64,000 nucleotides of DNA from Promethearchaeota archaeon (GTDB lineage: Archaea; Asgardarchaeota; Lokiarchaeia; Sigyniarchaeales; SOKP01): the NCBI GenBank assembly GCA_019058015.1, contig JAHLWH010000134.1, positions 32,980 to 96,979 on the forward strand, written 5' to 3'. The notes under the pieces are model-generated. The model was not told the origin of the DNA. It worked only from the letters and a program-made list of their open reading frames with translations, and ran no database searches. The translations under genes and the position numbers were made by a program. Positions 1 through 64,000 of this stretch are shown here, piece by piece. The stretch's first letter is position 1. The number at the start of each line of letters is the position of its first letter.

Positions 1-48
1 ATTTTTAAACCCTTTATTAAACATTATTTTATTAATTCTCTGACCTCC

Positions 49-657
49 CTATAAACTCCTATTCCTTTCATGGTTGGCTCCCTTTTTCCTCGATTTTGGT
101 ATTCCTATCCATTTTGGGGTCTTATCCATATATTCACGATATTCATTCCCATACTTTTCAAGGCACCATTTTTCTTCGGAAGGTATCCAAATGTGCATTA
201 GGATTAAAAATACTATTCCGCACAACAGAAAAATCCAGGAAACACAAGCTATGCCTATACCGATGAATATCAAGAAAATACCAAAGTTCATAGGATGCCT
301 TGAAATACGATACACACCTTTGGTAACCGGTTTATCCAATGGAGTAGTAGCAAAAGCTCCGTTCGCTATGACGAGAAAAATTATACACAACCAATAGACA
401 ATGAATCCGGCATAGAACCAAGCTGTATCTAGATTCAACGGCAAGAAAATACTATAAAATATTATAAATAATATTAAGAAAGCTTCGATTTTTGAAACTC
501 TTTTCTCTTTTTCAGTATGTCGGGCTAATTCTTCCTTAGACTCATATGTCTCTCTTCTCTTAAGAATAATATTACTAATAATACTTATTAAGATCTGGGG
601 AACGATAAAAATCCAAGCGTTACATAAACCTAACTCAAAAGCTGGTATAAGTGACAT
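49..657 (-). CDS. Isoprenylcysteine carboxylmethyltransferase / phospholipid methyltransferase family membrane protein
   Basis: Multi-TM protein with 'VTKGVYRISRHPMNFG' and 'EEKWCLEKYGNEYREYMDKTPKW' motifs typical of the ICMT/PEMT family. Confidence 0.85.
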   Translation of the reverse strand: MSLIPAFELGLCNAWIFIVPQILISIISNIILKRRETYESKEELARHTEKEKRVSKIEAFLILFIIFYSIFLPLNLDTAWFYAGFIVYWLCIIFLVIANGAFATTPLDKPVTKGVYRISRHPMNFGIFLIFIGIGIACVSWIFLLCGIVFLILMHIWIPSEEKWCLEKYGNEYREYMDKTPKWIGIPKSRKKGANHERNRSL

Positions 658-725
658 GATTTCACACCTTATGGTTCACTTTCACTCTTTGATTTTTTAT
701 TCATTTTCTCATTCCTTCATTCATC

Positions 726-1658
726 CTAGAAATCGTCTGCTTCACTTCTATAAAATTTGTCGCCGTAAACTTGCTGGAATGTCGCAGACTTCCTTAACGG
801 TTTTACCATTAATACACCGTAACTTCTATTTAGTACCATATATCCTCTGGATTGGTATGCTTGAAATATTTTGTTGTCAAGGACCACTCTGTCGATTACT
901 ATAGTTTGCGCTTTCTTTTCCACTTCGTCAATCAATTTGTTTGCTTCGTCGATTGTAGGCGAGATGATTTCTTGCACTAGAATCGTTTCTTTTCGTTCTT
1001 TAAGAAATACATATCCCATCTTAGTAATAATCGACGTTTCTGGTTGTATATCCCCACTTTTTTCAAGCATCTTAAAGTATCCTTTGTCTCTAACCACGAA
1101 GCCAGTTTTTTTGGCAGAACATTGGTTGTAGATTTCCAAAATTTTCTCCCAATCTAGCCTCTTTTTTCCATTTTCGGCTGTTTTAGATTCATTGGTTTTT
1201 TGAAGTATTTTATAAGCGCTTGGGAATTCTATGGCGATTTTATAGCCTAGTTTTTGATAGTAGGCAAACGCTATGAGGTATTTGCTGGTATTTAAGAAAG
1301 AAAATCTGTAACCTTGTTCTTGGAAGTATTGGTGGGCTCTTTGTATGAGGGTCGTAGAGATCCCCTTTCTCGCATGGTTTGGGAGGGTGGCTACTCCATG
1401 TATTCCTCCAGCGAGTTCTATTGATCCGTCTAGGGTTCTTGTGGCTAGATCCATCACTCCGACGAAACCGACTACTTGGTTGTTTTCTACCGCACAGTAG
1501 CCTACTGGACTGTCTTTTAACCGAGGATCGATTTTAATGATTTTTTCACGTTTTTGAGGGTTAAAAGGCCAGGAAAATGCTTGATCCATTAGTGGAACAA
1601 ACTCGTTTTTTAATCGTAGTTCTTTGTAGGTAATAATGTGCATCCCAATACCACTCAT
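726..1658 (-). CDS. GNAT family N-acetyltransferase (Eis-like N-terminus)
   Basis: Acetyl-CoA motif A 'IHGVATLPNHARKGIS' and 'YYQKLGY'. Confidence 0.85.
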   Translation of the reverse strand: MSGIGMHIITYKELRLKNEFVPLMDQAFSWPFNPQKREKIIKIDPRLKDSPVGYCAVENNQVVGFVGVMDLATRTLDGSIELAGGIHGVATLPNHARKGISTTLIQRAHQYFQEQGYRFSFLNTSKYLIAFAYYQKLGYKIAIEFPSAYKILQKTNESKTAENGKKRLDWEKILEIYNQCSAKKTGFVVRDKGYFKMLEKSGDIQPETSIITKMGYVFLKERKETILVQEIISPTIDEANKLIDEVEKKAQTIVIDRVVLDNKIFQAYQSRGYMVLNRSYGVLMVKPLRKSATFQQVYGDKFYRSEADDF

Positions 1659-1766
1659 TTGGTTGAATTTAAGCTAAATCTGAGAATTCTAATGTGTTTA
1701 ATAAGTATATCACTATTAAAATTTCCGTATTTATTTTTTATTTTTGATTGAATTAATTCTCAAATT

Positions 1767-2010
1767 TTAATTTAAATAATTTTTAAATCCTTTATTCAAA
1801 CATTTTTTTATTGAATTACGTACTTCTCTAAATCCACTTAATTCTTTCATTGAAGGATCCCCAATATCTCCCCAATCACCTGCGAATTCTCTCAGTGTAT
1901 AAATTTCCTTTCTCATAGATTCATCGAACCTTTTTATCTCTTCCTTGTGTTTCTCTGTTAAGGTCAAAATCAAATCAGCTTTCTTAAATATCGACGTTTT
2001 AAATCTAATC
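1767..2010 (-). pseudogene. 5'-truncated duplicate of the LMW phosphatase gene at 2941-3444
   Basis: 'ILTLTEKHKEEIKRFDESMRKEIYTLREFAGDWGDIGDPSMKELSGFREVRNSIKKCL' aligns to the C-terminal half of 2941-3444; the P-loop is missing and the DNA similarity breaks with a frameshift near 1985-2010. Confidence 0.8.
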
Positions 2011-2046
2011 TAATTACAACTAAAAAGATTTAATAATAAATTTAAT

Positions 2047-2883
2047 TTAATTTTGTAAAAAATCTATGATAATCTTATTTATTTCGGGAGCTCTTGATAA
2101 TGTCATAAAATGTCCTGCTTTTTCAATAATATTTAAGGTACTATTTGGAATTCTTTTATGCATCTCAATAATAGATGATTTGGGAGTCAATCTATCGTGA
2201 GAAGCTGCAAGTAATAAGGTTTTATTTTTAATTTCACTCAATCTTTCTAATGTATTATGTTTGGCAATGGCATGTGCTCGATTTTCAATATCTTGAGGAG
2301 TTGGTGGATCTATCGTACTTTCTCTTATAAGCTCCTCTACTGACCAAATTCCATGAAATTTTTTCTTAGGATTAGCTTCCATTTGTTTTCTAAATTCTTT
2401 ATAATATAATACTCGAGCTTTTTGCCAAAACTCTTTCACTGGATCTTCTTTAAGTCGTTTCAAACCTTCAATATAGGATTCTTTAAGCATTTTGGCTCCT
2501 TGTTCATCTGGCATACCTGGATTAGTAGTAATTAGCACTAATTTATCTACACATTCAGGATAATTTAATACAAAATGCTGAGCAATCATCCCACCCAAAG
2601 ATCTTCCAATTAAATGAACCTTTTTGATATGAAGATAATCCATTAAACCTTTTATATCATCTGCAAACATCCCCATAGTATAAGGTTTATTTGGGCGATC
2701 GGATTTACCAGAACCACGAATATCAAATGTGATTACTTTAAATTTTTTGCTTAGCGCCCCCACTTGTGAGTTCCAAATCTCTTTTTTTGCACCAAACCCA
2801 TGAATTAAGATTATAGGAATAATTTTCTCTCTGCCGTAAATTTCATAACAAAGCTTTATTCCATTAATATCTGCAAAACTCAT
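2047..2883 (-). CDS. Alpha/beta hydrolase
   Basis: HGFG oxyanion motif, GRSLGG nucleophile elbow, catalytic D and AGH. Confidence 0.92.
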   Translation of the reverse strand: MSFADINGIKLCYEIYGREKIIPIILIHGFGAKKEIWNSQVGALSKKFKVITFDIRGSGKSDRPNKPYTMGMFADDIKGLMDYLHIKKVHLIGRSLGGMIAQHFVLNYPECVDKLVLITTNPGMPDEQGAKMLKESYIEGLKRLKEDPVKEFWQKARVLYYKEFRKQMEANPKKKFHGIWSVEELIRESTIDPPTPQDIENRAHAIAKHNTLERLSEIKNKTLLLAASHDRLTPKSSIIEMHKRIPNSTLNIIEKAGHFMTLSRAPEINKIIIDFLQN

Positions 2884-2940
2884 AATATTAAATATTTACT
2901 TTTAATAATAATAACTTTAATGAATGGTGGAAATGCACAA

Positions 2941-3444
2941 TTAAATATCAAATAATATTAAAATTTTTTTTAACCCTTTTTCTAAACATGTTTTAATTTC
3001 ATTTCTTGCCTGCCTAAAGCCGGCCAATTCCTTCATCGACGGGTCTCCAATATCTCCCGTCTCCTCAGCAATTTCTTTTAATGTTAGAATCTCCTTACCT
3101 TTAGATTCATCAAAATTTTTAATTTCTTCTTTATGCTGCTCAGTTAAAGTTAAAATCAAATCAGATCTTTTAATTAAATCTCGGTGTTTCTTTAAATCGA
3201 TAGATAAATAATTTTCAGGCAAATTTATTCCAATCTCTTCCATCACCAATCTAGCATCCAATGAGGTGAGCATCCCATCCCTTGCATGAGACGATATTCC
3301 CCCTGAAAAGACTTTAACTCCTTGAATGTCATTATCTGCCAAAAATCTTTTCAAAAAACCTACTACCATCGGGCTTCTAGCGGTATTAACGCTACAAACG
3401 ACCAATATCGACTTATAAGGAAATTGCTTCTCTCTACTACTCAT
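2941..3444 (-). CDS. Low-molecular-weight protein tyrosine/arginine phosphatase (LMW-PTP/ArsC family)
   Basis: P-loop 'VCSVNTARS' (CxxNxxRS) and 'DIGDP' general acid motif. Confidence 0.9.
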   Translation of the reverse strand: MSSREKQFPYKSILVVCSVNTARSPMVVGFLKRFLADNDIQGVKVFSGGISSHARDGMLTSLDARLVMEEIGINLPENYLSIDLKKHRDLIKRSDLILTLTEQHKEEIKNFDESKGKEILTLKEIAEETGDIGDPSMKELAGFRQARNEIKTCLEKGLKKILILFDI

Positions 3445-3496
3445 TTCTTGTACAATCTAAAAGAAGTTAAAATTTAAAAGAAAAAATATGAAATAA

Positions 3497-4378
3497 TTAG
3501 ACGGCATTATATCTTTCTAACAGTGTTTGTGGACGTGCTCTATGAAGTTTTAAGTTAAGATCGTCATATTTATAGCCCATTGCAAGTGCTAATAATTCTG
3601 TTAGGTAGAGAATAGGTATGTTATATTCCTTTTCGAATAACTTTTTCAAATTTCTCTGAGAGTTGTCCATTTGTTGATAACAGGCAGGACATATTACTAC
3701 GAAGCACTTAGCACCAGCCTGAATAGCGCTATCAAATTTTTGCTTTAATATTTGCATTGCTGGCTCTTCTTCAGTATTTCCAACACCCGCTCCGCAACAT
3801 AAAACTTCTTCATCGTAATCAACTGCAGTTGCACCAGTTGCCTCAACTAATTCACGTAAACACTTGGGTTCCATAGGATCGTCCCATTGCATAATATGAG
3901 ATGGTCTAGCGTAATGGCATCCCGTATGGCAAGCGACTTTAAGGCCAGTGAAAGGTGTCGTTATAGCTTCTTTAATCTTTTCTATGCCTACATCTTCGAT
4001 TAAAATTTGCACAAAGTGTTTTACACTAATTGTCCCTTTAAATTCTCGACCAATCTTTGCCAGAACCGCATTTATTGAAGCCCTTTCTTCTTCACTCTGT
4101 TTTAATTCGACATTAACTGCTTTCAAAGTCTGAGTGCATCCATTACATAATGAGGCAATAGATCTATTATCATTTTCTGCAATGGTGAGATTTCTCGCGC
4201 TCAAAACCATCCAGCTTTTATGGTGAACTGCATTAAATCCTACTGGATCTGGACAACAGTTAAAAGGTGCATCGAATGTTTTTACGCCCAATTTATCAAA
4301 GACTTTCCTTGCTGAATCTTCTAAGTAAGGTAAGCGATTTGGGATAACACATCCTGGAAATAAATCGTATTCTTCCAT
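3497..4378 (-). CDS. hdrB: Heterodisulfide reductase subunit B
   Basis: 'FPGC', 'CCPDP', 'CNGC', 'HTGCH', 'CCGAG', 'CPAC' CCG-domain motifs. Confidence 0.93.
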   Translation of the reverse strand: MEEYDLFPGCVIPNRLPYLEDSARKVFDKLGVKTFDAPFNCCPDPVGFNAVHHKSWMVLSARNLTIAENDNRSIASLCNGCTQTLKAVNVELKQSEEERASINAVLAKIGREFKGTISVKHFVQILIEDVGIEKIKEAITTPFTGLKVACHTGCHYARPSHIMQWDDPMEPKCLRELVEATGATAVDYDEEVLCCGAGVGNTEEEPAMQILKQKFDSAIQAGAKCFVVICPACYQQMDNSQRNLKKLFEKEYNIPILYLTELLALAMGYKYDDLNLKLHRARPQTLLERYNAV

Positions 4379-4908
4379 TATTTTTCTCCCTCCTTCTTTT
4401 CTTCTTCTATTGGTCCTATTATTTTTTCAAGTCCTGTTTCTTTTAATAATGCTCTAACTTCTTTTTTATCAACTTTTGGTGCTTTAGGTAATCCCATCTG
4501 ATCACGTCTTCTCTCTATTGCTGGTGCTAGTGGAATAGCCTTACCATGTTCTAAAATAAATTTTGCTTGAGTTGTATAATAATCAGGAGCTTCTCCTTTT
4601 TTTACGCTCATATTTTTTAATAAGGTAAAGATCTCGGTCAATTCAACATTCTGAGGGCACATTTCATCACATGTATCACAAACAGTGCAGCCCCAGATAT
4701 TAAAATTATTTTCGGTACCTAGTAATAAATTATCTTTAAGTCCTAAAAGTGAATTTAAAATTAATTTTCTCGGATTATATCTACCATTGGTTACTTGAGC
4801 CACTGGGCAAGCTCCAGAGCATGTTCCACATTGATAGCAATAGGCGAGTGTATTTCCCAAATCTTTTTGGATAATACTATTACGGAATTCGAAATCGATA
4901 ACTGCCAA
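4378..4908 (-). CDS. hdrC: Heterodisulfide reductase subunit C
   Basis: Two 4Fe-4S motifs 'CYQCGTCSGACP' and 'CTVCDTCDEMCP'; translationally coupled to hdrB; TTG start. Confidence 0.93.
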   Translation of the reverse strand: MAVIDFEFRNSIIQKDLGNTLAYCYQCGTCSGACPVAQVTNGRYNPRKLILNSLLGLKDNLLLGTENNFNIWGCTVCDTCDEMCPQNVELTEIFTLLKNMSVKKGEAPDYYTTQAKFILEHGKAIPLAPAIERRRDQMGLPKAPKVDKKEVRALLKETGLEKIIGPIEEEKKEGEK

Positions 4909-5057
4909 ATCTTATCACTAAATTTTTTTGTAATTTAATTTTGTAACAATTCCAAAAAATAAAAGACTAACTCTATTTGATTTTAAAATTTTTTTTAAAA
5001 AATCATGTAAATACTATATAATTTAAAATAAAGAAAAAAAAATGTTTAATTTACTAA

Positions 5058-5426
5058 TTACTTTACAGATTCATTTTCTTCCATAATTCCAAATTGATTT
5101 CCTTCTGTATCCTTAAAAAATGCGAAATATCCAACTCCAGGAATAGAGAATTTCGGTGTTGTAATTGTTCCACCATTTTTTACAATTTTTTTACAAAATT
5201 CATCTACGGAAGGTACATCAATGAAATTAAAAATTTTATCATCAGGATTTTCTCTTTTCTGTAAACCTCCATCAATACCTGGGATGTCTTCTTGGCCTGT
5301 ACTGATTAACCAATATTCGACAGAACCTTCCCATTTTTCAATTTTCCAATCAAAAACATTCTCATAAAATTTTTTTGCTCGTAATGGTTGATCAGCATTA
5401 ATTTCAAAATGAGTAACTCTAGGCAT
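5058..5426 (-). CDS. VOC/glyoxalase family protein
   Basis: 'VTHFEI...RAKKFYENVFDW', 'IPGVGYFAFFKDTEGNQFGI'. Confidence 0.92.
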   Translation of the reverse strand: MPRVTHFEINADQPLRAKKFYENVFDWKIEKWEGSVEYWLISTGQEDIPGIDGGLQKRENPDDKIFNFIDVPSVDEFCKKIVKNGGTITTPKFSIPGVGYFAFFKDTEGNQFGIMEENESVK

Positions 5427-5619
5427 ATTTTCACCTTAGTTTTTTTTTATTATTTATACTAAACAATTTCAGAATTATATTAATAAAATGTCTAAATCCC
5501 GTAAATTAAAGAAATAATATATATATAATTAATTTTAAAAAAATACCAGAAAGTGAATAAAAATCTTTTTAAAATCAATTAAGAGAAAAAATTCTGCATT
5601 TTAAGCAACTACGTGAAAT

Positions 5620-7464
5620 TTAATCTTCCTTTTTAATGGATTTTATCCAATTTGCATATTTCTCGGCCATAGCTTCAAAATTTACGTCATCCTTTAACGA
5701 AACAATTATATTATCACCATGAACTATACGAATATCTGCTTGAAGATCAATAGGATCTTTATATTCAGGAATTTCTTTCAATTTTTCAATGGATTTCTCC
5801 GCTTCATAATAAATTTCTTCGATCGATTTATTTATTTGATCAATGAAAGCATTAGCACTAAACTCTTCACCAGTCAGATCTTTTATATATTCTGTAAAAC
5901 TTTTTAGATTTCCTTGCTCCCAGTATTCTTTTCGGAGTTCTTCGCCAATTTTTGGGTTATCAATAATGTATCCATATTTTTTTAAGAAATATGTGCGGGT
6001 TTGGTATACGCCTAGCAAACCAAGAAGATAGGAATGATAATATGCAGAAAAATCTCCCGTAATGAGATGAGGAATGGATAAAGTCGGGAAATAACTTGGT
6101 TCTGTTAAAATGTCCGCTTCGATTTTTCGTATAGTAGGAAGTATTTTGTCTGCGGTTAAATCTCCATCCGATAATTCATAAAGATATTTTTCTATTATTG
6201 AAGTTGTCAAAATACGTCTTGAAGCAAATATCAGATCTCTATGTTGATTTTCAAGATTTTCCTTAATAAGTTCCCACGGAATAGGTTCTCCTTGTTCATT
6301 GGCTGCATAAAGGGAAAGCCAATCTGCATCATTTATTAATTGATCTATAAACATTGATTGAGTTTCTGCAAAGGAGGGTGATGTAGGTGGGAATTCTTGT
6401 GAAAAACATGGAGAAGGCATAGTTATGTTTGATGTATGTGCTGAATGTCCACCTTCATGAAGGAGAACAATTAAAGTATCCTTTCCACTTCCAATTGTTC
6501 CTGGAATAGCAGTGGAAGCAATATTTATCCATGCAGGCTTAAATTCCCCATTTTCTATATATGGTGGGAAAGGTATATGCATAAAGCGTGCAGGAGATTT
6601 TCCTTTCCTTTCTACTAAATCCAGTTGTAAAAGTGCATTTTTAAAATCAATTCCCATTGCCATAAAAGTTTTCCCAAAACGTATTAAGGCTTGTTCCAAG
6701 GGAAAATAAGGGTCTAATTGAGCATTGAGATACCCTTCGGAGTAAAATTTATAATTCCAAGGTTTAACTGCATTTTCTCCATGTTTGCTCTTTAATTCAT
6801 TTGCAACTATTTGACAGGCAGAACGTGTATTTTTTTCAAAGTCATCAAGTATTGAAAAAAGTTGCTTTTTCGACATATCACCAAAGATAAACGCCCTATA
6901 ATCATAGTAATCTTCATATCCTAACATCCGAGCCAGGCGGTTTCGTTCTTTGATAATATTGATAAAACCGTTTTTAAGTAAAAATGTCTCAATTGAACAA
7001 AGGCTTTCATAAACAGCTCTGCGAACTGATTCATCTTTTTCGGAAGTAATCATTAAATATAATTTAGTTGAACTGGCTTCAATAAATTCACCTGTTTTGG
7101 GATCTATATATCCCAATTTCATTTCTTGACGAGTTTGACCTAATTTTTCCTCCATTTTAACAATTTTTTGGGCTAACGCTTTCGCTTCTTCGTTTTCAAT
7201 TGCATGAATTTCAAAATATTTCTTCCATCCGAGAAGACCGATTCTCTCTTCATCGGATAAATCATTTTTTTCAAGTTCTTTTCGAATCTCTTTTAGGATT
7301 GAAGTGTCTGAAATATACGCTTTTAATATATTTTCTGTTTTAGCAAAATCTCTGGGAATAAATTCTTTTAAATTCATATACATTGCCCAGAATGCTTTTT
7401 CCTTGGCAATGTGTAATTTAAGATATTTTTCATTTAATTTATGATTAAGAGACATAACAATCAT
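5620..7464 (-). CDS. M3 family metallopeptidase (oligopeptidase-like)
   Basis: HEGGH zinc motif, 'FAETQSMF' third ligand, 'ARMLGYEDYYDY', 'YYHSYLLG'. Confidence 0.85.
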   Translation of the reverse strand: MIVMSLNHKLNEKYLKLHIAKEKAFWAMYMNLKEFIPRDFAKTENILKAYISDTSILKEIRKELEKNDLSDEERIGLLGWKKYFEIHAIENEEAKALAQKIVKMEEKLGQTRQEMKLGYIDPKTGEFIEASSTKLYLMITSEKDESVRRAVYESLCSIETFLLKNGFINIIKERNRLARMLGYEDYYDYRAFIFGDMSKKQLFSILDDFEKNTRSACQIVANELKSKHGENAVKPWNYKFYSEGYLNAQLDPYFPLEQALIRFGKTFMAMGIDFKNALLQLDLVERKGKSPARFMHIPFPPYIENGEFKPAWINIASTAIPGTIGSGKDTLIVLLHEGGHSAHTSNITMPSPCFSQEFPPTSPSFAETQSMFIDQLINDADWLSLYAANEQGEPIPWELIKENLENQHRDLIFASRRILTTSIIEKYLYELSDGDLTADKILPTIRKIEADILTEPSYFPTLSIPHLITGDFSAYYHSYLLGLLGVYQTRTYFLKKYGYIIDNPKIGEELRKEYWEQGNLKSFTEYIKDLTGEEFSANAFIDQINKSIEEIYYEAEKSIEKLKEIPEYKDPIDLQADIRIVHGDNIIVSLKDDVNFEAMAEKYANWIKSIKKED

Positions 7465-7521
7465 TTCAACTTGGTTCAGTCAAATAATAAACATAACTCT
7501 CCTATAATATTTTCGTAAAAA

Positions 7522-9918
7522 TTATTGATTTTGATATTTAAAAATTCCACCAATTAATTGTCCTGTACTAATACCAGCATCACCAGGAGCGACTAAATCA
7601 TGTTCTAGAAAAGTAAATCCCTCCTTAATTATCATATTTTTGATTGTATTGCTAAATGAATAATTATATGCAACTCCTCCTGTTAAACCAATTTTATTAA
7701 TTCCATTACTTTCAGCCATTTTAACAGCAATATCTGCAAAAGCTTTCCCAAACTCGACTTGGAATGCTACAGCAATATCTTCTTTTCTATTATTTGAATT
7801 TTCTAATAAATTTAATATGTTAGTAATTATTTCTGAAGTCTTAATGATGTATTGTCCATTTTCTTTAATAAAATTTATAGATAACTCAATATTATTTGGG
7901 TTTCCTTTAGAAGCCAATCCTTCCAATCGAATAGCAGGTTCACCTTGATAGGTTTTTAGTTTACATGCATCCAACAAATATGAGATGACATCAAAAATTC
8001 TCCCTGTTGCACTTGTTAAAGGAATATTTTTTGTTGGAAAATTTCGATTGGAATATATAAATTGAGAAATTATGCCTTCTAATTCTGCGGATTTATGTTC
8101 TAAATCATTTTTTAATTCCATTTTCTGGAAAACTTTATTAGCTTCTTCAACTCCGATGATATTTAGTAAGATTGAAGCAAACATTCGTCCAGGGTATTTT
8201 GCACATCGATCACCCCCAATCATTGGCTGAGATTCTAAATGACCTAATCTTTGGTATCCACTATAAGAACTTAATAAGAGTTCTCCGCCCCACACGGTAT
8301 GGTCTTCACCATAACCAACTCCGTCGGTGGCAATTGCTATAATTTCTTCATCTGGGGATATTTTATTTTCAGCCATTAAACCTAGAACATGAGCAAAATG
8401 ATGTTGAATTGGAAAATACTCAACTCTAAAATTTTCTGCAAGTTCCTTAGCATAATTGGTTGTATAGAAAGACGGGTGCAAATCACATGCAATAAATTTA
8501 ATTTCATTATCTTCAATCTGTAACAAATTTTTTATATTCATCAATGCATTTTTCAAAAAATTTAATGTTTCAAGGCTGGTTACATGACCAATATGTTGAG
8601 TTGGGAAGATTCTATTTCGCCTTAATACTGCTCCAGTTAAATTTAATTCAGGTCCAGTTGCCAAAGCCCCCGGAACATCTACTTCAAAAGGTAATGGCAG
8701 GTATTCAGGAATATAACCTCTAGATCGACGAATTAATTTAATTTTGTTTCCATGTACTCTTAAAACACTATCATCACATCTCTGAAAAATTGTTCTATTA
8801 TGTAAGAGAAAAAAATCAGCAAGTCCTTGCAATTGCTCAAAAATCATTTCATTTCTTATTCCCATAGGTAAATTTGATACATTTCCGCTAGTATAGATTA
8901 ATGGTTTTTGCCCTATAAAATCAAAAAGCAGATAATGAATCCCGGCATAAGGTAACATTACACCTATTGAACTTAAACCTGGAGCCACTTGATTTGAAAG
9001 TATTCCATCATTAGATCCTTTTTTTTTTTCAAGAATGACAATAGGTCTTCTAAAAGAAGTTAAAAATTCTCTTTCTTTCTCAGAGAATATAACAAAATTT
9101 TCAAGAACCTCTAATTTAGGAGTCATAATAGCAAAGGGTTTATATTTCCGATCTTTTTTTCTATTTCTTAGATCTTCTAGTACTTTATCATCTTCAGCCA
9201 AACAAATTAAATGAACTCCTCCCATCCCTTTAACTGCGGCAATTTCACCACTATTAATTCTTCTGGCTGTGATTTCCAAGATTTCTTTAATAGAATTTGT
9301 CTCAATTATATTTTTAGATTTATCATATAACTGGTATTGTGGTCCACAAACTGCGCAAGCAAATGTTTGGGCATGAAATCGTCTATTATTAAAATCTTTA
9401 TATTCCTTTACACATGATGTTTTGTCCTCATTACATAATGGAAATTCAATCATAGTACTTCTCTCTCGATCGTAAGGTAAAGTATTAACAATCGTATAAC
9501 GTGGACCACAGACTGCACAAGCAACAAAAGGATACATATAATATCTTTTTTTATTTTTATCTCTTAAATCATTCACGCAATCATCACAAATTGCAATGTC
9601 TGGGGGAAGAGTAAGACTTATTCCACGACTTTTTTCACTTTTTCGAATCTTTAAATCTTTAAATTCCTCATCAGTCTCTATTTTCTTAACCGAAATTGAT
9701 TCAACATAGGAAATCTTTGGCTTTTTTAATTTAATATCCTCAACAAATCTATCCAATAATTCTTCTTCTCCAGTGAGAACAAGACGGACTCCCGCATTAC
9801 CTTGATTTAAAATATATCCTTTAAATCCATATTTTCGAGCTAAATTAAATAAAAAAGGTCTAAAGCCAACGCCTTGGACTATGCCCGTAATGTTAATTTC
9901 GATTTTAATATTTTTCAC
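7522..9918 (-). CDS. hypF: Carbamoyltransferase HypF
   Basis: Acylphosphatase 'GIVQGVGFRPF', zinc fingers 'CGPRY..LPYDR', 'RRFHAQ', 'QHHFAH', 'PGDAGISTGQ'. Confidence 0.97.
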   Translation of the reverse strand: MKNIKIEINITGIVQGVGFRPFLFNLARKYGFKGYILNQGNAGVRLVLTGEEELLDRFVEDIKLKKPKISYVESISVKKIETDEEFKDLKIRKSEKSRGISLTLPPDIAICDDCVNDLRDKNKKRYYMYPFVACAVCGPRYTIVNTLPYDRERSTMIEFPLCNEDKTSCVKEYKDFNNRRFHAQTFACAVCGPQYQLYDKSKNIIETNSIKEILEITARRINSGEIAAVKGMGGVHLICLAEDDKVLEDLRNRKKDRKYKPFAIMTPKLEVLENFVIFSEKEREFLTSFRRPIVILEKKKGSNDGILSNQVAPGLSSIGVMLPYAGIHYLLFDFIGQKPLIYTSGNVSNLPMGIRNEMIFEQLQGLADFFLLHNRTIFQRCDDSVLRVHGNKIKLIRRSRGYIPEYLPLPFEVDVPGALATGPELNLTGAVLRRNRIFPTQHIGHVTSLETLNFLKNALMNIKNLLQIEDNEIKFIACDLHPSFYTTNYAKELAENFRVEYFPIQHHFAHVLGLMAENKISPDEEIIAIATDGVGYGEDHTVWGGELLLSSYSGYQRLGHLESQPMIGGDRCAKYPGRMFASILLNIIGVEEANKVFQKMELKNDLEHKSAELEGIISQFIYSNRNFPTKNIPLTSATGRIFDVISYLLDACKLKTYQGEPAIRLEGLASKGNPNNIELSINFIKENGQYIIKTSEIITNILNLLENSNNRKEDIAVAFQVEFGKAFADIAVKMAESNGINKIGLTGGVAYNYSFSNTIKNMIIKEGFTFLEHDLVAPGDAGISTGQLIGGIFKYQNQ

Positions 9919-10028
9919 TTCAATAGGTGCAGCATTAATTTTAATTTATTCTCAATAATCGGAATTGATAGATTTTATTTTAATTTAATTTAATTAAATT
10001 TTAATGCATTCTCAATATTATATTATTC

Positions 10029-11081
10029 ATGAAAAGCGACGTAAAAGGCTCAAAAATAATACGCTTAGCTCACGGTTCAGGCGGAACCTTGCAATCGGAA
10101 TTGATAGAATTCATAGTAAAGGGGATTGCTCAAAAAAATGTTAATAATGGTATTGGTGTTGAAGAATTAGATGATGGAGCTACAATTCCCTTAAAAAATT
10201 ATGATAAAGAGATTGTAATAACTGCTGATGGACACACTGTTTTTCCTCTATTTTTTCCGGGAGGGGATCTTGGAAAATTAAGCATATGTGGAACGGTGAA
10301 TGATATTTTAATGATGGGAGCTGAACCTTTAGCTTTAAGTTCAATTTATATTATTGAAGAAGGATTTAACTTTGATATATTAGGAAAAATTGTTAAGTCT
10401 TTTAATCAAACTGCTAAAGAGGTTGGTATTGCAATTATTGCTGGTGATACAAAAGTTATGCCTAAAACCACGTTGAATGAAATTATTATCGCAACCTCTG
10501 GAATAGGGATTAAAGATACGGATATAAAAATATGTGATAATAATCTAAAGGCTGGTGATAAAATTATAGTAACAGGTTCAATCGGTGATCATGGTGCTGC
10601 TTTAATGGCAAAAAGAGAAGGATTAAATTTATCGACAAATTTAGAATCTGATCTTGCACATTTAAAAGAAATATATCTTGCGATTAAAGAAAATATTAAA
10701 CAAAATCATATTCATGCAATGAAAGATCCTACTCGTGGAGGAATTGCCAGTGCCTTAAATGAATGGAGTTCAAAATCAGATGTAAGTATTTGGCTCGAGG
10801 AAGATGCTATTCCAATAAAGGATGAAGTAAACTCTATTTGTGATATTTTGGGATTAGAGCCATTTAATATTGCATGTGAAGGTAGAGCTCTCATCGCTGT
10901 TGATTCAAATTATGTAGATGAAGTCTTTAAAAAAATCAAAACTACAAATCTTGGAGAAGAAGCCCGGATAATTGGAGAAGTAAAATCTGAGGAACATAAA
11001 AAAGTATTCTTAAAAACAATAATTGGAGGAACTAGATTCGTAGATATGCCTTTAGGGGAGTCTATTCCTCGTATATGTTAA
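10029..11081 (+). CDS. hypE: Hydrogenase maturation protein HypE
   Basis: 'LAHGSGG', 'PLFFPGGDLGKL', 'MKDPTRGG', C-terminal PRIC. Confidence 0.97.
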   Translation: MKSDVKGSKIIRLAHGSGGTLQSELIEFIVKGIAQKNVNNGIGVEELDDGATIPLKNYDKEIVITADGHTVFPLFFPGGDLGKLSICGTVNDILMMGAEPLALSSIYIIEEGFNFDILGKIVKSFNQTAKEVGIAIIAGDTKVMPKTTLNEIIIATSGIGIKDTDIKICDNNLKAGDKIIVTGSIGDHGAALMAKREGLNLSTNLESDLAHLKEIYLAIKENIKQNHIHAMKDPTRGGIASALNEWSSKSDVSIWLEEDAIPIKDEVNSICDILGLEPFNIACEGRALIAVDSNYVDEVFKKIKTTNLGEEARIIGEVKSEEHKKVFLKTIIGGTRFVDMPLGESIPRIC

Positions 11082-11259
11082 AAATATTATCATTTGAAAA
11101 TTAACAAAATAAAAAAATTATTAATAAAAAATGCAAAATCTAGGAACAAGACAATTAATTCTCGGAATTTAAATAACAGATTAGAGAAAAACTTTTAAGT
11201 TAGTTTCCCTCCTAAAGAAGTTATTTAAATTTCAATAAGAACAAAATTGTTGTATTAAA

Positions 11260-12888
11260 ATGAGGAAAAGACTGGTTCTAATTAATCCAATTAATCCCTC
11301 TGAACTAAGTAAAATAAAGATAGTGCCAACTCAGCTTTTGATTTTAGCTTCATATATTAAAAAAAATGTCGATTTAGATGTCGATATTTTAGATCTATCT
11401 TTTAAATTCGAACTCCATAGTGTAGATAAAACGATTTCCAGATATTTAGATAAATTTAATGAATATGACTATTTTGGAATCGCTTGTTTCTCAAGTTTTT
11501 TTTATATCACTAGTTTATTTCTAGCAAAAAAAATTAGAGAAATACATCCAAATGCATATATTTTTGTAGGGGGATATCATCCAACAATTAGGCCAAATGA
11601 TTTTATTTTTCCTAATTCTCCTTTTAATTACATTTTTTCTGGTGAAGCAGAAAAAGAGCTTTGTAAACTAATAAAAAAGTTAAATGTAAAATCATTTCGC
11701 CTTAAGGCACCATTGATTATTTATTGTGAGCCCTTAAATATTGAAGATTTCATTAATACTGATTGGTCTTATACAGAATCCCTTGATTATGTAAAAAATC
11801 CCACACCTTCCGATCGTATTATGATCCCTGTATTTCTTTCTCGTGGATGTCCGTTTACATGCAATTTTTGTCAAGATCCAAAAAATAAATTAACAAAATC
11901 CAGCAGATCTTGGAGAAGGATGCCAATAAACAAGGCACTTAATGAATTAGTTAATATTTACAATCAATTTCATAATCGAGATAATTTAATTTATGAAGTA
12001 TGGATTTGGGACCCACTATTTGGGACTCCTAAGTATCGTATCGAGTTATATAAAAAATTAATACGATATGCTCCAGATCAATATTATTGGGCTGAGCTGA
12101 GAGTTGACACATTTAAGCCTGATGAGGAAATTCCATTCTTGAAACAACTTAAATTTAGTTTAACATTTGGTCTTGAAAGTGGCTCTCCTAAAATACTCAA
12201 AATTTGCATGAATAAAACGCCAAAACCATACAAATACTTAGAAAAAATGAAAGTTATTTCCGCAAAACTTGATGAGAATAAAATATATCATACGATAAAT
12301 ATATTATATGGTCATCCAGGAGAGACATATCAAACAATAAATGAAACTAATGACTATTTAGTGAAATTATTTAAAAATAAACATTTTATTTTACCTAATT
12401 ATTCCATATATGAACATTACCCTGGAACTGAAATATATTCAAATATGAGCAAATATGAAAATCTTTATGGCACTCAATTTTTACTAAAAAAATGGTGGAA
12501 CACAAACAAAAATCCAAAGATGGCTTCAAGATTAATAAAGCCTTCTAATGAATTAGATTGCATAGATGTACACTTTAAAACACAAGAAAATGTGTTAAAT
12601 ATTGCTAAAATAGTATTAAAAAATAAAATTGGAAGGAGATCTGATATGCCTCTTACATATCACAAAATTAGAGAGTATCTCATAAATGGCATAATGACTT
12701 GGAAGATGGTGCCTAAATTTTTTATCGATCTTATTAGAGACAATATTTTTGTTTTATTAGCTAATAATTACTCTAAAGAAATGTATAATTTTATGAAAAA
12801 TAAAATGGATAAATTATTAGCAGAAGATTTCCCCCAAAAATTTAAAACAATTGAATTTCTTAAAAATAATTTCCCTGAATTTTTGTAA
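11260..12888 (+). CDS. Cobalamin-dependent radical SAM protein
   Basis: B12-binding 'VGGYHPT...GEAE' followed by 'SRGCPFTCNFC' CxxxCxxC and 'GLESGS', 'GHPGET'. Confidence 0.9.
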   Translation: MRKRLVLINPINPSELSKIKIVPTQLLILASYIKKNVDLDVDILDLSFKFELHSVDKTISRYLDKFNEYDYFGIACFSSFFYITSLFLAKKIREIHPNAYIFVGGYHPTIRPNDFIFPNSPFNYIFSGEAEKELCKLIKKLNVKSFRLKAPLIIYCEPLNIEDFINTDWSYTESLDYVKNPTPSDRIMIPVFLSRGCPFTCNFCQDPKNKLTKSSRSWRRMPINKALNELVNIYNQFHNRDNLIYEVWIWDPLFGTPKYRIELYKKLIRYAPDQYYWAELRVDTFKPDEEIPFLKQLKFSLTFGLESGSPKILKICMNKTPKPYKYLEKMKVISAKLDENKIYHTINILYGHPGETYQTINETNDYLVKLFKNKHFILPNYSIYEHYPGTEIYSNMSKYENLYGTQFLLKKWWNTNKNPKMASRLIKPSNELDCIDVHFKTQENVLNIAKIVLKNKIGRRSDMPLTYHKIREYLINGIMTWKMVPKFFIDLIRDNIFVLLANNYSKEMYNFMKNKMDKLLAEDFPQKFKTIEFLKNNFPEFL

Positions 12889-13056
12889 TTCTCTTCTTTT
12901 TGAGAATATTTAATCATCCTTAAATTTAAAGTAATAATAATATTAAAATGTTAATTTCAGGAAATATTAAAAAAAAAGTGGTTCTGCAGCATTCCAGTAT
13001 TAAAAATATTAAAAAATAAAGGATTTACAGAAAAAATCACTAAGATAATAAACAGT

Positions 13057-14073
13057 TTGGCCCGAAAAATTAATAAACCAATTAAACTGATGCATGTGTG
13101 TGGAACACATGAACATACTATTTCTAAATATGGAATTCGTTCAATCTTACCTAAAGAACTTGAAATTATTTCCGGTCCTGGATGTCCTGTATGTGTATGT
13201 CCTGCAGCCGATATTGATAAAGCAATAGAGATTGGAAAAAGAGAAGATACAATAATCACAACCTTTGGAGATATGCTCCGGGTTCCTGCAACTAATCTTT
13301 CTCTAACAGAATTAAGAGCTCAGGGAGCAGATGTAAGAATTGTATATGGGCCAAATGATGCAGTTAAAATTGCTAAAGAAAATCCCGATAAAGAAGTTAT
13401 TTTTTTTGCTATTGGATTTGAAACAACTGTTCCATTGATTGGATATGAGATTAAAATCAATCCTCCATTAAATTTTTCAGTAATTTGCGCCCATAAACTC
13501 ATTCCTGCTGCATTGGAATTACTTATTGGAATTGACCAATTAAACATAGATGGTTTTATCTCTCCTGGACATGTTGCTACCATAATTGGAACTAAACCAT
13601 TCCAATTATTTTCTGATGCATATCACGTCCCGAATGTTGTAACGGGTTTTGAACCTAATGATGTGCTCATGGCATTGGCTATGTTATTAAAACAAATAAA
13701 AAATAAAGAATATAAGACAGAAAATGAATATACACGAGTAGTTAAATCAGAGGGTAATAAAATTGCCCAAAAAATTATCACTGATGTTTTTGATTCAGTG
13801 TCTTCCCCTTGGAGAGGTATTGGCCGAATTCTTGATGGTGGTCTAGCAATTAAGGATTCATATTCTAAATATGATGCGGATAAAAAATTTGATATTAAAA
13901 TTGAAAATTCTATAGATATTCAACCAGGTTGTAATTGCCACTTAGTTATGACTGGAAAAATATATCCATATGAATGTAAAATGTTTAAAAAGATTTGCAC
14001 CCCTGAAAAACCCATAGGCCCATGCATGGTTAGTGCAGAAGGAACATGTGCAATTTATTATAAATATGGTTAA
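13057..14073 (+). CDS. hypD: Hydrogenase maturation protein HypD (true start probably ~12978)
   Basis: 'HVCGTH', 'SGPGCPVCV', 'GFETT', 'PGHV', 'GPCMVSAEGTC'. Confidence 0.97.
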   Translation: MARKINKPIKLMHVCGTHEHTISKYGIRSILPKELEIISGPGCPVCVCPAADIDKAIEIGKREDTIITTFGDMLRVPATNLSLTELRAQGADVRIVYGPNDAVKIAKENPDKEVIFFAIGFETTVPLIGYEIKINPPLNFSVICAHKLIPAALELLIGIDQLNIDGFISPGHVATIIGTKPFQLFSDAYHVPNVVTGFEPNDVLMALAMLLKQIKNKEYKTENEYTRVVKSEGNKIAQKIITDVFDSVSSPWRGIGRILDGGLAIKDSYSKYDADKKFDIKIENSIDIQPGCNCHLVMTGKIYPYECKMFKKICTPEKPIGPCMVSAEGTCAIYYKYG

Positions 14074-14077
14074 AATA

Positions 14078-14896
14078 TTATATAACTATTCTATCTGGAT
14101 GAGTATAAATATTCATCTTGCTTCCCCTTACAAATCCAATTAATGTAATATTATAATTAAATGCAATTCTTATTCCAGATTCAATCGGGGCTGATATTGA
14201 GGCTAAAATGGGTATTTTACTTCTCGCTGCTTTCAAGACTGAGTCTCCAGTTAATCTTCCAGTTGAGCAGAGAAATGTCTCTTTTAATTCAATATTTTTT
14301 ATCAAAGCACTCCCAATAACTTTATCAATTGCATTATGCCTTCCAATATCTTCAAATATTTCTAATAATTTTCCTTGAAAATTAAACAATGCTGCTCCAT
14401 GACATCCTCCTGTTTCTTTAAATAAAGAAGTCTCTTTTTGCATTTTGACAATACTGTTAAATATTAAATCGGAAGTAAGTTTAATATTATTGAATTGTTC
14501 TTCAGGTTTATCAATAGAATTTAAAATTAAATCTCTCCAAATTGATGGAATACCACAAGATGTTTTTATAATTCTATTATATGTAGAGGAATTGAAGTTT
14601 TCAATGGTAGTTTTATTTAAATCATCAACAAAAATTGAAACCTCGTTTTCAATAGAATTAACTTCTATATTTTTTATTTCATTAATTGAATCAATAAATC
14701 CCGTAGTATATAAAAATCCAATAGTTAATTCTTTAAGATCTTTGGGCAAACAAATAATAGTAACAACTGAATTCTCATTTATTTTAATCGTGATCGGTCT
14801 TTCTATTAAAATAGTATCTTCAATATCATGAAAATTTCCTTTTTGGAGCTTTTTAATTTTATGCATTCTCTTATACATTTTATGGTCCAATTTCAA
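14078..14896 (-). CDS. fdhD: Formate dehydrogenase accessory sulfurtransferase FdhD
   Basis: 'TSCG', 'ETGGCHGAA', 'EDIGRHNAIDKVIG', 'STGR', 'LIGFVRG'. Confidence 0.95.
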   Translation of the reverse strand: MKLDHKMYKRMHKIKKLQKGNFHDIEDTILIERPITIKINENSVVTIICLPKDLKELTIGFLYTTGFIDSINEIKNIEVNSIENEVSIFVDDLNKTTIENFNSSTYNRIIKTSCGIPSIWRDLILNSIDKPEEQFNNIKLTSDLIFNSIVKMQKETSLFKETGGCHGAALFNFQGKLLEIFEDIGRHNAIDKVIGSALIKNIELKETFLCSTGRLTGDSVLKAARSKIPILASISAPIESGIRIAFNYNITLIGFVRGSKMNIYTHPDRIVI

Positions 14897-15014
14897 TAAT
14901 TTTGTATTCTTTAATAATTTCCTATTAACAAAATATAATCTAAAATTTTATTATGAGTTTTATATTTTTAAATCTATAGAAATAATAAAAAACTAATAAA
15001 CTGAGATATTACTA

Positions 15015-15359
15015 ATGATGGCTAAAAAAATTGATAATTTAGATGATGAGATTGCTAAAGAAGGAATAACTATTGTAGATTTTACAGCTACTTGGTGCGG
15101 ACCTTGTAAAGTAATTAGCCCAATATTACATAACCTTGAAGATAACGGTCTAATAAAAGTGGTTTCTGTAGATGTTGATTTGAATAAAGGACTTGCAATG
15201 AATTTTGGAATTCAGGCTGTTCCTTATCTTGTTTTTTATAAAAATGGTGATAGAGTTCATAATAATATAGAATTGGAAGGTTATAAAGTTATGAAAGATG
15301 GCGTAATCATTGGTGCTTTAAATGAAACATATTTACGACAAATTATTAGTCAATTATAA
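15015..15359 (+). CDS. trxA: Thioredoxin
   Basis: 'DFTATWCGPCK' active site and cis-Pro 'AVP'. Confidence 0.93.
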   Translation: MMAKKIDNLDDEIAKEGITIVDFTATWCGPCKVISPILHNLEDNGLIKVVSVDVDLNKGLAMNFGIQAVPYLVFYKNGDRVHNNIELEGYKVMKDGVIIGALNETYLRQIISQL

Positions 15360-15502
15360 AAGTCTTTTTCATAATTTTTTTATCTAATTTTTAAAAAATA
15401 TAAGATTTTAATAATATCTTTAATACGAAATTAGATTTGAAAAGGATTTTAAATTAATTTTTATTTTTAATCCTAATAATAATTACTTTTAAAGGTAATT
15501 TT

Positions 15503-16006
15503 ATGAATTATACAAGATCAGATCTAGTTCAAGCCGACGCTGCAATGAATCAAATGAGGAATGCAATATATCATTTAATTAGATTTATGAAAAAAGAAAA
15601 TGTTAAAGATGTTAAAATGCGATTACAGCGCATAGGAAAAAATATTGCATCAACTTACAGCCGATATTGGCTCCCTAAAAGCGCGATAACCAAAGAAAAT
15701 CTGGATATAATATTAAAAGAGATATATTCTTCTATTTTTAAGTCAAAAATTAATCTCGAGGTAGATTTTGGAAAAAATATTCTAAAAATAGTGGATAATA
15801 AATGCTGCCTATGTAAATATAACTATCCGGATATAGACATCCCGGGATGTGAAGTGCTACAAGGGTTTTTACCAAATTTCATTGATATTTTAAATAAAAA
15901 ACACCCTAATGAAAAAATTATTTCGGTAAAACCTAAAGAAGTCAGTAGATCTAGAGCTATTGGAGATTCTCATTGCGTGCAAGAATTTTATATAAATGAG
16001 AAATAA
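15503..16006 (+). CDS. V4R / Bet3(TRAPP)-like fold protein
   Basis: 'RLQRIGKNIA' helix, then 'CCLC...GCEVLQGF...SRAIGDSHC' cysteine pattern of V4R/HNOX/Bet3 fold. Confidence 0.65.
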   Translation: MNYTRSDLVQADAAMNQMRNAIYHLIRFMKKENVKDVKMRLQRIGKNIASTYSRYWLPKSAITKENLDIILKEIYSSIFKSKINLEVDFGKNILKIVDNKCCLCKYNYPDIDIPGCEVLQGFLPNFIDILNKKHPNEKIISVKPKEVSRSRAIGDSHCVQEFYINEK

Positions 16007-16022
16007 TGGGGTGTAGAATAAA

Positions 16023-17474
16023 ATGGGACTATTATCATGGTTAATTAAAAAAATTGGGAAGTCGCTTGGAAGAAATACTAAAGCATTATTTTATACTTTA
16101 TTATATCGAGAAATTTTTAAAGAGATTTATGATATTAAAAAAGATTTAGATAAATCAGTTAAGATAATGAGATTTATTGGTGGAGAAGCTTCTTTGGAAT
16201 CTATAAAAAGACAAGCGTCGATTTTAAAATTTTTACCTGGAGAACCAGATAGGGTATTAAAATATTTTGAACTTATATGGATCATAGTATTCGGAATGGA
16301 AATCGGAGAATATGAATATGAAGAAGAAGTAGAAGAAGGCTATCCTTATCCAATAGTTCGAGTAAAAATAAAAAAATGCCCAGTTTGTGGAGGATATGGA
16401 ATGGATCCTGAAGACACTATTGATTTTAATGAATTAAAAGCAGACTCCGATGGAATGGCATGCGGATTTATTGGAATGATAGAAAAAGTAATTAATTATC
16501 TTCTTATGACAAAAGATAACGATTTTAGGATGAAAATAACGGAAGAAAAATGTTACGCTAAGGGAGATGACATATTACAATTCAGAATGGATATTATAAA
16601 TATTCACGATTTCAAATCAAAAATTCCCGGCTCTGAAGATTTTATTGCAGGAGAAAATGAACATGAACTATTGTTAGAAACTAAAGAAATTAAAGAAAGT
16701 GTGTTCGACAAGCTTCGAGATAAGCTAGATTTAGATAGAATTGAAGAATTTTTTGATGAACCTTTAAATTCAATTAAAGAAAATCTTTCTAATCTTATAA
16801 GAGATAAAATGCATATGGAGCCTGAAGATTTTTTTGATTGGTTTACTAATTATGAGAGTGATATTTTTAGAATAATTGGTTATTTGAGCATACATCTACT
16901 TAATGAATATGGAGGACTTGCTGAGAAATATCTTTCAAATGAAATATTTGCAAAAATAAGTGGATATATTTTTCAGCAAATTAAAGAAACCTATAAAATA
17001 TTTATTCCTTTTGATATAATAGATGATTACCATCAACTTTTACTAGAATTTCTTAGAGATTTAGCTCCTGAAGAAATGGTAGAAAAAATTAAAGACCTTT
17101 CTCCAACCGATTGCACTGACCTTATTTTAGAAGGAACTCAAATGGCATTAGAAGATCTCGGTATTGATTTTTCAGAATTAAAAGAGAATATATGGGAGGA
17201 ATTAAAAAGACAAAAACCTACTGAAGGGGAAAACGAATTAGCTTCTATTACTTCGACTAAAGAGGAAAAAGGATCAGCATTGATACAGATCTTCCAAGAA
17301 ATATTATTGTTAATTAATGCCTTGTTGAGTCTTCCAGTTCGGATTATTCTAGCCCGTGAACATGAAAGTATAAAAACCACACTTAAATCAACAACCTCAG
17401 GAGGAGAGGTTCTGGAATCAATAAAACTTCACGCTGATAGAATCGTTGAATTTTTAGAAGAAATTAGAAGTTAA
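16023..17474 (+). CDS. V4R-domain protein with large acidic helical C-terminal region
   Basis: 'KCPVC...ACGFIGMIEKV...TEEKCYAKGDDILQF' V4R signature in the N-terminal ~190 aa. Confidence 0.65.
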   Translation: MGLLSWLIKKIGKSLGRNTKALFYTLLYREIFKEIYDIKKDLDKSVKIMRFIGGEASLESIKRQASILKFLPGEPDRVLKYFELIWIIVFGMEIGEYEYEEEVEEGYPYPIVRVKIKKCPVCGGYGMDPEDTIDFNELKADSDGMACGFIGMIEKVINYLLMTKDNDFRMKITEEKCYAKGDDILQFRMDIINIHDFKSKIPGSEDFIAGENEHELLLETKEIKESVFDKLRDKLDLDRIEEFFDEPLNSIKENLSNLIRDKMHMEPEDFFDWFTNYESDIFRIIGYLSIHLLNEYGGLAEKYLSNEIFAKISGYIFQQIKETYKIFIPFDIIDDYHQLLLEFLRDLAPEEMVEKIKDLSPTDCTDLILEGTQMALEDLGIDFSELKENIWEELKRQKPTEGENELASITSTKEEKGSALIQIFQEILLLINALLSLPVRIILAREHESIKTTLKSTTSGGEVLESIKLHADRIVEFLEEIRS

Positions 17475-17497
17475 TTATTGACTTTTATTTTTGTATA

Positions 17498-18481
17498 ATG
17501 GAAATTAAAAATTTTGCAGTACTTGGATATGGTTCTATCGGAAAAATTCACCTTCGGAATTTAAAGAAACATCCAAAAGCCGAAGTAAAAGCAGTATATT
17601 CTCGTTCTCATAAAGCAAAACTTACTAAAGGAATAAATTTTTATACTTCTTATGAAAAATTGATTGAAAAAGAAGAAATTGATGCAGTACTCATTGCTAC
17701 TCCCACATTCACTCATAGAAACATTGCTTGTTTCTGCGCCGAAAATGGTTTAGATATTTTTTTAGAAAAACCAATGGCACTAACACTTGATGAATGTGAT
17801 AGTATTATTAATACTGTTGAAATTAATAATGTAAAACTTTTTATTGGGCATGTATTAAGATTTTGGCCTTCTTACCGCTATGTTAGAGATTTTATAATTA
17901 GTCCTAAATCCAATCTTGGTGATATACACACATTTATAGCGAAAAGATTAAGCACATTTCCATGGAGTGAGTGGTTTGCAGATGAAAAAAAATCTGGTGG
18001 TGTAATTTTTGACCTTTCTATTCATGATCTTGATTATGCTTCATGGATTTTAGGAAATGTAATTTCTCTTTCATGTAAAGCAAAAAAAATAAAACGGTTT
18101 GATCGGAAGGTATTTGGTAAATCCAATACATCCTTAACATTTCAAGATGATAAAAAAGCTAAATGTACAGCGAGTTGGGCCGAAAAAAAAGATTTTATTT
18201 TTACTACATATGGAAATATTATAGGAACAAGAGGAAATGTAGAATTCAATGGAGAAGGAATATTTGAAGGATATTCAGTTGAGATTATTGAGAAATTAAA
18301 ATCACATGATGGTTATTACAATGAACTATCTCATTTTATTGATTGTATTATTAATAGATATAAGAATTTAGCAATAGTTGGTGAAGATGGTAAAAATTCT
18401 GTTGCATTATGTTTAGCTGCAGTAGAATCAGCAAATAATAATGGAAAAACTGTTTTTTTAGATGAATATCTAAACTATTAA
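17498..18481 (+). CDS. Gfo/Idh/MocA family oxidoreductase
   Basis: 'GYGSIG', 'FLEKPMA', 'SGGVIFDLSIHDLD'. Confidence 0.95.
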   Translation: MEIKNFAVLGYGSIGKIHLRNLKKHPKAEVKAVYSRSHKAKLTKGINFYTSYEKLIEKEEIDAVLIATPTFTHRNIACFCAENGLDIFLEKPMALTLDECDSIINTVEINNVKLFIGHVLRFWPSYRYVRDFIISPKSNLGDIHTFIAKRLSTFPWSEWFADEKKSGGVIFDLSIHDLDYASWILGNVISLSCKAKKIKRFDRKVFGKSNTSLTFQDDKKAKCTASWAEKKDFIFTTYGNIIGTRGNVEFNGEGIFEGYSVEIIEKLKSHDGYYNELSHFIDCIINRYKNLAIVGEDGKNSVALCLAAVESANNNGKTVFLDEYLNY

Positions 18482-18576
18482 AATTAAACCTTCTCTTTTC
18501 TAAATGTCTTTAATCTTTATGTAATTCTCTATCCATAAATCCAATAGAAATTCCTAAATTCTTGGCGATAAAGCCT

Positions 18577-19932
18577 TCAATTTTTTTTTAATTGGGAAAT
18601 TTCTGATTTATACCTTTGATAAAATAATTCAACGATATTTTGGAAAAAAAAGCGTTCTTTCAAAACATCATAATGTGATTTATTTTTTAAACTTGTTAAT
18701 TTTGGTATTTCTTCTGATTTAATCTTACCCTCCGCTACGAGATTCATTCGACATTTAAATTGGTCAATTAAATCTACTGGTCTAAGAATTATTGAAAATA
18801 TTTCAGAAATCTCTTTAATTAAATCCACTATTTTTAATTTAGTGTTTAATTCCCTATTTGAATATAGATATGAATCTATTTTCTTAATTAGTGACTCTTT
18901 CTTATTAATATCAAGATAATCTTCCTCTGATATTATATCATCAATAAATCGAATTATTTTATTTATTATGGTTTCATTTATCTTGCTTTTTAAAAATTCA
19001 TTTGTTAATTTTTGTAAAAAAGTATCTTTTATATATTTCTTAAATCTGATAATTATTGCTTGACTTTCTTTTCTATCAGAACAAATCTCAATAATTTCAC
19101 CTTTTGGAGTACTATAACTAAATCCGTGCCCCTCTGGCCCTAATCCTCCTAAAAAAATCATGGAATATGTATAGAAATTATACCATTTTGGATTTATCAT
19201 CTTATTTAAATTGATTTTAATATTATTTTCTGAAATTAAATGAGTTTTATCGTCAATTTCTATTATTAAGAAATTATCTTCATCATAAATTTCTTTCAAA
19301 TCAAAATTATGTATTTTATTAATGTGAGCTTTAAAGATTTTTAAATATCTTGATATTTTTCCTAAATTTTTTACACTTAATCCATAAACTGAATAATTAT
19401 TAAAATAGTTACGAATTTGTTCCGCAATTTCCTCAAGATTACTATAACCTGGATATATTCCATCTGTTTGAACAAATAAATCATATAACCCTTCAGGTAA
19501 ATCTTTATATACAAAATAGATAAAATAATCACTAACTTCTCCAAATATATCCATTAAATTTTCCATAAAAAGAGTTTTTTGCTTTAATTTTTTAATTAAA
19601 TTAATTTTCTTTTCATTTAATTCTCTATAACTTAAATTATAACGAATTACATATTGCAAGATGCTAATAATTCCACCTAAATGTAGATTTTGAATACAAT
19701 CATTGATAGCTAATTGAATTTTTTTAAATCTATCTGGAATTTTTAGAGGATCAACAAAAATGCCTAGTTTTAAGGCTAAATCTAGAATGCTTTGAAAATA
19801 TTTTAATGAATCAAGAGTTATACAATTTGACAATATTTTATGTATGTATTGTTCAGAATCAACATATTTTTTCTCATGAATTTTATTCCGCAATTCTTTT
19901 TCTAATTTAGGAAGATACTTGGGAATATTCAT
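18577..19932 (-). CDS. Hypothetical protein
   Basis: 451-aa ORF in normal codon style, same strand directly downstream of the roadblock gene; Gly-rich block 'LGGLGPEGHGFSYSTPKGEIIEICSD'. Confidence 0.75.
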   Translation of the reverse strand: MNIPKYLPKLEKELRNKIHEKKYVDSEQYIHKILSNCITLDSLKYFQSILDLALKLGIFVDPLKIPDRFKKIQLAINDCIQNLHLGGIISILQYVIRYNLSYRELNEKKINLIKKLKQKTLFMENLMDIFGEVSDYFIYFVYKDLPEGLYDLFVQTDGIYPGYSNLEEIAEQIRNYFNNYSVYGLSVKNLGKISRYLKIFKAHINKIHNFDLKEIYDEDNFLIIEIDDKTHLISENNIKINLNKMINPKWYNFYTYSMIFLGGLGPEGHGFSYSTPKGEIIEICSDRKESQAIIIRFKKYIKDTFLQKLTNEFLKSKINETIINKIIRFIDDIISEEDYLDINKKESLIKKIDSYLYSNRELNTKLKIVDLIKEISEIFSIILRPVDLIDQFKCRMNLVAEGKIKSEEIPKLTSLKNKSHYDVLKERFFFQNIVELFYQRYKSEISQLKKN

Positions 19933-19989
19933 TACTAAAATAAGGTTATATTAATATAAAAAAATCGCCTTTATTATATCAGTTTTGAT

Positions 19990-20382
19990 TTAATCTAATA
20001 AGTTAGCTATTTTTTTAGAAGCAGCAATAATATTTAGGAAAACCATGCCCAAAGAAGGATTTTGAGATGTCAAAACACACAGGATTGCATTGTTTCCTGC
20101 CCTTGATAAAATAATTAAGCCCTCATCTCCTTCAATCATAATTCTTTTAAAATTTCCACGGGCTAACTCAGATACAGCTCTCTCGGATACACTTATTATA
20201 GCAGCAGACATAGCACTTATAATACCGTTATTAGTTTCTCCTCCATATACAGTTCTTAATCTTGGGAGGGCGCTAGCTATTGGTAATCCTTGAATACTAA
20301 CAATAGAACTCCCTTGAATTTCAGAATTCATTGCTTCCATTTGTCGAAGTATATTTGCAAGTTCCGAGAGGTTTTCTGACAA
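19990..20382 (-). CDS. Roadblock/LC7 (MglB-like) domain protein
   Basis: 'IQGSSIVSIQGLPIASAL...ISAMSAAIISVSERAVSELARG...IEGDEGLIIL...LGMVFL' roadblock pattern. Confidence 0.92.
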   Translation of the reverse strand: MSENLSELANILRQMEAMNSEIQGSSIVSIQGLPIASALPRLRTVYGGETNNGIISAMSAAIISVSERAVSELARGNFKRIMIEGDEGLIILSRAGNNAILCVLTSQNPSLGMVFLNIIAASKKIANLLD

Positions 20383-20567
20383 TTTTAATCAAAAATCAAA
20401 AATGTTTAAAGTATTAATCTTAACAAAAGTAATATTTTATTACATTAATTTATATTTTTTATTTTTTTTAATGTAATTTATATTTTATCAATTAATTTTA
20501 ATTAGTGTTTAGAATATTTAATAATTAATTTTAGAATTTGATTAATATTAGTGATGAGTAAGAAACA

Positions 20568-21611
20568 ATGAGTGAGAAGAAAGCTCCAAAAACAGTTAAA
20601 AATCGAATAGAAAATTCAACTGAACAACAAAATGAAGAAAAAGAAGATTATAAAGAAAAACCAATTGTAAAAGAATCACCAGATGAAAAAAAGAAAGAAG
20701 AGGAAGATGAATTAAAAAAAAAGATTGAATCGACCAAAAAAGCAGGAGAAATCGCCAAAAAAATAAAAGATGCTATTCGCCCTAAAATAAAAGTCGGTGT
20801 AAAAGCAATTGACATAATAAAAGAAATTGAGAATATGATTTTTGATTTAGAAGCTAAACCTGCTTTTCCAATCAATATCTGCATTAATAACATTGCTGCA
20901 CATTATACTTCACCTGTAAAAGATGAGATGGTAATAAATGAGGGAGATATTGTTAAAATTGATTTTGGAGTTCATATCGATGGTTATTGTGTTGACACTG
21001 CATTTACTTTAAGTTTTAATGATAATGAAGAACTAAAAAATATAGTAGAAGCACCAGAAGTAGCGGTTAAGGCAGCAATAATGATGATGAAACCCGGTGT
21101 TAAAACCAATGAGATTGGTAATAAAATTGAGCAAATAATTAAAGGTTATGGATTTAAATCGATAAAGGAGTTGGGAGGTCATTCTGTAGAACGGTGGAGA
21201 GTTCATGGATCAAAAGAACTCCCAAACCAAAGCTCAAAGCATGGAATAGAAATTGAAGAAAAAGAAATATTTGCCGTTGAAGTTTTTGCTTCTACTGGAG
21301 AAGGAACGGTTCATAGATCCGGAAATGTGCATATTTATAGCCTAAATCCTTCTGCTGGGAGAGTTCCTTTAAGACGAAAAATTTCCAGAAAGATTTTAGG
21401 CTTTATCTCAAAAGAATATAAAACATTACCTTTTTGTGAGCGACAACTTATAGCTGAATTAAAAACTGGTATTAGCTTTGGATTACAAGAACTAAAAAAT
21501 TCAGGGAAAATCACTCAATATCCTGTACTTCTTGAAAGGAAAGGTGTATATATTTCGCAACATGAGGAAACAGTTTTAATTACCAAAGATGGATGTACAC
21601 AATTAACTTAG
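20568..21611 (+). CDS. map: Type II methionyl aminopeptidase with charged N-terminal extension
   Basis: 'AFPINIC..AAHYT', 'KIDFGVHIDGYCVDTAFT', 'GGH', 'AVEVF', 'SQHEETV'. Confidence 0.96.
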   Translation: MSEKKAPKTVKNRIENSTEQQNEEKEDYKEKPIVKESPDEKKKEEEDELKKKIESTKKAGEIAKKIKDAIRPKIKVGVKAIDIIKEIENMIFDLEAKPAFPINICINNIAAHYTSPVKDEMVINEGDIVKIDFGVHIDGYCVDTAFTLSFNDNEELKNIVEAPEVAVKAAIMMMKPGVKTNEIGNKIEQIIKGYGFKSIKELGGHSVERWRVHGSKELPNQSSKHGIEIEEKEIFAVEVFASTGEGTVHRSGNVHIYSLNPSAGRVPLRRKISRKILGFISKEYKTLPFCERQLIAELKTGISFGLQELKNSGKITQYPVLLERKGVYISQHEETVLITKDGCTQLT

Positions 21612-21657
21612 ACTAAATCAAATATTAAAATAATATAATAATAGAAATAAGATTATT

Positions 21658-22785
21658 ATGCGAAAAAAAGGCAAATTAAACAAAAATAATCCCATAAAAA
21701 TCTGTCTTGTATCTCTTGCCTTTTTTCCGGATAAAAAAGATGGATCTGCAAAAATTGCTACCTCTATCTATAATTATTTAAACGATAATGGCTATGATAT
21801 AAAGGTTATCACTGCAAAATGGAATGTTGATTTAAAAGATCCAAATATAATTCAAATAAATATTATTAGAAAGAGATTTTTTTGGTTCCCTCAATTCATA
21901 TTAAGTGTTTTCAGAATTTTAAACAAACAAAAATTTGATATAATTCATGGTAATGGATCTAGGGTAAGTATTTCATTTCTTTTTAGAAAATATCTTACTA
22001 CTATTCACGATCTAGGACCTTTTGAAACAAGTTTTTCAAAAATCCCAATTTTACTAATGTTAGAAAAATTAAATGCTTTTAGAGCTAAAAGAATAATTAC
22101 TCCATCAAATATAATTAAAATGGGTTTAAAATATTACATTCGACGACTTAATATTAAAAAAATTAAATGTGTATATAATCCAATCGATCCAAAATTTAAA
22201 CCTTATCCTAAACAAGGCTTTTCTCTAAAAGAAAAATTGAATTTAAAGGGACCAACTATTCTTTATATCGGACGTATCGCATTTTATAAAGGTATAGATG
22301 ATATTATTAAAGCCTATCACTTAGTAAAAAAGGAAATACCTGATTTAAATTTAGTTATTGGGGGAAAACCTACATTAAAAATGGCAAATATATATCAAAG
22401 TTGGAAAGAAAAATATAAAGATATAAAATTTGTAGGAATGATTCCAGAAGAAAAGATTCAACATTACTATTCCATGGCAGATGTGTTTGTTACTTATTCT
22501 AATGCATCCGAAGGATTTGGTTTAACTCCAATCGAATCTATTGCTTGTGGAACTCCAGTAATTTGTTCAAATCTTCCAGCATATAGAGAGATATTAGGTG
22601 ATAATGCTATTTTTGTTCCCCCGAAAGAACCTGAATTATTGGCAGAAAAAATCAAATATTATTTTAAGAAAGAAGAAATTAAAAAAAATTTAATAAATAA
22701 ATCTCAAGAAATAATTAAAAAGTATTCTATGGAGTCTTTTGGTAAAAATTTATTAGACATTTATCAAGAATTCCTTAAAATTTAG
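21658..22785 (+). CDS. Glycosyltransferase family 4
   Basis: 'YIGRIAFYKG', 'EGFGLTPIESIACGTPVI' ExFGxxxxE motif. Confidence 0.93.
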   Translation: MRKKGKLNKNNPIKICLVSLAFFPDKKDGSAKIATSIYNYLNDNGYDIKVITAKWNVDLKDPNIIQINIIRKRFFWFPQFILSVFRILNKQKFDIIHGNGSRVSISFLFRKYLTTIHDLGPFETSFSKIPILLMLEKLNAFRAKRIITPSNIIKMGLKYYIRRLNIKKIKCVYNPIDPKFKPYPKQGFSLKEKLNLKGPTILYIGRIAFYKGIDDIIKAYHLVKKEIPDLNLVIGGKPTLKMANIYQSWKEKYKDIKFVGMIPEEKIQHYYSMADVFVTYSNASEGFGLTPIESIACGTPVICSNLPAYREILGDNAIFVPPKEPELLAEKIKYYFKKEEIKKNLINKSQEIIKKYSMESFGKNLLDIYQEFLKI

Positions 22786-23848
22786 AAATTCTTTCTTTAA
22801 ATTTAGTTATACATATTTCAATTGGATTGTCTAATTTTCTAATTTTTTGAAAAGTATCAATTTTGTAATTACTTTCTAAATATTTAATTGCCTGATTGAC
22901 AGAATCCTTTGCTAAATGAAAATGTTTTAAAGGAAAGCCATTATCCATAAGAAATTGCTCTTGTGGATAAGTTTCTAAAGGAAAAAATTCAATAGAAGGC
23001 ACACCTAATAAAGCAGATTCTCTCACCATAGTTCCACCGCCAGTAATTACTAATTTCGCAAAATACATTATTTGGGCTAAATTATCTAATCCTTGGTATA
23101 TTTTAACGGTATCAACATTAATATATTCATTAAATTTTAACTTAAGAAAATTATATTGTTCCTCATTTCGAGTTATGATTAAAAATTTATAGTCAGATGT
23201 ATGCTGTAATAATTCAGGTATTATCTCTGATAATTGAGTTTCATGAGGTTTCATTTTAATAGCTAAATAACCAGCCTTAGTAGGTTCTGTTCGACACACA
23301 ACATACTTATCTTTTGTCAAATTTAAATAATTTAAAACGCTTTCATCTGGAATAAAGTCTGAAAGCCATCCAACCTCATCAATTCCATTAAATCGAATTA
23401 TTTTTTCTTCTTTAAGCCCATATTCTAAATACAATTTTAATGGAATACATTTTGGGACAATAATTTGATTTACATAGGGGAATGTTGTAGAACATGGTCC
23501 ATAAGATCTTGGTTCATCATTAAACATTATATTAGGAATCTGGAGCCCAAAGGAAATTCGTAATGCCTCTGGACTTGTTATACAAAATAAAAATTCTGGT
23601 TTTTCCTTACTAATAACTTCAATTAGTTCTGACAGTCTTTTTGAATATGCCTCTAATTTACCAAGTACAGTTCTCCCACCATACTTTCCTACTGGAATAT
23701 AATCTACTCCCCATTTATTTAATAAATAATAGGTCGAATCAAAATCCCTCGCAGTTATGAAAACGTCATTATCCTTCATTAATTTTTCATAAAGAGGTCT
23801 AAGCATTGTAACACTTTTTGGCTCACAAAAATCTAACCAAATTTTCAA
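22775..23848 (-). CDS. DUF354 family GT-B fold protein
   Basis: 'MKIWLDF..PK', 'ITARD', 'IPVGKYG', 'GGGTMVRESALLGVPSI'. Confidence 0.85.
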   Translation of the reverse strand: MKIWLDFCEPKSVTMLRPLYEKLMKDNDVFITARDFDSTYYLLNKWGVDYIPVGKYGGRTVLGKLEAYSKRLSELIEVISKEKPEFLFCITSPEALRISFGLQIPNIMFNDEPRSYGPCSTTFPYVNQIIVPKCIPLKLYLEYGLKEEKIIRFNGIDEVGWLSDFIPDESVLNYLNLTKDKYVVCRTEPTKAGYLAIKMKPHETQLSEIIPELLQHTSDYKFLIITRNEEQYNFLKLKFNEYINVDTVKIYQGLDNLAQIMYFAKLVITGGGTMVRESALLGVPSIEFFPLETYPQEQFLMDNGFPLKHFHLAKDSVNQAIKYLESNYKIDTFQKIRKLDNPIEICITKFKERISKF

Positions 23849-23871
23849 TATTTTAATACCCTCCTTAAAAA

Positions 23872-24885
23872 TTAAACCCTAGGTTGACAATTCCACTGTT
23901 CTAAATTTTCCCTAATCCATTCTACTTCTTTTTTAACGCCTTCTTCAAACTTAATTTTAGGTTCATAATCTAATTCTTTAGAAATTAAAGAACTATCTAA
24001 AATAAAATCTCTCAATTCTCCAGGTAATCTTTTTCGATTAGGTTGATATTTGCTAGATTCACCTGGTTTAGGATCATCATAAATTGGTTTTAATTTAGGA
24101 TTTATGAGTTTAATAACGATTTCGGCAACTTCATTAATTGAATAAAATTCTTTTCCTCCAACGTTATATACTTTACCACCAGTTTTCTCATTTTTTAACG
24201 CAAGAATATTGGCATCAACCGCATCATTAATATATACATAATCTCGAACTTGTTTTCCATCTCCAAATATTATCGGTGCCTTACCCTCTAAAACTCTTTT
24301 AATAAATAATGTTAATACTCTTCCATACCACTCTCTCGGTCCATATACAATTCCATACCGAAGTGAAGTAGTTGGAAAACCATATAATAAATAATATTGA
24401 AGGCAATATTTTTCTCCCGCTAATTTACTCACTCCATAAGGCCAATGAGGCATTAATGGATGATTTTCTGGCTCTGGAGTTAATTGAGCTTGCCCATAAA
24501 CACCTCCAGAAGAAGCATAAATTAATTTTTCTACATCATTTTTTAATGCCGCGTTTAATACATTTAGAGTTCCTTCTATATTAGTTCGTAAATCATGGAT
24601 TGTATTTTCGATTCCAGTAAAAACTTCAAGTTCAGCGGCATGATGTGAAACTAAATCCACATCTTTCATGCTCTCTTCTAACTTTTCATAGTCTAAAATA
24701 TCCCCTTTTATTATTTCTATAGGTTTTTTTTCGAGAAAATCTTTATTACCAGTTGAAAAATTATCATATACAATTACTTTACCAGCTTCTTCTTCTAAAA
24801 ATCGATCTACTAAATGAGAACCAATAAAACCGGCTCCCCCTGTAATCAAAACATTTTTTCCTTCAATATTCATTATTTTTCCCAT
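23872..24885 (-). CDS. NAD-dependent nucleotide-sugar epimerase/dehydratase
   Basis: 'ITGGAGFIGSHL', 'YASSGGVYG', YGVSK (YxxxK), 'GDGKQVRDYVY'. Confidence 0.95.
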   Translation of the reverse strand: MGKIMNIEGKNVLITGGAGFIGSHLVDRFLEEEAGKVIVYDNFSTGNKDFLEKKPIEIIKGDILDYEKLEESMKDVDLVSHHAAELEVFTGIENTIHDLRTNIEGTLNVLNAALKNDVEKLIYASSGGVYGQAQLTPEPENHPLMPHWPYGVSKLAGEKYCLQYYLLYGFPTTSLRYGIVYGPREWYGRVLTLFIKRVLEGKAPIIFGDGKQVRDYVYINDAVDANILALKNEKTGGKVYNVGGKEFYSINEVAEIVIKLINPKLKPIYDDPKPGESSKYQPNRKRLPGELRDFILDSSLISKELDYEPKIKFEEGVKKEVEWIRENLEQWNCQPRV

Positions 24886-24917
24886 TATGCAGTGAAGAAT
24901 CCATATTAGTTAATAAA

Positions 24918-25235
24918 TTAACCTTTAAATTCCTTATTACATTGACACGGCTTTGAATTACACACATAACATTTATCCGGATATTTATTCTTTAAAGATT
25001 TTTCTAAGTCTATATTAAGAATGTTTGCAATGGATACTGTCCAAGCAATTATATCTGCTAATTCTTCAGAAATGTGGGGAATTTCTAATTCCTCCATCTT
25101 TAAATTCCTAGCTAATTCTCCTATTTCCACTACTAGCCATATAAAATTTTTATACACTCCCCTCTCTTTATCCCGATGATAATATAAATCTTTTATGAGC
25201 TTTTGAAATTCTGAGATTCTCATTTTACAACTCAC
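24918..25235 (-). CDS. MazG-like nucleotide pyrophosphohydrolase with C-terminal Cys cluster
   Basis: 'LVVEIGELA...EELADIIAW..SIAN' plus 'KYPDKCYVCNSKPCQC'. Confidence 0.9.
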   Translation of the reverse strand: MSCKMRISEFQKLIKDLYYHRDKERGVYKNFIWLVVEIGELARNLKMEELEIPHISEELADIIAWTVSIANILNIDLEKSLKNKYPDKCYVCNSKPCQCNKEFKG

Positions 25236-25295
25236 TTAAAAAATATTAAATTAAAAACAATTAGGTTAAAAAAGTTAAATAAAAAATAGTAATTC

Positions 25296-25505
25296 TTAAA
25301 GAATCCAATCAAATACATGCACATGAGAAAGAATAACTATTACAATAAGTATTAAAGCAAAAATGACTGCACTTAATGGGCCAATCTTAATTCCTATGGA
25401 ACTGTCTTCAAAAAACCTCATAAGACCTGCACCACTTTGAGGCATGGGCGAACTTTTTGACCTTCTTCTCTTCCTTCTACTTCTTTGCGACATCTTTTTA
25501 ATCAA
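25296..25505 (-). CDS. secG: Preprotein translocase subunit Sec61beta (SecG)
   Basis: Basic N-terminus, 'SGAGLMRFFEDSS-GIKIGP' motif and single C-terminal TM. Confidence 0.93.
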   Translation of the reverse strand: MIKKMSQRSRRKRRRSKSSPMPQSGAGLMRFFEDSSIGIKIGPLSAVIFALILIVIVILSHVHVFDWIL

Positions 25506-25662
25506 AATGTGGTTTAATTGATATATAATTTATAAGAAATCTAAATTATTTAAAATTACTAAAATATATGTATAGTAAATTTTATGAATTAATGATTATT
25601 TTTTAAAAAATATTAAAGTAAGTTCAAATTAAAACATTTAAGTTTTCGAGAGTCGTTAGAAA

Positions 25663-27522
25663 GTGAAAAAGTATAATATAATATCTAATAAATTTAAAAT
25701 AAATAAGCATTTTTTATTATTTACTTTCTTAATTTCCATCTTAATTTTTTGTTTATTAATTCCATTATTGAAAAATAAAAATAGCAATAATTTTCAAACT
25801 CCTAGTACTTTAAAAAATTCCTCAAATTTTAACACATTTGAAGGTGTTCAAATTACAGAACTCTATAGGAATGTGGAATTAAGTGGAAATGGATTATTAA
25901 CTGCAGAAGACACATTTACTATAAAAAATATCCATAATAACCCAATCTCTTTTATTACAATGGGTATAGATAAATCTTTTATTGAAAATCTCATTTATTA
26001 TGACGCAAAAGGACCATATTCAGAATCATTAGATGTTCAATTCTCAGAAACAATGATTGAGACATTTAAAATGGTATATATTTATTTTGATTGTCCATTA
26101 CTCCCTTCTCAGGAGATCTCAATCACTTTTACTCATTCATATAAAGACCTTTATAATTTTTCTGTAATGAGTGTAGGACAAGAGCAAATGCAAACAATTG
26201 TGTTTAATTTTTATATATATCCAATTGTCCCTTATGAGGTTGATTATGTAGGTATATTTTTTTTTCATCCAGAACTCGGAGAAGAAGTATTAACAATTAA
26301 TGATTCGGGTGAAGAGGGAAAATTTGAAGGTGGGTTTTTACAATATTCTAAGGAATTTATGAGGCCTTTCTATTATAAATTGATAATAGGTACCTTTGAT
26401 TATTCTGAGAACACTAAATTGCAAATTGATAAAATATTAAGAAAAATTACATTTAACTCACTAGGTTATTTAATTGTGGATGAGACACTCACAATTCACA
26501 ATACTGGGGCGATTCCAATATCAGAATTTTCTGTCAAAATTCCAACTGTTGTATCAGAAGTTGAAGTATTTGATTATCTAGGGCCAATAGAAGGTACTTC
26601 ACTAGACTCAGAACCTAATCTTGATGGAACTACCAAAGATTTAACAATTTTATTGACACAAAATAGGGTAACCCTATATGTGGATTCTAAATTCGATTTT
26701 TCCATAAGGTATCAATTGCCCTATGATGAATATCATGTATTTAATTGGCTCTATAATTCTATTTCAATCGATTTATTACTCACAAAATGTGATTATGTTA
26801 TATATGATCAAGAAATTCAAATTATTATTGATGGTTGTGAAAATATTATGTCCATAACTGAACAACCTAATTCAATTAAAACGCTTGGGGATGATCTGGT
26901 ATTAATTTTTAATGATGATATAATTTCACCCCTTGATGAAAAACACATAAACATTATATACACTTTAGATTTTCTTGAAATTTTAATGAGACCATTAATT
27001 TTTACAATTCTGTTTATGATCCTTTTCACGTCTTTTGTAATAATAACAAAAATTAGGAAAGAAGAATTACCAATTGATGCTTATAGAAAAAGAGATATTC
27101 CAATAAAGGAATTACGTGAATTTTATTCCTTATATGAAGAGAAAAATGCAATTTACCTAGATATTCAGCAAGCAGATGATGATGTGAAAAGAAAGAAACT
27201 TACTAGAAAGAAATATCTTAATGTGTTAAAGAAATATGAGTTAAGATTAAAATCACTAGAAAACGAACTTGCCCCTCTCAGGAAAAAATTAGAAGAATCA
27301 ACGAAAATTTTTGAAAATATATTTAAAAAACTTGAATTATTTGAAGCTGAAAGATTAAGTTTAAAAGATAATATAAATTTGTTAGAAAACAGATATAAGC
27401 GCGGCAGACTACCTTCAAAAAATGCTTTTGAGAAATTAATGGGCGATTTTCTTAAACGTCGAGAAAAAGTTCGGAAGGCGATAGACCGGCAAATAAATGA
27501 GCTTAAAGCATACCTCTATTAA
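25663..27522 (+). CDS. Ribophorin I (OST1)-like oligosaccharyltransferase subunit
   Basis: N-terminal hydrophobic segment, two repeated lumenal domains ('YRNVELSGNGLLTAEDTFTIKN'; 'ILRKITFNSLGYLIVDETLTIHNTGA'), TM 'RPLIFTILF', cytosolic coiled helical tail. Confidence 0.75.
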   Translation: MKKYNIISNKFKINKHFLLFTFLISILIFCLLIPLLKNKNSNNFQTPSTLKNSSNFNTFEGVQITELYRNVELSGNGLLTAEDTFTIKNIHNNPISFITMGIDKSFIENLIYYDAKGPYSESLDVQFSETMIETFKMVYIYFDCPLLPSQEISITFTHSYKDLYNFSVMSVGQEQMQTIVFNFYIYPIVPYEVDYVGIFFFHPELGEEVLTINDSGEEGKFEGGFLQYSKEFMRPFYYKLIIGTFDYSENTKLQIDKILRKITFNSLGYLIVDETLTIHNTGAIPISEFSVKIPTVVSEVEVFDYLGPIEGTSLDSEPNLDGTTKDLTILLTQNRVTLYVDSKFDFSIRYQLPYDEYHVFNWLYNSISIDLLLTKCDYVIYDQEIQIIIDGCENIMSITEQPNSIKTLGDDLVLIFNDDIISPLDEKHINIIYTLDFLEILMRPLIFTILFMILFTSFVIITKIRKEELPIDAYRKRDIPIKELREFYSLYEEKNAIYLDIQQADDDVKRKKLTRKKYLNVLKKYELRLKSLENELAPLRKKLEESTKIFENIFKKLELFEAERLSLKDNINLLENRYKRGRLPSKNAFEKLMGDFLKRREKVRKAIDRQINELKAYLY

Positions 27523-27560
27523 AATTATATTCCAAATTGCAAAAAATTTATATGATTTAA

Positions 27561-28211
27561 ATGAAACCTTGGCTTTTTGACATCTTAGCATGCCCAATAG
27601 ATAAAAATTTTCCTTTAGAACTCTTAATACTAAAATGGGAAACCAATATAAATGAATTTGAAGAATTCTTAAAAATTTTTCAAGTTCGAAATGAAAAATC
27701 CATTAAAAATGAAGAATTAATAAAATGTACTGAACCTGAAAATCGTTTAAAAATTCGGGATGGCATAGCTCTCAAATTTAAAAAACCTTCTGAATACCTA
27801 AATACGATAAACTCAAGCATTCAAGAACTCAAAAATATAATAAATCTTACAAAAGAACCAATAATTAAAAAATGTATTGATATCCTTAAAACAAGCGTAA
27901 AGAGAAAAATTGAATCAACTATAAACCTTATCTCAAAGGAAGATAAAAAAGAAAAAATAAAGGAAATTATTAATTCTATCCTTCCAGAATTATATCTTAT
28001 CAATAAATTTAAAATTGATACTGAAATAGAAGAAGGTATTTTATTTTGCTCCAAATGTAATAGATGGTATCCTATCGTTCAAACAATACCTCAAATGTTA
28101 CCAGATAAATATAGGAATGAAAAAGAAGATATTACTTTTTTAACTAAATGGAAGGAAACTCTTGATACAATTAATTTCTTACAAAGAGATCTGATCCCAT
28201 TTAAAATCTAA
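27561..28211 (+). CDS. trm112: Trm112 methyltransferase activator with long central insertion
   Basis: 'MKPWLFDILACPIDKNFPL' and 'IEEGILFCSKCNRWYPIVQTIPQML'. Confidence 0.88.
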   Translation: MKPWLFDILACPIDKNFPLELLILKWETNINEFEEFLKIFQVRNEKSIKNEELIKCTEPENRLKIRDGIALKFKKPSEYLNTINSSIQELKNIINLTKEPIIKKCIDILKTSVKRKIESTINLISKEDKKEKIKEIINSILPELYLINKFKIDTEIEEGILFCSKCNRWYPIVQTIPQMLPDKYRNEKEDITFLTKWKETLDTINFLQRDLIPFKI

Positions 28212-28297
28212 AGAAATAATTAAAAACTAATCCTTTTAAAATAATTTTAATTATTGTATTATTAAATTAGAATTCATAAAAGGTAAAAGAGAAATAA

Positions 28298-28392
28298 AGC
28301 TCCGTCGTCTAGTGGCCAAATTTTAAAAAATTAAAGGCTAAGGATTCGGGGCCTTGAACCCCGAAACGCAGGTTCGAATCCTGCCGGAGCTA
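28298..28392 (+). tRNA. tRNA-Gln(TTG) with ~22-nt D-loop intron (28320-28341)
   Basis: Acceptor AGCTCCG/CGGAGCT+A (A1-U72 as in archaeal tRNA-Gln); anticodon arm CGGGG-CCTTGAA-CCCCG; T arm GCAGG-TTCGAAT-CCTGC; removing the intron gives D arm GTCTAGTGGCCAAGGAT. Confidence 0.88.
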
Positions 28393-28456
28393 TTATTAGA
28401 GTTGGGCTTTTATGCCAATCCTTTAAATTCTCAATTAATTTAGGTGAATTATATAA

Positions 28457-29710
28457 GTGCAAAGTTTTTCTGAATATCAATTTGGCGTAGTGGAAATAAT
28501 TAATTTAGTTATTCTATTCATAATTATTTTCATAATAACTTATTTCGTTATTCCATTCGTAATTAAATTCACAAGGTCAAAAGGATGGATTGGAATTGAT
28601 ATTCATAAGGTAGAAAAACCTGAAGTTGCTGAGTCCGGAGGAATAAGTATAGTAATAGGGTTGTGTTTCGCATTAGTTTTTATGTTAATACTATTTCCTT
28701 CACTTACAAATGAACTATTAGTTATCATATTAACAATTATAATAGCGGGAGTTATTGGACTTATTGATGACAGAAAAAAACTCTCATCAATAAAAAAAAT
28801 AATTTTAACTATCATAACTGGTGGACCTATTTTCATTCTGAATTTTATTAACTTTATCGATGTAGATAGCCCCACAATCCCTATTTTAGGAATGTTACGT
28901 CTTAATTACATTTATCCATTTGTATTACCTGTAATTATTGCAGTTACAACAAATACAGTCAATATGCTTGAAGGCTATAACGGAGAAGGTTCAGGAACAT
29001 GTCTAATAGCTGTAATTTTTATGTTTCTTTCGGGTTTAATTTGGAATTCAGCCCAAGCAGTAATATATTCAGTTCCCTTTATTGCAATATTATTAGCTTT
29101 TTTCTTATACAATAAATATCCTGCAAAAGTTTTTCCAGGTGATGTAGGAACTATTACTATTGGAGCAATGATAGGTTGTATAGCAATTTTTGGTTCAATC
29201 GAAGTGCCAACGTTTTGTGTTTTATTAGGACATGTTTTTAACAGTTTTTATGTATTATCTTCTATTAGGCGATTACTCGAAAGTAGCCAGATTCAAATAA
29301 AGCAAAGTGATATTATCTTTTTAGAAAATGGTAAAATTAAAGCTTCAAGGGAGGATGATGCAGCAATGAGTTTACCAAGGTTACTCCTCGCAAAAGGAGA
29401 ATTGACTGAACCTGAATTAGTGAAAAATTTTTTTGCTTTATCATTTATTTGTGGTCAATTTGCAATTATTGCTGCTTTATCAATGCAATGGACTCTATAT
29501 TATGATAATTTGGCATTTTTGATTATTTCAGGAATAATTTTTATTTTAATATGTGGGAGTTTTTCATTAATTATTTATTGGAAATTTCCGAGAATTAGAG
29601 GGATTTCAATAATAATGGTAACGTTATTAACTTGTGGAATTGTTTTTGTATGGTTTATTGATTGGTTTATAGTACAAACACCATTGAATGTGTTGTGGAG
29701 TGCAGTTTAA
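28457..29710 (+). CDS. aglH: UDP-GlcNAc:dolichyl-phosphate GlcNAc-1-phosphate transferase (AglH/DPAGT1, MraY-like); C-terminus probably extends to 29811 across a 1-nt frameshift
   Basis: 'GIDIHKVEKPEVAESGG', 'IGLIDD', 'NTVNMLEGYNG', 'YNKYPAKVFPGDVG'. Confidence 0.88.
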   Translation: MQSFSEYQFGVVEIINLVILFIIIFIITYFVIPFVIKFTRSKGWIGIDIHKVEKPEVAESGGISIVIGLCFALVFMLILFPSLTNELLVIILTIIIAGVIGLIDDRKKLSSIKKIILTIITGGPIFILNFINFIDVDSPTIPILGMLRLNYIYPFVLPVIIAVTTNTVNMLEGYNGEGSGTCLIAVIFMFLSGLIWNSAQAVIYSVPFIAILLAFFLYNKYPAKVFPGDVGTITIGAMIGCIAIFGSIEVPTFCVLLGHVFNSFYVLSSIRRLLESSQIQIKQSDIIFLENGKIKASREDDAAMSLPRLLLAKGELTEPELVKNFFALSFICGQFAIIAALSMQWTLYYDNLAFLIISGIIFILICGSFSLIIYWKFPRIRGISIIMVTLLTCGIVFVWFIDWFIVQTPLNVLWSAV

Positions 29711-29832
29711 CCGCTATTGGCTTAGGACTATGGTATTATGTAGGTTGCTTCCGTTATTTTTGGAAGCAAATTGATAAAATGAAGAAAAGAGAAGATAAAG
29801 AAAATATTTAAGCCAGCTTAATTCAAACCAAG

Positions 29833-30996
29833 TCATTTAAGATTTTTATAATTTTTAATTATATCAATTAGCTTTTTAGATAATTTTGCAGAATTGAGTT
29901 TTTTTTGAAACAATTCATATCCATTCAATGCAATTTCATTTCTCAATTTTTCATTTTCATATAATGTGATAATAGCATTTGCTAGGCTATCTGGATCGGC
30001 GATTTTACATAAGTAACAATTCTTTTGATGCGTTAATAGTTCATTTATTGCTTTTGTATTTGCGGTAATTATTGGTTTTCTCATTGCTAATGCAGTATAA
30101 ACTTTATTTGGAATAACTCTTCTCGCTTTCAACGTAGAACCAAATATTCCCAATTGAATATCAGACCTTGCAATTGTTTGTGGTATTAGATTAATTGGAA
30201 TTTGAGGAAAAAAACTAATATTTGAAATTCCAAGTTTTTTAACAATTTTTTTCGTTTCAAATATCTCTGGTTTTGTTCCACCGACAATTTCAAATATTAT
30301 GTCTTTAGTATATTGTTCTATTCTTTTAGCTGATTTAATAATATATTCAATCCCATGCAATGGAATGTAATTACCATTAAATCCAATAACAAACTTATCT
30401 TTAAATCCTTCATATTTCTGAGGATAAAACAACACCTCGTTAACTCCTAAAAATATCCTAAAAATTTTTTTTGGATTTAAATGGAAAAATTGACTAAATC
30501 GATATTTTTCCATATCTGATTGTGAAATTATTAAATCTGATAAATGAAAAGCAATCCATTCAATTAAGTAATAAAATTTTGCTAAAAACGATTTCTTTTT
30601 CAATTTTCGATAATCCATTGTAACAGAATCAATTAAAGAAGTGTATGGATTAAAAATAATTGGGATTTTTCTATTAAATATTTTCCATGATAAAATTCTT
30701 AAAAAATATGCTAAGTATAATGATTCGTGACCCGGATAACCGATATAAATACAAACTATATCATAATAATTTGATTTAAAATATTTTTTAATTAAATTAA
30801 TGTTACGATTTATAAAATTCCTAAAAAATGATAAAGTAAACATATGTTTTTGATTAGTTAAAAAATCTCTTACTAGATTAGGGGTCGAAAAATTTACTGT
30901 AATAATCTCTATATCTTTGATTTTTTTCAAACCATTTAGAAAAACTCTATTCACATTTCTATTTTCGTCAAATGCTCCAAAAAAACAAATTTTCAT
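29833..30996 (-). CDS. Glycosyltransferase family 4
   Basis: 'GNYIPLHGIEYII', 'LGIFG...RVIPNKVYTALAMRKPII'. Confidence 0.9.
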   Translation of the reverse strand: MKICFFGAFDENRNVNRVFLNGLKKIKDIEIITVNFSTPNLVRDFLTNQKHMFTLSFFRNFINRNINLIKKYFKSNYYDIVCIYIGYPGHESLYLAYFLRILSWKIFNRKIPIIFNPYTSLIDSVTMDYRKLKKKSFLAKFYYLIEWIAFHLSDLIISQSDMEKYRFSQFFHLNPKKIFRIFLGVNEVLFYPQKYEGFKDKFVIGFNGNYIPLHGIEYIIKSAKRIEQYTKDIIFEIVGGTKPEIFETKKIVKKLGISNISFFPQIPINLIPQTIARSDIQLGIFGSTLKARRVIPNKVYTALAMRKPIITANTKAINELLTHQKNCYLCKIADPDSLANAIITLYENEKLRNEIALNGYELFQKKLNSAKLSKKLIDIIKNYKNLK

Positions 30997-31080
30997 ATTA
31001 CAATTAAAATAGAGTCTTATATTTTCAAAAATATTTACTTAAATAGAATACTCTAATTCATATAATATAATTTTTTTAAG

Positions 31081-32169
31081 TTGATTTATTTGAAAAGAAT
31101 TTTAATCACAGGTTCTGGAGGTCCCGCTGGAGTCAATACACTTAAATCTCTGAATATTACTTCTGAAAAAATGAATCTATATGGTACAGATATCAATATT
31201 TATCATTTAGAATTTTCCCGACCATGGACAAGGAAAGTGTTTTTAGTTCCAAGATGTAATTCACCTGAATTTATACCTAAAATTAATAATATAATTGAAA
31301 AATATAAAATAGAGTTAGTAATTCCCCAACCTGATGTAGAAGTTGCGGTGATATCAGAAAATCGTGAAAAATTAGATACAAATACATTTTTACCTAAAAA
31401 AGAAACCATAAGTATTTGCCAAGATAAATTTAAAAGTGCTGATATCTGGAAAAATAAAGGATTTCCAACAGCGAAAGCTATTGAACTTAGAAAAGATCAT
31501 CTGGAAAAGGATTTAAATAACGCTTTCTCTGTTTTGGGAGATAAACTCTGGATTAGAGCAAAGAAAGGGGCGGGAGGAACTGGAAGTACTCCTGCTGATA
31601 ATATAGAAACTGCTTCAAGTTGGATTCACTATTGGTATTCGAGAGATAAAAATTGGGAATTTATTGCACAAGAATTTCTTCCGGGAAAAAATATTGCCTT
31701 TCAAAGTGTGTTCAATGATGGAGAAATTATAACATCCCAAGCAAGAGAGAGAATAGAATATATATATCCTTATCTTGCGCCGTCAGGAATAACAGGCACT
31801 CCTGTTGTAGCAAAGACTATCCATGATGATAAAATAAATGAAATGGCTACAAAAGCAGTACTGAGTATTGATACGAATGCAAATGGCGTATTTTCAGTAG
31901 ATTTAAAAGAAGATAAAGAAGGAAATATCGTTCCAACTGAAATAAATGCTGGTCGATTTTTTACCACAAGTTTTTATTTTTCTTATGCTGGTAAAGAATA
32001 CAATGTTCCAAAAGCTAATATGCCATATATACTTGTCAAGCTTGCTTTTGATGAAATAATTCCTGAAGGCAAGAATTATAATATTCTACCAGCGAATCTA
32101 TACTGGATTAGACATATTGATTGTTCTCACCATTTAATTCCAGAAGATAAATTACAGAAAATAACCTAA
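31081..32169 (+). CDS. ATP-grasp ligase (carbamoyl-phosphate synthase-like)
   Basis: 'ILITGSGGPAG', 'CQDK', 'IAQEFLPG', 'TEINAGRF'. Confidence 0.85.
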   Translation: MIYLKRILITGSGGPAGVNTLKSLNITSEKMNLYGTDINIYHLEFSRPWTRKVFLVPRCNSPEFIPKINNIIEKYKIELVIPQPDVEVAVISENREKLDTNTFLPKKETISICQDKFKSADIWKNKGFPTAKAIELRKDHLEKDLNNAFSVLGDKLWIRAKKGAGGTGSTPADNIETASSWIHYWYSRDKNWEFIAQEFLPGKNIAFQSVFNDGEIITSQARERIEYIYPYLAPSGITGTPVVAKTIHDDKINEMATKAVLSIDTNANGVFSVDLKEDKEGNIVPTEINAGRFFTTSFYFSYAGKEYNVPKANMPYILVKLAFDEIIPEGKNYNILPANLYWIRHIDCSHHLIPEDKLQKIT

Positions 32170-32230
32170 AAATTTGACTTTCTAAAAAAATAATAACTTT
32201 TTTAGTCTATTTCTTAATTAATAATTTATA

Positions 32231-34708
32231 ATGGAGAAAAATAAACGAATTCTTATTTTAATTCTTACTTTATTGCTGTCTGGTCTATCTGTATACTTAT
32301 TTGGATTTGTATTTTTCACTCTTGACTGGATAATAATAATATTAGATATTGCATTTTGGATTACACTTCTTTTATATTTTTTTTTAGTCAATGAAATATA
32401 TCATTGGGTAAAAGAAGGAAAAAGAAGTGAATTAGCTGATATTGTTTTTATTGCTTTTTTATTCTTTTTTATATTTTTTCTATTTAAGGATTTAATGACT
32501 TCATTTATGGGCGCCTTCTTTATTTATCTTTTATTAGGAAGATCCGAAGTAAAAGAATATGAAGTATTAAGCAAATTACTTGATATTTCATTGATTACTT
32601 ATGCAGTAATCTTTTTCTCAGGGATAATTTCAAGAATTGTAAATAATGATATTATTATTAATACTGCTTTCTCTTTTTCTATTTGGTTAATTTTAGGCTT
32701 AGGTTTTGCATACTTTGGAAGAAAATATATAATTGTATTTAGATTTATGAGTCCTGAATATCTCACATTACTCCTGTATGTTCTCGCATGGTTAATCGTT
32801 ATCTTTATCAATCAATATACACCTTTAAATTTCATTGATTATATCTACTATGTTTTACTTATTACAAATTGGGTCATCTATTTCATTTCAGGTCCAATTT
32901 TAGATAAAATGTTGGGTATAAAAAGAGTCCAAGATGAGAAACTTCTCAAATTAGTCAACAAATTAAAGGAAAAAGTGGGGATACGTGGAAAAGTTAAGGT
33001 AGGATTTGGTAAATATCCAATACTCAATGCGATGGCTTATGGTTCTTTTTTAGATAAAAGAGTGGCAATCATTGCTGAAGATATTTCTGAAATAGCAGAG
33101 GATGAAATAGATGGAATAATTGCACATGAACTTGCACATACAAAAGAATACCATACTTTATTTTTAACGCTTTTAACTTCTATCGATTTAATCTTCAGAA
33201 TGATATTTAATATTCCAGCCACATATTACGACTATGTCTTTGGAAATCCCTCTATTCCACTAGTAGCTTTTATATTTTTAAATTTGGGAATTTTTATTAT
33301 ATTATTTATATTTGTAAGATTTTTAGAAAGTCGAGCTGACTTAAAAACCAAGAAAATAGGCCTTGGTCTTAATCTTGCCAAAGCTCTCTATAATCTAGAA
33401 AGCTTCTACGCACACGGACGCGAAGTGGGACTTAACACTATATTACTCGCGGAAGAGAAGCAAAATCCAAATAATATATTATTAGATTATATGAGTACTG
33501 CGGAATATATTAATAATTCAATGATACAACCCTCAAGATTATCTTTACTCAGCAATTTTATTAACTCTCATCCGCCAACTTATTTTAGAATTGCAGCAAT
33601 TCTAGGTGATAATTTAAAACCCTTAAAAGAAGCGTTTTTAACTTTTTTTTTAATGAAAAAATCTAAACAGAGAAAATATGCAGAGAAATTTTCTCAAGCG
33701 AGAGAATTATTTACAAAAGTAGCAACTACTAAATTTAAAGAAAAATTTGAGATTTCTAATATTCCAGAAATGATGGAACACCTAAATAAAAAAGAAATAT
33801 ATCAAAAATATTTCAATAAAACATATTTATTTAAGAATAAAGTCACTAAAGCTATAATTTTGGGCAAATTAATTGATATCTCATTCACCAATGAAATTAC
33901 TAATCCTGTTGAATTCATTATTGAAAATTTAGAGGGAAATATAAAAGAAAAAATTAACCCTTCTTTCTATAGTTCAATAGAATTCCAAATAGATGGAAAA
34001 TATTTTTTTGAAAAAGAAAATCCAATTATTCTTACTAAAGTTGATTTATTAGAAGACCATACTAAGGGAAATTTTGTATTTAAGTCAAAATCCAATGATA
34101 CAATTCATAAGAATATAAATAAAACCAAACTCCCAAAATCTATAAAAATAATTGAAAATCTTAAAGGAAAAGAAGTCTTCTTTACCACGAAAGGCACGAT
34201 ATCAATAAGGGAATGTACTGATATAACACCCTCTGAGATATATGGTGATTATAAGATCGCACTTCTAGAATATGCTGATTCTGACGATAATTCAAAGCCA
34301 ATAGTATATGATTTAAAAGATTTAATTGTTAAAACATCTGAAAATGGTATCGGAATAATTTTTTATCGTGATTTAAATACTAAACCATATGAATTAAAAA
34401 TTCTAGAATGGCTAAAAGATAAACAGATTAGGACTTCAATCTTTCTAAAAAAACCGGTCAATAATGAGGAAATCGGTTATCTCCAAAAAAATATAGTCAA
34501 TTTCAGAAATCAAGATGAAATTGAAAAAAGCAAGGTTATAATTAAAAATATATTTGGGGAAGAAATTGAAATTCCTTATAAAAAAATTGAGCTAGTTCTT
34601 TTTAATTATGATTCAGTTGTCATTCTGCAGAAAAATAAAACGAGTATTTTTAGTAAATTAGGCTATAAAATACTAAAAAAATTCGCACCACAAAAAATAT
34701 TTATCTAA
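32231..34708 (+). CDS. Multi-TM M48 family (HtpX/Ste24-like) zinc metalloprotease with large C-terminal soluble region
   Basis: 'LNAMAYG', 'IIAHELAH', 'ESRAD', 'NSHPPTYFRI'; about 7 N-terminal TM segments. Confidence 0.88.
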   Translation: MEKNKRILILILTLLLSGLSVYLFGFVFFTLDWIIIILDIAFWITLLLYFFLVNEIYHWVKEGKRSELADIVFIAFLFFFIFFLFKDLMTSFMGAFFIYLLLGRSEVKEYEVLSKLLDISLITYAVIFFSGIISRIVNNDIIINTAFSFSIWLILGLGFAYFGRKYIIVFRFMSPEYLTLLLYVLAWLIVIFINQYTPLNFIDYIYYVLLITNWVIYFISGPILDKMLGIKRVQDEKLLKLVNKLKEKVGIRGKVKVGFGKYPILNAMAYGSFLDKRVAIIAEDISEIAEDEIDGIIAHELAHTKEYHTLFLTLLTSIDLIFRMIFNIPATYYDYVFGNPSIPLVAFIFLNLGIFIILFIFVRFLESRADLKTKKIGLGLNLAKALYNLESFYAHGREVGLNTILLAEEKQNPNNILLDYMSTAEYINNSMIQPSRLSLLSNFINSHPPTYFRIAAILGDNLKPLKEAFLTFFLMKKSKQRKYAEKFSQARELFTKVATTKFKEKFEISNIPEMMEHLNKKEIYQKYFNKTYLFKNKVTKAIILGKLIDISFTNEITNPVEFIIENLEGNIKEKINPSFYSSIEFQIDGKYFFEKENPIILTKVDLLEDHTKGNFVFKSKSNDTIHKNINKTKLPKSIKIIENLKGKEVFFTTKGTISIRECTDITPSEIYGDYKIALLEYADSDDNSKPIVYDLKDLIVKTSENGIGIIFYRDLNTKPYELKILEWLKDKQIRTSIFLKKPVNNEEIGYLQKNIVNFRNQDEIEKSKVIIKNIFGEEIEIPYKKIELVLFNYDSVVILQKNKTSIFSKLGYKILKKFAPQKIFI

Positions 34709-34812
34709 TTCTTGCATCTAATTTTATTTTAATATATCTCTTAAAATTAAAAAAAAACAGAAAAGCAAAAAAATAATTAGTAATTATAACACTAATAGTC
34801 TCCTCAAAAAAA

Positions 34813-35760
34813 TTGATTAGGATGGCAGGAAAATTAATTTCTATTTTAAGGTTATTGCGTGTAAAGCAATATTATAAAAATCTTTTAATATTCATAGCAG
34901 CATTTTTTGGAGAAATGATTTTGGATGCTTCTTTATGGTTTATTTTAGTATTGGGTTTTATTCTGGCATGTTGCACGTCATCAATAAATTATATTGTGAA
35001 TGACATTATCGATGTTGAAAAAGATAAATTGCATCCAGAAAAATCCAAAAAACGCCCCCTTGCATCGGGTTGTTTATCAAAAGGTTTTGCATTCTTTCTA
35101 TTGTTCATTTTAATATTTTCCGTTATTATATGCCTTATTTTTATAATTCCCAATTTATTTTTTGGATTAACGTTATTGTCAATTTTAATTGTAGGACAAT
35201 TGTATAATTTTATTCTCAATAAATATGCTTTCGTTGATATTATCTCCCTATCTATTCTTTACATTATTCGAGCGATTGCAGGATGTTTTTTAATTGAAGT
35301 TTTCATATCCCCGTGGTTATTTCTAGCGATTTTTCTAGTAGCATTATTTTTAGTTATTTGCAAAAGAAATGCTGATTTAGTATTAATGGGAGAGGAAGAT
35401 GCATCTAAACACAAAAATGTATACGATCAATACTCAATAAAGTTATTAGAACAGTTTCATATTTTGGTAGCTAGTTCATTATTTATGACCTACTCATTAT
35501 ATATAATTTTAGGGCCATTTAATATACTTAGTGTAGAAAATATTAAATTACATCAATATTTTTCGGTTTTTACTATTCCAGTTGCATTATATTTAATATT
35601 GAAATATATGTATTTATTAAGAGCAAATCCAAAAATCGCTAGAAATCCTTCAAGAGCTTTTTTTGATAAAGGAATAATAATTTCAGGAGTTTTTATTCTT
35701 ATTTTTATGTTTATTGCTTTTTATTGGGATACTGTATTAGAAATTTTTGGACTAAATTAA
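34813..35760 (+). CDS. UbiA-family polyprenyl-phosphate phosphoribosyltransferase (DPPR synthase-like)
   Basis: 'LRVKQYYKNLLIF', 'NYIVNDIIDVEKDKLHPEKSKKRPLASG', 'IRAIAG', 'KR' motifs. Confidence 0.85.
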   Translation: MIRMAGKLISILRLLRVKQYYKNLLIFIAAFFGEMILDASLWFILVLGFILACCTSSINYIVNDIIDVEKDKLHPEKSKKRPLASGCLSKGFAFFLLFILIFSVIICLIFIIPNLFFGLTLLSILIVGQLYNFILNKYAFVDIISLSILYIIRAIAGCFLIEVFISPWLFLAIFLVALFLVICKRNADLVLMGEEDASKHKNVYDQYSIKLLEQFHILVASSLFMTYSLYIILGPFNILSVENIKLHQYFSVFTIPVALYLILKYMYLLRANPKIARNPSRAFFDKGIIISGVFILIFMFIAFYWDTVLEIFGLN

Positions 35761-36498
35761 ATGATGTATATGCCCCACCCACCAATTATTTTATTTGATT
35801 TTGATGGTGTAGTTATAACACACACAAGCTTAGAACTTGCTGCCTTAAAACAACTTAAAAATAATTGGTATAAATGGCAAAATATTGAAAAGATGAGACT
35901 TATTGATTTTGCCAGAATTTTAGAACAATCTGATTCTGAAAACAAATTTAAGGCTTATAAAAACTTATTTAAGAATTACAGAAAAATTATTCCAAACCCT
36001 TTAAAAATTATTATCTTCTTTATTCGTTTTAGACTTGTATATCCCAAATTGGAGAAAATCTATGAAACTCTCAAACCAAATCTAGAAAATGTTTTAAAAA
36101 TCTTAAAAGAAAATAATATTCCCACGGGAATCGTCTCAAATACACAAAAGAAACGATTAGCTTTTTTTACTGAAAAGTTTAATCTAAGCCAATATTTCGC
36201 TGTGATAATGTCACGGAGTGATGCTCCCTCCCGGAAGCCAAACCCTTTACCTATTTTACTTGCTTTGAAAACAATTAAAAATACATATGGATTTTCCAAA
36301 ATTGAAAAAAGTAGAGTTTATTTTATTGGTGATTTACCCACAGATATTAAATGTGCTAAAAATGCGGGGATAAATAGTATTGCCATTCTATCGGGACATG
36401 GATTAAAAAAAGATTTAGAAAGAGAAAATCCTTCAATCATCTTGGAGAATAGCCAACAATTGTTAGAAATTGAAATGATTAAAAAATATTTAAAATAA
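35761..36498 (+). CDS. HAD-IA family hydrolase/phosphatase
   Basis: 'LFDFDGV', 'IVSN', 'KPNP', 'FIGDLPTDI'. Confidence 0.93.
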   Translation: MMYMPHPPIILFDFDGVVITHTSLELAALKQLKNNWYKWQNIEKMRLIDFARILEQSDSENKFKAYKNLFKNYRKIIPNPLKIIIFFIRFRLVYPKLEKIYETLKPNLENVLKILKENNIPTGIVSNTQKKRLAFFTEKFNLSQYFAVIMSRSDAPSRKPNPLPILLALKTIKNTYGFSKIEKSRVYFIGDLPTDIKCAKNAGINSIAILSGHGLKKDLERENPSIILENSQQLLEIEMIKKYLK

Positions 36499-36504
36499 TT
36501 AAAA

Positions 36505-37467
36505 TTATCTCTCGATTTTTCCTGGAAGGTAAAAATCATATTTCTTTCGAAATAGTTTTGTTTTTATGAAACGATCGAATTTTCGAACCCTTTGAAAAAT
36601 TTCCCAAATCATTTTATCGTTATTATAATATGATTGAACCTCTTTTAATGTAATAGATTCTATGTTGAACTCTCCAGCTTCTTGTATAAAAAAATCATTA
36701 ATTATTTTTATTAATCCCGGAATTAGTTCACGTTTCTGTTCCTTAAAGAAGTTAGCAATTAAATCAATAGCAACTAAGCGCCAATCATGGTAACGATCCA
36801 TTACTTCTTGAATAAATAAGGCTTTAAGAAGCCATCTCAAAAAAGATGGGGCACTTTTTAAAAATAGTTCAGGTTCCATAGCTTCGATTCCATTAATTCT
36901 ATACATTGGTGTACTTGTATCTAAATAAATTAATTTTATATCTTCAGGAACTTTTGGATTATTCGGGTTGTATCCCTCTAGAGAAAAATTTGAGATTTGT
37001 CCATCTATTCCGACTTTTATATTCTCATTTTTCTTATTGAAGTCCCAAACTTTTTTTAATTCTCTCATGATAAATAAGACTAACTTGCTCACATCATGAT
37101 TACTAAGTTCGTGAATAATTTTATTTCCGATCGTTTCAGGCGGAACTTTTTCTTGAGCACAATACAATACAACATTACCTTTTGGATCTTTTACCCACAC
37201 AGCATCACAATCTGGAATATTTAATCTTATGTCCTCCTTTAAGATTCTATTATATTCTTTGTAAGCTTTTATATGCTTTTTTACTTGTTTCTCAGTATCA
37301 AAGATAGGAAGCCTTTTATAAGCTATTTTTTCAGGATCATCTACGAGTTCAAATACTAAACTTATTTCACCAAAACCAAGAATTTTTATTGGGATTTTAC
37401 CACGCTCTGGATGTATAGTATCAATTACATTCTCTAGTTCATTTATAATGTCTGTATTTATTTTCAT
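36505..37467 (-). CDS. DUF6206-like protein with protein-kinase-like motifs
   Basis: 'LGFGEISLVF', 'IAYKRLP', 'IDGQISNF', 'YLDTSTP'. Confidence 0.65.
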   Translation of the reverse strand: MKINTDIINELENVIDTIHPERGKIPIKILGFGEISLVFELVDDPEKIAYKRLPIFDTEKQVKKHIKAYKEYNRILKEDIRLNIPDCDAVWVKDPKGNVVLYCAQEKVPPETIGNKIIHELSNHDVSKLVLFIMRELKKVWDFNKKNENIKVGIDGQISNFSLEGYNPNNPKVPEDIKLIYLDTSTPMYRINGIEAMEPELFLKSAPSFLRWLLKALFIQEVMDRYHDWRLVAIDLIANFFKEQKRELIPGLIKIINDFFIQEAGEFNIESITLKEVQSYYNNDKMIWEIFQRVRKFDRFIKTKLFRKKYDFYLPGKIER

Positions 37468-38790
37468 TTACATTTGCACCTCTTGTTTTTTTTTAGGATA
37501 TTCACTTAACGCAATATCTAAACGTTTTAAAATTTCATCAATATCCTCAGATTCAATAATTAAAGGGGGCATTAATTTATTTGTTGATTTATTATTCCCA
37601 CAGTAGTCAGCAAAAATTCCATTTTTAATCATATAAACTGTAAAAATTTGGCCGTAAACTTCATTAATGAACTCAATCCCCCACATAAGCCCTCTACCCC
37701 TTATATCTACAATGATATTTGAATATTTTTTTTTAAGCTCTTTCAAACCATCTCCAAATTCCCTTCCCATCGTTCTAACATGTTCTAAAAATTTAGGTTG
37801 AGAAATTATATCGAGCATCCTCCTGCAAAAATAACAACCAAGCTCAGAACCCCCAGTAGAGCTTATATGTAGGAAAGGATCATCTTTAAATACTTCTTCA
37901 ATAAAAGGTTTATAACTACAAGTGGCTATGGGATAATAACCAGCGCTCATTCCTTTAGCAAGTACAATTATATCTGGAACAACTTTTTCATGTTTATATA
38001 ATCCCCCAAAAATTGCCCAGAATTCTCCTGTTCGACCTAAACCTGTTTGAACTTCATCAGAAATCATTATGACTCCATTATCATCACATAACTCTCTTAC
38101 TGTAGCAAAATATCCCTCCGGAGGTATTAAAATCCCACCAGTTGCAGGAATTGTTTCAAATATAACGCAAGCAGTTTCCCCATCAATCACCTTAGATATT
38201 GCATCAATATCCCCAAAAGGAACTTGTACAAAATCGGATGGCCCCCATAGAAAAATGTCTTTAAAATTTGAAGCACAAGCCCCTAAAGCAAACCCTGTTA
38301 CCCCATGATAAGCTCTATTTGCAGAAATAATTTTTATCCTTTGTGTTATTGCTCTGGCTAATTTTAAGGCTAAATCTATTGCTTCCCCACCTCCAACACA
38401 GTACTGAGTTTTAGAAATATCTCCAGGAAGAAGTTCCGCCAATTTTTTTGCGAGTAAAGATCTTTGCTCACTTATTAAATGATGATCTCCTATATCTAGA
38501 CCTGCATCAATACCATCTTTTAATGCCTTTATTATTTCCGGATGTCTATGCCCTAAGTTAAAAACTCCTCCAGTCGTTCTGCAATCGATTAAATCTAGTG
38601 GAGGTTGTCCTTTCCTTGTTCCTTCTAACATCTTCACATGAAAGCGATCTCGCTCACCTTGAACGATTCCAAAACCCAATTTTTTAAAAAAAGATGCTTT
38701 ATATTTGTTTACATAAGTGGAATACATTTTTACTATATTTTTTTGAGTTTCTGAGCCAATAATCTTTCTTTTTTGAGACATTAAATTCAC
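37468..38790 (-). CDS. Class III PLP-dependent aminotransferase
   Basis: 'NLGHRHP', 'GGEAID', 'AYHG', 'DEVQTGLGRTG', 'LAKGMSAG'. Confidence 0.93.
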   Translation of the reverse strand: MNLMSQKRKIIGSETQKNIVKMYSTYVNKYKASFFKKLGFGIVQGERDRFHVKMLEGTRKGQPPLDLIDCRTTGGVFNLGHRHPEIIKALKDGIDAGLDIGDHHLISEQRSLLAKKLAELLPGDISKTQYCVGGGEAIDLALKLARAITQRIKIISANRAYHGVTGFALGACASNFKDIFLWGPSDFVQVPFGDIDAISKVIDGETACVIFETIPATGGILIPPEGYFATVRELCDDNGVIMISDEVQTGLGRTGEFWAIFGGLYKHEKVVPDIIVLAKGMSAGYYPIATCSYKPFIEEVFKDDPFLHISSTGGSELGCYFCRRMLDIISQPKFLEHVRTMGREFGDGLKELKKKYSNIIVDIRGRGLMWGIEFINEVYGQIFTVYMIKNGIFADYCGNNKSTNKLMPPLIIESEDIDEILKRLDIALSEYPKKKQEVQM

Positions 38791-38878
38791 ACTCTTCTTG
38801 AATTTAGATAATTCTATTTTTATTTTCTTAATATATTAAATTTTTTTATTAGATTCTTGAATTTAATAATATTTAGTT

Positions 38879-40036
38879 TTATTGGTATGATTGGAATAAT
38901 TTTCCCCAATCTGACTTTAAAAATTTATTAATTCTTTTCCTCCCTGTCCAATTATACCAAAATAAGTCGTGAAAAAGTTTAGAAGCCATTATCGGTCCCA
39001 TAAAAAATAATTCATTGTGAAGAAGGGGCTCCAAGAATCTTAAGAAACCCTTTCGGGTCATTTGATCACCCCATATGACCAAGCTTCTTTTTACACGAAA
39101 ATTCCAGTTAATTTTAGAAACATCTCCTCCTACAATATCAATCTGATCGAAATCACCACAACCTAACCCTTCATCATGAGCCATTTTTATTGCTGGTAGG
39201 GAAAGTGGTTCAAATCCCAACATATGAGATACTACGGCATCGATTGCCACTTGATCATATCCTGCAAGTAGATAATTTTTTATTCTAGGTATCATTGTTC
39301 TCGGTCCAGCTCCATCTCCGCATACTGTTCCATCTACAACAGCAAGTATGTTGGGATGAATTTGTTTTTGAATTATTAGTAAATCTACAAGAACTTCAGA
39401 CATATATTGATGACTAAAATGTCTTCTCTTTGTAAGTAATCCCCCGAATGCATTTTTCATAGCACATGTTATTCCTCCATGCTTTGAAGTACCCATAGTG
39501 TGCTTTAAAGATCCTCCTCTTTGTCCGGTGTGTCCGTGAGTTTTCATTGTAGGTAAGTGAATAATACTTTTTCCGAAATAGAAAAGAGGGATTTTAAATC
39601 CTTTTGGGAAAATTTTTGAATCCAAAACAAATAATTTTTTATTTTTTAAATTAATAAATTTAGGTCTTAGAGACTCATAGGAAACAAATTTTACTCTCGT
39701 TAAAGGAACAAACCATGTATTATATCTCTCTATTATTTTTTCCCATTTATTACCTTTAAGACCAAGCTCTATATTTGTTACAACTGTTCTATTTTCACAA
39801 GGAAAAAGCTTCCTTGGATTGAAACCATCATCAATCATAGTTTTTAATACGCCCTCTACTTGCCATGGTGGAGAACTGCAAGCTGGAAAGAATTTACTCC
39901 ATGATAGATTTAATTTAATAATTGTTTTTTTTTCTTTTTTGTAATAATCTTGATATTTCGCCATGTGCATTAATTTTTTATAATCCTTTAATACTGTTTT
40001 CGGCGAAGTTTTTACTACGTATATCTTTTCATTCAT
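38879..40036 (-). CDS. DUF362 family protein
   Basis: 'IKLNLSW', 'HLPTMKTH', 'CAMKNAFGGLL', 'DGTVCGDGAGP', 'DQVAID'. Confidence 0.88.
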   Translation of the reverse strand: MNEKIYVVKTSPKTVLKDYKKLMHMAKYQDYYKKEKKTIIKLNLSWSKFFPACSSPPWQVEGVLKTMIDDGFNPRKLFPCENRTVVTNIELGLKGNKWEKIIERYNTWFVPLTRVKFVSYESLRPKFINLKNKKLFVLDSKIFPKGFKIPLFYFGKSIIHLPTMKTHGHTGQRGGSLKHTMGTSKHGGITCAMKNAFGGLLTKRRHFSHQYMSEVLVDLLIIQKQIHPNILAVVDGTVCGDGAGPRTMIPRIKNYLLAGYDQVAIDAVVSHMLGFEPLSLPAIKMAHDEGLGCGDFDQIDIVGGDVSKINWNFRVKRSLVIWGDQMTRKGFLRFLEPLLHNELFFMGPIMASKLFHDLFWYNWTGRKRINKFLKSDWGKLFQSYQ

Positions 40037-40098
40037 AATAAATTCAAAAATTCTTTTTAATTAAAAAATATCTTTTATCGTACATTATAATTTTTTTT

Positions 40099-41230
40099 TC
40101 AAGATTTATCCTTCGATAGATATACTGCAAACCTCGAGATATGCCATTTTAATGACAATTTTGGTCCAAATTTCTCATACATAATTTTTGATATATACCA
40201 AAATACCATTACGGTGATAGTTACTGGTATCCAGATACTATATATGTCAAGCCTATTCCAAAAGATTGGAGCTGTTATATCATGTAAAAAATATAACGTT
40301 AGTGAATAATATGAAAAATAAAATAAAAATCGATGTCTCCATTCTGGTGTAAATTTAAATTCGTGAAAATATGTTAGCAAACTAAAAAGGACTAAATCCC
40401 AACCAATTACCCATAACATTAAGGTAAGCACGCTCCTATCTACACCTAAAATTGTTCCCATTGTTTCGGTTGTTCTCCAAGTGGTAATATCGTGATGAAA
40501 TATAAAAATATTACTCAGAATTGAAGCAATGATTATTATTGTACCAAAAATTGCAAAATTTCTAACAATTTTCTTTTTTATTTGAGTTTTTCTTAAGTCT
40601 CCTTCTTCAATTGAATAAATCTCGTAGAAAATATCACCAACTATAGTGCCTAAACAAAAATTTGTAAAAAACGGTAATATTGGATATTCATGAGCAGGAA
40701 AAAAAATGAAATGATATATTAACTCCCAAAAAAGATTAATATATCTTAGACTTTCTAGCAAATCAAATACTGGATAAGAAATTATAAGTATAAACATTGC
40801 TAAAATTAAACGGACTACTTTTGGCAGCTTTAACAGAGGATAGGCAATTAATAAGCAAAAGCCAATTATAAAAAGAATATACCAACTCCAAAGTGCCAAT
40901 AAACCCGCAATGTAAATAACCGAAATTGCGTTATAAATTACAGCTAATAAAAAAAAAAAAAAAAGATCGATAATAATATTCCCTAATAAAATTTTGCTTC
41001 GAATAGTTAGGGTTCGATTTTACCTTATCCATCCTTCTTCTTATTGATAAAACCACACTAATTCCTGAAACAAAAAGAAAACCAGCTGCACCAACAACTT
41101 CCGTAGTCAATCTTAAAAGTATTAACGCCCAAGAATGTAAAGGCGATGCCCACCAATAGGATGTATGCCAAACAATCATAGCGAAAATGCAATAACCTCG
41201 AAAAGCATCAACACTTTTAATACGACGCAT
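40099..41230 (-). pseudogene. DUF1624 / heparan-alpha-glucosaminide N-acetyltransferase-like membrane protein, frameshifted at a T16 tract
   Basis: ORFs 40931-41230 and 40099-40899 are the N- and C-terminal parts of a paralogue of 41378-42472; they join if the A-run at 40949-40964 is 15 nt rather than 16. Confidence 0.85.
40949..40964. repeat. A16 homopolymer within coding sequence
   Basis: 16 consecutive A at the frameshift point. Confidence 0.95.
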
Positions 41231-41377
41231 GATTTCTTTCTACAAATTTTCCTTTAAAATTTTGAATTGAATTAATCCATTATATAAAAAAACTAATAAT
41301 ATAGATATTTTTAACCTTTTCAATTATTTTACCTTTTTGAATAAACAAAAAAATCGTCTTAGTGGCATAATCTATTC

Positions 41378-42472
41378 TTAATCTTTATCCTTTGATAAAT
41401 AAACTGCAGCTTTTGATATAACAGTTTTTAACGAAAATTTTGATCCAGTTTTCTTATGCATAATCTTTAATATCAGCCAGAATAGAATTACAGTGAGACT
41501 AGTTGGTATCCAGAAGTTATACATATTAAAAACATCCCAAAAAATTAAAGCTACGATATTATGGCCTAAATAAATTGTTAATGAATAGAACGAGAAATAA
41601 AATAAAAAGCGATTTTTCCATTTTGGTGATAATTTAAATTCATGTAAATATGTAAGAAACCCCATTATAATTAAATCCCAGCCAATTGCATATATTATCC
41701 AAGTAAATGAACCTCTAATTAAAAATGAGATTGGGTCATTAAATGTATATATCGAACTTATTATTGCAAGTAAGATTAGAATTGTGCCATAGAATAAAAA
41801 ATTAATCACAATTTTCTTTTTTACTAAAGTTCTTCTTAAATTTTCATCTTTAATTGAATAAATTTCATAGAAAACTTCACCGACCACTGTACCTAAACAG
41901 AAAAAAGAAAACATTGGTAAAATTGGGTCTTCCCAGGGAGGATGAAACAGTAAATGATAAATTATCCACCCACCTCCATCAATATCTTTTAAACTTTCTA
42001 GAGCAATAAATAAAGGATAAGTAATAAAAACTATAAGAAATGCTAAAATTATACGATAAACTTTAGGTAATTTTACTAAAGGGTACCCAATCGCTAAACA
42101 AACAGGTATGGTTAGTAGAATATACCAACTCCAAAGTCCCCATATTCCCCAACGCCAAAGAACTGTAACAGCATTATAAATCAAACCTATAGCCAAAAAG
42201 AATGATGTTCTATAATAATACTCTTTGAGAAATACGCGCTTTGAATAATTCAGGTCAGATTTTACTTTTTCCTTTCTTAATCTTATCGATAATGTAGTAC
42301 TTATTCCCGAAATAAAGAGAAAAGCAGATGCTCCTATAAACTCTATCATCATTCTGCCAGCTGTATGCACCCAAATATCTGAAGGTGTTATCCACCATTC
42401 AAAAATGTGCATAAAAACCATATATAACATACACAAACCTCTAAAAGCATCAATTGATTTTATACGGCGCAT
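41378..42472 (-). CDS. DUF1624 / HGSNAT-like membrane acyltransferase
   Basis: 'RIKSIDAFRGLCMLYMVFMH', 'FLFISGIS', multi-TM. Confidence 0.85.
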   Translation of the reverse strand: MRRIKSIDAFRGLCMLYMVFMHIFEWWITPSDIWVHTAGRMMIEFIGASAFLFISGISTTLSIRLRKEKVKSDLNYSKRVFLKEYYYRTSFFLAIGLIYNAVTVLWRWGIWGLWSWYILLTIPVCLAIGYPLVKLPKVYRIILAFLIVFITYPLFIALESLKDIDGGGWIIYHLLFHPPWEDPILPMFSFFCLGTVVGEVFYEIYSIKDENLRRTLVKKKIVINFLFYGTILILLAIISSIYTFNDPISFLIRGSFTWIIYAIGWDLIIMGFLTYLHEFKLSPKWKNRFLFYFSFYSLTIYLGHNIVALIFWDVFNMYNFWIPTSLTVILFWLILKIMHKKTGSKFSLKTVISKAAVYLSKDKD

Positions 42473-42550
42473 AATATCTTTTCAGCCTTTATTTTAATTT
42501 TTAAAAAAAAATTTAAATAATGAAGTAAATAATAAATAAAAAATTTATTT

Positions 42551-43354
42551 CTATTGTTTAAAATTTAAAGCTTCAGAAATTGATGAATTTCCAAAATAAA
42601 CATTTTTGGCTAAATTTTCATCAAATTTTATCTCACTATTTAATTTTTTAGGAAGCTCACTTTGAGAATTTTTTTCATTGCTATTTAATATGTTCATAGA
42701 TTTTATTGCCTTAATTCCACGAATTGCTATCCAAATTGCCGAAATTTCATGTTTCGAAATTTTAAAAATGTGTTTATTATATTTCATTTTAGAAGTATTT
42801 CTTTCATCGACAAGATAAAAGATTGGAATAAATTCTTTAAATTCGTAAGATAAAATTTCCAATAAAGACTCAAATAAACTCGGAACTCCTATTCCAAAGA
42901 AGATCTTTATTATAATTGGCTTTAACTTATCAGAATTAAAATAAGAGATGAATTTTCCAATATAATCGACAAATTCCCTTTGATTGTGTAAGATTTTAGA
43001 AATCAAAAAATACTCATCTAAGAAAATTGCAATCCCACTTTTATTTTTACCTGGATCAACTGAAAATATTAATTCGAAATATCGCTTCTTAAAACCAAAT
43101 TTATGAGTTGCAAGAATTTGCATTATATATTCTTCAAAATCTTGTGTATCTGAATAAACTAAAAATCGATCTGTTTTATTTTCAGAAGAAATTCCATCAA
43201 ATTCTTTTTGTGTGGTAAGAATAATTCCTTTAATATTTCTTAATTTTACACCATAATTTAAAACATAAAAGGGGATTCTAAGTTCATTTAAACTATTATT
43301 AACTTTATAAAAAAAGCGGGAATCGTTACTGTAAAAATATAATTTCTGCTTCAA
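42551..43354 (-). CDS. YqgF/RuvX-like RNase H-fold protein with N-terminal extra domain
   Basis: 'FSVDPGKNKSGIAIF', 'IFFGIG', 'LVDERNTS', 'HEISAIWIA'. Confidence 0.65.
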   Translation of the reverse strand: MKQKLYFYSNDSRFFYKVNNSLNELRIPFYVLNYGVKLRNIKGIILTTQKEFDGISSENKTDRFLVYSDTQDFEEYIMQILATHKFGFKKRYFELIFSVDPGKNKSGIAIFLDEYFLISKILHNQREFVDYIGKFISYFNSDKLKPIIIKIFFGIGVPSLFESLLEILSYEFKEFIPIFYLVDERNTSKMKYNKHIFKISKHEISAIWIAIRGIKAIKSMNILNSNEKNSQSELPKKLNSEIKFDENLAKNVYFGNSSISEALNFKQ

Positions 43355-43399
43355 TTTAAATATCGTTACTGTAAAAATATAATTTCTGCTTCAATTTAA
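43322..43399. repeat. Tandem direct repeat (2 x 38 bp, 40-bp period) duplicating the start of the 42551-43354 gene
   Basis: ATCGTTACTGTAAAAATATAATTTCTGCTTCAATTTAA at 43322-43359 and 43362-43399. Confidence 0.95.
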
Positions 43400-43410
43400 T
43401 TATATTAAAA

Positions 43411-43431
43411 ATAAATTTATATATCAATTTT
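43411..43431 (+). repeat. 21-bp direct repeat, left copy (contains TATA-like TTTATATA)
   Basis: ATAAATTTATATATCAATTTT, identical to 46173-46193. Confidence 0.85.
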
Positions 43432-43446
43432 ACTAGAATTTTTTGA

Positions 43447-44517
43447 AGATATATAATAATAGTAAATGAAAATTCTTTTTTTTCTGAATTACTGTACGAC
43501 CTTAATCTTATTGAACTTATTTCCGAAATTGGTTCATTAATTAAAATTGGTGGAGGTTGGAGCCTGTTTAATCTTTTTAGAGATGTAGAAATATCAGTAA
43601 AATATTTTTATAACGATTTTTATTCGAAGTTTGTTCCCTTTTTAGAAGATCTCTCGCATAGCTTTGATGGAGTCTCTTACAGCGGATTCAGTTGTGATGG
43701 GCACACATTATATTTTGATATTACCAGATATCAAGTTTCAAATTTCGCAAGATTGTCTGGAACTAATGATCCTATATATCAAGCTCGACCCAAGTCATAT
43801 TTTAAATTGGACTTCAGCGAATAAGATAGTGCCGAATTTCGGGCAAACATGTATAAATTATACTGTGCGTTTATGGACCATTATCATGTGAGGCTTTTTG
43901 CATTTGATCTAACCGGGAAAGAAGCGCAACCACAAGATACATTGTTTATCTTTGGATGGATGGGCGTTCAGAAATCGAATCAAGATGGCGTTATGGGTAG
44001 ATATTACATTCAGAGTGCTATTACGGGGGAGTATTTACAGGGGATTGCCGACATATTCGATGATTTAATAACGGATTTCATGTCCCAAGATGGAGTGCCC
44101 ACGGCGGTTAATTCGATGGGAGATATGCTCGCATTAAACAATCTCTTGTTTGTGAAGACGTTATTGACCGCGAAAAAGAATCCTAAAAATCGCATTTCAT
44201 ACTTCAAGCAGAATATTGACAAGAACTATATCGAGGTATTTAACGGAGAAGTTGCTCCCAAATTACCAGATGCCGAAAGAGACCTATGGGATTGGTGGTA
44301 TGATGAGTATATGATAAATAAAAACCCAATTGATCAAGTGGGTGTTGTAATTTTCTTAAGTATAATGCTTGACGAAGAGATAGATGTAATTGATGATTGG
44401 TTTAGAAACACAGATGATTTTAATTTTGAATGGATTGATATTGAATTGCAGCCGTGGTTTAAGCCCGAATTTTTAGTCCTACATAAGTATTTTCCCAATG
44501 TTCAACATGTAAATTAA
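43447..44517 (+). pseudogene. Start-less ORF with one internal TAA (43822-43824); the 43849-44517 ORF is its 3' part
   Basis: The frame of 43849-44517 stays open upstream to 43447 except for a single TAA; no start codon at the 5' end; no recognisable family. Confidence 0.6.
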
Positions 44518-44598
44518 ACACAAAATTAAGGCACTGCTAAGATTTATAATTTTAAATTCCTTTCTTATTTATTAGAATTTAAGTATAAATAAAGTGAA

Positions 44599-45624
44599 TT
44601 GAACTTGGAAAAGCCCGAAGAAACCGAAGATAAGAGGATGCAAGATAGAAAGGAAGCAAAGTTAAGAGATGTTGAGAAGATTTCGGATGATTTTGAACGA
44701 AAAAAACTTAGGGAGATTTTCGAAGACTTTAATTATAAAAAAAATCCACCAAGTTTTTTCCTAGATTGGCAGGGAAGAGTTATGACTCTTATTATATCTG
44801 GTGCAGAAATTGATGATCCATCCATATTTTCTAAATTTACTCACCTTTCAAAATTCCGCCTTTCTGGCATAAAAATTCAAGATATTGATTGGCTAAACTC
44901 GCTTGTTAAACTCCAACAGTTGGGCATGAACAATGATAATATAAAAAGGATAGAGGGTCTTAAAAATTTAAAATATTTAAGAGAATTAAATTTAGGAAAA
45001 AATCAGATAGAAGAAATTTCAGGATTGGAAAATCTACACAATTTAATAACTTTAAAATTACATGAAAACCAAATATCTGAAATTAAAGGACTTGATAACC
45101 AAATTAAGTTAGATTACCTTAGGTTATCTGATAATCATATAGCTGATATTAAGGGTCTCGAAAACCTTAGAAATTTAAGGGATTTGTATTTAGAAAACAA
45201 CGAAATTATCGAGATTAAAGGTCTCGACAACCTCGAGAATATTCACTACATAGATTTAGAAAACAACAGAATCACCGAAATTAAGGGGCTGGACAACCTT
45301 TCCACGCTTCATGACCTTAATTTAGCTAGAAATCAGATTACCGAACTCAAGGGAATTAATGGCTTAATCAACCTTTATACTATTAGCGTCGATTTTAACC
45401 CGATAACGAAAATCCACCCGATAAGGGACGTTCCTAATCTTGAGCTCGTGTCATTCTTTAACCCGGATTCTTTTTCAAGGGCAGATATTGATGAGGTAAA
45501 TAAGGAATTAAGAGAGGAGGGATTCGAATTGTCTTTATGTGAGAAAAGCGAGGGGGAAGGAGATGGAGTACATTCTCACGTTCTTGAGATATGGGCAATA
45601 CCTGATGAATTCGAAGATTATTAA
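44599..45624 (+). CDS. Leucine-rich repeat protein (SDS22-like)
   Basis: About 8 tandem 22-aa repeats 'LxxLxxLxLxxNxIxEIKGLxN'. Confidence 0.93.
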   Translation: MNLEKPEETEDKRMQDRKEAKLRDVEKISDDFERKKLREIFEDFNYKKNPPSFFLDWQGRVMTLIISGAEIDDPSIFSKFTHLSKFRLSGIKIQDIDWLNSLVKLQQLGMNNDNIKRIEGLKNLKYLRELNLGKNQIEEISGLENLHNLITLKLHENQISEIKGLDNQIKLDYLRLSDNHIADIKGLENLRNLRDLYLENNEIIEIKGLDNLENIHYIDLENNRITEIKGLDNLSTLHDLNLARNQITELKGINGLINLYTISVDFNPITKIHPIRDVPNLELVSFFNPDSFSRADIDEVNKELREEGFELSLCEKSEGEGDGVHSHVLEIWAIPDEFEDY

Positions 45625-45789
45625 GAGGATAAAGCAAAACCCGAGAAAAAGGTTTGAATAAAGAATAAATATATACATTTGTAGATGATATTAAAATAAG
45701 CCCATTAGATCGTCATTTCTAATCCAAAATGATATAAAGTATATGAATGGTAAACTTGTTCGAAATTCGGTATCTTTTATATGTTTTAT

Positions 45790-45980
45790 GACCGTTTTTT
45801 TATATACGAATTAAAAACCATTTAATTTTATTAATGTATGTCTCTCTAGAGATGAGAAAATAGGATGTAAAGAGATTTACGATTTTTTGAAAAATCGTGT
45901 TTTTATCATTTTTCACAAGTTTATATCTTTGTATAAATCGACCATTTTTTTACATATAAATTAGTAACTATTTAATTTTA
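45790..45980. repeat. Degenerate 41-bp direct repeat at 150-bp spacing
   Basis: 45790-45830 vs 45940-45980, 34/41 identical (GACCRTTTTTTTAYATA...ATTTAATTTTA). Confidence 0.75.
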
Positions 45981-46172
45981 ATTCAAAATTTGATTAAGAA
46001 AGATCTGTTAACTTTAAGTCCTAATAAAATAGAAGAAATTGAAGAGCTTTTCTTGCGGAAAGTACCGCGTAATGGATGTTATTTATATAAATGTTATTTT
46101 AAAGTATATTCCTTATAATCTCATGATTAAAATTATAAATAAATTAGAAATTTATCTCTAAATATAAACAAT

Positions 46173-46193
46173 ATAAATTTATATATCAATTTT
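46173..46193 (+). promoter_or_regulatory. 21-bp direct repeat, right copy; probable BRE/TATA region of the radB-trm1-rlmE operon
   Basis: TTTATATA box ~40 bp upstream of ATG 46224; identical to 43411-43431. Confidence 0.6.
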
Positions 46194-46223
46194 CCTAATT
46201 ATTGTTTGAAATGCTAATATCGA

Positions 46224-46958
46224 ATGAAAATAACAATAGGAACAAACATTATGAAAAAAGTTTGCGAACTTAAAGATCTGATTATCAAAACTATCCAAAA
46301 AAATTCCATAACTTCAATTTGGGGCGATATTGGAGTCGGAAAGACAACATTAGCACTTCAGATTGCTTTAAATTTTTCACAACAAAATGAAAAAGTAATT
46401 TTTATCTACACAAAGGATGAATTTCCTTCCCTGAAATTTGAAAACCTAAAGAGTAAAATGGATAAGGAAAAATCAAGTAATATTATTTTCATTAAAATTG
46501 AGGATTTTGATGATTTATTACAATATGTTCTAAATTTGGAATTTGTATTATTAGATCTAAAAAGAGTTGAAAATAAAAATATCTTCCAAATTCAATTAAT
46601 TATAATTGATTCTCCATTTGATCTTTATTCATTAAAAACAGATAAGACAAAGAAGAAGAAAAACGTCGAATTAAATCATAAATTAAATCAAATTTTAGCC
46701 ACTTTAACTTATTTAAACCAAAAATATGGCATTAACATAATAATTACCAACTATGAAGCAACAATTAAAGAAAATGAAAATTATTTCATAAAAGAAAAGG
46801 GTGGAAAGGTAGCAGAATATTGGGTACCTAATACTATTCAAATTCTAAGAACTGAGAATATGTCAGAAAGAATTCTATTATTAAAAAACCGACCACAATC
46901 AATAAGATATGAAATTAAAGTAAAACTTGATGATTCTGGATTTAATGAGATTAAATAA
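46224..46958 (+). CDS. radB: RadB-like RecA-family ATPase
   Basis: Walker A 'GDIGVGKT', Walker B 'LIIIDS', 'IIITN', 'GGKVAEYW'; no N-terminal HhH domain. Confidence 0.75.
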   Translation: MKITIGTNIMKKVCELKDLIIKTIQKNSITSIWGDIGVGKTTLALQIALNFSQQNEKVIFIYTKDEFPSLKFENLKSKMDKEKSSNIIFIKIEDFDDLLQYVLNLEFVLLDLKRVENKNIFQIQLIIIDSPFDLYSLKTDKTKKKKNVELNHKLNQILATLTYLNQKYGINIIITNYEATIKENENYFIKEKGGKVAEYWVPNTIQILRTENMSERILLLKNRPQSIRYEIKVKLDDSGFNEIK

Positions 46959-46984
46959 AATTTTTTAGAGATTATTCTTTAAAG

Positions 46985-48211
46985 ATGAATGAAAACAATC
47001 AAAAATTTAAAAATGATAACTTTATTGTAGAAAAAGAAGGATTGGTTAATTTTTTCTTACATTCGGTTGATAAGAATAATATTCCTTCGAAATCTATGGT
47101 TGTTTTTTATAATAAAAAAATGGAAATCAATCGAGACATTACTAATTTAGCCATAATGGCTTATAATAAATTATTCAATCAAAATAAACTTGTTATTGTA
47201 GATTCTATGGCGGCTTCTGGAATTGGTTCAATTAGAATGTTAAAAGAATGTAAAAATATAAAACAAATATATATTAATGACATCAATCCTATGGCTATCG
47301 ACTTAATTAAGAAGAATATTCAAATAAATAATTTAAAGGACTTAGAATCACTAATTAAAATTTCAAAAAAGAGTGCAAATTTATTATTTTCAGAACTCGC
47401 TTTAATGAAACAAGATGAAAAACCTGATATAATTTCAATAGATCCATTTGGAACGCCAAACTTATACATTGATTCTGCTTTTAAAGCAATTAAGAAAAAA
47501 CATGGCTTAATCTGCATAACAGCTACAGATACTGCTGTTTTATTTGGAATTAGAAAGAAAGCTTGTCTAAGAAAATATATGTCAAAACCACTCCATACAG
47601 ATTATTGTAAGGAAATTGGCGCAAGAATTTTATTATATTTTATCTCAAGAATCGCTAATATTAATAATTTAGGGATTCATCCTCTTTTAACCTTTTACTC
47701 TAACCACTTTATTAGAATAATTGCTCTCGTTTTTAAAAATAAAGAAAGAATTTTTGAAAATATTAAAAATTATGGTTATATCTTTCATTGTAATAATTGC
47801 GGATATAGAACCAGTTTTAAAGGCAACACCTTACAAATCCCACATATTTGTATGTCATGTGAAGAAGATCAAAATTTAGACCTTGCAGGTCCATTATGGT
47901 TAGGAAAAATTCATAAAGAAGATTTTTTACATTATTTAATTGAATTAAATAAATATTCTGACTTTAAAAATAAGAATAAAATTGAAAAAATTCTAAGCTT
48001 TACTTTAGAAGAAATCAATATGCCTATATCATATTATAATATTCATAAACTCTGTGAAGAATTAACACTTCAATCTGTGCCCAAAATGGATCTTATTATC
48101 AAAAAAATAAAAGAAAAAGGTTATTTAGCTTCAAGAACCCATTTTGACTTCATTTCAATAAAAACAAATATGGAAATTAAAGAACTAAAAAGGTTGCTAT
48201 CATCACTTTAA
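46985..48211 (+). CDS. trm1: tRNA (guanine26-N2)-dimethyltransferase
   Basis: 'VFYNKKMEINRD', 'AASGIGSIR', 'IDPFGTP', 'TATDTA', 'GPLWLG', 'SRTHF'. Confidence 0.96.
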   Translation: MNENNQKFKNDNFIVEKEGLVNFFLHSVDKNNIPSKSMVVFYNKKMEINRDITNLAIMAYNKLFNQNKLVIVDSMAASGIGSIRMLKECKNIKQIYINDINPMAIDLIKKNIQINNLKDLESLIKISKKSANLLFSELALMKQDEKPDIISIDPFGTPNLYIDSAFKAIKKKHGLICITATDTAVLFGIRKKACLRKYMSKPLHTDYCKEIGARILLYFISRIANINNLGIHPLLTFYSNHFIRIIALVFKNKERIFENIKNYGYIFHCNNCGYRTSFKGNTLQIPHICMSCEEDQNLDLAGPLWLGKIHKEDFLHYLIELNKYSDFKNKNKIEKILSFTLEEINMPISYYNIHKLCEELTLQSVPKMDLIIKKIKEKGYLASRTHFDFISIKTNMEIKELKRLLSSL

Positions 48212-48219
48212 AATATTAG

Positions 48220-48861
48220 ATGAATTATATGGGTAAAAAATGGATTAAAGAACATAAAAAAGAACATTACTATAAAAATGCAAAAAGACATGGTTATAGA
48301 GCAAGATCTGCCTATAAATTAATTCAAATAAATAAAAAATTTAATATCTTTAAAGATATTTTTTCTTTATTAGATTTTGGTTGCGCTCCCGGCTCTTGGT
48401 TACAAGCTTCAGTTGAATTTATCTCCGAGAATTTAAGAAAATCTAAAAAAAATATTAAACCAAAAATTTTGGGGATCGATCTAAAAAGAATCACTCCCAT
48501 AAAAGGTGCAGATTTTTTACAAATGGATATTCATGATACATCATTACAAGAGAAATTAATTAAGTTTTTTGACAATAAAAAAATTGATCTCATAATATCC
48601 GATTGTTCAATAAAAAAAACTGGTAATAAAACACTTGACCAAGTAAGCCAGATCAAAATTTGTGATCGAATACTGGAGATTGCGATTGTTTTGCTTAAAA
48701 AGAATAGTTTTCTTATTTTAAAATGTTTTGAAGGATCTGAATTACCTAAATTCGTAAAATCGGTAGAAGAAAAATTTCATAAAGTTAGAAAATTTATACC
48801 AGAGGCAACTCGTTCTAGAAGTAATGAAATTTTTTTAGTTTGTCAATCCATTCTTTATTAA
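48220..48861 (+). CDS. rlmE: 23S rRNA Um2552 2'-O-methyltransferase (RlmE/FtsJ)
   Basis: 'YRARSAYKL', 'DFGCAPGSWLQ', 'PEATRSRSNE'. Confidence 0.95.
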   Translation: MNYMGKKWIKEHKKEHYYKNAKRHGYRARSAYKLIQINKKFNIFKDIFSLLDFGCAPGSWLQASVEFISENLRKSKKNIKPKILGIDLKRITPIKGADFLQMDIHDTSLQEKLIKFFDNKKIDLIISDCSIKKTGNKTLDQVSQIKICDRILEIAIVLLKKNSFLILKCFEGSELPKFVKSVEEKFHKVRKFIPEATRSRSNEIFLVCQSILY

Positions 48862-49405
48862 TATTTAAGTCCATTCCTTCAAAGGGATTTTGATACGTTT
48901 TATTATCGAGACAGTGCCAGATCCAGTCAGTAAACCATGAACAAAACCTAGGATTAAATCTTACTTGAGTGTTATCACATATATCTATGAAAGGACATAA
49001 AAAACAAGGCATACGCCAAACCATGTCCCATATAAAATCATCCTTTTTTTTATCAAGTTTTTTTGACATTTTGGCAGTTTTTTCTCTTAAATCTTCGATA
49101 TAAAAAATACGTTTCGTCCAATTCGCAGAGTCTAATTCTCTCTGAACTTTTATTCTTGATTTTAATTCTAAGGTTTCTAAAATTCTTTCAATCTTATTGC
49201 TGGAAATATTTCCCTTCTTTTTTAATTCTTCTATGAACAACTCGCCTTCTTGTCTAATTATTTCGAGAATTGCGGCTTCATCTTTTTTTAATTTTCTACT
49301 TATTTCTTTTCTTATAAATTCTAATCTCGTTTGCCTTCGATCTTGCTCTGTTTCCTCATCCTCACTCTCTATTCGCTGCTTAACCTTACACTTATGTCTG
49401 GACAA
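48815..49405 (-). CDS. TFE beta / RPC34 (C39) homologue: winged helix plus C-terminal [4Fe-4S] domain
   Basis: wHTH segment followed by 'MPCFLCPFIDICDNTQVRFNPRFCSWFTDWI' (PCxxC-x5-C...P-x2-C-x5-W). Confidence 0.8.
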   Translation of the reverse strand: MSRHKCKVKQRIESEDEETEQDRRQTRLEFIRKEISRKLKKDEAAILEIIRQEGELFIEELKKKGNISSNKIERILETLELKSRIKVQRELDSANWTKRIFYIEDLREKTAKMSKKLDKKKDDFIWDMVWRMPCFLCPFIDICDNTQVRFNPRFCSWFTDWIWHCLDNKTYQNPFEGMDLNINKEWIDKLKKFHYF

Positions 49406-49603
49406 GTATATAAATTCTTGGTTACAATATGGACAGCGTTCTTTATGCTTTTTACTTATTTTTCCTCATCTCAATTAGGTTCTTCTTACTCAAAAAATTA
49501 TATATGCCAGATTTTTAATAGAAAATGAAAATAAAATAGATTAATAAACTGATTTTTTTATAAATTATTAAAAATTAAATTTTAACTTTACTATTTTGGA
49601 TTA

Positions 49604-50542
49604 ATGATAAATAAAAACCCCCAAAAAAAAATAAAAAACACCAATCTAAGTAATATTAACACTTTATATCATCTTAATGATTCAGAAATCCAAAAAATTT
49701 TAGATTTAACACCCGAATCAACAATTCAATTAAAAAAAGAAATATCAACTGGAAAACACATATTATGGTTAAAAGAAGATATTGAAAAAATTTCAAAAAA
49801 ATCAAACCCATTAAGTTCCGGAAGCACAAATTTAGATTTTATATTAAATGGTGGTTTTTTTCCAGGTGTTGTTTATTTTATTTTTGGTGAATTTACTACA
49901 GGAAAAACTCAATTATGCCTCCAATTGGCCACAAATATTGCTCAAAAATTTAATGAACAATTAATCAAGAAAAATCAATATCTAACATTATTCTTAGATA
50001 CCGAAAACAATTTCAAACCAGAAAGAATTAACCAATTATCAACAAGTTTAAATCTAGAACCAGAGAGAGTTTTAAAGAGCATAAACGTTCTTAATATTAT
50101 TGGAAGTACTGCTTTAAATGTTACTTTCGAGAAGATAGAAGATTTAATAAAAACTTATGATTATAAGTTGGTTATTATCGATTCCCTAACAAATCATTTT
50201 CGAGCCGATCAAAATAATGAAAGTATGAATCAAATAACTCAAGTAAAAAAATTTTTGAAAATCTTTAAAAAAATAAACGAATTAACAAAAAAATATAATT
50301 TAATATCAATTTTAATTGGTCAAGTTTCGCCAAACTTCTCGAAAGAGTCGTTCTTTCCAGTTAAACCCTTCGCAGTTCGATTACTTAATCATTTGTTTTC
50401 AGAATTTATTTTTTTTAGTTATGTTGAAGATAACAAAAGATCAGCACATATTATTAATTCAGAATTTTTACCCGAGAGAAAGACGATTTTTATGATCTCT
50501 GAGAAAGGTATTAGAGATTATCACTTAATATCAAAAAATTAA
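49604..50542 (+). CDS. RadA/Rad51 paralogue (RecA-family ATPase)
   Basis: 'SSGSTNLDFILNGG', Walker A 'GEFTTGKTQLCLQLA', 'LDTENNFKPERI', 'IIDSLTNHFR'. Confidence 0.85.
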   Translation: MINKNPQKKIKNTNLSNINTLYHLNDSEIQKILDLTPESTIQLKKEISTGKHILWLKEDIEKISKKSNPLSSGSTNLDFILNGGFFPGVVYFIFGEFTTGKTQLCLQLATNIAQKFNEQLIKKNQYLTLFLDTENNFKPERINQLSTSLNLEPERVLKSINVLNIIGSTALNVTFEKIEDLIKTYDYKLVIIDSLTNHFRADQNNESMNQITQVKKFLKIFKKINELTKKYNLISILIGQVSPNFSKESFFPVKPFAVRLLNHLFSEFIFFSYVEDNKRSAHIINSEFLPERKTIFMISEKGIRDYHLISKN

Positions 50543-50544
50543 AA

Positions 50545-51408
50545 TTATAAAGCACTAAAGAAGTTTAAATATTGCTTAATTGAAATAATCTGAACATAAT
50601 TTGATGAAATTTTTGAATTAATGAAATAAATTTCATTTTTTAATTTTTTAATAATCCACTCTAATAATTTTTCAGCATACTGAAGTTTTTTTAATTTAAT
50701 TGGTTTTGCTTTTTGATTTTCTGAGTACTCTGGTTTAGAATAACGACCCACAACTTCTCCAAAATCCATACCAATAAAAAAAATTTTTTGATTAGGCCGA
50801 ATGAAATTTTTAAGAAAATAGAGAACTCTATCTCCATCTGTAAATCCACCTGGATTCAAAATAATAGATTTTGGCTCAACTTGGGTTGTTCCAATAATAT
50901 TATTCGCAATTTTTACCTCATTTGATATTTTTTTTAAAATATCTACATTATCTCCATGGGCGTGTATAACTATATAATTTGAAAGTTTTCTAAAATAAGA
51001 AAATTTTTCTGGTAAAAATCCATCAAGATCAGTAAAAATAAGGTTTGATTTTATTCCTTTTTCATCGAGAAATACGGCAGCTCCATCTATAGCAATAATT
51101 AATTGATTTATTGGAAATTTATCCTTACTATTTTGAGAGATTTTATCAAAAGTTTTTTCTAAAGAAGGACCGCATCCAAATATGGTTATGAATTTATTTT
51201 TTTGGATTATATTTTTTATATTCTCCAAGTTTTGATGAAAATTTTCATAATTTTGACTATCAAGCAAAATATTTAATAATAAATCTCTGCCGAGCTTATC
51301 CTTCTGTTCATCAAAGTTAAAATCTTTGATTATTTTATAATACCACTCTTTAAATTCAGAAAAAAAATTGATACTTTTAATAATATCTGGGTTAATACTC
51401 TCTCTCAT
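50545..51408 (-). CDS. mptE: 6-hydroxymethyl-7,8-dihydropterin pyrophosphokinase (DUF115)
   Basis: 'GCGPSL', 'TDLDG', 'HAHGDN', 'GTTQ', 'NPGGFTDGDR', 'GMDFG..VGRYSK'. Confidence 0.92.
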   Translation of the reverse strand: MRESINPDIIKSINFFSEFKEWYYKIIKDFNFDEQKDKLGRDLLLNILLDSQNYENFHQNLENIKNIIQKNKFITIFGCGPSLEKTFDKISQNSKDKFPINQLIIAIDGAAVFLDEKGIKSNLIFTDLDGFLPEKFSYFRKLSNYIVIHAHGDNVDILKKISNEVKIANNIIGTTQVEPKSIILNPGGFTDGDRVLYFLKNFIRPNQKIFFIGMDFGEVVGRYSKPEYSENQKAKPIKLKKLQYAEKLLEWIIKKLKNEIYFINSKISSNYVQIISIKQYLNFFSAL

Positions 51409-51513
51409 AAATATACTTCCATTTTAAGAATTATAAAAATTTATTTTAATAAAAAATTATAAAACTATCTTGTAATTATTCAAAAATAATATTTTAATTT
51501 TGAGTGGAGAATA

Positions 51514-52311
51514 ATGGAAAAAAAACAATTAATATTACCCCTATTTTTTACAATAGTAACCGTAATTTTTGCTATTTATATTACACGAAATGTCCCACCA
51601 ACTTTAGATCTTACTGAATTCTATGATGGTGTAGGACTATCCGATGCAATACTTCTTATCTTTATGCCATTTATTTTCAATTTAATTGCTATTCCTTTTG
51701 GAATCTTATTTATTGGAGTATATTTCTTAATTTCTAAAATTATAAAAAAAAACTACGATTTTAAAATAATCACACTTAAAGGTGAAAAAATTAAAGGCTT
51801 CCCTACTTTTACTCGAACATTATTACCTAGTTTCTTATCCCTCTCTATCGGGTTAGTTATTATGAATTATTATTGGTTATTTAATGTAAGAATTATCGGA
51901 TATGATCCTACTACAACCATTCTGTTTGCTGCATTATTGACTACACCACTTTGCTCCATCTTAGTTATTCCTATTTGGGTTTTTCACGATTGTGGAATCA
52001 TTGAAATAAAAAGGTTAAGGAAAGACTTCAGACTATCTCCCGAAGTAAATTCTGTCGGTCAATTTTATAAATATATCTTAAGAGGATATGCAGGAATAAC
52101 TACTCCAATTTTATATTACCTTACTTTCGCGAAAATATTTACTCAAGCAGATCCTCTTCTACAAATAATAATTTTCCTCTTTCCAATCACCTTAATGGGT
52201 TATTTTATGCCACTAACAATCATATATGAATTATTTTTTAACAAAATAAAAAAATTAACTCTGAGAATAATAAGATTAGAAAAAATTAACTTAGATGAAA
52301 TCTTCACATAA
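51514..52311 (+). CDS. Hypothetical multi-pass membrane protein
   Basis: 265-aa ORF with about 6 hydrophobic segments. Confidence 0.75.
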   Translation: MEKKQLILPLFFTIVTVIFAIYITRNVPPTLDLTEFYDGVGLSDAILLIFMPFIFNLIAIPFGILFIGVYFLISKIIKKNYDFKIITLKGEKIKGFPTFTRTLLPSFLSLSIGLVIMNYYWLFNVRIIGYDPTTTILFAALLTTPLCSILVIPIWVFHDCGIIEIKRLRKDFRLSPEVNSVGQFYKYILRGYAGITTPILYYLTFAKIFTQADPLLQIIIFLFPITLMGYFMPLTIIYELFFNKIKKLTLRIIRLEKINLDEIFT

Positions 52312-52400
52312 AAAAAAAAATTATAAATTAATACTGAAATTATTTTAAAACATCCTAATAAAATAAAATAAAAAAAAAATGCAAAATGAGATGAAAGAAA

Positions 52401-52829
52401 ATGGTAAAAGCCACAATTAATGATAAAGAACTAGACTTTCCAGATGATTTATTGTACTCTAAAGCACACCAATGGGTAAAAATTGACGGAAATATTGTAA
52501 GTGTCGGTATTACTTCTTATGCTGCTGACCAATTGGGAGAAATTACTTTCGTTGATGTAGAAGGTGTTGAAGGAGCAGAGGTTTCTCAAGATGTTGATGG
52601 ATCAGGCGATCCTGTGGATTGTACAGTCGAAAGCCAGAAAGGTGTTGGAGATATATTTTGTCCAATATCAGGTAAGGTAGTTGAAGTAAATCCTGACTTA
52701 ATGGACGAACCTGAAAAGGTAAATGAAGATCCATACGCAGCTTGGTTATTTAAGGTTGAAGCTTTAAATCTTGATGCAGAGAAAGGAAACTTGATATCAG
52801 CCGCAGATTATGTTGCATCTATTCAATAA
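52401..52829 (+). CDS. gcvH: Glycine cleavage H-like lipoyl carrier (stand-alone paralogue)
   Basis: 'YSKAHQWV', 'GITSYAADQLGEI', lipoyl Lys 'VESQKGV', 'NEDPY..WL'. Confidence 0.9.
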   Translation: MVKATINDKELDFPDDLLYSKAHQWVKIDGNIVSVGITSYAADQLGEITFVDVEGVEGAEVSQDVDGSGDPVDCTVESQKGVGDIFCPISGKVVEVNPDLMDEPEKVNEDPYAAWLFKVEALNLDAEKGNLISAADYVASIQ

Positions 52830-52942
52830 TAAATCAAATTAATACACTCGAAAAATTATATTTTTTTTACTTTTTATTTTCATTTAATATAATTAGATTA
52901 AGATGTGAGTTTTAATCTAGTAATTAAATTTTCACACTTTCT

Positions 52943-53455
52943 TTAATTAGTTCTAGTTCCTTGCGTTATTACTCTTTCCTTAACAGCAATAATATATTGC
53001 AGACTTATAAACCCTATCAATGCTAAAACAACTCCAATAAAAAGCAACCTCCACGCAAAAGATCTATCATAAGTGTATTTAGTTGCTTGATATAATGTTA
53101 TAAATCCTGAGGAACTTATGAATATTAAAATAGAAGCCACAATCGATTCAATAATAAAAGCATCGTGCATATCGGGATAAATAAACATAGCCTCCCCAGT
53201 ACTTGGATCGGCTCCTAACGGTATTGGTTCTCTGTAAATGATATAAATAACTCCAAGCTGTAAAACAAAAAGAAATATATAAATTCCCAATAAACCTAAA
53301 TTCTTTGAAGGTGTAGGAAGAGAAAATCTTTTGGCTATCTTTATTTTAGGAAAACGAACTTTAGGTTTGCGTATTTTATTTCCAAATATCCATGGAACTT
53401 TCTTTGCAATTTTTTCCTTAATTGTCTCAGAGCCAGATTGAATTGATTTTGACAT
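52943..53455 (-). CDS. OSTC/DC2 (OST3/OST6 family) oligosaccharyltransferase subunit homologue
   Basis: 3 TM; 'LPTPS...GVIYIIYREPIPLG...FIIESIVASILIF...GFI...LLFIG' matches the DC2 pattern 'MPS...GGIIYD..EPPSVG...YIMEGLASSFLF...GFI...LLFIG' as recalled. Confidence 0.78.
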   Translation of the reverse strand: MSKSIQSGSETIKEKIAKKVPWIFGNKIRKPKVRFPKIKIAKRFSLPTPSKNLGLLGIYIFLFVLQLGVIYIIYREPIPLGADPSTGEAMFIYPDMHDAFIIESIVASILIFISSSGFITLYQATKYTYDRSFAWRLLFIGVVLALIGFISLQYIIAVKERVITQGTRTN

Positions 53456-53539
53456 ATTTTCTTTTAATCCAAACTTAATAGATTTATAAATATAAAATCC
53501 TAAAATTAAATATATTCCCGATTTAAAAAATATTTTTAT

Positions 53540-53800
53540 TTGTGGAAAAAAATGACATCAAATAATTCAACCCATCTGAAAAATAGTTTAGACCAAGTGT
53601 TTAAGATAAATTTTAGACGAAAATCGGATGAATCTATACTCTTTATATCAGATTTTACCGAAGATTATATGCTTAACACTATTACACAAGCGAAATTTAA
53701 ACAAATACAAGATAGAAATCTATATACAAAAAAGTTATTTAATCTTACTAAAGAATTATATGGTGAAAAATTTGTAACTTCAAAATATGAATCTTTATAA
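53540..53800 (+). pseudogene. Probable N-terminal remnant of an M29 aminopeptidase
   Basis: 'LKNSLDQVFKINFRRKSDESILFISD' resembles the M29/AmpS N-terminal 'KxGExVLIITD' start; ends after 86 aa. Confidence 0.45.
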
Positions 53801-53868
53801 ATCATCTAAAATGGCTTAAATTGAAAAATGAAGAACTAATTTTAATCTTATAATAAATAAAAGTTAAT

Positions 53869-55383
53869 TTGTTGAATTCTATGACACAAATATTAAAGAA
53901 TATGAGTGTACCATCAGAATTTTGGGATTATTTTGAACAAATATTAAAAATCCCAAGATGTTCGGGAAATGAAAAACAGATAAGAGAGTACATAAAATCT
54001 AAAGCGGAACAATTTGGCTTTAAGACAAATGAAGACTCAGTAGGAAATCTTGTGGTAAAGATACCAACATCAATAACTAAACCCAAAAAGAAAGTTGTTT
54101 TACAATGCCATTTAGATATGGTGTGTGAAAAAAATGAGGGAATATCTCATGATTTTTCAAAAGATCCAATAAATCTAAAGGCAATTGAAATTGATGGAGA
54201 AAAATGGGTTACTGCAGAGGGAACAACTTTAGGAGCCGATAATGGAGTAGGCATTGCGTATCTTTTGACTTTAATGAAAAAAATCCATAATAAAGAATTG
54301 ATTTTTAATAATATTGCATTTGATTTATTATTTACAGTTGATGAGGAGAGTGGGCTTGTAGGAGCCTTTAAAATTAATAAAAATTTAATCGATGGAGACA
54401 TATTAATAAACCTTGATTCAGAAGATGATGATACCTTTATAATAGGGTGTGCTGGAGGAATAGATACGACAGCTGAAATTAAGGATAAAAATATTTTTTG
54501 TAATGTGAAAGAGATTAATCTTATACCAATGAATTTATCAATCAAGGGATTGATTGGAGGACATTCTGGGGTAGATATACACAAAGGAAGGGGAAATTCT
54601 TTGAAATTAATTGCAAAAATCTTATGGGAAATAAACAAAAAATTTAATATAGATATAATCTCAATGAATGGAGGTAATCGAAGGAACGCAATTCCACGTG
54701 AATCAAACGCAATAATCTTTATTCATAAAAAAAATGAATCGGAGATTATAAATTTTGTTAATCAAATCAAATCTGAAATAATTTCTGAAATTTCTGAAGT
54801 AGAACCAAATTTAGTAATAATAATTAATACTATAAGTGATCAAAACTTCTATAAAAAATTATCTACAGATATTAAAAATAAATTATTGAATATTCTTTAC
54901 GTTATTCCAAATGGCCCCATTTCTTATCATCCTGAAGATAAAACATTAGTACATACATCAACAAATTTAGCTTCAATTCGAATGGATGAAAATTTAATTA
55001 AAATTGAAACAAGTCAGAGAAGCCTAAGTGAAATCTCTAAAAAGGATATCTATGAAAAAATAGAAGCAATATTCAAGTTATCTGACCTAAATTTTGATGT
55101 TCAGCACTTTGCGGAATATCTTAGATGGACACCTGATTGGAATTCTCCATTATTACAAAAATCAAAACAAATATATATTAATTTATTTAAAGAAGAACCA
55201 AAAATTTTAATAGTTCATGCAGGATTGGAGTGCGGAATATTAAAAAAGCACTTTCCTCATTTAGATATGATTTCTATAGGTCCAAATATAAAAGAGGCTC
55301 ATTCTCCCGATGAACGTCTAAAAGTAAATAGTATCCAAAGAATATGGAAATTTTTAATAGAATTATTAAAAAAGATTGTATAA
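53869..55383 (+). CDS. pepD: Aminoacyl-histidine dipeptidase (M20C)
   Basis: 'IPRCSGNE', 'LQCHLDMVCEK', 'TTLGADNGVG', 'TVDEESG', 'NLDSE', 'GGHSG', 'HAGLECG', 'HSPDE'. Confidence 0.95.
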   Translation: MLNSMTQILKNMSVPSEFWDYFEQILKIPRCSGNEKQIREYIKSKAEQFGFKTNEDSVGNLVVKIPTSITKPKKKVVLQCHLDMVCEKNEGISHDFSKDPINLKAIEIDGEKWVTAEGTTLGADNGVGIAYLLTLMKKIHNKELIFNNIAFDLLFTVDEESGLVGAFKINKNLIDGDILINLDSEDDDTFIIGCAGGIDTTAEIKDKNIFCNVKEINLIPMNLSIKGLIGGHSGVDIHKGRGNSLKLIAKILWEINKKFNIDIISMNGGNRRNAIPRESNAIIFIHKKNESEIINFVNQIKSEIISEISEVEPNLVIIINTISDQNFYKKLSTDIKNKLLNILYVIPNGPISYHPEDKTLVHTSTNLASIRMDENLIKIETSQRSLSEISKKDIYEKIEAIFKLSDLNFDVQHFAEYLRWTPDWNSPLLQKSKQIYINLFKEEPKILIVHAGLECGILKKHFPHLDMISIGPNIKEAHSPDERLKVNSIQRIWKFLIELLKKIV

Positions 55384-55434
55384 AAGAATAAAAGTGGTTA
55401 TATCTTTACCTCCCAGATCTCTTTCCAAGACTGA

Positions 55435-55758
55435 AAAATCTCCTTAACAGGCGCTAATAATGAAACATTAAATTTAGTCGATTTAAATCCAAAAAAGAAA
55501 TCAGAAAAAGATCCTAATTTGATTAAAACAAGAAGAAATGTTGCGGAATTAGGAATTGGTATGAACCCAAAAGCAACACACTACGAGTCAGGACTTGAAG
55601 GGGAAAAAATAAAAGGCTCTTGTCATATCGCCATTGGAACAAATAAATTTTTTGGAGGAAATGTTCTGTCCGATATTCATCTCGATTTCATTATAAATAA
55701 ACCCACAATTCTAATTGAAGAAGTAACATTTATGGATGAGGATAAATTTTGTTTTTAA
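55435..55758 (+). pseudogene. C-terminal remnant of an M29 (AmpS-like) aminopeptidase
   Basis: 'RNVAELGIGMNPKA...LEGEKIKGSCHIAIGTNKFFGGNVLSDIHLD' is the M29 C-terminal metal-binding region; frame open only from 55435. Confidence 0.8.
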
Positions 55759-55899
55759 TATCTTATAGTGTAAATTCTTTATTAAATTGAAGAAAAACCA
55801 TCGCTTGTCAATAAATTTATTTAATTTAATTTTTTCTTTATTATTATCATCAAATTCATTTTCATAATATTACCTTATTCATAAAATTAAAGTGATCAA

Positions 55900-57024
55900 A
55901 TGAGTTCTTGGAAGGATTTATACTCAGAAGTTAAAAAACGCAAGATGGAAGCTTTAAATAAGAAAGGTGTAGTAGAAGCTGTCGAAAAACATGGAAAAAT
56001 TCTTGCTGTTAGCGGTAGGTATGAAAAACCTGAAAAAATAATTCCACATATGTATGCATCTGAAAAGAAAGTTATTAAACCAAAAGATGTAATGAAAATT
56101 GACCTGAATCATTATGACGTACTTTTGATAGGTTGTCCGGGCAACGAGATCCCTAATGCTGCTCATACAAGAATTTATAAATATGTCGCTGAAAATGGTG
56201 GTTGGTTAATAACAACAGATTGGGCAATTCGAAGTATCGTAGAAATTATATTTCCTGGATTTATAAAATGGAATGGCGCAAGAACTGGCGATACAGTTGT
56301 ACCTTGTCAAATTCTAGAACCAAACCATCCATTTTTAGAGGGTCTGGAAATTGAACTCCAGACAGCTAAATGGGGGGGGAAAAAAAAATCTGAGGAATCT
56401 TTCCGTTGGTGGTTAGAAGCTAAAAGTTTCCCAATAACCATTTTGAATTATACTGCAGTTAAAATATTGATTTCTTCTTTAGTATTACAAAAGAAATGGG
56501 GTGAAGCGCCCGTTTTAGTCTATTTTGATTATGGTAAATCAGGCGGGCGTGTAATTCATTTGATCTCCCATACACATTTACAAAAAGGTAAGGCAAAAGG
56601 AAAATTCGCTTCCGCAATGATTTTAACTAATATCCTTGATGAAAAAGTATCCCACAAAGTTGGATTAAAAAAAGGCACTCCTGCTGGGGCTCAATATCAA
56701 GACTTTGCTCAAACATATCAAACACCCTCTCAAATGCAAAGTGGAACTATTTATACAAATATTCCTATAGCTCCAATGCCAACCTCTGCAACAACAACTA
56801 CTAATACGACTGGATTGGATTTAACGGGGACCTCAAAAATTGTAGAAGTCCCAAATAATTTTCCCCCAAGTCAAAATTGTGCTTTATGTGATTCGAACTT
56901 TGAGAATTATACGGGAAAGATTTATATTTGCAAAGAGTGCGGTGTACCCTATCACGAACAATGCTTGAACATCCAAATAAATGAGGGTGTTTGTAAAATA
57001 TGCGGTAGAATATTATTGTGGTAA
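55900..57024 (+). CDS. Protein with class-I GATase-like N-domain, P/T/Q-rich linker and C-terminal C4HC3 RING/PHD-type zinc finger
   Basis: 'YDVLLIGCPG...GGWLITTDWA' and 'CALC-x13-CKEC-x4-HEQC-x9-CKIC'. Confidence 0.75.
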   Translation: MSSWKDLYSEVKKRKMEALNKKGVVEAVEKHGKILAVSGRYEKPEKIIPHMYASEKKVIKPKDVMKIDLNHYDVLLIGCPGNEIPNAAHTRIYKYVAENGGWLITTDWAIRSIVEIIFPGFIKWNGARTGDTVVPCQILEPNHPFLEGLEIELQTAKWGGKKKSEESFRWWLEAKSFPITILNYTAVKILISSLVLQKKWGEAPVLVYFDYGKSGGRVIHLISHTHLQKGKAKGKFASAMILTNILDEKVSHKVGLKKGTPAGAQYQDFAQTYQTPSQMQSGTIYTNIPIAPMPTSATTTTNTTGLDLTGTSKIVEVPNNFPPSQNCALCDSNFENYTGKIYICKECGVPYHEQCLNIQINEGVCKICGRILLW

Positions 57025-57104
57025 AAATGAAAAAGAAAATAAAAATATCAATAAAAAAAATAAATAATAAAATTGAAAATTGAAATTACCTTCATTAATA
57101 TAAC

Positions 57105-57302
57105 TTATTCTTCTGTTATAACAATTGCCTCTTCAGGGCATTGAGTCTCACAAGCCATACATCCGACACACTCGTCACGCATATCCTCAAGCACCTTGAC
57201 TTTACCATCTTCAGGCTCATCGAAACAACCGGATGGACAGACCTCATAGCAGGTACCACAGCCTGTGCATTTATCCATATCAATATCTATTGAGAAAGAC
57301 AT
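57105..57302 (-). CDS. 2[4Fe-4S] ferredoxin
   Basis: 'CTGCGTCYEVCP' and 'CVGCMACETQCP'. Confidence 0.95.
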   Translation of the reverse strand: MSFSIDIDMDKCTGCGTCYEVCPSGCFDEPEDGKVKVLEDMRDECVGCMACETQCPEEAIVITEE

Positions 57303-57443
57303 TTTTAATACACCATTTCCATTTTATCAATAAATTATATGAAAATAATTTTAATTAGTAAATTTACCATTTAATTTAAAATTATAATAAAATTAGTTAT
57401 TATCTTTTATATCAGAAAATAAAATTTTAGCTGGAATTTTTAA

Positions 57444-58540
57444 TTGAAAACAAAAAAAATCTTGGAAAAAGATCTTAAAAGTCAATTATTTGATGTTAAG
57501 CTGGGGGATTTTAACGGAGATGGAAATTTTGAAATCGTAGTTTGTTCAGAAGATGGGAGAGTTTTAATTCTTTCAGATGACGGGGAAATTATTCATGAAT
57601 TATTCATCTCCGAGAGTAAGCCAATCTGGGATATTGAACTTTATGATATAACCCAAAATGGGAAAGTTGAATTAATATCAGGAGGCATGGATGGATTATT
57701 AAATGTTTTTTATTTGAATAATTCTAAAATTGAGCTTTTATGGTCTCAACAATTCCAGAGTTCGGTATCTGGTTTTTTCATTGATGATATAAATGATGAT
57801 TTGCAATTTGAATTAATTGCTTATGGACTTGATAAGTCATTAAGAGTTTTAAACCTACAGAATGGCAACTTAATCTGGGGGCAATTATTTGAAAGCGGAA
57901 TTGGAACTGTAAAAGCCTATGATTGTGATGGAGATGGACAAATTGAACTTATTGGAGGCGGAAATGATGGAACAATAAGAGTTTTAATGGAAAAGATGGC
58001 TCCTTAAAATGGTTCAGGAAATTTGCTCGAAATATTAGATGCTTTTGCTGTTTTCCGAATAAACAAACTGTTTTATGCGGTGGGGATGATAAAAAAATAT
58101 ATTTTCTTAATGGAGTTAATGGAGATATAATTAAATCGCTTCCAATGGAAGAATATGTCTGGGGAAGTATCTCCTATTTAAATAAAAATAATCGATCTAA
58201 AGCATTAGTTTATTCATATTGTTTCGATTTCCTTGAGGATAACTTTATTAAAAATAAATTAAAATTCAAATCGAAACTCCTTTGCCTTAATGATAACCTT
58301 GAGATGGATTGGGAGCATGCAGGATTTAATATTGAGGATCTCAAAATAATTCAAACTAATTTACAATATATTTTTCTGGGAACGACTAAAGGAAAACTTA
58401 TTATACTTGATGAAAATAATGGCACTATTGTAGAAGAGATCACTCTTAGCTCTTCAATTAATAAACTTACGTTTTGGAATAATTATCTTTATTGTGTAAC
58501 TAGAGATGGAAAACTAATTATAATAAAACTTCAAGAGTAA
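57444..58540 (+). pseudogene. FG-GAP/VCBS-repeat beta-propeller protein, split by a 1-nt frameshift near 57985
   Basis: DxNGDGxxEI repeats in 57444-58007; adding one T at GTTTTAAT continues as 'FNGKDGSLKWFRKFARNIRC...LCGGDDKKIYFLNG' into the 58145-58540 ORF. Confidence 0.8.
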
Positions 58541-58669
58541 TGTTCCAAGAGTATAATTAAGTGATTTAGAGTGCAAAAAAATAGCTCTCGTATTTTGTCT
58601 AAAAATTTAAATAATTCTAACTATTCTATTACCCAGTATTATTATTACACGTTAATAAGTGTGGAATTT

Positions 58670-59767
58670 ATGACTAAAGAAGACCTAAATGAAATAAAAA
58701 CCCCCCTATATGAAACTCATGTAAAATTGGGGGCGCGAATGGTGAATTTTGCTGGATGGTTGATGCCAGTCCAATATGAAAGCATTTTAAAAGAACATGA
58801 AACCGTTCGAACGCTCGCAGGTGTTTTTGATATTTCTCATATGGGAGAATTTATTTTTGAAGGTCCAGATGTGATACCATTCCTTCAATATTTGATGGTG
58901 AATGATTTAAAATTATTAGAAAAGTCAAAAGGACAATATTCTTGCATGTGTTATGAAAATGGGACTGTAGTAGACGATTTAGTTTACTATGAGGAGAGTC
59001 CGGAACGATTTCGGATGATTGTCAACGCAAGTAATGTAGAAAAAGATTTTCAATGGATTAATAAGCAAATAGGAAACTTTCGAGTAAAAGTTAGGGATGT
59101 CTCGAAAGAAAGATGTCGATTAGCATTTCAAGGGCCGAAATCTGATGACTTAATTGCGCCACTCGTTGATACAGATTTATCTACTTTAAATCGGTTTTAT
59201 TTTGTTTTTTGTAATTTGTGTGATGTTCCTGCATTCATAGCCCGAACTGGTTACACTGGTGAGAGAGGTTTTGAAATTTCTTTTGAAAATAAATACGCTG
59301 CAACAATTTGGAATGCTTTATTGAGAACAGGAGCTGGTGCTGCGGGTTTAGGGGCGCGGGATTCTTTGCGTTTAGAAGCTTGCTACTGCTTATATGGTCA
59401 TGAACTTACTAATTCAATAACCCCGATTGAAGCAGGGCTTAACTGGCTTGTAAAACCAAAAGAAGGAATTGATTTTATAGGTAAGGAAGTTCTTATTCAC
59501 CAAAAAAAAGAAGGGACATCACGAATTCTTGTTGGATTAAATCTCTTGGATAAGGGAATCATTAGAGAAAATTACAAATTATTTAATAACGGGGTAGAAA
59601 TTGGATATGTAACTTCTGGGGGATTTTCACCAACGCTTAAAAAGACAATTTGCTTAGCTCTCGTTGAAACAAAATATAGCTCCATCGGGACGGAATTTGA
59701 TGTTGAAATTCGGAATAAACTTCTTAAAGCCAAAGTAGTTCCCACACCATTTTATCGTAATATATAA
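58670..59767 (+). CDS. gcvT: Glycine cleavage system aminomethyltransferase T
   Basis: 'KTPLYETH', '[10 protein letters not shown]', 'FDISHMGE', '[11 protein letters not shown]', '[12 protein letters not shown]'; ATG 58670 preferred over GTG 58571. Confidence 0.97.
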
Positions 59768-59805
59768 TAAAATTTGAATAAAAATCAAGATTAATGTGAA
59801 TAAGG

Positions 59806-60201
59806 ATGGATCTTAAATTTCCTGCAGATTTAAAATATGCACCAACTCACGAGTGGGTTAGGATGGATGGAGATATAGCAACTGTTGGAATTTCTGACTA
59901 TGCACAACATAAACTTGGCGATATTGTATATGTTGAACTTCCTGAAATAGGAGCAGTATTAGAAAAAGGAAATACAGCATGCGAAATTGAGTCCGTTAAA
60001 GCTGTTAGCGAACTTTTCATGCCTTTAACGGGAGAAATTGTTGAAACTAATGGAAACATCGCTGATAATCCAGCATTTGTGAATTCTTCGCCTTACGGGG
60101 AGGGTTGGATAATGAAAATTAAAGTATCTAACCCAGATGAAATTAAAAATCTTCTCTCGGTTGAAAAATATCAAGAATTGATCGAAAAAGAGGAAGATTA
60201 A
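59806..60201 (+). CDS. gcvH: Glycine cleavage system H protein
   Basis: 'HEWV', 'GISDYAQHKLGDIVYVELP', lipoyl 'ESVKAVS'. Confidence 0.97.
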   Translation: MDLKFPADLKYAPTHEWVRMDGDIATVGISDYAQHKLGDIVYVELPEIGAVLEKGNTACEIESVKAVSELFMPLTGEIVETNGNIADNPAFVNSSPYGEGWIMKIKVSNPDEIKNLLSVEKYQELIEKEED

Positions 60202-60261
60202 TAGTTTTTTTTATATTCATTAGATTAATCCAACTATTACCATCTAAATGAGATAGATAGA

Positions 60262-61602
60262 ATGGATTTTATACTTCATGATAAAGAAACAATTGCGGAG
60301 ATGTTAACTTCCATCGGTGTTAATTCCTTAGAGGAGTTATTTCAAGACATTCCAGCCGATTTGCTGTTAAAAAAATTAAACCTACCTCATGGTTTGTCTG
60401 AACCAGATCTTTTACGGCGATTAGAAGAACTTTCACATAAAAATAAAATTTATTCAAGTTCTTTTCTAGGAGCTGGTTGTTATTACCATTATATTCCTTC
60501 ATTGGTGGATTTTGTAATTAGCCTTTCAGGATTTTATACTGCCTATACTCCCTACCAAGCAGAAGCCAGTCAAGGGTATTTACAAGCCATTTATGAGTAT
60601 CAAACAGCAATTACGCGGCTTACCCAGATGGATGTTACCAATGCGAGTATGTATGACGGGTCCACTGCTCTTGCTGAAGCTGCAATTATGGCAACTGTAG
60701 CCACGCAGAAAAAAAAACTTATTTTACTTGAAGGAATTCATCCGGAATATGTAGAAGTTGTTAAGACCTATTGCTGGGGGCAAGACATCCATTTTGAAAT
60801 TGTTATGGAGGATACACTCATCTCAAAATTAGATGAAAGTGTTGCAGCTGTTCTATTCCAGAGTCCAAATTTCTTCGGTGACATCGAAAATGTCACAGAA
60901 TTAGTTCAAATAATTAGAGATAAAGCTCCCAAATGTTTAGTTGTTCAAGTAATGACTGATCCTACTTGCCTAGGCGTGTTAAAACCTCCAGGAAAATTTG
61001 ATATTGATATTTTTGTTGCTGAAGGACAATCTTTTGGTATTTCACCATCATTTGGCGGTCCAGGGTTAGGAATTTTTGCATCTAAGCAAAAATATTTGCG
61101 TAAAATGCCAGGTCGGTTGATTGGTAAAACTAACGAAATTGATGGAGAGCGAGAGGGATTTATCCTAACTTTGCAAACCCGCGAACAGCATATACGTCGT
61201 GAGAAAGCCACTTCAAATATTTGTACGAACCAAGCACTGTGTGCTTTAGCCTCGTTAATTTATCTCGTTTCATTGGGAAAAACAGGTCTTCAAGAGATTG
61301 CTCTTCAAAATTTTCAAAAATCTCATTATGTTAAGCAAAAATTAGCAACCATCCCAGGTTATCAAATATTAAATAAGAAACCAACATATAATGAATTTTT
61401 GGTTAAATGTCCAAATGTTAATGAACTAATTGAACAATGCAAACAGGAAAATCTGCTTCCACCTCTAATTATATCGAAATATTTTCCTGATATGAAAGAT
61501 ATTGTACTTGTATGTGTGACTGAGAGCAATTCTCGGGAGGATATAGAAAAATTCATTCATGCAGCTCAAAAAGCTTCTAACAAAAACATAGGAGGGAATT
61601 AA
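60262..61602 (+). CDS. gcvPA: Glycine dehydrogenase subunit 1
   Basis: 'FLGAGCYYH', 'YTAYTPYQAEASQG', 'NASMYDG', 'LQTREQHIRREKATSNICTNQ'. Confidence 0.97.
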   Translation: MDFILHDKETIAEMLTSIGVNSLEELFQDIPADLLLKKLNLPHGLSEPDLLRRLEELSHKNKIYSSSFLGAGCYYHYIPSLVDFVISLSGFYTAYTPYQAEASQGYLQAIYEYQTAITRLTQMDVTNASMYDGSTALAEAAIMATVATQKKKLILLEGIHPEYVEVVKTYCWGQDIHFEIVMEDTLISKLDESVAAVLFQSPNFFGDIENVTELVQIIRDKAPKCLVVQVMTDPTCLGVLKPPGKFDIDIFVAEGQSFGISPSFGGPGLGIFASKQKYLRKMPGRLIGKTNEIDGEREGFILTLQTREQHIRREKATSNICTNQALCALASLIYLVSLGKTGLQEIALQNFQKSHYVKQKLATIPGYQILNKKPTYNEFLVKCPNVNELIEQCKQENLLPPLIISKYFPDMKDIVLVCVTESNSREDIEKFIHAAQKASNKNIGGN

Positions 61603-61605
61603 ACA

Positions 61606-63042
61606 ATGACTTCAAACCTGACTTTAATTTTTAACAAAGGTACTAAACGCTCTCAACATAATTTCATTCCTGAAATGGATATAGATAAAGTTGATTTACT
61701 CAAAATAATACCCTCATCTTTTCAACGAGAAGATTTACCCTTACCCGATATTCCAGAGGTAAAAATTGTCCGCCATTATACCGAGTTGAGTAGGAAAAAT
61801 TATGGGATAGATTCAGGAATTTATCCGCTTGGTTCATGCACTATGAAATATAATCCTAAAATTAATGAGGTGATCACTCGACTTCCAGCTTTTTTCCAAA
61901 TACATCCTCTTCAAGAAGAAAATCAAGGAGCTCTTGAACTAATACACCAACTCTCAGAGCTACTCATAGAAATTACCGGTATGGATGGATTTACCTTTCA
62001 ACCTGCTGCGGGAGCTCATGGAGAGTTAACCGGGATTTTAATAATGAAAAAATATTTCGAGAATAAAAATCTCAAAAAAAATAAAATATTAATACCAGAT
62101 TCCGCCCATGGAACTAACCCATCATCTGCAAAAATGGCAGGTTTTTCAATAATCGAAGTACGATCAAATGATGCGGGAGAAATTCCACTTGATCACATTG
62201 AATTCGCAATGCAGCAGGGCGATGTAGCGGGTATAATGTTAACCAATCCCAATACTTTGGGTATATTTGACCGTCAAATTAAGGATATCACGAATATCAT
62301 ACACAAATATGGGGGTTTATGCTACTATGATGGCGCTAATTTGAATCCTATGTTAGGGATTTGCCGCCCAGGGGATATGGGTTTTGATATCATCCATCTG
62401 AATTTCCATAAAACTTTCTCAACTCCACATGGTGGAGGTGGTCCTGGTTCTGGACCTGTGGGTGTTATTAAAGAACTCGTTCCATATCTACCCGGACCCC
62501 ATATTATCGCTACAGAACAGGAATTTGTATGTCGAGAAAAAACCAACAATTCTATTGGTCGGATTAAGTGTTTTTGGGGTAATTTTGGAGTTATTGTGCG
62601 TGCATATGCGTATATTCTCGCGTTAGGTGCCGAAGGTCTTAAACGAGTGGGTCAAATGGCTGTATTAAATGCAAATTACTTGCGGGTTCTTTTAAAAGAA
62701 AAATATCACCTCCCTTACGATCGCATATGTCAACATGAATTTGTACTTTCAGATCGGGGAATTCCAAATGAAGTAACTACTGAAGACATTGCAAAACGTA
62801 TTCTTGATTATGGATTATATGCTCCAACCATATACTTTCCGTTAATAGTAAAAGGTGCATTGATGATTGAACCAACCGAAACCGAGTCAAAAGCTTCATT
62901 GGATAATTTCGTTAATGTGATGAATAAAATCTATAATGAAGCAAAAACTGCTCCTGAACTTCTTAAAAATGCTCCCCATAACACACCTGTTAAACGTCTC
63001 GATGCTGTTCTCGCTGCTCGAAACCCAATATTACATGATTAA
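61606..63042 (+). CDS. gcvPB: Glycine dehydrogenase subunit 2
   Basis: 'YPLGSCTMKYNP', 'QPAAGAHGE', PLP Lys 'HLNFHKTFSTPHGGGGPG', 'EPTETES'. Confidence 0.97.
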   Translation: MTSNLTLIFNKGTKRSQHNFIPEMDIDKVDLLKIIPSSFQREDLPLPDIPEVKIVRHYTELSRKNYGIDSGIYPLGSCTMKYNPKINEVITRLPAFFQIHPLQEENQGALELIHQLSELLIEITGMDGFTFQPAAGAHGELTGILIMKKYFENKNLKKNKILIPDSAHGTNPSSAKMAGFSIIEVRSNDAGEIPLDHIEFAMQQGDVAGIMLTNPNTLGIFDRQIKDITNIIHKYGGLCYYDGANLNPMLGICRPGDMGFDIIHLNFHKTFSTPHGGGGPGSGPVGVIKELVPYLPGPHIIATEQEFVCREKTNNSIGRIKCFWGNFGVIVRAYAYILALGAEGLKRVGQMAVLNANYLRVLLKEKYHLPYDRICQHEFVLSDRGIPNEVTTEDIAKRILDYGLYAPTIYFPLIVKGALMIEPTETESKASLDNFVNVMNKIYNEAKTAPELLKNAPHNTPVKRLDAVLAARNPILHD

Positions 63043-63112
63043 AATATTTGAAGATTTAAGAAAAATAAAAATATTTTGGATATTTATAATACTACCTGAT
63101 ATTACTTTTATC

Positions 63113-64000
63113 TCATGGATCATTTCTAAACGGGTGACGAGCACTTTCTGCATTCTTTATGCCATCTTCTGCAGTTGGCAGACCTTCCATCGCCTTTCGA
63201 ATAGCGTTCCGAGTTGCTTTAAAGTTATTTATGAAAATCCGTTTGCGACTACTTGCACTGGGATGAATAAAGACATTAGCAATAATCACTAAATCTTCTG
63301 AAGCATCTTTAGGAAGAATTCCATCTTCAACACATTTCATTACCGCTTTCGCTACTGCTGCTTGAGCTGGTCCATAAACGAGACTTGCTTGACGTAGCGA
63401 CTGGACCTTAACTGTAGGAATCATTACTGTTGCCGGTTTGACTTGCATATTAGGTTCAAGAATCACTTGAAGCCCTTCACGACCTTTCGCAGGATGTGTT
63501 AGAGCACGAGCATATGCTTCACCAACAGGACCTTTCTTATCACCAATAAGAAGATCTATATGAGCAAGTTCGGCTCTATTTCCTACAAGTGATTCACCAA
63601 CCCTTAAACTAAAGTCTGAAATTATCTGAGGAGTAATATCAACAGAATAGAAACGACTCGTAAGTTCTTTCTCGGCAACTTCAATTTTAATTTCCTTCTT
63701 TTTGAGTAAACCTAACTTCTCTAATTCTATTCTAAATTCATCCCAAAGCTCATAGGAAAGTGTATCACCCATTATTACAGGCTGTCGAGTAACACCAACA
63801 GGAATATTCATCATATTCAAACACTCTTTAGGTCCTAAAGCACCAGAACCAACAATCATTCGCGCAAACTTTTGAATCTTTTTTTGTAGAATCTGAGCTT
63901 CCGCAAGACGTTTATTTTTTACATGATCATAAAGTTCGAGCCAAATCTTTGGAATCACATTAGCTGAGGCAAGAATCACCCCTGCAGCACCACCAGCTAG
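63113..64000 (-). CDS. fae: DapA/DHDPS-family aldolase fused to formaldehyde-activating enzyme (5' end outside the window)
   Basis: Frame open to the window edge (LAGGAAGVILASANVIP... = DapA-family C-terminus), then Fae motifs 'VGESLVG..ELAHIDLLIG', 'GPAQAAVAKAV', 'VFIHP', 'HPF'. Confidence 0.85.
   Translation of the reverse strand, partial: LAGGAAGVILASANVIPKIWLELYDHVKNKRLAEAQILQKKIQKFARMIVGSGALGPKECLNMMNIPVGVTRQPVIMGDTLSYELWDEFRIELEKLGLLKKKEIKIEVAEKELTSRFYSVDITPQIISDFSLRVGESLVGNRAELAHIDLLIGDKKGPVGEAYARALTHPAKGREGLQVILEPNMQVKPATVMIPTVKVQSLRQASLVYGPAQAAVAKAVMKCVEDGILPKDASEDLVIIANVFIHPSASSRKRIFINNFKATRNAIRKAMEGLPTAEDGIKNAESARHPFRNDP

What the first reader, a model, noticed from the sequence alone, without database searches (positions are those of the whole stretch)
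63113..64000. DapA-family pyruvate aldolase fused to formaldehyde-activating enzyme (Fae), beside the glycine cleavage operon
Seen: one open frame joins the C-terminal part of a DHDPS/NAL class I aldolase (GAAGVILASANVIP, EAQILQKKI, PKECLNMMNIPVGVTRQP) to a complete Fae domain that keeps the AHIDL histidine. Known: Fae condenses formaldehyde with H4MPT, and the characterised fusion partner in methanogens is hexulose-6-phosphate synthase, not a DapA-family enzyme. Inference: the aldolase may release or consume formaldehyde (e.g. 4-hydroxy-2-oxobutanoate <-> pyruvate + HCHO) and channel it to the pterin C1 carrier. That would be an undescribed C1 entry route from amino acid or sugar-acid catabolism. 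mptE (pterin synthesis) and gcvTHP (methylene-carrier production) in the same window fit this.
Basis: partly seen in the sequence, partly recalled or inferred. Interest (0 to 1): 0.8.

Follow-up and report, generated by a model that had tools for sequence, protein, structure and literature searches.

The report
Asgard aldolase–Fae fusion, not DapA
The last gene of the window is the tail of a conserved Asgard-archaeal two-domain enzyme that databases call the lysine-pathway enzyme DapA, but which more likely couples a pyruvate aldolase that handles formaldehyde to the enzyme that loads formaldehyde onto the archaeal one-carbon carrier.

Summary
Window 63113-64000 (minus strand) is the 3' part of a gene cut by the contig end. 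It encodes the last ~75 residues of a DHDPS/NAL class I aldolase, a ~55-residue linker and a complete Fae domain. A second contig, 120 of 120 listed full-length homologues (~495-500 aa) and public contigs show an uninterrupted fusion.

It is not the housekeeping DapA. All fused aldolase halves form their own clade. None has the arginine that aligns with E. coli DapA Arg138 (Cys here), although the Schiff-base Lys, Tyr133 and GTTGE are kept. In the window's family the fusion coexists with a higher-scoring canonical dapA next to dapB. In the eight other fusion-bearing families dapB was found in 0 of 59 genomes.

The Fae half keeps every motif shared with M. extorquens Fae, and the genome has Mch and a separate Fae-Hps.

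The best reading is a composite enzyme: 4-hydroxy-2-oxobutanoate + H4MPT <-> pyruvate + methylene-H4MPT. This is inferred, not shown. Indirect support comes from a co-inherited upstream TIM-barrel gene, which in Fae-less lineages instead precedes aminotransferase, homoserine dehydrogenase and AOR genes.

The gcv adjacency is genus-specific. I found no paper describing this fusion.

The parts
63113..64000 (-). 3' part (295 codons plus stop) of the aldolase-Fae fusion gene. The 5' ~205 codons lie beyond the contig end.
   Evidence: full-length relatives of 495-500 aa
63773..63991 (-). C-terminal part of the DHDPS/NAL class I aldolase domain (residues 4-76 of the fragment; profile positions 198-272 of 289)
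63602..63772 (-). End of the aldolase fold plus the conserved linker (a conserved helix motif, then a variable stretch up to the start of Fae)
   Evidence: alignment of 20 loci and representatives
63128..63601 (-). Complete Fae domain. It keeps the AHIDL, ILEPN..KP, YGPAQ and ARHPF motifs.

Best explanation
The gene encodes a ~500-aa bifunctional enzyme of Asgard archaea. The N-terminal domain is a class I (Schiff-base lysine) pyruvate aldolase. It descends from the DHDPS/NAL family but is a separate, neofunctionalised paralogue and not the cell's DapA. The C-terminal domain is a complete formaldehyde-activating enzyme (Fae).

The most likely net reaction is 4-hydroxy-2-oxobutanoate (HOB) + H4MPT <-> pyruvate + 5,10-methylene-H4MPT + H2O. 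The aldolase makes or breaks the C3-C4 bond, with formaldehyde as the aldehyde partner of the lysine-bound pyruvate enamine. The fused Fae joins that formaldehyde to H4MPT, or releases it from H4MPT, so that it does not escape. This parallels the known Fae-Hps fusion. The enzyme works as an accessory module together with an uncharacterised TIM-barrel protein encoded directly upstream.

Shown: the fusion itself; retention of the catalytic residues; loss of the Arg138 equivalent; a separate clade; coexistence with a canonical dapA-dapB pair or absence of dapB; co-inheritance with the partner gene; and H4MPT enzymes in the genome.

Inferred: formaldehyde as the aldehyde, pyruvate as the donor, and hence HOB. 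The direction of flux (catabolic or anabolic) is open.
For: (1) The fusion is real and conserved. This rests on two contigs, 120 of 120 listed relatives with both domains, divergent fused representatives down to 37% identity that all carry a Fae domain, and public contigs.

(2) The aldolase chemistry is kept. The Lys161, Tyr133, Thr45, Gly186 and Asp188 columns are intact in 27 of 27 fusion sequences from 21 stretches, and Thr/Ser44 likewise.

(3) It is not DapA.
- The Arg138 column is Cys 18, Val 7, Leu 2 in those 27 sequences and never Arg in 12 representatives. It is Arg in 0 of 41 rows of the fused clade against 36 of 126 rows overall.
- The fused clade has SH-aLRT 99. It lies outside the 80-row clade (97) that holds E. 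coli DapA and the canonical family-f1 DapAs.
- The TIGR00674 score is 228.7 against a cut-off of 206, whereas a same-genus canonical DapA scores 329.7.
- In family f1, 22 of 26 genomes have a ~300-aa DapA scoring 324-345 bits, and 13 of these also have the fusion.
- Where dapB is found it lies next to the canonical dapA.
- dapB was found in 0 of 59 sampled genomes of the eight other fusion-bearing families.

(4) Fae looks competent. The domain matches the full profile, scores 188.5 on TIGR03126 against a cut-off of 118, and aligns collinearly with M. extorquens Fae 1y5y. The genome has Mch at 368.6 bits.

(5) It is an accessory module. Within f1, all 16 genomes with the fusion have the upstream cluster-4 gene, and 8 genomes lack both.

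(6) Gene context points to a C4 node. In Fae-less families f5 and f22 the same cluster-4 gene heads an operon with an aminotransferase, a homoserine dehydrogenase (NF004912, 424.5 bits against 373) and an AOR. These enzymes would link HOB, homoserine, aspartate semialdehyde and aspartate.

(7) There is precedent that pyruvate aldolases condense formaldehyde to HOB (review PMC8879981, passages read).
Against: - There are no biochemical data. The substrate assignment rests on analogy and gene context.
- The aldolase half still passes NCBI's dapA equivalog cut-off.
- The role of Arg138 in binding aspartate semialdehyde is recalled knowledge. It was not tested here.
- In 3 of 26 f1 genomes (own, G109, G138) only the fusion was seen and no canonical DapA. 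In the window's genome and in G138 this is explained by contigs that start inside dapB.
- The partner proteins have no assignable function. Homology between cluster 2 and cluster 4 is weak (hhalign E 0.0056, probability 6.6%).
- In family f7 the partner is not adjacent to the fusion, and the Fae domains there are degenerate.
- The aminotransferase/Hom/AOR context could instead reflect ordinary homoserine biosynthesis.
- I saw no expression data.
Confidence: 0.5

Rival explanations
1. The aldolase domain handles formaldehyde but with another 2-oxo acid donor, or it cleaves another 4-hydroxy-2-oxo acid whose aldehyde product is not formaldehyde. In the second case the Fae domain would merely scavenge formaldehyde made elsewhere, for example by the neighbouring glycine cleavage system or by Hps.
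For: The pocket differs from both DapA and the KDG-type aldolases: Q137, C/V138, H/W187, L204, G248. Sequence alone does not fix the specificity. Two paralogous fusion types exist and could differ in substrate. The glycine cleavage system leaks formaldehyde in vitro (PMC7227101, abstract read).
Against: The columns that align with DapA's pyruvate-contacting residues (Thr44/45, Tyr133, Lys161) are conserved. A covalent fusion held over deep divergence (37-97% identity) argues for coupled chemistry and not for a free-standing scavenger. The genome already has a separate Fae-Hps. The gcv adjacency is limited to one genus.
Confidence: 0.25
2. The Fae-like domain is not catalytic in this protein. 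It serves as an oligomerisation or regulatory module on an aldolase of unrelated function, such as a KDG-like sugar-acid aldolase.
For: In tandem pairs (f7, f9) and in several representatives the Fae domain has lost conserved motifs or its C-terminal tail. It scores below the Fae cut-off in the f7 type A copy (85 bits against 118). Two representatives have even lost the aldolase lysine.
Against: The window's type keeps every conserved Fae motif and scores 188-194 bits. The fusion occurs only in families that also carry Fae or H4MPT-type genes. The losses in tandem pairs are complementary, which suggests a heteromer that keeps one full site and not simple decay.
Confidence: 0.12
3. It is a genuine 4-hydroxy-tetrahydrodipicolinate synthase (DapA), as annotated, that happens to carry a fused Fae.
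For: The best PDB and NCBIfam matches are DapA: 2yxg at E 2.8e-52, and TIGR00674 at 228.7 bits, above its cut-off. In the window's assembly no other canonical dapA was found.
Against: Arg138 is missing in all fusions and they form a separate clade. Canonical dapA sits beside dapB in relatives, and the window's own contig C123 begins inside dapB. dapB was found in 0 of 59 genomes of the other fusion-bearing families. Eight f1 genomes have canonical DapA and dapB but no fusion.
Confidence: 0.06
4. The fusion is an assembly or gene-calling artefact, with two genes wrongly joined.
For: Both copies in this assembly are cut at contig ends. One X6 contig shows a 232-nt skip.
Against: The same single frame is seen in two contigs, in 120 of 120 listed database relatives from several sources, in 20 loci from other genomes, and in a 4,622-nt public contig without gaps. 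The X6 joint has a 29-letter side, which the tool flags as unreliable.
Confidence: 0.01

Closest known systems
Fae-Hps bifunctional enzyme of methanogens and other archaea (NCBIfam NF009833)
   Same: Fae is covalently fused to an aldolase-type enzyme whose aldehyde substrate or product is formaldehyde. It occurs in H4MPT-using archaea. The window's genome has a true copy (C197, 539 bits).
   Different: The partner domain here is a class I Schiff-base aldolase of the DHDPS family placed N-terminal to Fae. Hps is a metal-dependent OMPDC-fold enzyme placed C-terminal to Fae. The fusion matches NF009833 only over its Fae half (157.7 bits against a cut-off of 274). The partner substrate would be pyruvate or HOB, not ribulose-5-phosphate or hexulose-6-phosphate.
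DapA, 4-hydroxy-tetrahydrodipicolinate synthase (TIGR00674; PDB 2yxg, 1dhp)
   Same: Same fold and the best sequence match. The Lys161, Tyr133 and GTTGE columns are kept.
   Different: No Arg at the Arg138 column, a separate clade, a lower model score, no link to dapB or lysA, and presence in lineages where dapB was not found.
KDG/KDP-type pyruvate aldolases of the same family (E. coli YagE, YjhH) and NanA
   Same: They are class I pyruvate aldolases that carry a hydrophobic residue (Leu) at the Arg138 column, as the fusions carry Cys/Val/Leu. They cleave 4-hydroxy-2-oxo acids to pyruvate plus an aldehyde.
   Different: They fall in other clades. The fusions carry H/W at column 187 where these enzymes have Tyr, and L204/G248 where they have S, T or G and F or V. 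They are not fused to Fae.
Class II pyruvate aldolases used as HOB (2-keto-4-hydroxybutyrate) aldolases, e.g. E. coli RhmA
   Same: They carry out the proposed chemistry, pyruvate + formaldehyde <-> HOB (PMC8879981, passages read; titles and abstracts).
   Different: They are metal-dependent, belong to an unrelated family, and the activity is promiscuous. The review calls HOB a non-native metabolite. There is no coupling to a C1 carrier.
PanB (ketopantoate hydroxymethyltransferase) and serine hydroxymethyltransferase
   Same: The proposed net reaction is formally a hydroxymethyl transfer between a methylene-pterin and a carbon nucleophile.
   Different: Those enzymes use a single active site, whereas this protein would use two fused domains. 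PanB co-occurs with the fusion (f7 24/26, f12 18/19, f1 17/25), so the fusion is not its replacement.

Membership tests
DHDPS/NAL class I aldolase superfamily (PF00701) | Match to the family profile over the whole domain | tested here: met
   The C11 copy matches at 251.6 bits over profile positions 2-273 of 289. The window fragment matches positions 198-272.
DHDPS/NAL class I aldolase superfamily (PF00701) | Schiff-base lysine and the Tyr/Thr catalytic residues (E. coli DapA K161, Y133, T44; numbering recalled, columns taken from the alignment) | tested here: met
   K161, Y133 and T45 are present in 27 of 27 fusion sequences, and T/S44 in 27 of 27. These residues lie in the C11 copy and in full-length relatives, beyond the window's end.
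DapA, 4-hydroxy-tetrahydrodipicolinate synthase (TIGR00674 equivalog) | Score above the curated equivalog cut-off | tested here: met
   228.7 bits against a cut-off of 206.15, so only marginally met. A canonical same-genus DapA scores 329.7.
DapA, 4-hydroxy-tetrahydrodipicolinate synthase (TIGR00674 equivalog) | Arginine at the active-site entrance (E. coli Arg138) that binds the carboxylate of aspartate semialdehyde (role recalled) | tested here: not met
   The column is Cys in the window's lineage. It is C18/V7/L2 in 27 fusions and Arg in 0 of 41 rows of the fused clade. It is Arg in E. coli DapA and in the canonical f1 and f13 proteins.
DapA, 4-hydroxy-tetrahydrodipicolinate synthase (TIGR00674 equivalog) | Groups in a tree with characterised DapA | tested here: not met
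   The fused clade (SH-aLRT 99) lies outside the 80-row clade (97) that holds E. coli DapA. The AU test of a fused-plus-Arg-bearing clade did not finish.
DapA, 4-hydroxy-tetrahydrodipicolinate synthase (TIGR00674 equivalog) | Works with DapB in a DAP lysine pathway (co-occurrence or adjacency) | tested here: not met
   dapB is adjacent to the canonical dapA, not to the fusion. dapB was found in 0 of 59 genomes of the eight other fusion-bearing families.
Fae, formaldehyde-activating enzyme (PF08714 / TIGR03126) | Full-length match above the curated cut-offs | tested here: met
   PF08714: 194.1 bits against 27, covering profile positions 1-158 of 159. TIGR03126: 188.5 bits against 118 on the 97%-identical P0002.
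Fae, formaldehyde-activating enzyme (PF08714 / TIGR03126) | Conserved motifs shared with the solved M. extorquens enzyme, including the AHIDL histidine (catalytic role recalled; the structure paper is not held) | tested here: met
   Collinear alignment to 1y5y residues 8-166. The motifs are kept in the window's type.
Fae, formaldehyde-activating enzyme (PF08714 / TIGR03126) | The organism uses H4MPT | tested here: met
   Mch at 368.6 bits, Fae-Hps and an MptE-like gene. The cofactor itself cannot be tested with these tools.
Fae, formaldehyde-activating enzyme (PF08714 / TIGR03126) | Catalyses formaldehyde + H4MPT -> methylene-H4MPT | not testable with these tools
   Needs an enzyme assay.
Fae-Hps bifunctional enzyme (NF009833) | Fae followed by a hexulose-6-phosphate synthase domain, scoring above the cut-off | tested here: not met
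   Only the Fae half matches, at 157.7 bits against 274.
HOB (4-hydroxy-2-oxobutanoate) aldolase activity | Cleaves HOB to pyruvate + formaldehyde, or condenses them | not testable with these tools
   No sequence signature defines this activity. It is inferred from the Fae fusion and from gene context.

The most novel reading that the evidence does not exclude
Asgard archaea possess a natural, dedicated H4MPT-dependent 'pyruvate hydroxymethyltransferase' built from two fused domains. It reversibly links the Wood-Ljungdahl methylene-H4MPT pool to a C4 keto acid (HOB) and, through transamination, to homoserine. That would be a natural counterpart of the synthetic 'homoserine cycle' reactions. 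It would work with a new TIM-barrel enzyme family that feeds or drains HOB. In lineages with two tandem copies the Fae domains would form a heteromer with complementary half-sites.
Probability: 0.3. Interest if true: 0.9.

Novelty: new variant of a known kind. Interest (0 to 1): 0.72.

Why it matters
Thousands of database proteins from Asgard archaea, the closest prokaryotic relatives of eukaryotes, are auto-named DapA on a marginal score. Metabolic reconstructions that rely on this name will infer a lysine pathway step that is probably not there, and will miss a link between C1 and C3/C4 metabolism.

If the proposed reaction is right, it is the first natural enzyme dedicated to pyruvate + formaldehyde <-> HOB, and the second kind of Fae fusion after Fae-Hps. 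It would show how formaldehyde is kept off the free pool in H4MPT-using fermenters or acetogens. It would also give synthetic-methylotrophy work a natural class I HOB aldolase with built-in formaldehyde channelling.

The hypothesis can be tested directly with one recombinant protein.

Tried and rejected
PanB replacement idea (a methylene-H4MPT-dependent ketopantoate hydroxymethyltransferase analogue). Rejected, because PanB co-occurs with the fusion in f7 (24/26), f12 (18/19) and f1 (17/25).

Partner protein functions.
- Pfam and NCBIfam gave nothing for cluster 2 or cluster 4.
- The protein atlas gave no usable hit.
- PDB profile searches gave nothing relevant.
- Foldseek on the cluster-2 model (pLDDT 87.6) gave a TIM barrel with class II aldolases on top, at TM of only ~0.5. 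This is a fold class and not an assignment.
- Foldseek on the cluster-4 model (pLDDT 68.7) gave no match with E <= 0.001.
- hhalign of the two partner families gave E 0.0056 and probability 6.6%, so homology is suggestive and not shown.

Trees. The AU test of whether the Arg-bearing rows form one clade gave p 0.0587, which does not reject it. The AU test holding the fused and Arg-bearing rows together did not finish in two 300-s runs and was dropped. The tree is the 'quick' IQ-TREE search with LG+G4, not the careful one. All 126 sequences passed the 240-residue filter, so none was dropped. The reference set took representatives P0121-P0199 and P0255 only, out of the 150 listed.

Expression. 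No RNA holder was listed. All runs laid were DNA contigs.

Literature.
- Searches found no paper on a DapA/DHDPS-Fae fusion. They cover open-access PMC and bioRxiv only, and supplements are closed.
- The Fae structure paper (PubMed id tried) is not held, so residue roles in Fae are recalled.
- For PMC11291895 and PMC8879981 I read passages found by term search.
- For PMC7227101 I read the abstract.
- For the other listed papers I saw only search listings.

Not used: complex prediction (I claim no physical binding) and the look-up of encoding contigs (closed).
Full report
**What is in the window**

On the minus strand an open frame runs from the stop at 63113-63115 to the last base of the window. 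The window ends where contig C129 ends, so the 295 codons are only the 3' part of a gene.

Pfam finds a complete Fae domain at residues 134-291 (E 2e-57). It also finds the last quarter of a DHDPS/NAL aldolase domain at residues 4-76 (E 1.8e-5, just over the cut-off).

Four lines of evidence show the fusion is not an artefact.
- A second contig of the same assembly, C11 (3,054 bases), carries an 87% identical copy. It encodes the whole aldolase domain, the linker and the start of Fae in one frame.
- All 120 listed database relatives (75-97% identical, mostly 495-500 aa) carry both Pfam domains.
- A public 4,622-nt contig covers 62900-63988 with substitutions only.
- Contigs of three runs read on past 63997. 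Read by eye, the continuation is the stretch that full-length relatives have at that point.

One X6 contig shows a 232-nt skip with a 29-letter side, which the tool itself flags as unreliable. C11 and the end of C129 overlap at only 87% identity and both stop at contig ends. They therefore look like two strains, or two copies, that broke the assembly.

**Who has it**

The close relatives are labelled Promethearchaeota/Promethearchaeia, with some Hod-, Hermod-, Thor- and Odinarchaeota labels and a few odd bin names. Most are auto-named '4-hydroxy-tetrahydrodipicolinate synthase'.

I surveyed a sample of 151 genomes of the phylum. Fusion-length frames (about 465-530 aa) with both domains occur in 9 of 27 families: f1, f7, f9, f12, f13, f16, f18, f21 and f27.

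An exhaustive search with the aldolase half alone found fused representatives down to 37% identity. All carry a Fae domain by my own HMM. The best unfused proteins are about 40-42% identical.

**Is the aldolase half DapA? No**

(a) Residues. I aligned 27 fusion sequences from 21 stretches, 12 fused representatives, 62 unfused representatives, 20 unfused Asgard DHDPS-family proteins, and E. coli DapA, NanA, YagE and YjhH.
- The fusions keep the Lys161, Tyr133, Thr45, Gly186 and Asp188 columns in 27 of 27.
- The Arg138 column is Cys (18), Val (7) or Leu (2), and it is never Arg in the 12 representatives.
- PDB alignments show the same thing directly: YNVPSRT in M. jannaschii DHDPS against YNIPSCT here.
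- That Arg138 binds the carboxylate of aspartate semialdehyde is recalled knowledge.
- E. coli NanA, YagE and YjhH, which are not DapA, carry Leu at this column.
- The fused clade has its own pocket signature: Q137, C/V138, H187 (W in the window's lineage), L204, A205, S206, G248.

(b) Tree. In a 126-row IQ-TREE (quick search, LG+G4) all fused sequences form one clade of 41 rows with SH-aLRT 99. Two short 'unfused' rows that may be fragments fall inside it. The clade lies outside an 80-row clade (97) that holds E. coli DapA, the canonical f1 DapAs and YagE/YjhH. Arg138 occurs in 36 of 126 rows and in none of the 41.

(c) Scores. The fusion scores 228.7 bits on TIGR00674 against a cut-off of 206. 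The canonical DapA of a same-genus genome scores 329.7.

(d) Coexistence in family f1.
- 22 of 26 genomes have a ~300-aa DapA at 324-345 bits.
- 13 of these also have the fusion.
- 8 have the canonical gene but no fusion.
- 3 (own, G109, G138) show only the fusion, and 1 shows neither.

(e) Pathway context.
- The canonical dapA lies beside dapB, in some genomes as dapF-lysA-dapB-dapA.
- In the window's own assembly, contig C123 begins inside dapB. The canonical dapA most likely fell into that gap. G138 shows the same break.
- dapB was found only in f1 (23 of 25, plus the window's own fragment). It was found in 0 of 59 sampled genomes of the other eight fusion-bearing families: f7 0/26, f12 0/19, f13 0/3, f16 0/5, f21 0/3, and f9, f18 and f27 0/1 each. 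In those lineages the fusion cannot be feeding a DAP pathway.

**The Fae half**

It matches the full Fae profile and aligns collinearly with M. extorquens Fae (1y5y residues 8-166, E 9.6e-32). It keeps the AHIDL, ILEPN..KP, YGPAQ and ARHPF motifs.

The genome has methenyl-H4MPT cyclohydrolase (368.6 bits), an MptE-like gene and a separate, genuine Fae-Hps on contig C197 (NF009833, 539 bits). The organism therefore uses H4MPT and already has the classical Fae fusion. This gene is a second, different one.

**Gene context**

The gcvT-H-PA-PB operon next door is real. It is convergent with the fusion, however, and this arrangement was seen only in the window's genus: L018, L019 and the window, among the 22 stretches compared.

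The consistent neighbour is a gene directly upstream on the same strand, 15-25 nt away.
- In f1 and f27 it is a 428-aa protein (cluster 4). It is present on C11 of the window's genome.
- In f12, f9 and f18 it is a 315-aa protein (cluster 2), which also lies nearby in f13.
- Both lack any Pfam or NCBIfam match and are named 'hypothetical'.
- Cluster 2 folds confidently as a TIM barrel whose nearest solved folds are metal-dependent class II aldolases, at modest TM.
- The cluster 4 model is poorer and has no significant fold match.
- The two families align collinearly but weakly.
- Cluster 2 was found only in fusion-bearing families, plus one weaker hit in f19.

Within f1, all 16 genomes with the fusion have cluster 4, 8 genomes lack both, and 2 are discordant and fragmentary. 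The pair therefore behaves as an accessory module.

Cluster 4 also occurs in families with no Fae and no DHDPS match (f5, f22). There it heads a different conserved operon: a class I/II aminotransferase, a bona fide homoserine dehydrogenase (424.5 bits against 373) and an aldehyde:ferredoxin oxidoreductase. Together these enzymes would connect HOB, homoserine, aspartate semialdehyde and aspartate.

The simplest common denominator of the two contexts is a C4 compound at the HOB/homoserine level. In one context it is handled by aminotransferase, Hom and AOR. In the other it is handled by aldolase-Fae. This is inference from context, and ordinary homoserine biosynthesis is an alternative reading.

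Other recurrent neighbours are an ArgE/DapE-family M20 deacylase, a CitG-family gene and a D-threonine-aldolase/D-serine-dehydratase-like gene.

**Mechanism proposed**

The aldolase domain binds pyruvate as a Schiff base on the conserved lysine. Its enamine adds to formaldehyde to give HOB, or in reverse HOB is cleaved. The fused Fae condenses the formaldehyde with H4MPT, or supplies it from methylene-H4MPT.

The net reaction is a reversible hydroxymethyl transfer between methylene-H4MPT and pyruvate. It is built from two active sites, where PanB and SHMT use one.

The analogy is Fae-Hps (function recalled from the literature on methanogens). Pyruvate aldolases are known to make HOB from formaldehyde, but the cases in print that I saw are class II enzymes used in engineering. 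A review calls HOB a non-native metabolite.

The direction in vivo is open.
- Catabolic: a C4 precursor is converted to HOB, then to pyruvate plus a C1 unit that enters the H4MPT branch.
- Anabolic: the C1 unit plus pyruvate give HOB, then homoserine.

I put about 0.5 on this specific chemistry. I put about 0.9 on the weaker statement that this is a neofunctionalised, non-DapA aldolase whose function is tied to Fae.

**Two fusion types**

The fused clade splits into a ~467-aa type A and a ~495-aa type B, which is the window's type. Families f7 and f9 carry both in tandem.
- Type A has lost the AHIDL histidine and the C-terminal ~25 residues of Fae.
- The f7 type B copies keep those but have lost the ILEPN and YGPAQ regions. 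The f7 scores are 85 and 121.8 bits against a cut-off of 118.
- If, as I recall, Fae sites lie between subunits, this complementary pattern would fit a heteromer. I did not test that.

**Novelty and limits**

Four literature searches found no paper describing a DHDPS/DapA-Fae fusion. An Asgard metabolism paper mentions only Fae-HPS (passages read). These searches cover open-access papers and preprints only, and supplements were closed.

The finding is a new variant of a known kind: a second type of Fae fusion, and a new subfamily of the DHDPS family. Nothing here is biochemical.

Noticed in passing
L026-L030 (family f7) and L034 (f9), e.g. L027:8871-10268 and L027:10276-11748: Two aldolase-Fae genes lie in tandem. 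Type A (~467 aa) has lost the AHIDL His and the C-terminal tail of Fae. The f7 type B (~495 aa) keeps these but has lost the ILEPN and YGPAQ regions. The losses are complementary and would fit a heteromeric Fae ring.
   Followed up: partly
L141-L146 and L154 (families f5, f22), e.g. L142:8318-10538 and L141:10630-12423: There is a conserved operon: cluster-4 TIM-barrel-like protein, then a class I/II aminotransferase, then homoserine dehydrogenase (NF004912, 424.5 bits), then an aldehyde:ferredoxin oxidoreductase. It occurs in lineages without Fae or DHDPS. It could be an ATP-independent aspartate/homoserine route or a C4 catabolic route.
   Followed up: partly
G000 contig C11:628-1911 (= L005:163-1446) and L036:10432-11376: These are two widespread 'hypothetical' protein families with no Pfam or NCBIfam model. 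Cluster 4 (428 aa) had 8,000 of 8,000 scored candidates at E <= 1e-5. Cluster 2 (315 aa) had 2,770 hits and gives a confident TIM-barrel model.
   Followed up: partly
G000 contigs C129 (end), C11 (end) and C123 (start): The assembly breaks inside the fusion gene in two contigs that are 87% identical where they overlap, and it breaks inside dapB. This suggests strain mixture in the bin. The canonical dapA is missing from the assembly, probably for this reason.
   Followed up: partly
G000 contig C252:7629-8516 (L006:1462-2400): A third, very divergent DHDPS-family gene of 313 aa (TIGR00674 at 139 bits). It lacks the GTTGE motif and has Phe at the Tyr133 column. It keeps the lysine. Function unknown.
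   Followed up: no
L031-L033 and L037 (family f12): A CitG-family gene (PF01874, 208.8 bits) lies directly beside the fusion on the opposite strand. A D-threonine-aldolase/D-serine-dehydratase-like gene lies upstream and an ArgE/DapE-family M20 deacylase nearby. CitG homologues are, from recall, part of methanopterin-linked gene islands.
   Followed up: no
P0136 and P0255 (fused representatives): Two divergent fusion proteins have lost the Schiff-base lysine (Ala and Leu at the K161 column), so their aldolase domain is probably inactive.
   Followed up: no
window 53869-55383, 55900-57024 and 57444-58007: An M20/M28-type peptidase gene lies 8 kb from the fusion. Next to it is a 374-aa frame with a weak PHD-finger-like match (E 5.7e-5, below the cut-off) and a 187-aa frame with FG-GAP/beta-propeller repeat matches.
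   Followed up: no
phylum survey: PanB was not found in the window's genome or in the two other genomes of its genus (both 100% complete), nor in genera g3 and g5. Most other members of family f1 have it.
   Followed up: no
L043, L044, L047 (family f13): Family f13 has ~295-aa DapA-like proteins with Arg at the Arg138 column, yet dapB was found in 0 of 3 of its genomes.
   Followed up: no
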